DNA of 24,614 bases from Candidatus Iainarchaeum sp. (lineage in GTDB: Archaea; Iainarchaeota; Iainarchaeia; Iainarchaeales; DTGL01), in the NCBI GenBank assembly GCA_038736825.1, contig JAVYME010000017.1, positions 1 to 24,614 on the forward strand, in the 5' to 3' direction. Of this stretch, positions 1 to 24,614 are shown in pieces. Every line of letters begins with the position of its first letter. Position 1 is the stretch's first letter. Under the pieces are notes generated by a model. That model was not told the DNA's origin, did no database searches, and saw nothing but the letters and a program-made list of their open reading frames with translations. The position numbers were made by a program, and so were the translations under genes.

Positions 1-1
1 A

Positions 2-1090
2 GCATATGCTTTTGCCGGAACACGCCTTGTTCTATTGACAATTCTTGCAGCAATCCTGGAAATCCTGCTTTTTGTGCTTTGCTGGCATTTTTGGGGAAGA
101 GAGCCAAAAGTGGAATTGCCACAAATTTATGAAAGAGAGATTCCATTCGATTACAGTCCAGCAGTGGTTGAAGCACTGCAATACCAGTGGCGAAAAAGGC
201 CCACAGTGAAAAGCCTTCCAGCGGAAATTTTGGATTTGTGCTTGAGGAAAAAGCTAAAAATTGAAAAAATAAAGGAAAAGGGTTTTTTATTAAAAAAAGA
301 CTCTTACAAATTGCACATTGTGGACAGTTCGCCTGAAGGCTTGCCTGAAAGCGAGCAACTATTGCTGGAACTAATAAAAAAAATTGCTGAAACAAAATTG
401 GAAGGACTGATTTTTAAATCAGAAAAAGCGGATGAAACCCCAAACGAAGTAACCCTTGAAGAAATAAAAAAATACTTGCAATACAACCAATACAAATCCC
501 GGCAATGGCTTGAATTGTGGACAAAGGCAGTTGGCAAAAACGCAAGAGAACTAGGGCTTTTCTCTGAAAAAGACGCAATAATTCCATTCCTTATTGGAAC
601 CCTTGCGCTTTCAATCGTGTTCTTTTTGCTTACAGCTCCTAATGCAACGCCAACAATGATAATTATTGTTGTCGCATTCTGCCTTAACCTGGTTTTTCCA
701 AATATTCTTCCAAACCGTTCATCCAAGGGCGCCCAGCACTACAAGCGCTGGATGAACTTGAAAAAATTCTTGTCAGATTTCAGCAGGCTCAAGGAAGTGC
801 CGCCTGAAGCACTGGTTTTATGGGAAAAATACCTTGTTTATGCAATACCGCTTGGTGTTGCAAGAAATGTTCAAAGGGCAATGGACAAAGTGTTCAAAGA
901 CTATCACGGCGAAATGCACTCTTCAATATTTGTTGGCGCCTCCTTTTCAGGCTCTGACTTTGCAAGGCTTGGCTCTTCAATAGGCTCTTTTTCCTCTGCT
1001 TTTGCTTCAGCAACCCGCACCTCTGGCGGTGGCAGGTTTGGCGGTGGAGGCGGAGGAGGCGGTGGTGGCGGGGGCGGTGGCGCAGGCTAA
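2..1090 (+). CDS. DUF2207-like membrane protein, C-terminal part (5' end runs off the window)
   Basis: The reading frame is open from base 2, with no stop before the TTG at 35. It has a TM helix, then a 'GREPK...YEREIPFDYSPAVVEAL' segment, further hydrophobic helices, and a terminal Gly run (GGGRFGGGGGGGGGGGGGGAG). I recall this layout as typical of DUF2207 proteins. Confidence 0.6.
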   Translation, partial: AYAFAGTRLVLLTILAAILEILLFVLCWHFWGREPKVELPQIYEREIPFDYSPAVVEALQYQWRKRPTVKSLPAEILDLCLRKKLKIEKIKEKGFLLKKDSYKLHIVDSSPEGLPESEQLLLELIKKIAETKLEGLIFKSEKADETPNEVTLEEIKKYLQYNQYKSRQWLELWTKAVGKNARELGLFSEKDAIIPFLIGTLALSIVFFLLTAPNATPTMIIIVVAFCLNLVFPNILPNRSSKGAQHYKRWMNLKKFLSDFSRLKEVPPEALVLWEKYLVYAIPLGVARNVQRAMDKVFKDYHGEMHSSIFVGASFSGSDFARLGSSIGSFSSAFASATRTSGGGRFGGGGGGGGGGGGGGAG

Positions 1091-1140
1091 AAAAAAAACC
1101 AAAAAACGCTTTTTTATTATCTTTCAATTTTATTATTTTT

Positions 1141-1899
1141 ATGCCATTCAAAAAACCCTTTGAAAGAAAACCTTCAAGTGAAAGGCTTTCCCCGAAAAAA
1201 AGGCAAATTCAAAGGCTTGCAAGCGCACTATCCTTGACAGCAAAATCAAAAACTGCAATAAAATTTTTTTGCAAAAACGGGCTTGGAGGCAAGCTTCAAA
1301 GGGAAAAAATTTATGCAGACATTGTCTTAGGGCTTTCAAGACTGCCTAAAGGCAGAAAAGTCAGCGAAATGGATTTTTTTAACGTGCTCTTTGAAAGAAA
1401 AATTGAAATTCCAGTAATGTTAGAGGTTTTCAACAAGAGGGCAGCAATGCGCGCATTTGCAGTGCCTGAAACCCAGAGAATGCAAGCATTAACCCTTTTA
1501 GAATTAAAAGCCAGAATAGCGGATTTTGCACTAAAACTGCCCTTTTCTGAAACAATCAAACCAAAAGAGCTTGTTCCAATAATGGATTTTGCAATTGAAG
1601 GCATCAAGGCTTCAAGGGAAACAAAAAAAGGCACTCCTGCCTTCAAACTAAACATGCAGCACTATAATGAAATGCTTGCAATGCTTGAAATGGAAAAAAA
1701 AGCACTTGAAGCCCTTGAAAGAAAAGGAGTCAAATACAGGGTAGGGGAAATAAATGCTGAATCTCTTGGAATGCTCAGAGCTTTAGGTGAAAGAGGGCTT
1801 TCAGACATAATTAAAGCAAACAGCCTTTTAGGAGTGCACTCCGCGCTACTGGATTTTTTTCACTGGGAAGCCTTAAAGTATTTCAAGCATTTTGACTAA
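1141..1899 (+). CDS. hypothetical protein with a basic N-terminus (ORFan)
   Basis: 252-aa ATG ORF with T-tract and TATA-like TTTTATTA about 29 nt upstream. No motif I recognise. The N-terminus MPFKKPFERKPSSERLSPKKRQ is strongly basic and the rest looks helical. Confidence 0.5.
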   Translation: MPFKKPFERKPSSERLSPKKRQIQRLASALSLTAKSKTAIKFFCKNGLGGKLQREKIYADIVLGLSRLPKGRKVSEMDFFNVLFERKIEIPVMLEVFNKRAAMRAFAVPETQRMQALTLLELKARIADFALKLPFSETIKPKELVPIMDFAIEGIKASRETKKGTPAFKLNMQHYNEMLAMLEMEKKALEALERKGVKYRVGEINAESLGMLRALGERGLSDIIKANSLLGVHSALLDFFHWEALKYFKHFD

Positions 1900-2489
1900 T
1901 TTTTTGCATTTAAAGCAATAAAAGCAACAAGCGCTCCAAGCAATGCTGTAACAAATTGCATTGCACTCATTGGCAGTAACAGTGCAGCAGGCAACATTGA
2001 AAAAGAGAATAGTGTGAAAGCAGAAACCCCAATTACAAGGGCTTTGGCTGTTGCCCCAATCAAGGCTTTAAAAGCAAAACTTTCATTGAAGTGCTTGAAA
2101 GAAAAAGCCAGCACTGCATTTCCAGCCCAAATGAATGGAACCAACAACAACAAATAAGGCGTGAGAGAGCCAAAAAGTGCTCCTGCGCTTAAAACCCCAA
2201 AAACCGGGAACAAGATTACTGAAAGCAAGTGCTTCAATTCAAGCCTTGTCGCAGCAATTATTATTGTTGCATTCACTAGTGTTCCAAGCAACAATTGTTG
2301 CGAGGAATGGCTTAAAATGAATGGCAGCATAAAGCAAAACAATGCATAAAGCAATGCTTCAACCCATTGCTTGTAGCGGGAAAGCCATTCAGAATTGAAA
2401 GCGTTTTTGAACCCTTGCATGTATATAAGAAAAGCGCCTGCCTTTAAATATTTAATGGCTGGCAAAAAAGGATTTGGGTTTTCCTTCAC
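1896..2489 (-). CDS. small polytopic membrane protein, function unknown (possibly transporter or S-component-like)
   Basis: 197 aa with about 5-6 hydrophobic helices. Its GTG start overlaps the hppA stop (GTGA), suggesting translational coupling. No diagnostic motif; an alternative ATG start lies near 2420. Confidence 0.5.
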   Translation of the reverse strand: MKENPNPFLPAIKYLKAGAFLIYMQGFKNAFNSEWLSRYKQWVEALLYALFCFMLPFILSHSSQQLLLGTLVNATIIIAATRLELKHLLSVILFPVFGVLSAGALFGSLTPYLLLLVPFIWAGNAVLAFSFKHFNESFAFKALIGATAKALVIGVSAFTLFSFSMLPAALLLPMSAMQFVTALLGALVAFIALNAKN

Positions 2490-4720
2490 GCAAATATTGG
2501 AAACACTGGGAACAGTGAAGCAAACAATATGGAAATCACAGACATTAGTTTCACCAAAATGTCAAGGCTTGGCCCGACAGTGTCCTTTAACGGGTCTCCC
2601 ACGGTGTCACCTACAACGCTTGAAACATGGGCTGGAGAGCCTTTTCCCCCATAATTGCCGTCTTCAATGTATTTTTTTGCGTTGTCCAGTGCGCCTCCCA
2701 TGTTTCCGCAATAAACTGCGAGTTGCATGCAAGAGAACAATGTTGCCAGCAAAAAGCCTGCGAGCGCAAACCTTCCAAAAATAAATCCAATGGTGAAAGG
2801 CAGTATTAGTGCAAAGGCAACAGGCAAAACCAGTTTTTTTAAGGCGCTCTTAGAGGTAATGGCAATGCATTTGTTGAAATCCGCTTCCTGTGTGCCTTTT
2901 AGTATGCCCGGCTTTTCCTTGAACTGCCTTCTAATTTCGTGAATCATTTTGTCCGCAGTGTCACTTACAGCCCTTATAAGCATTGCTGAAAACACGTATG
3001 GAATCATTGCACCCAAAAACATTGCAGCAATAATTGAACCTCCAAATCGCGGGTCAGCGCTTAAAACAGTCACTTGCGGTATTGTAACCTCTGTTGCAGA
3101 ACCAATAGCGCTCCAAAGGAATGCAACAATTAAGGCAAGAGCGGCAAATGCAGCAGAACCAATTGCAAAGCCTTTTCCAATTGCTGCAGTAGTGTTTCCT
3201 ATTGCATCCAGCCTGTCAGTTCTTCTCCTAACCTCTTTTGGCAAATTGGAGCCTTGCGCTATGCCGCCAGCATTATCCGCTATTGGGCCATAACTGTCAA
3301 TGCTTACATTCATTCCCACAAAGGAAAGCATTCCCATTGCCCCATACGCTATGCCCAAAAGCCCTGCAAGCGAATAACACAATACAATTGAAACAGCCAC
3401 AACAATGCCTGGCACTAGAGTGGAATGCATTCCAACCGCCATGCCATGCGTTATTCCTGTGGCAGGGCCAGTGGCAACACTTTTAGTGAGTTCTTTCACT
3501 GGCTTGAAATCTGAAGAAGTATAGTATTCTGAAATGAAACCAATTATTACGCCGGCAATCACTCCAATCACGATTGTCCAAAAAAGATTGAAATTGGATG
3601 GAGACAATATTAGGGTTATAATGCCGGCAAATACTATTGTCAGGAAAGCGCTAAGCCTGGCACCGTTTGTGAGCGCGCTTTGCAAGCCTTCCTCTTTGCT
3701 TTTTTTAGCCACAACAAAAATTATTCCCAATAGGCTTGCAATGATTCCGCCTGAAACAATCAGTAAAGGCATTAAAATGGTTGCCCAAAAAGCGCTCAAA
3801 CTGATTTCAGAGCCCAAGCCGATTTTTTGCAAAATGTAGAGAATGCTTTCATTGCTTCTTCCCACATACACGTACAAAATTATTACAAGCACTGAAATTA
3901 TTGCGCCAACAAATGATTCCAAGAGGTCAGCGCCAAGACCGCCTACATCGCCCACATTGTCTCCAACATTGTCTGCAATTGTTGCAGGATTCCTTGGATC
4001 GTCCTCTGGCAAGTGCTCTTCGGCTTTTCCCACAATGTCTGCGCCCATGTCTGCGGCTTTAGTGTAAATGCCTCCTCCAACCCTGTCAAACAAGGCAACA
4101 AGCGATGCCCCCATGGAATAAGCGCTCACAATCAATGCTGCCTTGATGAAAGTAAGGTTTCTTCCAAGAAAATCGCTCACTATTGGCACAGCCTTGTTTT
4201 CAATGTGCAAAATGGATGGATCGAATTCGTGAGCAAAAAGGAAAATTACAAGGGTAAGGCCTGCCACTGCAAGCCCTGCAGCAGCCATTCCATTGATTGA
4301 ACCGCCCACTAGCGCTATATTGAGGGCTTTTTTTGAATCCTTTCTTGCAGCGTTTGCCACGCGGGCGTTTGACATGGTGGCGCCATGCATTCCAATAAAG
4401 CCAGCGCTCATTGCAACTGTTCCGCCAATCAGGAATGCAATTGCAACCTCCCAGTAAAACAAGCCCCAGAGAATGAGTGCAATAACAACCAGTACAACTG
4501 CGAAAACTTTTACCTCTTCAACCATGAAAGTCCAAGCGCCCTCGCGAATGTATTTTTGCAATTGCCTCATTCTTTCTGTGCCAGCATCCTGTTTTGCAAC
4601 ATAACGGTTGAATTGCAAAACAGAAAAAACAGCGATAACAGAAACAATAGCGGATACAAAAATCAATTCGAACAATGGAATCACCCCGAAAAATTTCAAA
4701 AAAACGGAACAACTGAACAA
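2486..4720 (-). CDS. hppA: membrane-bound ion-translocating pyrophosphatase (M-PPase), K+-dependent type
   Basis: 744 aa, multi-TM. Diagnostic motifs GGGIYTKAADMGADIVGK, DNVGDNVGD and GDTVGDPLKDT are present. GNTTAAIGKG carries Ala rather than Lys, the signature of the K+-dependent subfamily. The start is TTG at 4720, with no in-frame ATG before TM1, so the exact N-terminus is uncertain. Confidence 0.95.
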   Translation of the reverse strand: MFSCSVFLKFFGVIPLFELIFVSAIVSVIAVFSVLQFNRYVAKQDAGTERMRQLQKYIREGAWTFMVEEVKVFAVVLVVIALILWGLFYWEVAIAFLIGGTVAMSAGFIGMHGATMSNARVANAARKDSKKALNIALVGGSINGMAAAGLAVAGLTLVIFLFAHEFDPSILHIENKAVPIVSDFLGRNLTFIKAALIVSAYSMGASLVALFDRVGGGIYTKAADMGADIVGKAEEHLPEDDPRNPATIADNVGDNVGDVGGLGADLLESFVGAIISVLVIILYVYVGRSNESILYILQKIGLGSEISLSAFWATILMPLLIVSGGIIASLLGIIFVVAKKSKEEGLQSALTNGARLSAFLTIVFAGIITLILSPSNFNLFWTIVIGVIAGVIIGFISEYYTSSDFKPVKELTKSVATGPATGITHGMAVGMHSTLVPGIVVAVSIVLCYSLAGLLGIAYGAMGMLSFVGMNVSIDSYGPIADNAGGIAQGSNLPKEVRRRTDRLDAIGNTTAAIGKGFAIGSAAFAALALIVAFLWSAIGSATEVTIPQVTVLSADPRFGGSIIAAMFLGAMIPYVFSAMLIRAVSDTADKMIHEIRRQFKEKPGILKGTQEADFNKCIAITSKSALKKLVLPVAFALILPFTIGFIFGRFALAGFLLATLFSCMQLAVYCGNMGGALDNAKKYIEDGNYGGKGSPAHVSSVVGDTVGDPLKDTVGPSLDILVKLMSVISILFASLFPVFPIFA

Positions 4721-4740
4721 AGAAATGATTGCCTTAAAAC

Positions 4741-4750
4741 AATTTAAATT
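4741..4750 (-). promoter_or_regulatory. TATA-box candidate (palindromic AATTTAAATT) for hppA
   Basis: About 28 nt upstream of the hppA start at 4720, in the 196-nt divergent intergenic region. Confidence 0.35.
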
Positions 4751-4887
4751 TCTTTGTTTTTTTGAGAAAAACCGTTTTCAGGGGAAAAAAAGCATCTTTT
4801 TTTAAAAGAATTATATAAAAAATTGCAATCAACTGCAGTTTTAATCGCAATGACTTTCTTTGAAAAAATTTGCAGTAAAAGCGCACA

Positions 4888-4895
4888 TTTAAATA
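4888..4895 (+). promoter_or_regulatory. TATA-box candidate (TTTAAATA) for the hydrogenase operon
   Basis: 29 nt upstream of ATG 4917, which implies a leaderless or very short-leader transcript. The same motif and spacing recur at other first genes. Confidence 0.4.
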
Positions 4896-4916
4896 TTTTT
4901 GCGGTGTTTTCAGATT

Positions 4917-5330
4917 ATGGCTGGCAAGATTATTGCCTTGAACGAGTTCGGCGAAGAACAGAAAAAAAAGGGCTTTATTGGAAAAAAAAAGCTCAAAGAA
5001 ATAGCCGCTAAAACCTGTGTGCCTGAAAGCGAGGCTTTTTCTGCAGCAACCTTTTATTCTTTTTTGTCTTTGGAGAAAAGGGCAAAGCATTCAATCCTGG
5101 TTTGCAATTGCCCTTCAGAGCAATTAAAAGGCTCTGAAAAACTGCTAAAAGCGCTTGAAAAAAAACTAAAAGTTAAAAGAGGGCATTCAACAAAAGACAA
5201 AAAATTTTATTTGGGTGAAACCTCTTGCATTGGGCTTTGCGATAAGGCTCCCGCAATGCTTGTGGACGGCAAACCCTATTCGCAAGTGACAATTGAAAAA
5301 GCAAAAAAACTGCTGGAAAAACTAAAATAG
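4917..5330 (+). CDS. NuoE/HydC-like thioredoxin-fold [2Fe-2S] subunit with an atypical first Cys pair
   Basis: 137 aa from ATG 4917; the track ORF starts at an upstream TTG 4899. The C-terminal motif 'ETSCIGLCDKAPAMLVDG' matches NuoE/HndA/HydC. The upstream motif reads 'LVCNCPSEQLKG' instead of the canonical C-x4-C. It sits first in an operon with NuoF-like and HydA genes. Confidence 0.8.
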   Translation: MAGKIIALNEFGEEQKKKGFIGKKKLKEIAAKTCVPESEAFSAATFYSFLSLEKRAKHSILVCNCPSEQLKGSEKLLKALEKKLKVKRGHSTKDKKFYLGETSCIGLCDKAPAMLVDGKPYSQVTIEKAKKLLEKLK

Positions 5331-5359
5331 GCATTATTGCAAAAAACCGGAGGGAATAA

Positions 5360-6481
5360 ATGAGCACTGAAAGCCTTCTCTTTGAATCCAACCTTGAAGG
5401 CTTAAGAAAAGCAATGCAAAAAAGCCCGGAAGAGATTATTGCCATAGTAAAAGAATCCGGCTTAAAAGGAAGGGGCGGCGCAGGCTTTCCAACAGGATTA
5501 AAATGGGAAACTGCAGCAAAAGCAGTCGGCGAAAAGTTTGTTTTGTGCAATGCAGACGAAGGCGAGCCCGGAACATTCAAAGACAAGCTTGTTTTGACAA
5601 AAACCCCACTCAACGTAATAGAAGGCATCATAATTGCTTGCAAAGCAGTCGGCGCAAAAAAAGCATTCATTTATTTGCGAGGAGAATACGCGCACTTGGC
5701 GCCCTCTTTAAAAAAAGCAATGAAAAAAGCCTGCTCTTTCCTTGAAAAAGAATGCATAGACTTGGAAATAGTTTTAGGGCAAGGCGCATACATTTGCGGA
5801 GACGAAACCGCAATCCTTAACTCAATCGAGGGAAAAAGGCCTGAACCAAGAAAAAAACCACCCTATCCAGCAGAAAAAGGCCTTAACGGGCAGCCCACTG
5901 TAGTCAACAATGTTGAAACCCTTGCAATGGTTCCATTGATTTTTTTGAACCGTTTTGATTCAAGAAAAAGGCTTTGCTCTCTTTCGGGCGACCTTGAAAA
6001 CCCCGGTGTTTTTGAAATAATTGAAGGAAAGCAGGCAGGCAAACTGGTTGAACTGGCTAAACCAATAGGCAAACCGAAAGCGCTTTGTTTTGGAGCCTCG
6101 GGTGGAATAATTCCCTTTGATCCCTGCATGGAATTAACAGAAGCAAACGTTAAAGAAAAAGGCGCTTTTGCTGGCACTTGGTCCATTATTGTTGTCAACG
6201 AAAAGCACTCCATAGTTGAATTGTGCAAGAGCACTCAACACTTTTTTGTCCACGAATCTTGCGGTTATTGTGCGCCTTGCAGGGAAGGCAATCTCAGAAT
6301 GCTGGAATTGCTTGAAAAAATTTGCAAGGGAAAGGGTACAAAAAAAGACTTGCAAAAATTGCGCGAGCTTTCAGGGCTTTTAAGCGCTTCCTGTTTTTGC
6401 GCTCTTGGAAAATCAGCCCCATTGCATGTTTCCACAGCCTTGAAACATTTTTCAAAGGAGTTTGAGGAAAAATGCATGTGA
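5360..6481 (+). CDS. NuoF/HydB-like NAD(P)H- and FMN-binding [4Fe-4S] subunit, core only
   Basis: Motifs present: GRGGAGFPTGLKW, CNADEGEPGTFKD, YICGDETAILNSIEG, NNVETL, and the N3-type cluster ESCGYCAPCREG...CFCALG. SD GGAGGG at 5349-5354. The stop overlaps the hydA start by 10 nt. Confidence 0.9.
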   Translation: MSTESLLFESNLEGLRKAMQKSPEEIIAIVKESGLKGRGGAGFPTGLKWETAAKAVGEKFVLCNADEGEPGTFKDKLVLTKTPLNVIEGIIIACKAVGAKKAFIYLRGEYAHLAPSLKKAMKKACSFLEKECIDLEIVLGQGAYICGDETAILNSIEGKRPEPRKKPPYPAEKGLNGQPTVVNNVETLAMVPLIFLNRFDSRKRLCSLSGDLENPGVFEIIEGKQAGKLVELAKPIGKPKALCFGASGGIIPFDPCMELTEANVKEKGAFAGTWSIIVVNEKHSIVELCKSTQHFFVHESCGYCAPCREGNLRMLELLEKICKGKGTKKDLQKLRELSGLLSASCFCALGKSAPLHVSTALKHFSKEFEEKCM

Positions 6482-8163
6482 CAATTGACGGCAAATACAT
6501 TGAATGCATGCAAGGCGAAACAATATTGCAGGCAGCCAAAAAAAACAATATTGACATTCCCACTCTTTGCTATCACTCAATGCTGGAACCAGAGGGAAGG
6601 TGCAGGGTTTGCCTTGTTGAAGCCAACGGCAAAACCACAACCGCTTGTGACACAATAGTGCAAGACGGAATGAACATTATAACAGACTCTGAAAAGCTTC
6701 GCTTAATGAGAAAGGATGCAGTGGACTTGATTGCGTCCAGTGTTTCGCCTGAAGTCCTGCAAAGCGAAAACGAGCTCACAAAAGCAATGCAAAAAGTCGG
6801 GTTAAAAAAACCATCCTTCAAAAACTACAAAAAACTGGAAAAAGACAATTCAAGCAATGCAGTTTGGCGGGACAACAACAAATGCATTTCCTGCGGGCGC
6901 TGCGTGCAATCCTGCTCCAAAGTGCAATCAGTCAACGCAATAGCCTTTTCCGGGAGAAGCATTGAAATGCAGGTTGAAGGGGTTTTCTGCGAACAACTCT
7001 ATTGCACTAAATGCGTTTCATGCGGGCAATGCTCGCTTGTTTGCCCCACAAACGCCATAAGCGAAGCAAACTCGCTTTCAATAGTGGAAAAGCACCTTAA
7101 AGAAAAAGGAAAAATAAAAATAGCGCAAATAGCCCCTTCAGTGCGGGTTTCCTTGGGCGAATGCCTTGGCATTCCACCCGGAAAAAACCTTGAACGACAG
7201 ATTGCAGCCGGCTTAAAAAAAGCAGGCTTTGATTTTGTTTTTGACACAAATTTTGGCGCAGACCTCACAATAGTGGAAGAATCATCAGAATTCATTGAAA
7301 GAATTAGAGAAGGAAAAAAACCGCTTTTCACGAGCTGTTGCCCTGCATGGATAGACTATTGCTGCCAATTCCATCCAGAACTGATTCCAAGCCTTTCCAC
7401 TGCAAAGTCACCGCAATTAATGCTTGCAGCAATGACAAAAACCCATTTTGCAGAAAAAAAAGGCTTTTCGCCAAAAAAAATCTTCAATGTTTCAATAATG
7501 CCTTGCACTGCAAAGAAAAAAGAAGCCTCTTTAAAACAAATGGGGCGCAAAGGCTTGCGCGACATAGATGCGGTTTTAACCACGCGAGAGTTGGGCGAAC
7601 TATTCAAAAGAAAACACATTGACCTTGAAAAAATCCAGCCAGCCGACTTTGATGACCCTCTCGGGGAAAGCACTGGCGCAGGAGCAATCTTTGGAGCCAC
7701 AGGCGGCGTAATGGAGGCAGCCCTTCGAACAGCCTATTTCCTTTTGGAAGGCAAAGACCTTGAAAGAGACGAAATCCCTCAAGTGAGAGGCGAAAAAGGA
7801 ATAAAAGAATTTGAAATAATGGTGGGCGGAAAAAAGTTCAAGACAGCAGTGGCACACGGGCTCTCGAATGCTGAAAAACTCATTGAAAGGCTCAAAAAAG
7901 GCGAAGAATTCGATTTCATTGAAATAATGGCTTGCCCTGGAGGCTGCATTGGCGGCGGAGGCCAGCCCAAGCCAACAAACTGGAATCTTATCCAGGAAAG
8001 AACTAAAGCGATTTACTCCATAGACAGCAGTAAAAGCGTTAGAAAAAGCCATCACAACCAGTCAGTGAAAAAATTGTATGAAGAATTCCTTGGAAAACCG
8101 GGTTCAAAAAAGGCAAAACAATTGCTTCACAGAACCTATCCAAAAAAAGGCAAAACATTTTGA
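6472..8163 (+). CDS. hydA: [FeFe]-hydrogenase catalytic subunit, CpI-like architecture
   Basis: All three H-cluster motifs are present: TSCCPAW, MPCTAKKKE and EIMACPGGCIGGGGQP. Also present are FGADLTIVEE, AKSPQ and GATGGVMEAALR. The N-terminal plant-type [2Fe-2S] has Cys33/44/47/59. There are two ferredoxin-like [4Fe-4S] motifs, CISCGRCVQSC and CVSCGQCSLVCP. SD AAGGAG at 6455-6460. Confidence 0.93.
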   Translation: MHVTIDGKYIECMQGETILQAAKKNNIDIPTLCYHSMLEPEGRCRVCLVEANGKTTTACDTIVQDGMNIITDSEKLRLMRKDAVDLIASSVSPEVLQSENELTKAMQKVGLKKPSFKNYKKLEKDNSSNAVWRDNNKCISCGRCVQSCSKVQSVNAIAFSGRSIEMQVEGVFCEQLYCTKCVSCGQCSLVCPTNAISEANSLSIVEKHLKEKGKIKIAQIAPSVRVSLGECLGIPPGKNLERQIAAGLKKAGFDFVFDTNFGADLTIVEESSEFIERIREGKKPLFTSCCPAWIDYCCQFHPELIPSLSTAKSPQLMLAAMTKTHFAEKKGFSPKKIFNVSIMPCTAKKKEASLKQMGRKGLRDIDAVLTTRELGELFKRKHIDLEKIQPADFDDPLGESTGAGAIFGATGGVMEAALRTAYFLLEGKDLERDEIPQVRGEKGIKEFEIMVGGKKFKTAVAHGLSNAEKLIERLKKGEEFDFIEIMACPGGCIGGGGQPKPTNWNLIQERTKAIYSIDSSKSVRKSHHNQSVKKLYEEFLGKPGSKKAKQLLHRTYPKKGKTF

Positions 8164-8187
8164 AAAAATTCCTTTTCTGGGATTAAA

Positions 8188-8195
8188 TTTAAATA
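8188..8195 (+). promoter_or_regulatory. TATA-box candidate (TTTAAATA) for the small Cys4 gene
   Basis: 31 nt upstream of ATG 8219. Confidence 0.35.
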
Positions 8196-8218
8196 CTAGT
8201 TTATTGTATATTTTAAAC

Positions 8219-8500
8219 ATGCCTTTACAAAGCGTAGTGACTGCCGTCAAAAAGAACCCTTTGCCTCAAAAACAAATAGTTTACCAAAAACCAGAGCCAA
8301 GGTTCATAGACGCAGACGAAGTTGTAACACAAAAACAAGAGGAATCACCCAACCAGCCAAGAATCGGGGACTGGAAGTCATGCCAGTACTTTAAAGAAGT
8401 CAATGGAAAAAAGTACTGCGTTCACTTCATGTCCTTCTGTGCCATGGAAAAATGCAATGGAACACTGCCATTGCTTGGCCAGAAAATGAGAAGGCGCTGA
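8219..8500 (+). CDS. small Cys4 protein, unknown function
   Basis: 93 aa from ATG 8219, with TATA-like TTTAAATA at 8188-8195. The longer track ORF from 8078 would overlap hydA. The C-terminal half carries C-x11-C-x6-C-x4-C (CQYFKEVNGKKYCVHFMSFCAMEKC). Confidence 0.45.
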   Translation: MPLQSVVTAVKKNPLPQKQIVYQKPEPRFIDADEVVTQKQEESPNQPRIGDWKSCQYFKEVNGKKYCVHFMSFCAMEKCNGTLPLLGQKMRRR

Positions 8501-8507
8501 TTCTGAA

Positions 8508-8522
8508 CCCGCAATGCGCGGG
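8508..8522 (+). terminator. GC-rich hairpin (CCCGC-AATGC-GCGGG) after the small Cys4 gene, followed by T-rich sequence
   Basis: 5-bp GC stem 8 nt after the stop at 8500, in an otherwise AT-rich spacer between convergent genes. TATTTTT lies about 20 nt downstream. Confidence 0.3.
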
Positions 8523-8584
8523 AGAAAAGTGCAAAAAAAAGTATTTTTGAGTGGACACTGGCAAAAAAAGCAATTAAAAAAAAT

Positions 8585-9400
8585 TCAAAGCCTTTTCAGT
8601 TTTTCCCTTTCCTCTGCCTCTGCTCTTTTTTCAGCAATCTCTTTTTTTTCCAGTGCTCTCTGGTTTTTCCTTTGAGAAGAAAAAAACAGTGAAATTGCAA
8701 ACAAGATTATTCCAAAAAACAAAAAGCTTACGCCCCATAGGGCTGAAAGAGAAAAAAAGCCAGTGACAACGCTTTGAGCGAAAGGCAAAAGCGCATTCAA
8801 ATTGTTTTCAGAAAGAGTTTTTTGCAAAAAACCAAAAAAAATTTGCGGTGTCGCCAAGTAGAAAACCAAAACCAGAAAACCTGAAAGCGCAAAAGAAAAA
8901 CCAGCCCATTTCATTTTTGAGTTAACCCCGCTTGCAACAATCAATATGACAAGCAAGAACACCAAGGCTAGCAGCAAAGACATTGATTTTGCCACAAGCA
9001 TTGTTTGAATTGCAACTTTTGCTTTTCCAAAAAAAGAAAGCAATTGTTGCGGCAAAACAGAGGAAACAGAAAAGGAGGCTTTTTGGGAAAAAACCGCAGG
9101 CAAGCCAAGCTCTATCTCTTTTGCTTTCGGTTCACGCAAGTAATGGACAATTGCATCAACAAAGCCATCCCCAAAAGCCTTTATAGCGTTTGGTCCGACA
9201 AATTCAATCAATTCCTTGGCACTCAAGCCATTGTTTTCCGCTGAAAGCTCAAAAAAAACCTGATAGGCATTGAAATCAGTTGCTTTGGCTTTAAGGAAAT
9301 CCGCATTCAATGCAGTGGATTCAAATGCTTGTGCAACCAAGAAAAAGCCAAAAAACAGGGAAAAAAAAACCGACATGAAGAACAAAAAAATTACGCGCAT
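8585..9400 (-). CDS. membrane protein with N-terminal signal/anchor, multiple predicted C-terminal TM helices and a charged coiled tail
   Basis: 271-aa ATG ORF. MRVIFLFFMSVFFSLFFGFFLVAQA is signal-like. An extracytoplasmic segment of about 110 aa is followed by a hydrophobic block and the tail QRKNQRALEKKEIAEKRAEAEEREKLKRL. Confidence 0.55.
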   Translation of the reverse strand: MRVIFLFFMSVFFSLFFGFFLVAQAFESTALNADFLKAKATDFNAYQVFFELSAENNGLSAKELIEFVGPNAIKAFGDGFVDAIVHYLREPKAKEIELGLPAVFSQKASFSVSSVLPQQLLSFFGKAKVAIQTMLVAKSMSLLLALVFLLVILIVASGVNSKMKWAGFSFALSGFLVLVFYLATPQIFFGFLQKTLSENNLNALLPFAQSVVTGFFSLSALWGVSFLFFGIILFAISLFFSSQRKNQRALEKKEIAEKRAEAEEREKLKRL

Positions 9401-9485
9401 ATTAAACGATTAATAAAATGGCAAGGGGCTTTTTAATATTTTCTGTTGGTAGTTTGTTTTGTTACAGGAGAAAAGGGGTGAATTC

Positions 9486-10808
9486 ATGAAAAGGAAAAAA
9501 GTCATAATAATGGGTGCCGCTGGAAGGGACTTCCATAATTTCAATGTTTTTTTCCGCAACAAAAAAGAATTTGAAGTTGTTGCATTCACTGCAACCCAGA
9601 TTCCTGACATAGAAGGAAGGCTTTACCCGCCAAAGCTTGCCGGAAAACTTTACCCAAAAGGCATTCCAATAAAACCAGAGGAAAAACTTGAAGCGCTTAT
9701 AAGAGAAAAAAAGGCAGAAATTGTTGTTTTCTCTTACTCTGACATAAAATATGAAGCCTTAATGCAAAAATCTGCAATTGCAAACGGGGCTGGCGCTGAC
9801 TTCTGGCTATTGGGTTCTGAAAGCACAATGCTGGAATCCAAAAAGCCGGTTATAGCGGTGTGCGCTGTAAGAACAGGCTGCGGCAAAAGCCAGACAACAA
9901 GGAGAGTTTGCGAAATACTCAAAAAAATGGGCAAAAGAATTGCAGTAATAAGGCATCCAATGCCTTACGGCAACCTTGCAGAACAAGAAGTGCAAAGGTT
10001 TGAAAAAATAGAAGATCTTGCCAAGCACAAGTGCACAATAGAGGAAATGGAAGAATACGAGCCCCACATAGTGCGCGGCAACCTTGTGTTCGCAGGCGCC
10101 GACTATGAAAAAATTTTAAGAGCAGCAGAAAAAGAAGCGGATGTCATCTTATGGGACGGCGGAAACAACGATTACTCCTTCTACAAGGCAGATTTATACA
10201 TAACGGTTGCTGATCCGCATCGAGCAGGACACGAAAAAACCTATTACCCAAGCGGAGTAAACGTTGCCCTTGCCAACGCCTTTGTAATAAACAAAGAAGA
10301 CACAGCAGAACCAGAAAAAATAAGGGAAGTTGAAAAAAACCTTTCAGAAATGAACCCAAAAGCAAAAATAATCCACTGCAATTCCCCCATAAGCGTTGAA
10401 AAACCAGAACTAATAACCGGAAAAAGGGTTTTGGTTATAGAAGACGGCCCAACACTAACCCACGGCGAAATGAAATACGGTGCCGGCATAGTGGCAGCAA
10501 AAAAATTCAAAGCAAAAGAAATCGTTGACCCGAGGCCTTTCCTGGTTGGCAAACTAAAAGAAACCTTTGAGCACTATCCAGGCATAGGCACACTCCTTCC
10601 AGCAATGGGTTACGGGGAAAAACAAGTGAAAGACTTAGAAGCAACAATAAACTCTTGCAATTGCGATTCAGTGATAATTGCCACTCCAATAGACCTTTCA
10701 AGAGTCATCAAAATAAGAAAACCGTTTACAAGGGTAACATACGAGCTAGAGGAAAAAACACAACCAGGCTTAAAGGAATTAATAGAAAAAGCGCTAAAAA
10801 GCGCTTAA
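9486..10808 (+). CDS. COG2403-type P-loop protein (predicted GTPase / cyclic 2,3-diphosphoglycerate synthetase-like)
   Basis: ATG 9486 is preceded by GGGGTGA at 9475-9481. The N-terminus reads KVIIMGAAGRDFHNFN, and there is a P-loop-like AVRTGCGKSQTTR and DGGNND. Length and layout match my memory of this archaeal family. The track start at 9459 is an upstream TTG. Confidence 0.6.
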   Translation: MKRKKVIIMGAAGRDFHNFNVFFRNKKEFEVVAFTATQIPDIEGRLYPPKLAGKLYPKGIPIKPEEKLEALIREKKAEIVVFSYSDIKYEALMQKSAIANGAGADFWLLGSESTMLESKKPVIAVCAVRTGCGKSQTTRRVCEILKKMGKRIAVIRHPMPYGNLAEQEVQRFEKIEDLAKHKCTIEEMEEYEPHIVRGNLVFAGADYEKILRAAEKEADVILWDGGNNDYSFYKADLYITVADPHRAGHEKTYYPSGVNVALANAFVINKEDTAEPEKIREVEKNLSEMNPKAKIIHCNSPISVEKPELITGKRVLVIEDGPTLTHGEMKYGAGIVAAKKFKAKEIVDPRPFLVGKLKETFEHYPGIGTLLPAMGYGEKQVKDLEATINSCNCDSVIIATPIDLSRVIKIRKPFTRVTYELEEKTQPGLKELIEKALKSA

Positions 10809-10881
10809 AATAGTTCAGTTTTAAGCAAAACCAATCGAAAAAGCAAAACAATTAAAAAAAATTCAGGGAATGTTTTAATCA

Positions 10882-11364
10882 ATGCCTTCAAGAAAAAAAC
10901 CCGCAAACCATGGCAAACCATTAATGAAGCCACTCTTTCCAGAAACAGCACTGGGAAAAACCTTTGTTCCACAAAAACCAGTGATTGAAAACAGTCACCC
11001 AAAAAACAGAAAACCAAAAATGAAGCCATTATTTCCAGAAATTAATCCACAACAACACTTGTTTCTTTCAAGGTACACTCTTGAAAGCGGAAGAGCCAGG
11101 CTTCAAACAGAGTTCAGGTTTCCCAAGGCACAAAACCAAAAAGAGCTTGCAAGAATAATGGCAATGCGAGTGCTTTCCAGCAGGGCATTGCTGATTGAAA
11201 TGCATCACGCTCTTGGATTAGAGCGGGGAAAAGTGAACTCGCTTATTGAAGAAGCAGCCAGAATAAGAAAAATCGGGGAGAAAAAAGGCTTTACAACACC
11301 AATTGCAAACGCTTTCCTGCAACAAGTAAAAGAATTTGCCAGATTCATCAGCCAAAGCGAATAA
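10882..11364 (+). CDS. hypothetical basic protein with duplicated MKPLFPE motif (ORFan)
   Basis: 160-aa ATG ORF. The N-terminal third is Pro/Lys-rich with two copies of K-P-x-M-K-P-L-F-P-E, and the C-terminal part looks helical. No family recognised. Confidence 0.5.
   Translation: MPSRKKPANHGKPLMKPLFPETALGKTFVPQKPVIENSHPKNRKPKMKPLFPEINPQQHLFLSRYTLESGRARLQTEFRFPKAQNQKELARIMAMRVLSSRALLIEMHHALGLERGKVNSLIEEAARIRKIGEKKGFTTPIANAFLQQVKEFARFISQSE
10924..11040 (+). repeat. two copies of a 21-nt direct repeat (ATGAAGCCAYTMTTTCCAGAA), 96 nt apart, in frame
   Basis: Copies at 10924-10944 and 11020-11040 are identical at 19 of 21 positions. Both encode MKPLFPE. Confidence 0.8.
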
Positions 11365-11372
11365 AAAAAACA

Positions 11373-11395
11373 ATGCCAAACACTGCGTTTGGCAT
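11373..11395. terminator. shared hairpin between convergent transcripts (ATGCCAAAC-ACTGC-GTTTGGCAT)
   Basis: Perfect 9-bp stem with a 5-nt loop. On the minus strand it is flanked by T7 before and T8 after. On the plus strand it lies 8 nt after the stop of 10882..11364 and is followed by T-rich CTTTATTTCTTTTT. Confidence 0.45.
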
Positions 11396-11407
11396 CAAAA
11401 AAACGCT

Positions 11408-11461
11408 TTATTTCTTTTTAGTCTTCTTCTTGGTAGAGCTTCCACCGCAACAGCACGGCAT
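11408..11461 (-). CDS. candidate micro-ORF, 17 aa: MPCCCGGSSTKKKTKKK
   Basis: On the minus strand: GGAGGTG (11474-11468), a 6-nt spacer, ATG, 17 sense codons, TAA, then the T7-hairpin-T8 terminator. It lies in an otherwise unexplained 203-nt gap and is below the size cutoff of the supplied ORF track. Confidence 0.4.
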   Translation of the reverse strand: MPCCCGGSSTKKKTKKK

Positions 11462-11567
11462 GCAAAACACCTCCGAATAAATTAATGAGTTTGGTTTTAA
11501 AAAGCTATTTTAATGCAAAAACTAATACCAAACAAGAACAAAAAAAACCTCACGCTTTAATTTCACC

Positions 11568-12323
11568 ATGAATGCAAAAAAAAGGTTTAAAGAAATGCGC
11601 GAAAAAATCATTTCAGTCATAGTGCCAACCTTGAACGAAGAACAATTTATCGGCAAATGCCTTGAATCGCTTTCAAGGCAAACCATTCCAAGAAAAGAAT
11701 ACGAAATAATAGTAAGCGACAGCTCAAGCGAGGACAACACTGTAAAGATTGCAAAAAAGCTTGCAGACAAGGTTGTTGTCTGCAAAAGAGTGAGCGCAGG
11801 CTATGGCAGAAACTTTGGAGCAAAACACGCAAAAGGCAAATACCTTGTATTCATTGACGGCGACACAATTGCAAGCCCGACCTTTTTGGAAGGCGCAAAA
11901 GAAGCACTTGAAAACGCGATTGCAGCAACCGGTCCAATAAGCGCGCTCGAAAAAGACAGCCTTTTAATGCGCGCATATTACAAGATGTGGAGCATCCAGA
12001 ACAGGATAACAGTTCTAATCCGTTTCCCGCTTTTTCCAGGCTTCAATTTTGCAGTAAGAAAAGACATATTTGAAAAGGAAAAAGGCTTTCTCACAAAAAA
12101 CATCACGACAGAAGATTTAGAGCTTTCACTGCGATTGAAAAAAAAAGGACGGATTGCCTTCAGCGAAAAAATGCTTGTCCTGACTTCCACGAGAAGAATC
12201 CGCGAACTTGGGCTCACTAGTTGCATTAAAAGCGCAACCAATTTTCTCTTGTTCGGAAAATCGCATCCATGGGAAGAGCACAGAAAAGATTTTGCAAAAA
12301 AAAGGAAAAAAACTAAAAGGTGA
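11568..12323 (+). CDS. family 2 glycosyltransferase (GT-A fold)
   Basis: ISVIVPTLNEEQFIGKCLESLSRQT, EIIVSDSSSEDNT and the DxD-like FIDGDT are typical of GT2. 251 aa with no TM segment. Confidence 0.8.
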   Translation: MNAKKRFKEMREKIISVIVPTLNEEQFIGKCLESLSRQTIPRKEYEIIVSDSSSEDNTVKIAKKLADKVVVCKRVSAGYGRNFGAKHAKGKYLVFIDGDTIASPTFLEGAKEALENAIAATGPISALEKDSLLMRAYYKMWSIQNRITVLIRFPLFPGFNFAVRKDIFEKEKGFLTKNITTEDLELSLRLKKKGRIAFSEKMLVLTSTRRIRELGLTSCIKSATNFLLFGKSHPWEEHRKDFAKKRKKTKR

Positions 12324-12327
12324 TTTT

Positions 12328-12882
12328 ATGGATTTAAGCGGAGAAAAGGCGTTATGGCTTTTGAGCCCGCGCATTACAGTGCTTGTAACCACAATGGACA
12401 AAAAAGGCAGAGTGAACGCTGCACCCTATTCTTTTGTTGGACCGCTCAGCATTTCGCCTCCAATGTGTTTTATAGCATCTGGCACTGGAAAAGACACTGA
12501 AGCCTTTGCAAGGCAAACAAAAGAATTTGTTTTAAACCTTGTAAGCGAAGACTTTGCGCAAAAAGCAATTGATTGCGAGGCAAAACTCAAGCGCGGCGAA
12601 AACGAGCTTGAAAAATTCGGCTTGCACGAAAAACCAAGCAGGTTTGTGCGAACGCCAAGCGTTCTAGAAGCACACGCTACAATTGAATGCAGGCTAACCC
12701 AAACAATCAAGCCAAAGCACTCTGACCACTTGTTGTTAGTGGGAATGGTTTTGGGTGGAACCTGTGAATTCGAAAGAGAAAACAGCAAGCCAGACCTTGA
12801 CAGGCTTAACCTGGTAATGCATGTGGCAAGCGGGCACTTCAGAAAAGTCGGAGAGCGCATTGACCTTGAAAGGAAAAAATAA
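12328..12882 (+). CDS. flavin reductase-like FMN-binding (split-barrel / flavoredoxin) protein
   Basis: ATG 12328 lies 5 nt after the GT2 stop, with AAGGTGA just upstream. 'ITVLVTTMDKKGRVNAAPYSF' and 'FVLNLV' are typical of the flavin reductase domain. The track ORF begins at an upstream TTG inside the GT2 gene. Confidence 0.72.
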   Translation: MDLSGEKALWLLSPRITVLVTTMDKKGRVNAAPYSFVGPLSISPPMCFIASGTGKDTEAFARQTKEFVLNLVSEDFAQKAIDCEAKLKRGENELEKFGLHEKPSRFVRTPSVLEAHATIECRLTQTIKPKHSDHLLLVGMVLGGTCEFERENSKPDLDRLNLVMHVASGHFRKVGERIDLERKK

Positions 12883-13534
12883 AAGCGCGAGAGCAAAAAA
12901 GATTCTCGCCCTATTGAAAAAGGAATACCCTGAAGAAACCATTGGTTTCAGCCTTTCAAACCCGTTTGAAACCCTTATTGCAACCATTTTAAGCGCTCAA
13001 TCCACAGACAAACAAGTTGAAAAAATCATTCCAAGGCTTTTCAAAAAATTTTCAACCCCGCAAAAAATGGCGAAAGCAAACCTGCGCGAAATAAAAAAAA
13101 TCATAAAGCCTTCAGGTTATTTCAACCAAAAAGCAAAACACATAAAAGCCGCTTCAAAAACCATTTGTGAAAAATTTGAAGGAAAAGTGCCGGATTCAAT
13201 GGAATCATTATTGCTCTTGCCAGGCGTTGGCAGAAAAACCGCAAACATTGTTTTAAGCAATTGCTTTAACAAAACAGAAGGCATTGCGGTTGACACGCAT
13301 GTCTTTCGCTTGAGCACGCGATTGGGGTTGACTAATGCAAAAACCCCGCAAAAAGCAGAAAAAGAATTGCTCAAAATAATCCCTAAAAGGGATTGGAGCA
13401 ACGTGAACGAATTGTTTATAGCGCACGGGCGCAAGGTTTGCACTGCAAGAAAGCCTAAGCACGAAGCCTGCGTTTTGCGCTCTCTCTGCCCTTTTGCAAA
13501 AAACCAGTTTGAGCAATCCGGTAAGGCCGACTAA
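12821..13534 (+). CDS. nth: endonuclease III (HhH-GPD DNA glycosylase/lyase)
   Basis: NPFETLIATILSAQSTD; LPGVGRKTANIVL carries the catalytic Lys; AVDTHVFRL carries the catalytic Asp. The C-terminal cluster loop reads CTARKPKHEACVLRSLC. ATG 12821 overlaps the upstream gene by 62 nt; in-frame TTG codons at 12860 and 12866 are alternative starts. Confidence 0.9.
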   Translation: MWQAGTSEKSESALTLKGKNKSARAKKILALLKKEYPEETIGFSLSNPFETLIATILSAQSTDKQVEKIIPRLFKKFSTPQKMAKANLREIKKIIKPSGYFNQKAKHIKAASKTICEKFEGKVPDSMESLLLLPGVGRKTANIVLSNCFNKTEGIAVDTHVFRLSTRLGLTNAKTPQKAEKELLKIIPKRDWSNVNELFIAHGRKVCTARKPKHEACVLRSLCPFAKNQFEQSGKAD

Positions 13535-14000
13535 AAAAGCCTGATCCGACTGGTTCTATGATGCCGCGCTCAATATAGCGTTTGATAAGAGCTTTTGAAT
13601 GCTTGTTTGGCATTAAGGGAACAACAATATTGCAGCCTTTGACAAGGGCAGCCATTACAGTTTTTTCCACGAGGGCTTCACCGACAGTTTTTCCAGACTG
13701 CCTGTAAAATTCAGGCGATGGTTTAGTGTAAAGCCCTAAAATGCGCAAGCAGTTCTTTCCATGCCAGCTGCAAACTGAGGCATTGATTATGCCAACTGGC
13801 TTTTCGTCTTTCAAGGCAACAAAAACAAGGTCGTCTCTTGAAAGGGCTTTCACTTTGAATTTTGGTTTTGCGTTTTTCACTGTTTTCTGGCCAATCAAAA
13901 CAGCCTCTTTCCTTGTATAAAAATCAAGCGATTCAAAGGGCACTATTTTGAAAACCGCCATGAAACTATAATGCTTTCCGTTCTTTTTAATTCTTTTCAC
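13455..14000 (-). CDS. GNAT-like acetyltransferase-fold protein (weak call)
   Basis: 'LRILGLYTKPSPEFYRQSGKTVGEALVEK' resembles GNAT motif A and 'NKHSKALIKRYIERGI' resembles motif B. The start is GTG at 14000, with ATG 13961 as an alternative. The 3' end overlaps nth by 80 nt. Confidence 0.42.
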   Translation of the reverse strand: MKRIKKNGKHYSFMAVFKIVPFESLDFYTRKEAVLIGQKTVKNAKPKFKVKALSRDDLVFVALKDEKPVGIINASVCSWHGKNCLRILGLYTKPSPEFYRQSGKTVGEALVEKTVMAALVKGCNIVVPLMPNKHSKALIKRYIERGIIEPVGSGFFSRPYRIAQTGFLQKGRESAKRRLRA

Positions 14001-14035
14001 TGCCTTTTTTTAAGTTTAATGCCTCTTTTCCTTTC

Positions 14036-14800
14036 ATGGATTTTTTTCAAGCTCTGGTTTTAGGGTTGGTTCAAGGGCTTGTTGAATGGCTTCCCTTGAG
14101 CTCTCAAGGGCAAGTGATGGCAATCTCAATGTCTTTTTTCGGGATAACTCCTGCAGAAGCAATTCGCATTGCGGTTTTTTTGCACATTGGCACTTTTTTC
14201 GCTGCACTTTATTATTTCAGAAAAGAAGCGATTCAAATAATTTTCTTTAAAGAAAAGCCCCTTGCAAAATTCCTCTTTATAGCCCTTCTTTCCACGCTTG
14301 TTACCGGCATTCCCTGTTATTTTTTGCTCAAAACAGTGCTTTCAGAATTCAATCCTGCAATAATCCTTATCATAATCTCTGCCTTGCTTTTTATCATGGG
14401 TTTGATTCAATGGAGAAAAAAATTCCAGAAAAAAGCCCGGTTAAGCAAAAAAAACGCTTTTTTTTTGGGTTTGGGGCAAGGCTTTGCAGTGTTGCCTGGA
14501 ATCAGCAGGAGTGGCATTACAACAAGCACTCTTCTCTTTGAAGGCTTTTCTCCAGAGCAAGCCTTTCGCATTTCGTTTTTGTTATCCATTCCAAGCGTTT
14601 TCCTTGCAGACATTGCTTTTGGTTTCACAGAAGGCTTTTCCTTTTCTCCGGAAGCGGTTTTTGCTTTGGCAATTGCGGCAATAACCGGCTTTCTATCCAT
14701 TTCCGCTCTTTTAAAAATAGCCAAAAAAATCAATTTCTCTTTTTTCTGCTTTTTTTTTGGAGCAATTTATGCATTGCTCGCAGTTTCCTGGCTGTTATGA
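14036..14800 (+). CDS. uppP: undecaprenyl-diphosphate phosphatase (BacA/UppP family)
   Basis: Both family motifs are present, 'GLVEWLPLSSQGQ' and 'LPGISRSGITTSTLL'. 254 aa, polytopic. Confidence 0.85.
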   Translation: MDFFQALVLGLVQGLVEWLPLSSQGQVMAISMSFFGITPAEAIRIAVFLHIGTFFAALYYFRKEAIQIIFFKEKPLAKFLFIALLSTLVTGIPCYFLLKTVLSEFNPAIILIIISALLFIMGLIQWRKKFQKKARLSKKNAFFLGLGQGFAVLPGISRSGITTSTLLFEGFSPEQAFRISFLLSIPSVFLADIAFGFTEGFSFSPEAVFALAIAAITGFLSISALLKIAKKINFSFFCFFFGAIYALLAVSWLL

Positions 14801-14810
14801 CTAAAGAAAG

Positions 14811-15488
14811 TCATTTTTCAGGCTTTACAGGCTTCCTCACAACCTTTTCAAGCCTGCCAGCCACAAAAATTTTTATCAAAAAATATTTTTTGGCTCCAGC
14901 GGTCACCCTTTCAACTGCATAGCGCACCCTGAAAGTATGGTAAAGTCTTTTTCCAAGCGTTTTATAAGCAAGATAATTGGACAATACTTGCATCAAGTCT
15001 GGGTCGCGGACAAAATTTGAAACAATATAAGCGCTCCCGCCGGCTATAGGGATTGCGCCTATAAGCATTGCCTCAACACTGTGCAATTGTGCAGAGCGCT
15101 TGTACTCTTCAGCGCTAGTGGTTTTTGAAATGCTCCTGCGAAATTTCGCTCTAGCCCTTGCACTCACAGTATAAACAGGTCTTGCCATGGAACCAAAAAA
15201 AGGCGTTATCACTGGAATGCCGGCTAGTGCAAGGTGGGCGCCAAAGCCGGCAAGGAAATCGCGGGCATTCCCTGAAGAGATTTTTTCCCTGAGTTCTGCG
15301 GCTTTTTCTGGATTTATTTGTCCCTCGCTCAAGCTCCAGTCAATGGCATTGGAGAGAAACTTCAATGCCTTTGCATGGTATTTTGCGGAAACCCAGCGCC
15401 CAGTGCGCTTTATAAAGCACGGCTTTCTCTCTCGCTTTTTTTCAGTTTGCCCTAACCGCTTTTCTCTTGCTCTTTTCTTCCAAGCCAC
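14811..15488 (-). CDS. hypothetical protein with a basic N-terminus and two hydrophobic segments (ORFan)
   Basis: 225-aa ORF with a GTG start, so the start is uncertain. The segments FLAGFGAHLALAGIPVITPFFG and MLIGAIPIAGGSAYIV look membrane-embedded or re-entrant. No family recognised. Confidence 0.42.
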   Translation of the reverse strand: MAWKKRAREKRLGQTEKKRERKPCFIKRTGRWVSAKYHAKALKFLSNAIDWSLSEGQINPEKAAELREKISSGNARDFLAGFGAHLALAGIPVITPFFGSMARPVYTVSARARAKFRRSISKTTSAEEYKRSAQLHSVEAMLIGAIPIAGGSAYIVSNFVRDPDLMQVLSNYLAYKTLGKRLYHTFRVRYAVERVTAGAKKYFLIKIFVAGRLEKVVRKPVKPEK

Positions 15489-15550
15489 AAAAAAATTGTA
15501 TTCGAACAGTTAATAAATTCTTTTTGACAGTATTTGGATTGCGATGGATT

Positions 15551-16168
15551 ATGGGCAAAAGAAGATCACGACAAAAGCACAAGCCACCGTATCTTTTCAA
15601 AGTTCTTCCAAAAACCATTAAAACCATTGGACGCAAAGAAAAAAGCAAAATCGAAAAGCCAGCAATAAATATTTTGGCTTTGAGAAAACCTTGGCCTCAA
15701 AAATACAAGCCATTGCAGGCAACAATTCAAACTGCAATCGGTGAAATCAATGTCTTGCACATGCTAGCAATGGAAGCGCGTGCCAATATTGTTGGTCCTT
15801 TAAGTTTGCGTTTTAGGGCTGTAATGGGGCAGTCGTTCCCTAGGCCGGAGTTAATAGTTGACCCGAAAAAAATATCCAGAAAGAAAGCAATCCACAAAGC
15901 CAGAGAGCTTTCAAGAATTATTGCACAACTGCAAAATCTTGCAAGGGTTGCTGGCGTTAGTGCAGCAAAGGCTGAAAAGGGCTTGAAGGAAATTGACTCT
16001 AAGGATTGCCCGAAAGAGGTAATTGGCACAGCCAATCTTGCTTTGGGCAGAATGGCTGAAATTTCCATTGAGGCAAGGGAAATATTGTGGCAATTGGGAG
16101 AGGCGCAAAGAGTGCTTGAATTGTATGCGAGCACTGGAGCGACAAGGCTGCCGCTCAAGCCTGATTAA
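15551..16168 (+). CDS. hypothetical basic protein (ORFan)
   Basis: 205 aa from ATG 15551; the track start at 15467 is a TTG. The N-terminus is MGKRRSRQKHKPPYLFKVLPK and the remainder is helical. The 3' end overlaps the convergent thiI-like gene by 14 nt. Confidence 0.45.
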   Translation: MGKRRSRQKHKPPYLFKVLPKTIKTIGRKEKSKIEKPAINILALRKPWPQKYKPLQATIQTAIGEINVLHMLAMEARANIVGPLSLRFRAVMGQSFPRPELIVDPKKISRKKAIHKARELSRIIAQLQNLARVAGVSAAKAEKGLKEIDSKDCPKEVIGTANLALGRMAEISIEAREILWQLGEAQRVLELYASTGATRLPLKPD

Positions 16169-16790
16169 AAGGCAAAGCCCATTTCTTGCAAGCGCTTGCA
16201 AAAGCCTTTTCTGTTATTGCTTTCAAGTCAATCTTGCTTTCTTCTTCGAGCACTCTTTCAAGGCGTGCGCGAGTGCTTGGATGCTTTGGCCCCAAGACAT
16301 CGCACATTTCTGGTCCTTTTGAGAGCTCAAAAGTGCCAATTTTTTCAGCAATCCTTGTGGTTTCCAGTTTGTTGAAACACAAAAGCGGTCTTGCAATTGT
16401 TTTTCCGGAAGCCCTGCTAATGACAGCCATGTTTGCAAGCGTTTGGCTTGAAACCTGTCCAATGCTGTCACCAGTGCAAATAAAATCGCATTTTTCTTTT
16501 TCAGCCACTTTTTCCGCTATTTTGAAAAACAGTCTTCTCTGCAAAACAAAATAATAAGCGTTATCGCATTTTTCTGCAATCTCTTTTAATGCTTGCGATA
16601 AATCCAAGACAATGAATTTTTTGAATTTTAGTTTTTTTGCAATCTTGCGGGCTTTTTCAATTGATTCTGTGCCAGCAAACTCCTTGTTTGAAAAATGCAA
16701 TGCTATTACTTCTGCTTTTTTTGACGCAAGCCAGCCAGCTACAGGCGAGTCAATGCCTCCGCTTAAAAGCAGCAAAGCACGGCTTTTCAT
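16155..16790 (-). CDS. ThiI-like PP-loop ATP pyrophosphatase domain, stand-alone (no THUMP or N-terminal ferredoxin-like domain)
   Basis: [14 protein letters not shown] is the PP-loop. [40 protein letters not shown] and [15 protein letters not shown] align with the C-terminal half of ThiI as I remember it. The ATG overlaps the dnaJ stop (ATGA). Confidence 0.72.
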
Positions 16791-17962
16791 GAACCAAACC
16801 CTTTTCTTATTTTTTCCTGAAACCTTTCAAAAAAGCCTTTTCTTTTCTTGCTGGTTTCCTCTTCCTTCAACAATTGCTCGAACAATTCCCTTTCTTTTTT
16901 GGAAAGCGATTTCGGGGTTTCCAGGATAACTTTAACGAATTCGTCGCCTTTGCCGATTGAATTGAGTTTTTGAATTCCTTTTTCCTTTAACCTGAAAATT
17001 GTCCCGCTCTGGGTTCCAGGCGGAATTTTCAGTTTTGCCATTCCATACAATGTTGGCACTTCAACTTCCGCTCCAAGTGCTGCCTCTGCAAAGCTTATAG
17101 GGATTTCGCAATAAACATCAAAATTGTCGCGCTTGAAAATATCGTGTGGTTCAACAAATATCACCACATAGATGTCGCCTGCCGGCCCGCCTTTTATTCC
17201 AGCATTGCCTTGTCCTGCCAAGCGCAAATAGTTTCCAGAGTCAATGCCTGCTGGCACTTTCACTTTCACTTTCTTTTTTTCCTTTTTAATGCCTTCGCCC
17301 TTGCATTCACTGCAAGGGTTTTTTGAAAACTTTCCAGTGCCCCCGCACTTGTGACAGGTTGTGATTGTTTGGAAAAAGCCAAAGGGTGTCCTGCTTGACC
17401 TTGAAACTTGGCCTGCACCGCCACAATTGGGGCAAGTTGAAATGTCTTTTTCGCTTTTATAGCCTTTGCCGTTGCATTCATTGCAGGCAATTGTTCTTTC
17501 AATTAAAATTTCTTTTTCTGTTCCAAATGCTGCTTCTTCAAAGGAAATTGAAAGAGTGAACTTTATGTCAGAGCCTTTTTTGGGGCTTTGCTTTCTTGTT
17601 GTTCTGGTTCCAAATTCTTCTCCGAAAAAGTCTCCGAAACCGCTTCTGGAAAAGGCATTGAAAATGTCTGAAAAGTCAAAATCAAAGGATGAAAAGCCTT
17701 CAAAGCCTTCTGTTCCCCTAAAGCCCTGGAATCCCTTAAAGGCATCATAGCCGTGACCGAACTGGTCATAGGCTTGCCTTTTTTGCTTGTCGGAAAGCAC
17801 TGAATATGCTTCCTGGATTTCTTTGAATTTTTCTTCTGCGTCTTTTTCGCTGCTGATGTCTGGATGGTATTTTTTTGCGAGTTCTTTGTAGGCTCGCTTT
17901 ATTTCGTCTTCGGAAGCGTTTCTTCCAACGCCTAAAATGTCATAATAGTCGCGCTTTTGCAT
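16787..17962 (-). CDS. dnaJ: type I Hsp40 co-chaperone DnaJ
   Basis: J-domain DYYDILGV...KKYHPD, a G/F-rich linker, and four CxxCxGxG zinc-finger repeats ([32 protein letters not shown]). Confidence 0.95.
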
Positions 17963-17981
17963 GCAATTCCTTCACTCGGGC

Positions 17982-19859
17982 TTATTTTTTGTCTTCGTCT
18001 TCCATTTTAAAGTCTGCGTCCACGACTTTGCCTTTTTTTTCCTTCTTTTTTGCAGAACCGCTTTCTTCTGGTTCATTGCTTTCACTAGTGTCAGGTTCAG
18101 TGTTTTGTTGTCCTGCGCGCTTGTAAAGCTCTGAGGAAGCCGCCTGCATTTCTTTTTCCAGTTCTTGTTTTGCGCTTTTCACTGCCTTTGCATTATTGTC
18201 CTTCAAAGCGTTTTTTAATGCCTCTGTTTTTTGCACGATTTTTTGCCTTGCAGTTTCTGGAATTTTGTCTCCCAATTCTGAAAGCATTTTTTCAGAGGCA
18301 TAAACCATTGCCTCTGCCTCGTTCATTTCTTGCGCTTCTTCCATGCGTTTTCTGTCCTCTTCAGCGTGCTCTTCAGCCTCTCTTTTCATGCGCTCTATTT
18401 CCTCCTTGTCAAGTTTTTGCGATGCAACGATTTTAATGCTTTGCTCTTTTCCTGTGCCCAAGTCTTTTGCTGTGACATGGACTATGCCGTTTGCGTCAAT
18501 GTCAAAGGTGACTTCAATTTGTGGAACACCCCTTGGTGCTGGTGGAATCCCAATCAACTGGAACCTGCCAAGTTCCTTGTTGTCTTTTGCCATTGGGCGT
18601 TCGCCTTGCAATACGTGAATGTCCACTGCTGTCTGGTTGTCTGCGGCAGTGGAAAAAACCTGGGATTTTTTTGTTGGAATTGTTGTGTTGCGTTCAATGA
18701 GTTTTGTCATTACTCCGCCCAAGGTTTCAATTCCAAGGCTTAAAGGTGTAACATCAAGCAATAATACATCCTTTACTTCTCCGCTTAAGACTCCTGCCTG
18801 GATTGCCGCCCCCATTGCAACGCACTCCATTGGGTCAACGCCTCTTTCAGGCTTTACGCCTGTAATGTGTTCCACAAATTTTTGGATTGCAGGCATTCTT
18901 GTTGGTCCGCCAACCAGTATCACTTTGTCTATGTCTCCGGGTGTCATTTTGGCGTCAGCAATTGCTTGCATTACTGGTTTTTCGCATTTTTTAATTATTG
19001 GGTCGATTAATTGTTCGAGTTTTGCTCTTGTCAGTTTGTAGTTGAAGTGCTTGGGTTCGCCTTTGACAGAGGCCAAATATGGCAGGTTGATGTCTGTTTC
19101 AAGCACTGTGCTTAACTCTATTTTTGCCCTTTCAGCCGCCTCTCTCAAGCGCTCCATTGCGGTTTTGTCCTTTGAAATGTCCGCTCCCTCTTTTTTCTTG
19201 AATTCTGCCACCAAAAATTCAACTATAACGCGGTCCATGTCTGTGCCGCCCAGTTGAGTGTCTCCAGAAGTGCTTTTGACTTCAAAAACGCCTTGCCCGA
19301 ACTCCATTATTGTCACATCAAGTGTTCCGCCGCCAAAATCGAAAACCATTGTTTTGTGCTCTTTTTCCTTTTTGTCCAATCCATAGGCGAGAGCAGCAGC
19401 TGTCGGTTCATTAATAATCCTTATTACCTCCAAGCCAGCGATTTCTCCAGCGTCCTTTGTTGCCTGCCTTTGGTTGTCGTCAAAATAGGCTGGCACAGTG
19501 ATAACTGCCTTTTCCACTTTATCGCCTAAAAACTCTTCAGCATCCCTTTTTATTTTTTGCAAAATGAAGGCGGAAATCTGTTGTGGAGTGTATTCTTTTC
19601 CAAACACTTTATACTTGAAGTCAGTGCCCATTTTCCTTTTTGCAGCAGTAATCGTGCCTTCTGGATTGTTTACTGCCTGCCTTTTAGCCGGCTCTCCAAC
19701 CAACAACTGTCCGTCTTTTGTGAATGCAACAACGCTTGGAAAGCTCTTTCCATACAAGGAAGTGCCTTCAGCGCTTGGAATAATTTTAGGCTTTCCTGCC
19801 TCTAAAACTGCAGCAGCACTATTGCTGGTTCCCAAATCAATTCCAATCACTTTACTCAT
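17982..19859 (-). CDS. dnaK: Hsp70 chaperone DnaK
   Basis: [62 protein letters not shown] and a full substrate-binding domain. The start overlaps the grpE stop (ATGA). Confidence 0.97.
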
Positions 19860-20446
19860 TTGGCATCACCTTCTTTCTCTTCCAAAACCTCTTCTTTTTT
19901 TTCTTGCGCTTCAACAACATTCAATTTTACTTTTGCAGGCCTTAAAACAAGGCCATTGAACATATAGCCTTTCTGGCATTCTTCCAAAATCTCGTTTTCT
20001 TTTTTTTCTTTCACGCTTTCCCTTAAAACGCATTCCATGCAGTTTGGGTCAAATTCTTTGCATTGAATTTCTGAAACCCCGTTTTTTTGAAATGCAGACC
20101 ATAATTGTTCGAAAAGCGCTTTAAGGCCCTTGTCTTCAGGGCATTTGTTTAAGGCTTCGCGCACTGAGTCAAGCACTGGAAGGAAACAGGAAAGCACTTC
20201 TGCTTTAGCTCGCTGTTCTTTCATGGCTGTTTCTTTGTCTCTGCGTTTCATGGCGTTTTCAAAGTCTGCTTGAACCCTTTGAAGCAAACCCTTTAATTCC
20301 TCAAACTCTCTGCCTCTTTTTTCGATTTCGCCTTGCAAGTCCACTATTTGCTTTTTCAATGGTTCAAGCAATTCCAAGCCAGCCATTGCAGCCCTTTCAG
20401 CGCTTTTCGGGCTTTTTTTTCCTTTAATTCGTTCCCTTGCAGCCAT
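19856..20446 (-). CDS. grpE: nucleotide exchange factor GrpE
   Basis: N-terminal coiled coil, [21 protein letters not shown] and [17 protein letters not shown] match GrpE. It is the first gene of the grpE-dnaK-dnaJ operon. Confidence 0.85.
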
Positions 20447-20473
20447 AAAACCACTGTCTAAAAAGTTTAATCA

Positions 20474-20479
20474 TTTATA
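20474..20479 (-). promoter_or_regulatory. TATA-box candidate (TATAAA on the minus strand) for the grpE-dnaK-dnaJ operon
   Basis: 28 nt upstream of the grpE ATG at 20446. No CIRCE-like inverted repeat is visible in the spacer. Confidence 0.4.
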
Positions 20480-20583
20480 GGATTATTTGGACAATGGTTT
20501 TTTATATTTATGCCCAAAAGCAAAACAAAACCCTTTTATATCCGGAAAGTGTTATTATTTCAAAATTTTGCGAGGTTGTCGCC

Positions 20584-21972
20584 ATGAAAAGGATTGTTTT
20601 GCTTTTAATTTTAATGGTTTCAGTTTTTTCCACACCCGCTTTTGCAGACGGAATGGCTGTTTCAAGAAGGCTGGACGGGCTTTGGGGGCTTCACCCTGAA
20701 AAGCAACAGGTTGCGGCAATCAATTTCAAGGACGGCTTTCAAAACATGCTTATCTCCATAGACTTGGACAGCGAAGTGCGCGGAGAAAAAGCAGTGTGGA
20801 TTTTTCCAGTGCCAGCAAGCCCGGAAAAAGTCGTAATAGACATCCACAAGGGCTTTCCAAGATTCGCAGGCGAGGACATAGACAACATCTACAAACACAG
20901 CATTTGGGAATCGGCAACCGTTATGGGCTTTTATTCCACAATTCCGATAATTGGTCCGATAATTGGCGCCATGCTGCCACTATTTATGTTGGGTACTGCA
21001 CGTGGTGTGAACTATGAAAAAGGCATCACTATCCATGAAAGCATTCAAAAACTTGGCGTCACAACAGAACTGATTACAGCAAAAAACCAGGATGCTTTGG
21101 CGCAATACCTTCAAGGCAAGGGCTTGGAGTTGCCTGAAAAATCCAAGGCAATAATCGGGGAATACATTGGAAAGGATTATTCGTTTGTTGTTTCATACAT
21201 CAGCGATTTGGAAGAATTCAGGCTTGAAAGCCAAACCTATCGCCAAAACCCGACGTTTGACAATGAATACTACCCTTATTACGAATCACCCATTCCAATT
21301 GGGGTTTTCGTGAAATTCCCAACAGAAAAAATCTATTTCCCATTAAAGCCGACAAGCGTTTACGAGAGCGCTGAAATTCCCATCACGCTGTTTGTTGTCG
21401 GGCATGTTTCACCCAACCTTTCAAAAGAAACAAAGCCATTGTCCAAAACAAGCTATTTCATGCAAAACTATTATTATGGTTCCACTTCGGATTCAGCTGC
21501 ATTTTTCAACAACCAAGAAATCAAAAGGTTGGATTACACAAAAATCCAGATAACTGCCCCATCAAAATACTTCACAGAAGATCTTTGGATTGAAAACAGC
21601 GCCCCAATAACCGTTGGCTTGAAAGGATTTATTGCAACAAACATTTTTTGGTTTGGACTGGCATGGTTTATTGCGCTTTGCATTATTTCAAGCTTGATTG
21701 CAGGCAGGCTTGCATTCAAAAAAGACCCCTTGCTGTCAGACAAAAAACTTGCATTGCACGGCCTCTGGAACCTCTTAACCATAATTGGTTTTGGAATTGC
21801 CACCTCGCAACTCAAAACAAAAACCTTGGATCCAAAAATCGAGGCACAATTGAAAGAGCAAAACATTTCAGTGACAGTCCGCGATTCAAGGAAATTTGCC
21901 TATTTTTTCCTCTTCTATGTTGCCTTCATTGCCATCACAATAATTTCAGCATGGGTGCTGGCATTGTTATAA
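20584..21972 (+). CDS. secreted, membrane-anchored protein of unknown function
   Basis: ATG 20584 is preceded by GAGGT at 20572-20576. The signal peptide is MKRIVLLLILMVSVFSTPAFA. An ectodomain of about 350 aa is followed by three C-terminal TM helices. The upstream ATG at 20494 would add 30 non-signal residues. Confidence 0.6.
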   Translation: MKRIVLLLILMVSVFSTPAFADGMAVSRRLDGLWGLHPEKQQVAAINFKDGFQNMLISIDLDSEVRGEKAVWIFPVPASPEKVVIDIHKGFPRFAGEDIDNIYKHSIWESATVMGFYSTIPIIGPIIGAMLPLFMLGTARGVNYEKGITIHESIQKLGVTTELITAKNQDALAQYLQGKGLELPEKSKAIIGEYIGKDYSFVVSYISDLEEFRLESQTYRQNPTFDNEYYPYYESPIPIGVFVKFPTEKIYFPLKPTSVYESAEIPITLFVVGHVSPNLSKETKPLSKTSYFMQNYYYGSTSDSAAFFNNQEIKRLDYTKIQITAPSKYFTEDLWIENSAPITVGLKGFIATNIFWFGLAWFIALCIISSLIAGRLAFKKDPLLSDKKLALHGLWNLLTIIGFGIATSQLKTKTLDPKIEAQLKEQNISVTVRDSRKFAYFFLFYVAFIAITIISAWVLALL

Positions 21973-22040
21973 CCACTCCCAATTAATCTTTTAACCCCTT
22001 TTGCCTAAATTTTTTGTAAAAGATTGGAAAAGGCGTCTTT

Positions 22041-22418
22041 ATGGCAAAAAAGCCACCCAAGTCAAAAGAGTTCAAGTATGCTTATAGTCATGGCAGAGCG
22101 CGCAGGCAGGGAATCCGCCCACTGAAAAAAGCCATTGCGATTCAGGCACCCAAGGCAAGGCTTTTTGAAAAAACTCCAAGAGAGATTTTGAATGAAATAG
22201 AAAAAAGGCAAAGAGAGCTTATAGCGCAAGCCAGCATGCCAGTTAACCAATTCACTCTATTCATAAGAGCCGCTAACAGCATTCTTGGCACAGGCTTTTG
22301 GAGTGCTTGGACCAAACACTCCAACTCAACAAGGAGGGCAGGCAGCAATCCAAGCCTGAAAAAATTCATAATTATTTGGATGAGGCAATTCAATCCAGAA
22401 TACATGAAAAGACATTAA
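22041..22418 (+). CDS. hypothetical small basic protein (ORFan)
   Basis: 125-aa ATG ORF with N-terminus MAKKPPKSKEFKYAYSHGRARRQ. It ends 18 nt upstream of alaX. No family recognised. Confidence 0.4.
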   Translation: MAKKPPKSKEFKYAYSHGRARRQGIRPLKKAIAIQAPKARLFEKTPREILNEIEKRQRELIAQASMPVNQFTLFIRAANSILGTGFWSAWTKHSNSTRRAGSNPSLKKFIIIWMRQFNPEYMKRH

Positions 22419-22436
22419 AAAAAATAGGATGAGAAA

Positions 22437-23144
22437 ATGACAGAGCTTTTGTATTTGTCTGACTGCTATCTCAAAGAATTTGAAGCCACGGTTTTGAAAG
22501 CCGAAGGCAACTTCATCGAATTGGACAGCACTGCATTTTACCCCGAAAGTGGTGGACAGCCAAGCGACAAAGGAAAACTTTTTTGCAACGAACAGGAATA
22601 TGTTGTGCTGAAGTGCAAAAAACAGGCAGGCACAGTATTGCATGAAATTGATAGGCAGGGATTGAAGGCAGGGGATAAAGTGAAAGGCATTATAGACTGG
22701 AATTGGCGCTACAAATTAATGCGAATGCACACTGGAGCGCACATTCTCACAATGGCAATTCAATACTTTTTTCCCACTGCACTAGTGACTGGAGGGCAAA
22801 TTGGTTTTGAAGAAAGCAGGGATGATTATTCGTTGGAAGAATTGTCGCCAGAAATTGTGAAAAAAATTGAAGAAAAAGCCAATGAAATCGTGAATGCAGG
22901 AATTGAAGTCCAAATAAAACAGTTGCCGAGAGAAGAAGCGTTCAAGTTGCCGCAATTGTTCAAATTGCGCGATGTATTGCCGCCAAACATTCCAATAATC
23001 CGCATAATCCAAATCGCTGGTGACATGAACGCTTGCGGGGGCACTCACGTAAAAAACACTAAAGAAGTCGGCAAAATCAAAATCACTGAAACCAAAAGCA
23101 AGGGCGCTGGAAACAAAAGAATTTACTATAAATTAGAGCCTTAA
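22437..23144 (+). CDS. alaX: alanyl-tRNA editing protein AlaX-M (free-standing AlaRS editing domain)
   Basis: FYPESGGQPSDKG is the N-terminal beta-barrel motif. HTGAHIL and CGGTHV are the zinc-binding editing-site motifs. The 235-aa length fits the AlaX-M class. Confidence 0.85.
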   Translation: MTELLYLSDCYLKEFEATVLKAEGNFIELDSTAFYPESGGQPSDKGKLFCNEQEYVVLKCKKQAGTVLHEIDRQGLKAGDKVKGIIDWNWRYKLMRMHTGAHILTMAIQYFFPTALVTGGQIGFEESRDDYSLEELSPEIVKKIEEKANEIVNAGIEVQIKQLPREEAFKLPQLFKLRDVLPPNIPIIRIIQIAGDMNACGGTHVKNTKEVGKIKITETKSKGAGNKRIYYKLEP

Positions 23145-23191
23145 ACTAAAAACAGCAGGTTTTTTTAACAAAAAAGCACTTTTACTATTGA

Positions 23192-24445
23192 ATGCCGCAA
23201 TACCGTTTTTTCCCTAAAAGACAGATTGCAACGAAAACCTTTTTCTCAAAGGCAGGAAATGATAGGACGGCAGTGGTTGAAGCAGTAAGGCTGAAAAAAA
23301 TCCTTGGCACTCCAGAAATAATGCGAATTGTGGGCAAAAAAAGGGCTGAAGCCTTTTCAAGGCAAACACTGCAACCAGTAATTGAAAAATATAAGGCAAA
23401 ACAATTGACTGAAAAAGACATTGAAAACTTTAACAAGCGTGCTGGATGGGTTTTAGCGCGCTGGGAAGCCAGCATATTGGAGGAGGCAGCCAGCCAAGCT
23501 GGAAGAGTGCAAGGATTTATTGAAAGAATGATTAAAAGAACAGGGCAGGATCAGAAAGCAAAGACAAAACTGGAAAACTGGCTTTTTTTAGTGAAAGAGT
23601 TCAGGGAAACCCCAAAAGAAGAAATGTCCTTTGACAAGGCCAGAACAGTTCTTGGAATAAGGAATAGAACATTGCAGGAACTGAAGGAAAGGCAAATTGT
23701 AGTGCCAAGCGAAACAAGAAGAGACCGCCTTATAAGAACAATTAACGATTCAATCCTTTCAAGAGAGCACTTGCAGCCAGAGTTTTCCTTCAGGCACGGC
23801 GAAAAAGACTTTGTTGGCAGAAAAACCTTGATAGGGCTTGCGGTTAAGGCTGCCTTGAAGCTTGGCTCAGGCAAAAAATCGAAAAGCACTGTGCCAGAAT
23901 ATCTTGCCGAAGTGTTGACCTTGCCCCAGCTCACAGGAGAAGGCATTGGCTTTATTGCCCAAGCGGATGTCACAGGCAAAAAATTCGGGGAAAAGAAAAT
24001 AGAGGGCGTTGCAAGCATTCTTGAAAAACTTCAAGGCTTGGGCATTAACACGCCCTGGCTTGTAACCAGATTGCTTGAAGACAAGCCAAAAAGCGTGCCA
24101 GAAATCCTTCAAAAAAGAGAAATTTTTTCGCACGATTTCAAAAAAGAAAACCTTGAAGCGGTTAGACTGGAACTTGGAAAAATCTTGAACCGGCGCCAGC
24201 AAAAACTCAAAGGCTTAAAAAAACAGCAGCGGTTTGTTGGATGGCAGAGAGAGAGAACTAGAAAGATTTACGGTTCAAGGCTTGAAAGGGCACTCCTTAC
24301 AAGGGAAGACGTGCAACACTTAAGGGAAATCAGCACTCCAGAAGAAGCCATAATGGACATGCTTTCAGGCATTGTAAGGGAACCTGAAGGAAAACCCTTC
24401 AAGCCAAAAACAAACAAAAAAATAATCAGAAAACCGCAAAAATAA
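23192..24445 (+). CDS. hypothetical 417-aa basic, mostly helical protein (ORFan)
   Basis: Long ATG ORF with T-tract and TATA-like sequence about 25-30 nt upstream. No motif recognised. It has a Lys/Arg-rich C-terminal tail (KPFKPKTNKKIIRKPQK). Confidence 0.5.
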   Translation: MPQYRFFPKRQIATKTFFSKAGNDRTAVVEAVRLKKILGTPEIMRIVGKKRAEAFSRQTLQPVIEKYKAKQLTEKDIENFNKRAGWVLARWEASILEEAASQAGRVQGFIERMIKRTGQDQKAKTKLENWLFLVKEFRETPKEEMSFDKARTVLGIRNRTLQELKERQIVVPSETRRDRLIRTINDSILSREHLQPEFSFRHGEKDFVGRKTLIGLAVKAALKLGSGKKSKSTVPEYLAEVLTLPQLTGEGIGFIAQADVTGKKFGEKKIEGVASILEKLQGLGINTPWLVTRLLEDKPKSVPEILQKREIFSHDFKKENLEAVRLELGKILNRRQQKLKGLKKQQRFVGWQRERTRKIYGSRLERALLTREDVQHLREISTPEEAIMDMLSGIVREPEGKPFKPKTNKKIIRKPQK

Positions 24446-24500
24446 CCAAAACCAATTTATTGCTTTTCTCTTTATAATACTGGAAAAGGGGGTGATTTGC

Positions 24501-24614
24501 TTGAAGCACTTGTTGTCTTTAGAGGATGTTTCAAGAAAAGAGGTATTGGAAATCATTGGATTGGCTGAAAAAATCAAAAAAAACCCTTCAAAATTCAAGA
24601 CTGCCATGAAGGAC
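24501..24614 (+). CDS. aspartate/ornithine carbamoyltransferase, N-terminal 38 codons (3' end runs off the window)
   Basis: TTG start preceded by GGGGGTGA at 24488-24495 with a 5-nt spacer. (M)KHLLSLEDVSRKEVLEIIGLAEKIKKN resembles the conserved N-terminus of PyrB/ArgF. I cannot tell which of the two it is from 38 residues. Confidence 0.5.
   Translation, partial: MKHLLSLEDVSRKEVLEIIGLAEKIKKNPSKFKTAMKD

Follow-up and report, generated by a model that had tools for sequence, protein, structure and literature searches.

A cluster of [FeFe]-hydrogenase genes in a contig of Candidatus Iainarchaeum sp. raises the question of how its product handles electrons: does it oxidise NADH and ferredoxin together, as has been assumed for enzymes of this class, or does it make hydrogen from NADH alone? 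Trimeric nuoE-nuoF-hydA hydrogenases have been known in Woesearchaeota since 2021 (Huang 2021, PMC8421398), and trimeric DPANN hydrogenases occur in at least six DPANN phyla, some Iainarchaeota among them (Greening 2024, PMC11216029); the first-pass annotation of this DNA therefore overstated the novelty of an NADH-linked trimer in a DPANN genome. Both papers call the class bifurcating, with AlphaFold models taken as HydABC-like. What we infer to be new here is the streamlined cofactor complement of HydB, HydC and HydA together with their non-bifurcating residues, read against that published assignment.

Organization of the hydCBA operon

The whole stretch of DNA that was analysed, hereafter the window, is 24,614 nucleotides long (GCA_038736825.1, JAVYME010000017.1:1-24614). 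Three open reading frames, lying where the first-pass annotation had placed them, run in the same direction and constitute one plus-strand operon, hydC-hydB-hydA, with the following features.

4888..4895, + strand: archaeal TATA box TTTAAATA, 29 nt 5' of the hydC ATG (direct sequence reading)
4917..5330, + strand: hydC, 137 aa from ATG; PF01257, E=3e-33 (Pfam)
5349..5353, + strand: GGAGG, Shine-Dalgarno-like, 6 nt 5' of the ATG of hydB, an internal operon gene (direct sequence reading)
5360..6481, + strand: hydB, 373 aa; PF01512, E=5e-45, and PF10589, E=3e-26 (Pfam)
6472..6481, + strand: 10-nt overlap of the hydB stop and hydA start (ATGCATGTGA); translational coupling possible
6472..8163, + strand: hydA, 563 aa; Fer2_4, two Fer4, Fe_hyd_lg_C (PF02906), E=4e-92, and Fe_hyd_SSU, E=1e-20 (Pfam)
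6727..6789, + strand: HydA linker, aa 86-106, in place of the His-ligated [4Fe-4S] site (FS4C of CpI, A4 of TmHydABC; alignment to 8a6t_A and 7q4v_A)

The reading frames, Pfam domains and motifs confirm a complete [FeFe]-hydrogenase module, with HydA accompanied by NuoF-like and NuoE-like partners. Translational coupling had been proposed for all three genes; the overlap would allow it between hydB and hydA, but 29 nt that include the GGAGG lie between hydC and hydB, and the hydB/hydA junction is the only one with an overlap. With hydA adjoining nuoF-like (HydB) and nuoE-like (HydC) genes, the enzyme falls into HydDB group A3, the trimeric class, which is defined by genetic organization. GenBank already holds the three proteins (MEM0360404-406, Candidatus Diapherotrites archaeon MAG), and HydA is named there only '[FeFe] hydrogenase, group A' because its top-scoring model, NF040763 (NCBIfam, NADH-dependent [FeFe] hydrogenase, group A6), reaches 710 bits, under the cut-off of 765.

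Archaeal origin and relatives of the locus

The host is labelled Candidatus Diapherotrites (Ca. Iainarchaeota, Nanobdellati) in GenBank taxonomy. No Shine-Dalgarno sequence was found ahead of hydC, which suggests that the hydCBA transcript may be leaderless. Four orthologous loci, L001, L002 and L003 among them, keep the perfect TTTAAATA octamer at -29 to -31 of hydC, and in the window 7/8 matches stand at -28 of both the PPase gene and the gene at 9459. Counting the box at hydC, the window has three matches at about -28 to -31, the spacing first described, where 0.2 are expected from the whole-window background (P ~0.001) but about one from the AT-rich intergenic background.

HydA and ten other clusters form a clade with 59-73% identity (30/30 NJ bootstraps), the named members of which are Diapherotrites. 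The nearest sequences outside it are at most 52% identical, so clostridial contamination as the source of HydA is ruled out. Five related loci (L001, L002, L003, L047 and L048) share the operon with conserved order, as hydC (137-140 aa), hydB (373-375 aa) and hydA (563-566 aa), and NMD3, a beta-CASP nuclease and Trm5/TYW2 are operon neighbours in related loci.

We considered whether the operon could lie on a bacterial fragment, for example from CPR/Patescibacteria, that was mis-binned in an archaeal MAG, or on a chimeric contig. The window has no rRNA, tRNA or ribosomal protein genes, its DnaK, DnaJ, GrpE and UppP are bacterial-type (NCBIfam), and the group that the NJ tree places as sister to Iainarchaeota HydA includes locus L046, which is bacterial because its contig carries ribosomal protein L9, RF-1 and ComEC, along with a streamlined hydC-hydB(358 aa)-hydA. 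L046, however, has TATAAT in place of the octamer, whereas the four orthologous loci have the octamer at its characteristic distance and no Shine-Dalgarno sequence. The archaeal/eukaryotic markers NMD3 and Trm5/TYW2 lie within 8 kb of the operon in L001, L003 and L048, and for the AlaX of the window the highest scores come from the archaeal AlaXM model and archaeal AlaRS, in line with its earlier description as AlaX-M. An independent assembly, L047, is collinear with window positions 1945-10795 at 73-77% nucleotide identity, a stretch that runs from the PPase gene to a cobW-like gene, and GC content varies little over the window (0.38-0.45). A bacterial or chimeric source is accordingly very improbable, and the TATA box, linked NMD3 and Trm5/TYW2, AlaXM and GenBank taxonomy support an archaeal, DPANN (Iainarchaeota) and non-chimeric contig, as had been proposed. 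Neither of the outcomes named beforehand as fatal to the proposal, a bacterial or chimeric contig or near-identity to clostridial sequences, was encountered.

The catalytic subunit HydA

All three H-cluster signatures reported for HydA were found in the translated sequence: TSCCPAW (aa 287-293), MPCTAKKKE (aa 343-351) and EIMACPGGCIGGGGQP (aa 484-499). They correspond to P1 (TSCCPxW), P2 (MPCxxKxxE) and P3 (ExMACxxGCxxGGGQP), which with four H-cluster cysteines define group A [FeFe]-hydrogenases, and TIGR02512 scores 487 bits (cut-off 406). The H-domain cysteines are C289/C290, C345, C488 and C492, and the small-subunit domain is fused. Upstream are ligands for an N-terminal [2Fe-2S] cluster (C33, C44, C47, C59) and two ferredoxin-type [4Fe-4S] clusters (C138-148 and C181-191). 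The 16 cluster-ligand cysteines are invariant in 121/121 aligned relatives; C290, the second Cys of P1, is present here and in 11/11 clade members, and is Ser in many relatives. The closest PDB match is T. kivui HydA1 (8a6t_A, E=9e-154), a bifurcating enzyme and a counterpoint to the non-bifurcating reading set out below.

HydA had been described as having a clostridial CpI-like domain order. It does share with Clostridium pasteurianum CpI the [2Fe-2S] domain, two ferredoxin-type [4Fe-4S] clusters, an H-domain with P1-P3 and the fused small-subunit region, but the match is incomplete because the His-ligated cluster has been lost. In M3/CpI-type enzymes the [2Fe-2S] domain is followed by a (Cys)3His-ligated [4Fe-4S] cluster (FS4C) and then by the 2x[4Fe-4S] domain; HydA has neither His nor Cys in aa 86-106 and no match to PF10588, and HNADCFECDKNLHC of T. 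kivui HydA1 aligns to SVSPEVLQSENELT. CpI is moreover a monomeric, ferredoxin-dependent M3 enzyme, whereas the operon here encodes NuoEF-type partners, and the NF040762 score of HydA is 531 against a cut-off of 900. The H-x3-C-x2-C-x5-C motif is missing in 52/120 top HydA homologues, which are separated by a single split in the NJ tree (27/30 bootstraps).

The diaphorase subunits HydB and HydC

The FMN/NAD(H) site of HydB comprises GRGGAGFPTG (aa 37-46), NADEGEPGTFKD (aa 64-75) and GQGAYICGDETA (aa 140-151), and ligands are present for a single N3-type [4Fe-4S] cluster (C301, C304, C307, C347). HydB begins about 20 residues ahead of the FMN domain and ends at the NuoF core; neither an N-terminal [2Fe-2S] nor a C-terminal 2x[4Fe-4S] domain was found by Pfam, PDB alignments or MAFFT, and the protein has no CxxCxxCxxxC motif. 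The three subunits are homologous to those of the bifurcating HydABC enzymes of Thermotoga maritima, Acetobacterium woodii and Thermoanaerobacter kivui (7p5h, 7q4v, 8a6t), but compared with their HydB about 130-160 N-terminal and 70 C-terminal residues (B1, B3, B4) are missing, the PDB alignments spanning residues 146-526 of A. woodii HydB (599 aa) and 161-552 of T. maritima HydB (626 aa). Bacterial HydB has a thioredoxin-like N-terminal domain, and the MAFFT alignment shows Cys-rich bacterial extensions of 17-48 aa and 69-77 aa that are absent here, the C-terminal one (69-77 aa) containing 10-11 Cys in bacterial neighbours.

In Foldseek the AF2 model of HydB (pLDDT 89.6) reaches a TMt of 0.80-0.82 against Aquifex NuoF, compared with 0.55-0.62 for bifurcating HydB. 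Its core fits bifurcating HydB with query-normalised TM-scores of 0.87-0.92. By sequence bifurcating HydB and NuoF are at much the same distance from this HydB, so phylogeny does not group it with the characterised non-bifurcating enzymes. Like complex I NuoF (Aquifex aeolicus NuoEF, Thermus Nqo1/2), HydB has the FMN and N3 domain content, and HydC has the NuoE fold; with its N-terminus and SLBB loops trimmed, HydB falls about 45-70 aa short of NuoF, and it is coupled to an H-cluster subunit rather than to NuoG and a membrane arm.

Three residue signatures distinguish bifurcating HydB (A/E..M in GAFMD, F in GAGAF, and GGPSG; Losey 2020; Schut 2022) from S. wolfei Hyd1ABC-type HydB, which is short, has FMN and one [4Fe-4S], T/S and K/S/A at GxFxD and a Tyr near FMN, and lacks GGPSG (PMC7311640, PMC5626996). 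At these positions, where the bifurcating state is A..M, F and GGPSG, HydB has EPGTFKD (T..K), GQGAYICG (Y) and FGASGG, the first two states being common to Aquifex NuoF. Here the Phe/Tyr position of Losey 2020 (367 in T. maritima HydB) was equated with GAGA[F/Y] through that paper's mention of the Nqo1 tyrosine. Among 120 short HydB homologues, the named members of which are mostly DPANN, 112 have TxK, 110 have Y, and none has GGPSG or ferredoxin motifs. By comparison, the 26 long HydB proteins encoded beside hydA in bacterial loci have AxM (26), F (25), GGPSG (26) and ferredoxin motifs (25).

HydC is a NuoE-like thioredoxin-fold subunit with a putative [2Fe-2S] site, and its closest PDB match is T. 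kivui HydC (8a6t_C, E=2e-21). Its cysteines are atypical (C63-N-C65 ... C104-x3-C108): relative to the canonical BfuC/HydC ligand pattern, Cx4C...CxxxC, the second Cys of Cx4C aligns with Glu, its place being taken by a Cys at +2. The CNC(P) arrangement is confined to the Iainarchaeota clade, in which P0250, P0251 and P0258 have lost Cys1 or Cys3.

Predicted electron transfer

Ligands for one linear electron path from NAD(P)H to the H-cluster are all present. Electrons of NAD(P)H would enter HydB at FMN, reach its N3-type [4Fe-4S] cluster, cross to the N-terminal [2Fe-2S] cluster of HydA, and pass by way of the two ferredoxin-type [4Fe-4S] clusters to the H-cluster. Each cofactor site tied in the literature to flavin-based electron bifurcation or ferredoxin entry is missing or degenerate: the N-terminal [2Fe-2S] of HydB, its C-terminal 2x[4Fe-4S] bridge and the His-ligated [4Fe-4S] of HydA are absent, and one ligand of the HydC [2Fe-2S] site is displaced. 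The likely product of hydCBA is a heterotrimeric group A [FeFe]-hydrogenase joined to an NAD(P)H diaphorase of the NuoEF type, ferredoxin-independent and non-bifurcating. Judged from its sequence, it would be a reversible NAD(P)H:H+ oxidoreductase like Hyd1ABC of Syntrophomonas wolfei; because the bifurcation-associated iron-sulfur clusters are missing, it probably makes H2 from NADH alone, contrary to published reconstructions. In a fermentative, genome-reduced cell, glycolytic NADH could be re-oxidised to H2, albeit only at a few tens of pascal of H2, i.e. beside an H2 consumer; the reverse reaction, from H2 to NADH, would be equally possible for the enzyme.

That the enzyme is instead a true electron-bifurcating/confurcating HydABC, oxidising NADH and reduced ferredoxin together to form H2, would agree with the gene order and three subunits that define group A3, with the function given to the class by Huang 2021 and Greening 2024, with the kinship of HydA to T. 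kivui HydA1 and with NF040763 as its top NCBIfam model. The score for that model is nevertheless below cut-off, and HydB lacks the C-terminal 4Fe-4S ferredoxin-type domain (IPR017896; B3/B4) that defines BfuB (Schut 2022), as well as the N-terminal [2Fe-2S] domain also expected by the criteria we took from Schut 2022, Furlan 2022 and Losey 2020. All characterised bifurcating enzymes have the C-terminal B3/B4 domain, whereas non-bifurcating ones do not (PMC9499530), and non-bifurcating homologues are without clusters B2-B5 and work independently of ferredoxin (PMC9304861). Losey 2020 (PMC7311640) cautions that the number of clusters is not by itself fully diagnostic; that study also defined the non-bifurcating HydB residues, and all three signatures are in the non-bifurcating state here. 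HydA furthermore has no counterpart of the His-ligated A4 that joins two protomers in bifurcating HydABC, and the HydC cluster ligands are degenerate within the clade. Bifurcation is therefore unlikely.

Comparison with known hydrogenases

The non-bifurcating, NADH-dependent and ferredoxin-independent enzymes Hyd1ABC of S. wolfei and HydAB of Syntrophus aciditrophicus (Losey 2017, 2020) are bacterial, whereas this one is archaeal. [quoted passage not shown] Neither HydB protein has an N-terminal [2Fe-2S] or a C-terminal cluster domain, and the two have the non-bifurcating residue signatures in common. Five [4Fe-4S] clusters are predicted for the S. wolfei enzyme; the present one has fewer, its HydA having lost the His-ligated cluster as well.

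Within DPANN group A3 (Huang 2021; Greening 2024) the operon shares its nuoE-like, nuoF-like and hydA genes and a DPANN host; the nuoF-like protein there has FMN, SLBB and one 4Fe-4S domain only (Huang et al.), as here, and maturases are usually absent. The operon belongs to that class and shows no structural difference from it. Although the class is published as bifurcating, the cofactors here and in the 120 homologues fit non-bifurcating enzymes. We lean slightly toward the broader view that DPANN group A3, with at least one small-genome bacterium (L046), is a separate streamlined lineage of plain, non-bifurcating NADH:H+ oxidoreductases, which would be marked by a HydA without the His-ligated cluster, a single-cluster HydB of about 370 aa and a short HydC. 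If so, published reconstructions in which NADH and ferredoxin are burned together would be wrong; NADH-driven H2 release, possible only at a few tens of pascal of H2, would make these cells depend for their energy on a host or neighbour that consumes H2, and the H2-pressure limit would be a concrete biochemical reason for their dependence.

Maturation of the H-cluster

As stated in the first-pass annotation, the window has no hydE/F/G maturase genes: the ORFs that were scanned contain neither a radical-SAM nor a HydF-type domain, and hydEFG were not found within +/-10 kb of the operon in five related Iainarchaeota-clade loci. This would fit a hydrogenase that stays unmatured in vivo in a genome without HydEFG, its proteins having another redox role or being relics. 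We find this distinctly unlikely, since the H-cluster and relay-cluster cysteines are kept in 11/11 clade members despite the overall divergence of the clade, and operon structure and promoter are conserved. A full HydEFG set occurs in only 5/130 archaeal genomes, yet archaeal [FeFe]-hydrogenases from maturase-less genomes bound the H-cluster and evolved H2 after semisynthetic maturation, and an alternative maturation pathway has been proposed (Greening 2024, PMC11216029).

Organization of the hydrogenase operon

The window encodes about 26 genes with an even GC content along its length (0.38–0.45), and its hydrogenase module at 4917–8163 consists of three genes, all in one direction.

4917–5330, + strand: hydC, NuoE-like thioredoxin-fold protein, 137 aa (PF01257)
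5360–6481, + strand: hydB, NuoF-like flavoprotein, 373 aa (PF01512 and PF10589)
6472–8163, + strand: hydA, HydA, 563 aa (Fer2_4, two Fer4, Fe_hyd_lg_C and Fe_hyd_SSU)

The first-pass annotation identified this module correctly, and the three H-cluster motifs that it quoted are all found in HydA, which lies above the NCBIfam cut-off for group A (TIGR02512, 487 bits vs 406); its top-scoring NCBIfam model is NF040763 (group A6, NADH-dependent), albeit at 710 bits and below the cut-off of 765. Translational coupling had been proposed for the three genes; hydB and hydA share a 10-nt overlap that would allow it, and hydC and hydB are separated by 29 nt with GGAGG inside the gap. The reported absence of maturase genes was borne out, with no radical-SAM or HydF-like protein encoded in the window.

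The operon type is already described and the protein already annotated in GenBank. Trimeric group A3 hydrogenases with hydA, nuoF-like and nuoE-like genes are known from Woesearchaeota and related DPANN archaea (Huang et al. 2021, PMC8421398), and [FeFe]-hydrogenases have been found in 130 archaeal genomes from nine phyla, with type A3 HydABC the most broadly distributed (at least six DPANN phyla, 'some Iainarchaeota' included) and a full HydEFG set in only five of the 130 (Greening et al. 2024, PMC11216029). The rarity initially ascribed to archaeal [FeFe]-hydrogenases is outdated in the light of these two studies. The existence of the operon adds little; it is the functional label that could matter.

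Archaeal origin and contig integrity

HydC, HydB and HydA exactly match GenBank MEM0360404–406 from a 'Candidatus Diapherotrites archaeon' MAG, a name that corresponds in NCBI taxonomy to Ca. Iainarchaeota, kingdom Nanobdellati (DPANN). Ten clusters are close to HydA, at 59–73% identity, the named ones being Diapherotrites, and beyond these identity is 52% or less; the Iainarchaeota HydA clade is recovered in 30/30 bootstraps of a neighbor-joining (NJ) tree of 121 sequences. The operon is also present in five other assemblies (loci L001, L002, L003, L047 and L048). L047 (GCA_043809265.1) is collinear with window positions 1945–10795 at 73–77% nucleotide identity, sharing the order pyrophosphatase, hydCBA (opposite strand), 93-aa ORF, 278-aa ORF and cobW-like gene; the operon region is therefore not chimeric. 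In L001, L003 and L048, genes for NMD3, a beta-CASP nuclease and Trm5/TYW2 lie at most 8 kb away.

In the window, L001, L002 and L003, a perfect TTTAAATA is located 29–31 nt before the hydC ATG and no Shine-Dalgarno sequence is present, the arrangement expected of a leaderless promoter in archaea. TATA boxes had been noted more widely in the window; three of its genes have a match of at least 7/8 at -28 or -29, which reaches significance relative to the window as a whole but is marginal against the AT-rich intergenic background, and the conservation of TTTAAATA across loci is the stronger argument. Among the other window genes, AlaXM is the only archaeal-specific equivalog in NCBIfam scans; the models matched by DnaK, DnaJ, GrpE, UppP and Nth are general or bacterial ones and leave the domain undecided, and scanning the window for tRNAs and Rfam families yielded nothing usable as a domain marker. 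The GrpE-DnaK-DnaJ cluster (16787–20446, - strand) is of bacterial type in an archaeal contig, with both DnaJ (TIGR02349 DnaJ_bact) and DnaK (TIGR02350 prok_dnaK) exceeding the cut-off.

Cofactor sites of HydA, HydB and HydC

HydA had been described as having a CpI-like domain order, but the His-ligated [4Fe-4S] site of CpI is missing. All four ligands are absent, with SVSPEVLQSENELT standing opposite HNADCFECDKNLHC of T. kivui HydA1; A. woodii HydA1 has an equivalent site. Of the 120 best homologues of HydA, 52 likewise lack the motif; these form one split (27/30 bootstraps, NJ) apart from the 69 sequences with the motif intact (68 homologues and the T. kivui reference). The 16 iron-sulfur ligand cysteines of HydA (four of the [2Fe-2S] cluster, eight of the two ferredoxin-type clusters, and C289, C345, C488 and C492 of the H-cluster) are unchanged in 121/121 sequences. 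The His-ligated cluster is not one of those that connect HydB to the H-cluster; in T. maritima HydABC it joins two protomers, and in CpI it is taken to be a route to ferredoxin (PMC9499530).

Motif P1 reads TSCSP instead of TSCCP in 58 of 121 HydA relatives (P0001–P0120 and PDB 7q4v_A), the functional A. woodii HydA1 among them. The TSCCP form is found in the window and all 11 members of the Iainarchaeota clade.

HydB is a bare NuoF core. It aligns to residues 146–526 of A. woodii HydB (599 aa) and 161–552 of T. maritima HydB (626 aa), and in an alignment with six bacterial HydB proteins has no residues outside the core at either end, whereas all six have a thioredoxin-like domain at the N-terminus and a C-terminal extension of 69–77 aa with 10–11 cysteines. 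An AlphaFold2 model (pLDDT 89.6, pTM 0.89) gives query-normalised TM scores of 0.87–0.92 against the cores of NuoF, HydB and NfnB; it covers 0.80–0.82 of Aquifex NuoF but only 0.55–0.62 of bifurcating HydB.

Three HydB positions are diagnostic for bifurcation (Losey et al. 2020), and window HydB has the non-bifurcating state at all three. T and K within NADEGEPGTFKD stand in place of the A/E and M of bifurcating enzymes, Y in GQGAYICGDE in place of their F, and FGASGG in place of their GGPSG; the T..K and Y states are shared with Aquifex NuoF. The tyrosine of Nqo1 is presumably Y180 in GAYICGEE. Position 367 of Losey et al. was mapped to the GAGA[F/Y] residue through this assumption and their mention of the Nqo1 tyrosine.

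The split in these signatures between short and long HydB is systematic. Among 120 short homologues (276–393 aa), which where a source is named come mostly from Diapherotrites, Altiarchaeales, Woesearchaeota or Nanoarchaeota, 112 have TxK and 110 have Y, and none has GGPSG or the ferredoxin motif. Long HydB proteins encoded beside hydA in 26 bacterial loci have AxM (26), F (25), GGPSG (26) and the ferredoxin motif (25); these comparators derive from a contig scan with HydA that returned only bacterial loci, at 39–45% identity, as the peptide patterns were too specific. Reduced to 50%-identity representatives, the short lineage shrinks to a few clusters, and otherwise lies as far from NuoF-type as from HydB-type proteins. 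One representative, P0325 (528 aa, 47% identity to window HydB), has a 160-residue N-terminal extension and may be a HydC-HydB fusion, as in S. aciditrophicus HydB.

In HydC, C63-N-C65...C104-x3-C108 replaces the canonical Cx4C...CxxxC. Only the Iainarchaeota clade has this CNC(P) form; among its members, Cys1 is also gone in P0250, P0251 and P0258, and Cys3 in P0251, and Cx4C is kept in loci L045 and L046 and in more distant relatives. Furlan et al. regard the HydC cluster C1 (N1a-like) as important for bifurcation.

Proposed electron path and alternatives

Published work is consistent as to what divides bifurcating from non-bifurcating enzymes. Non-bifurcating HydB/BfuB homologues lack clusters B2–B5 and oxidise NADH without interacting with ferredoxin (PMC9304861), and every characterised bifurcating [FeFe]-hydrogenase has the HydB C-terminal domain, which the non-bifurcating ones lack (PMC9499530). 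S. wolfei Hyd1ABC (HydB of 407 aa) produces 17–40 Pa H2 from NADH without ferredoxin (PMC5626996), and a fungal Hyd-NuoEF complex behaves similarly (PMC13556243). By these criteria we read the window enzyme as a probable ferredoxin-independent NAD(P)H:H+ oxidoreductase; its likeness to the characterised non-bifurcating enzymes is one of features and not of phylogeny. Electrons would follow one linear chain from FMN through an N3-type cluster, the HydA [2Fe-2S] cluster and two [4Fe-4S] clusters to the H-cluster; the ligands for this chain are present, and the other cluster sites are absent or, in HydC, degenerate.

The main rival is that the enzyme bifurcates, as published for DPANN group A3 HydABC on the grounds of gene order and homology. 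The window enzyme, however, fails every BfuB-specific feature tested, so that we consider bifurcation unlikely and its absence probable. That the hydrogenase is a non-matured relic is also unlikely, given that all of its ligands are strictly conserved. A mis-binned bacterial fragment is the least credible reading: a bacterial locus in the sister group carries the same streamlined operon, but the promoter, synteny and neighbouring markers speak against such an origin for the window and make it highly improbable.

That bacterial locus, L046 (8492–11704 of CAZXFD010000004.1, GCA_964640635.1), lies on a contig encoding ribosomal protein L9, RF-1 and ComEC, with TATAAT upstream; it comprises hydC (137 aa), hydB (358 aa) and a hydA that lacks the His-ligated cluster, and in the NJ tree it falls within the sister group of the Iainarchaeota clade. 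We therefore infer transfer of the streamlined operon between bacteria and DPANN archaea, consistent with Greening et al. (PMC11216029), who proposed multiple acquisitions.

NADH-driven H2 release by such an enzyme would require an H2 sink, which, speculatively, fits a symbiotic or syntrophic DPANN lifestyle. The DPANN-type 'A3' hydrogenase thus looks non-bifurcating, a testable correction for which a literature search on non-bifurcating [FeFe]-hydrogenases in DPANN found no match, although the point may have been made before. If these enzymes cannot bifurcate, their hosts would be unable to drive H2 output via ferredoxin against higher H2 pressures and would be confined to places with very low H2, and models of energy metabolism and partner dependence in ultrasmall archaea would change. 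With about 1,070 residues in three chains and six metal or flavin cofactor sites, provided that HydC still binds a cluster, this very small NADH-linked [FeFe]-hydrogenase would be a simple test system for the role of the extra clusters of bifurcating HydABC.

Neighbouring genes

Directly 3' of hydA is a 93-aa ORF (8219–8500, + strand) with four cysteines (C-x12-C-x6-C-x4-C) and its own TTTAAATA beginning 31 nt before the ATG. Its counterpart at this position in L047 is 81% identical, and L002 (14644–14877) holds a 42% homologue. A Pfam search with it gave no match; it may be a small protein that binds metal, and any link to the hydrogenase would be hypothetical.

The gene at 9459–10808 (+ strand), initially labelled COG2403, encodes a 449-aa P-loop NTPase with weak cobW/CbiA matches, and recurs 1.3–5 kb downstream of hydA in L047 and L002 and not in L001, L003 or L048. 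It was rejected as a HydF substitute, having no HydF domains and being linked to hydA in the closest relatives only.

Divergent from hydC is a membrane pyrophosphatase gene (2486–4916, H_PPase), whose best NCBIfam models are Na+-translocating. The 196-bp spacer between the two contains one TATA-like box per direction, an arrangement also seen in L047.

Follow-up and report, generated by a model that had tools for sequence, protein, structure and literature searches.

Between the gene for a lineage-specific 160-aa protein and that for a family-2 glycosyltransferase (GT2), the 24,614-nt stretch of Candidatus Iainarchaeum DNA analysed here (the window) contains an unannotated open reading frame of only 17 codons, rich in Cys and Lys and apparently equipped with signals of its own. 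Is this micro-ORF a gene, and if it is, what could so small a peptide do? Proteins shorter than 30 aa escape standard gene callers, and the DPANN archaea are uncultivated organisms with tiny genomes, in which each retained gene is informative. Our comparisons lead us to regard the micro-ORF as very probably a genuine translated gene belonging to a new DPANN microprotein family, a judgement based on comparative sequence evidence without any expression data. Microproteins shared by different DPANN lineages are very rare, and this family would be among them.

The micro-ORF and its signals in the window

A previous sequence-only reading of this DNA had described a Shine-Dalgarno sequence (SD), a spacer, an ATG, an ORF, a TAA stop, a T7 tract, a hairpin and a T8 tract, and reading the minus strand confirmed every one of these elements base for base (Table 1). 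The AT-rich box that it placed further upstream is also present, and the folding that it proposed as a check returned the same hairpin, at -13.4 kcal/mol with a z of -2.7 (RNAfold). A terminator scan of the window detected the hairpin with its T-run on the minus strand only. In the plus-strand direction the sequence after the hairpin is A7; the hairpin is therefore no T-run terminator on that strand and does not serve the convergent gene as one. The stop codon of that gene shares 2 nt with the T8 tract.

Archaeal RNA polymerase terminates at oligo-T, and the micro-ORF meets the archaeal SD and oligo-T criteria: its start codon has an SD complementary to the 16S 3' end at a distance of 5-9 nt, the frame is closed by a stop, and a tract of 5 or more T comes next. 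Its SD is the strongest among the window's genes. The full GGAGGTG-N6-ATG arrangement occurs once in the whole window; with one mismatch at most, 0.64 matches are expected by chance, and the SD and ATG signals alone are therefore not significant. We count the micro-ORF as a real feature because it is conserved, and not because of these signals. With an AT-rich box, an SD and an oligo-T/hairpin/oligo-T terminator of its own, the putative micro-gene should give rise to a monocistronic mRNA of approximately 90-120 nt, an expectation that no expression data yet bear on.

Table 1. Features of the micro-ORF locus and its neighbours in the window, in order of position.
Feature	Position	Strand	Remarks
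CobW/HypB/UreG-type GTPase	9459-10808	+	
Lineage-specific 160-aa protein	10882-11364	+	Convergent with the micro-ORF
T8 tract	11363..11370	-	3' of the hairpin, after TG
Hairpin	11373..11395	-	Perfect 9-bp stem, 5-nt loop: ATGCCAAAC/GCAGT/GTTTGGCAT
T7 tract	11397..11403	-	4 nt 3' of the stop; first oligo-T termination signal; followed by G
TAA stop of the micro-ORF	ends at 11408	-	Followed by AGCG
Micro-ORF	11408..11461	-	17 codons plus TAA; product MPCCCGGSSTKKKTKKK; codons after ATG: CCG TGC TGT TGC GGT GGA AGC TCT ACC AAG AAG AAG ACT AAA AAG AAA
ATG of the micro-ORF	11461-11459	-	
Spacer between SD and ATG		-	TTTTGC
Shine-Dalgarno GGAGGTG	11468..11474	-	6 nt 5' of the ATG; direct reading
AT-rich promoter-like box ATTAAAATAGCTTTTTAAAA	11495..11514	-	Candidate archaeal TATA/BRE of the micro-gene
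Family-2 glycosyltransferase (GT2)	probably from 11595	+	Divergent

One figure of the sequence-only reading needs correction: the gap in which the micro-ORF lies had been given as 203 nt and is more probably about 230 nt, since the gene caller assigns 242 aa to the GT2 product and the orthologue in the closest relative aligns to MREKI, which together set the probable GT2 start (Table 1). The convergent 160-aa protein has no Pfam or NCBIfam match, a search of 1.8 billion proteins found just 3 other representatives, and its single-sequence AF2 model (pLDDT 58) was inadequate for a fold search. The antisense of the micro-ORF's Lys codons (CTTTTTAGTCTTCTTCTT, TTTATTTCTTTTT) is T-rich and would make a plausible oligo-T terminator for this convergent gene. 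These codons may thus have a second role, in which case the 3' ends of the two transcripts probably overlap.

Conservation in a close relative and in other DPANN genomes

The closest genome match (L001) is a Ca. Iainarchaeum MAG whose GT2 is 86% identical to that of the window, and it bears a micro-unit at the same site, between GT2 and a convergent gene for 150 aa. The genes of the window are archaeal in character, and with this match they assign it to a DPANN archaeon of the Iainarchaeota (Diapherotrites). The unit reads GGAGGTG, 7 nt, ATG, MPCCCGDAKKKKPTKKTTKKKKK, TGA, a hairpin and T8-A-T9. In the DNA alignment, AAAATAGCTTTTTAAA, ATTCGGAGGTGTT (the SD region), ATGCCNTGCTGYTGCGG, the hairpin stem and the T8 are identical in the two genomes. 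The first six codons differ at 3 positions, all of them synonymous third-base changes (CCG/CCA, TGT/TGC and GGT/GGA); the MPCCCG head is unchanged, and the Lys tail differs by whole-codon indels. Conservation of the frame with mainly synonymous change in related genomes had been put forward as a check on the locus, and this syntenic copy passes it, keeping SD, ATG and frame with nothing but synonymous change in the head. The convergent proteins of the two genomes (160 and 150 aa) are only 22% identical, so a general lack of divergence in the region does not account for this conservation. Both hairpins have the stem TGCCAAAC/GTTTGGCA, which encloses GCAGT in the window versus TTG in L001, and in the absence of covariation the hairpin is not proven by the comparison.

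In both genomes the AT-rich box AAAATAGCTTTTTAAA is found 34-50 nt 5' of the micro-ORF ATG, whereas the divergent GT2 gene starts about 85-95 nt away from it in the window and 40-55 nt away in L001. As the distance is fixed to the micro-ORF and not to the GT2 start, we read the box as the promoter of the micro-gene, which remains an inference with the transcription start site undetermined. The synteny comparison of the window micro-gene rests on this one relative. Near GT2 orthologues of 63-69% identity (L074-L077), where a CobW-like gene abuts GT2, the 160-aa gene is missing and no micro-ORF was found in 10 kb on either side, the whole genomes being unscanned. The 160-aa gene and the micro-gene are therefore a lineage-specific insertion, and the distribution of the micro-ORF is patchy.

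Beyond the window and L001, we found seven more distinct versions in other DPANN contigs, making nine members in total. They are 14-26 aa long and share a Met (usually Met-Pro), 2-5 contiguous N-terminal Cys, usually a Gly or Ser next, and a tail of about 40-60% Lys that varies in sequence and length and ends in K3-K5 in every member. All nine have an SD (GGAGG or AGGTGA) 6-7 nt upstream, and in three of them (window, L001 and L083) a hairpin and T-run directly follow the ORF. Two members came from a scan of a metagenome collection with a degenerate pattern, MPCCCG followed by two Lys pairs: MPCCCGSKKKPKKKR (L066; GGAGGT 7 nt upstream) and MPCCCGSKKKNPKKKK (L072; AGGTGA 6 nt upstream, T-rich sequence past the stop). 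Their heads and Lys pairs were presupposed by the pattern and are ascertained, not independent; SD, reading frame and immediate stop were left free, and both have all three. The other 10 of the 12 matches were rejected as false positives, being inside long ORFs or without a Lys tail or SD, and a pattern scan of viral contigs gave 0 matches.

The entry to the remaining members was a 250-aa rubrerythrin-like protein encoded upstream of the L066 ORF, the homologues of which were searched and their contigs fetched. These were scanned locally for ATG ORFs of 10-40 aa that have two or more Cys among residues 1 to 9 and whose tail is at least 40% K/R. The members found behind rubrerythrin-like genes are MPCCCGSKKKPKKK (L078, and L066 with a final (R) variant), MPCCGSKKKTKKKKK (L089), MPCCGCGSKKKEKKKKK (L083), MGDGCCCCSKKTVKKKKK (L084/L085) and MPGCCCCCEPAKKKTAAKKTVKKKKK (L088, an Aenigmatarchaeota MAG). 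The family uses all four Pro codons, TGC and TGT in a ratio of 19:10, and AAG and AAA in a ratio of 45:24, and this mixed codon use points to selection on the peptide. Since the GC content of the hosts varies between 31% and 58%, AT-richness does not explain the Lys tail. Three genomic contexts can be distinguished: the gene stands alone (window and L001), comes third in a ferritin-like/rubrerythrin-like operon (five lineages), or, in L072, lies 37 nt after the gene of an AsnC-type regulator, with cysS convergent to it. The last of these contexts belongs to a separate lineage of low GC, the CysRS of which is only 32-38% identical to the others.

Database searches did not reveal any relative. 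A 48-aa concatenation of three peptides, searched against 5.8 billion predicted proteins, gave 11 candidates, none at E<=10, and the 23-aa and 20-aa forms found no match at E<=10 in Pfam, NCBIfam or PDB sequences. The ORF is uncalled in the gene tables at all nine family loci, and a literature search found no relevant paper on MPCCCG, on a rubrerythrin microprotein or polycysteine, or on small Cys-/Lys-rich DPANN proteins. The family is previously undescribed, and homology to known tiny Cys-based metal or redox proteins is absent.

Could the micro-ORF nevertheless be a chance ORF in the terminator region of the convergent 160-aa gene, or a non-coding sRNA? The antisense of the Lys codons is a plausible terminator of that gene and the SD with its ATG is statistically ordinary, but a chance ORF would not be expected to retain its SD, start codon, frame and Cys head in L001 through changes that are synonymous, nor its architecture to recur in three unrelated contexts at such different GC contents, some of them operons without any convergent gene. 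A scan that demanded an SD, allowed three start codons and covered both strands of about 830 kb returned 10 family loci and only 1 unrelated match. Regarding an sRNA, no gathering-level Rfam match was found in the window, the best hit of a relaxed search of the region being SraB, whose 17.9 bits fall far short of its gathering score of 130, and the micro-gene transcript shows no unusual degree of structure. The comparative data, although limited to sequences, already contradict both possibilities, which we consider scarcely tenable. What the sequence-only reading had presented as an independent, unannotated, Cys-rich polybasic micro-gene is instead supported by the L001 synteny and the seven further versions. 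The constrained features amount to a few cysteines and a charged tail, which makes synthesis cheap and testing easy.

The ferritin-like/rubrerythrin-like operon and a proposed function

Nine distinct lineages with the rubrerythrin-like gene were available for comparison, and in five of them a Cys-head/Lys-tail ORF lies 10-25 nt past its stop codon, preceded by GGAGG 6-7 nt upstream. Given the single unrelated match in the SD-requiring scan, the possibility that chance placed such an ORF in one and the same 30-nt slot five times over is negligible. The ORF is missing at that site in the other four (L079/80, L081/82, L086/87 and L090/91; whole genomes unscanned), so the partnership is not obligatory. 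The gene 5' of the ORF is constant, and those 3' of it vary (Ldh, inositol monophosphatase, nucleotidyltransferase). Outside the window, ferritin-like proteins, which are four-helix-bundle proteins, are the only conserved neighbours, and the one encoded ahead of the rubrerythrin-like gene ends in a conserved CxxGxC.

A true rubrerythrin has a rubredoxin-like Fe(Cys)4 domain at its C-terminus, and rubredoxin genes are common neighbours of rubrerythrin genes. The rubrerythrin-like partner has ExxH diiron motifs and no rubredoxin domain; among 34 homologues, 31 are Cys-free and 3 have a single Cys, all end in WLLEG, and several bear K/R-rich N-terminal tails. A Rosetta-stone test among the same 34 found no fusion of the Cys/Lys peptide with the rubrerythrin-like protein, and presence of the ORF does not correlate with the partner's K-rich N-tail or the CxxGxC motif.

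Because the partner has no rubredoxin Fe(Cys)4 domain, we read the peptide as the missing thiolate or redox element. The Cys head would be the working part, its thiolates binding a metal (Fe, Zn or Cu) or donating electrons. The oligo-Lys tail would act by charge only, docking the head on a surface that is polyanionic, for instance that of nucleic acid, of acidic lipids or of an acidic partner protein. The peptide would, in Aenigmatarchaeota-like genomes, be the product of the third gene of the ferritin-like/rubrerythrin-like operon, with iron/peroxide redox handling as its most likely role, either as a trans-acting set of Cys ligands or as a thiol reductant; in the Iainarchaeota lineage of the window the gene appears to stand alone. 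That a thiolate head and a polycationic tail operate together in iron/peroxide redox handling is inferred from context and composition, and we hold it as a tentative proposal, appreciably weaker than an even bet. The explanation as a whole, a translated monocistronic micro-gene of a new DPANN family together with this chemistry, comes close to an even chance without quite reaching it.

The functional link is imported from other phyla, and no ferritin-like or rubrerythrin-like gene occurs in the sequence available around the window and L001 micro-ORFs. Contiguous cysteines do not provide a classical Fe(Cys)4 geometry, and their number varies from 2 to 5. Of the functions suggested in the sequence-only reading, binding of a metal or Fe-S cluster is the one favoured indirectly, by the repeated place of the gene behind the ferritin-like/rubrerythrin-like pair, although metal binding itself has not been shown. 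For membrane association and for service as a modification substrate there is evidence neither way, and no function has been shown for the peptide.

A close parallel to such an arrangement is offered by rubredoxin and desulforedoxin, small electron carriers with one Fe in a tetrahedral Fe(Cys)4 site whose genes lie near those of rubrerythrin and superoxide reductase, in that a very small Cys-bearing product is encoded beside a rubrerythrin-type diiron gene, here one without a rubredoxin domain of its own. The four Cys ligands of these carriers sit in CxxC(G) knuckles; desulforedoxin combines CxxC with CC, two adjacent Cys that serve as ligands. The family is unlike these carriers in showing no sequence relationship to them, in having a contiguous Cys run only in place of CxxC knuckles, in being half their size or less with an oligo-Lys tail, and in the window copy's lack of a rubrerythrin-type neighbour. 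If the operon link holds, the peptide would show how these anaerobes complete peroxide and iron handling without rubredoxin, and would add a minimal natural thiolate peptide to metal and redox biochemistry.

A bolder extension, for which we see only a small chance, makes the peptide a ribosomally made polycationic oligothiol, or the system a three-product 'split' rubrerythrin. The peptide could then be the functional counterpart of low-molecular-weight thiols and aminothiol protectants, gene-encoded in the metabolically stripped-down DPANN. Its Lys tail might gather it at nucleic acid (DNA or RNA) or at an acidic diiron peroxidase, where the Cys head would serve as reductant or as an Fe(Cys)n centre supplied in trans. 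We know of no natural ribosomal peptide of the polycationic polycysteine type.

Other readings and likeness to known systems

Overlapping with the preferred explanation is a reading in which no metal is needed and the peptide is a polycationic thiol bound to nucleic acid, its Lys tail resting on DNA, RNA or the ribosome and its Cys head acting as a local sacrificial reductant or forming protamine-like disulfide cross-links. The tail looks like pure charge with an unconserved sequence, many of the rubrerythrin-like partners have K/R-rich N-tails, and Dps carries a comparable Lys-rich DNA-binding tail. The protection of DNA by thiols depends on their net charge through counter-ion condensation, charge driving their accumulation on the DNA (PMC3635210), and short synthetic polycysteine peptides are radioprotectors (PMC7977147). 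Cationic aminothiols and polycysteines resemble the family in uniting thiols with strong positive charge, but differ from it in being small molecules or synthetic peptides and not gene products. Binding data are absent, the presence of the ORF is not correlated with the K-rich tails of the partner, and the patchy distribution argues against a core component of chromatin or the ribosome; we consider this reading rather unlikely. Less probable still is a peptide that is the substrate of other enzymes, be it a Cys-modified RiPP, a metallophore or cofactor precursor, or an S-lipidated and polybasic membrane anchor. Precedents exist in iron-dependent oxidases such as MbnB, by which Cys residues of short peptides are modified, and in the pairing of Cys with a polybasic stretch that is classical for membrane targeting in eukaryotes, and a short Cys-rich peptide gene does lie beside diiron proteins. 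The ferritin-like neighbours, however, are not DUF692-type enzymes. Pfam annotation of 27 window ORFs showed neither a transporter gene nor one of the radical-SAM, YcaO, lanthipeptide or DUF692 type beside the micro-ORF, and none of these is conserved in the other contexts. With Cys from residue 3 onwards a leader is impossible, and with it a leader/core organisation, but the Lys tail is conceivable as a follower. Members of the family have no hydrophobic stretch, and thus lack the transmembrane helix of type I toxin small proteins.

The peptide itself would be irrelevant if the micro-ORF were a regulatory leader or sensor, with the Cys run and a slippery Lys run reporting the supply of Cys- and Lys-tRNA and termination, read-through or mRNA stability as the output. 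Like trpL, hisL and pheL, the family ORFs are short (14-26 codons) and contain identical codons in a row, and a hairpin and T-run come right behind the stop in the window, L001 and L083. In addition, cysS adjoins the ORF in L072 and is 1-2 kb away in Aenigmatarchaeota-like loci (L083, L084/85 and L088). Against this, the window, L001 and L072 have no downstream gene on the same strand but a convergent one, and elsewhere the downstream gene varies and the upstream gene is constant, so that a regulated target is wanting. A Cys sensor also leaves the conserved terminal Lys tail without a role. The GCGTTT past the stop in the window could pair with AAACGC in the terminator stem, an alternative pairing of 6 bp that is weak in the window and absent in L001. 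As it is unconserved, the idea of an attenuator fails, and the earlier statement that this is not an attenuator leader is upheld. The host, too, is an archaeon, and to our knowledge leader-peptide attenuation has not been established in archaea. We give the sensor reading as little credence as the substrate peptide, and return to the thiolate peptide as the preferred explanation.

Some further small proteins invite comparison with this thiolate peptide. The CPxCG zinc-finger micro-proteins of Haloferax are archaeal, smaller than 70 aa and Cys-based in function; they differ in having at least two CPxCG knuckles and a zinc ribbon fold, in contrast to the single contiguous Cys run of the family. 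The eL41-like tiny ribosomal proteins are universal in their lineage and of mixed Arg/Lys composition. The family tail is Lys-only, and the ORF is absent around the sampled GT2 orthologues and from 4 of 9 operon lineages, in comparisons confined to single loci that do not exclude copies elsewhere in the genome. Contiguous Cys act as thiolate ligands in the CCxC Cu(I) motif of Cox17 and in metallothionein-like clusters. Cox17 is a folded CHCH mitochondrial protein of about 65 aa without homology to the family, some members of which have CCCC or CCCCC and no x position. The L083 peptide, MPCCGCGSKKK, with its P-C-C-x-C followed by a Lys-rich stretch, does recall the KPCCxC of Cox17, a likeness that we take as a lead only.

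The insertion beside the GT2 gene and its convergent orphan

The 160-aa gene and the micro-gene, a 17-codon ORF with a Cys-rich head and a Lys-rich tail, together form an insertion (window 10809-11594) that separates the gene for a CobW-like GTPase from that of the family-2 glycosyltransferase (GT2). In the more distant loci L074-L077, whose GT2 orthologues are 63-69% identical, the CobW-like gene and GT2 abut or overlap (about 9990-10001). Between the window and L001, the closest relative available, the convergent 160-aa protein retains only 22% identity, as against 86% for the adjacent GT2. Only three other representatives of this protein were found in 1.8 billion proteins, it has no match in Pfam or NCBIfam, and its AF2 model is poor (pLDDT 58). 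The 160-aa protein is a fast-evolving orphan, partnered with a conserved micro-gene.

Opposite the Lys codons of the micro-ORF, the plus strand is T-rich (CGCTTTATTTCTTTTTAGTCTTCTTCTT, window 11408-11431). Transcription of the convergent 160-aa gene could terminate at this oligo-T stretch; if so, the 3' ends of both transcripts would overlap by about 50-60 nt. At the other side of the insertion, the mechanical ORF call places the GT2 start at 11568. Because the called product is 242 aa long and its alignment with the L001 orthologue begins at MREKI/MAEKI, the true start, as judged from sequence, is probably 11595 instead.

The ferritin-like operon and its surroundings

The ferritin-like proteins encoded by the first gene of the operon (see table) are about 190 aa long. 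Near their N-terminus they share the motif YEEIDLDAIESNKDEAPDYRP, which is near-invariant, and at their C-terminus CxxGxC is conserved. Locus L079 carries a ferritin-like paralogue (9423-10004) in which both cysteines of the latter motif are substituted, giving FSTFGIT. The rubrerythrin-like partner proteins, represented by 34 homologues (P0102-P0135) of the L066 product (406-1158), lack cysteine in 31 cases and have a single one in the remaining three, while WLLEG is an invariant C-terminal motif in all of them. In about one third, the N-terminus is extended by 15-40 residues rich in K/R, an extension that recalls the DNA-binding tail of Dps. The gene for cysteinyl-tRNA synthetase adjoins the micro-ORF in L072, and in Aenigmatarchaeota-like loci it lies divergently to the ferritin-like operon, as its immediate or second neighbour. 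This proximity may reflect no more than synteny, or it may hint at a cysteine link.

Coordinates of the 160-aa, ferritin-like and cysteinyl-tRNA synthetase genes
Feature	Locus	Position	Strand	Remark
160-aa protein gene	window	10882-11364	+	counterpart L001 1018-1470 (+)
Ferritin-like gene, first in operon	L066	1236-1790	-	about 190 aa
Ferritin-like gene, first in operon	L078	682-1224		
Ferritin-like gene, first in operon	L081	9407-9976		
Ferritin-like gene, first in operon	L083	9319-9900		
Ferritin-like gene, first in operon	L084	9380-9973		
Ferritin-like gene, first in operon	L086	2921-3514		
Ferritin-like gene, first in operon	L089	55-615		
Cysteinyl-tRNA synthetase	L072	178-876	+	convergent with micro-ORF, adjoining
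Cysteinyl-tRNA synthetase	L079	6340-7743	-	near ferritin-like operon
Cysteinyl-tRNA synthetase	L081	7884-9299	-	near ferritin-like operon
Cysteinyl-tRNA synthetase	L083	7790-9217	-	near ferritin-like operon
Cysteinyl-tRNA synthetase	L084	7770-9164	-	near ferritin-like operon
Cysteinyl-tRNA synthetase	L086	766-2160	-	near ferritin-like operon
Cysteinyl-tRNA synthetase	L088	3120-4523	-	near ferritin-like operon

Other genes of the window

The DPANN archaeon carries a NuoF-like flavoprotein gene (Complex1_51K) followed by one for the large subunit of an [FeFe] hydrogenase, which is 563 aa long and contains ferredoxin-like domains (5360-8163, plus strand); [FeFe] hydrogenases are uncommon in archaea. 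A complete GrpE-DnaK-DnaJ operon, chaperone genes of bacterial type within a small archaeal genome, occupies 16787-20446 on the minus strand and is flanked by ThiI (16155-16790), with an H+-pyrophosphatase (2486-4720) as a further neighbour.
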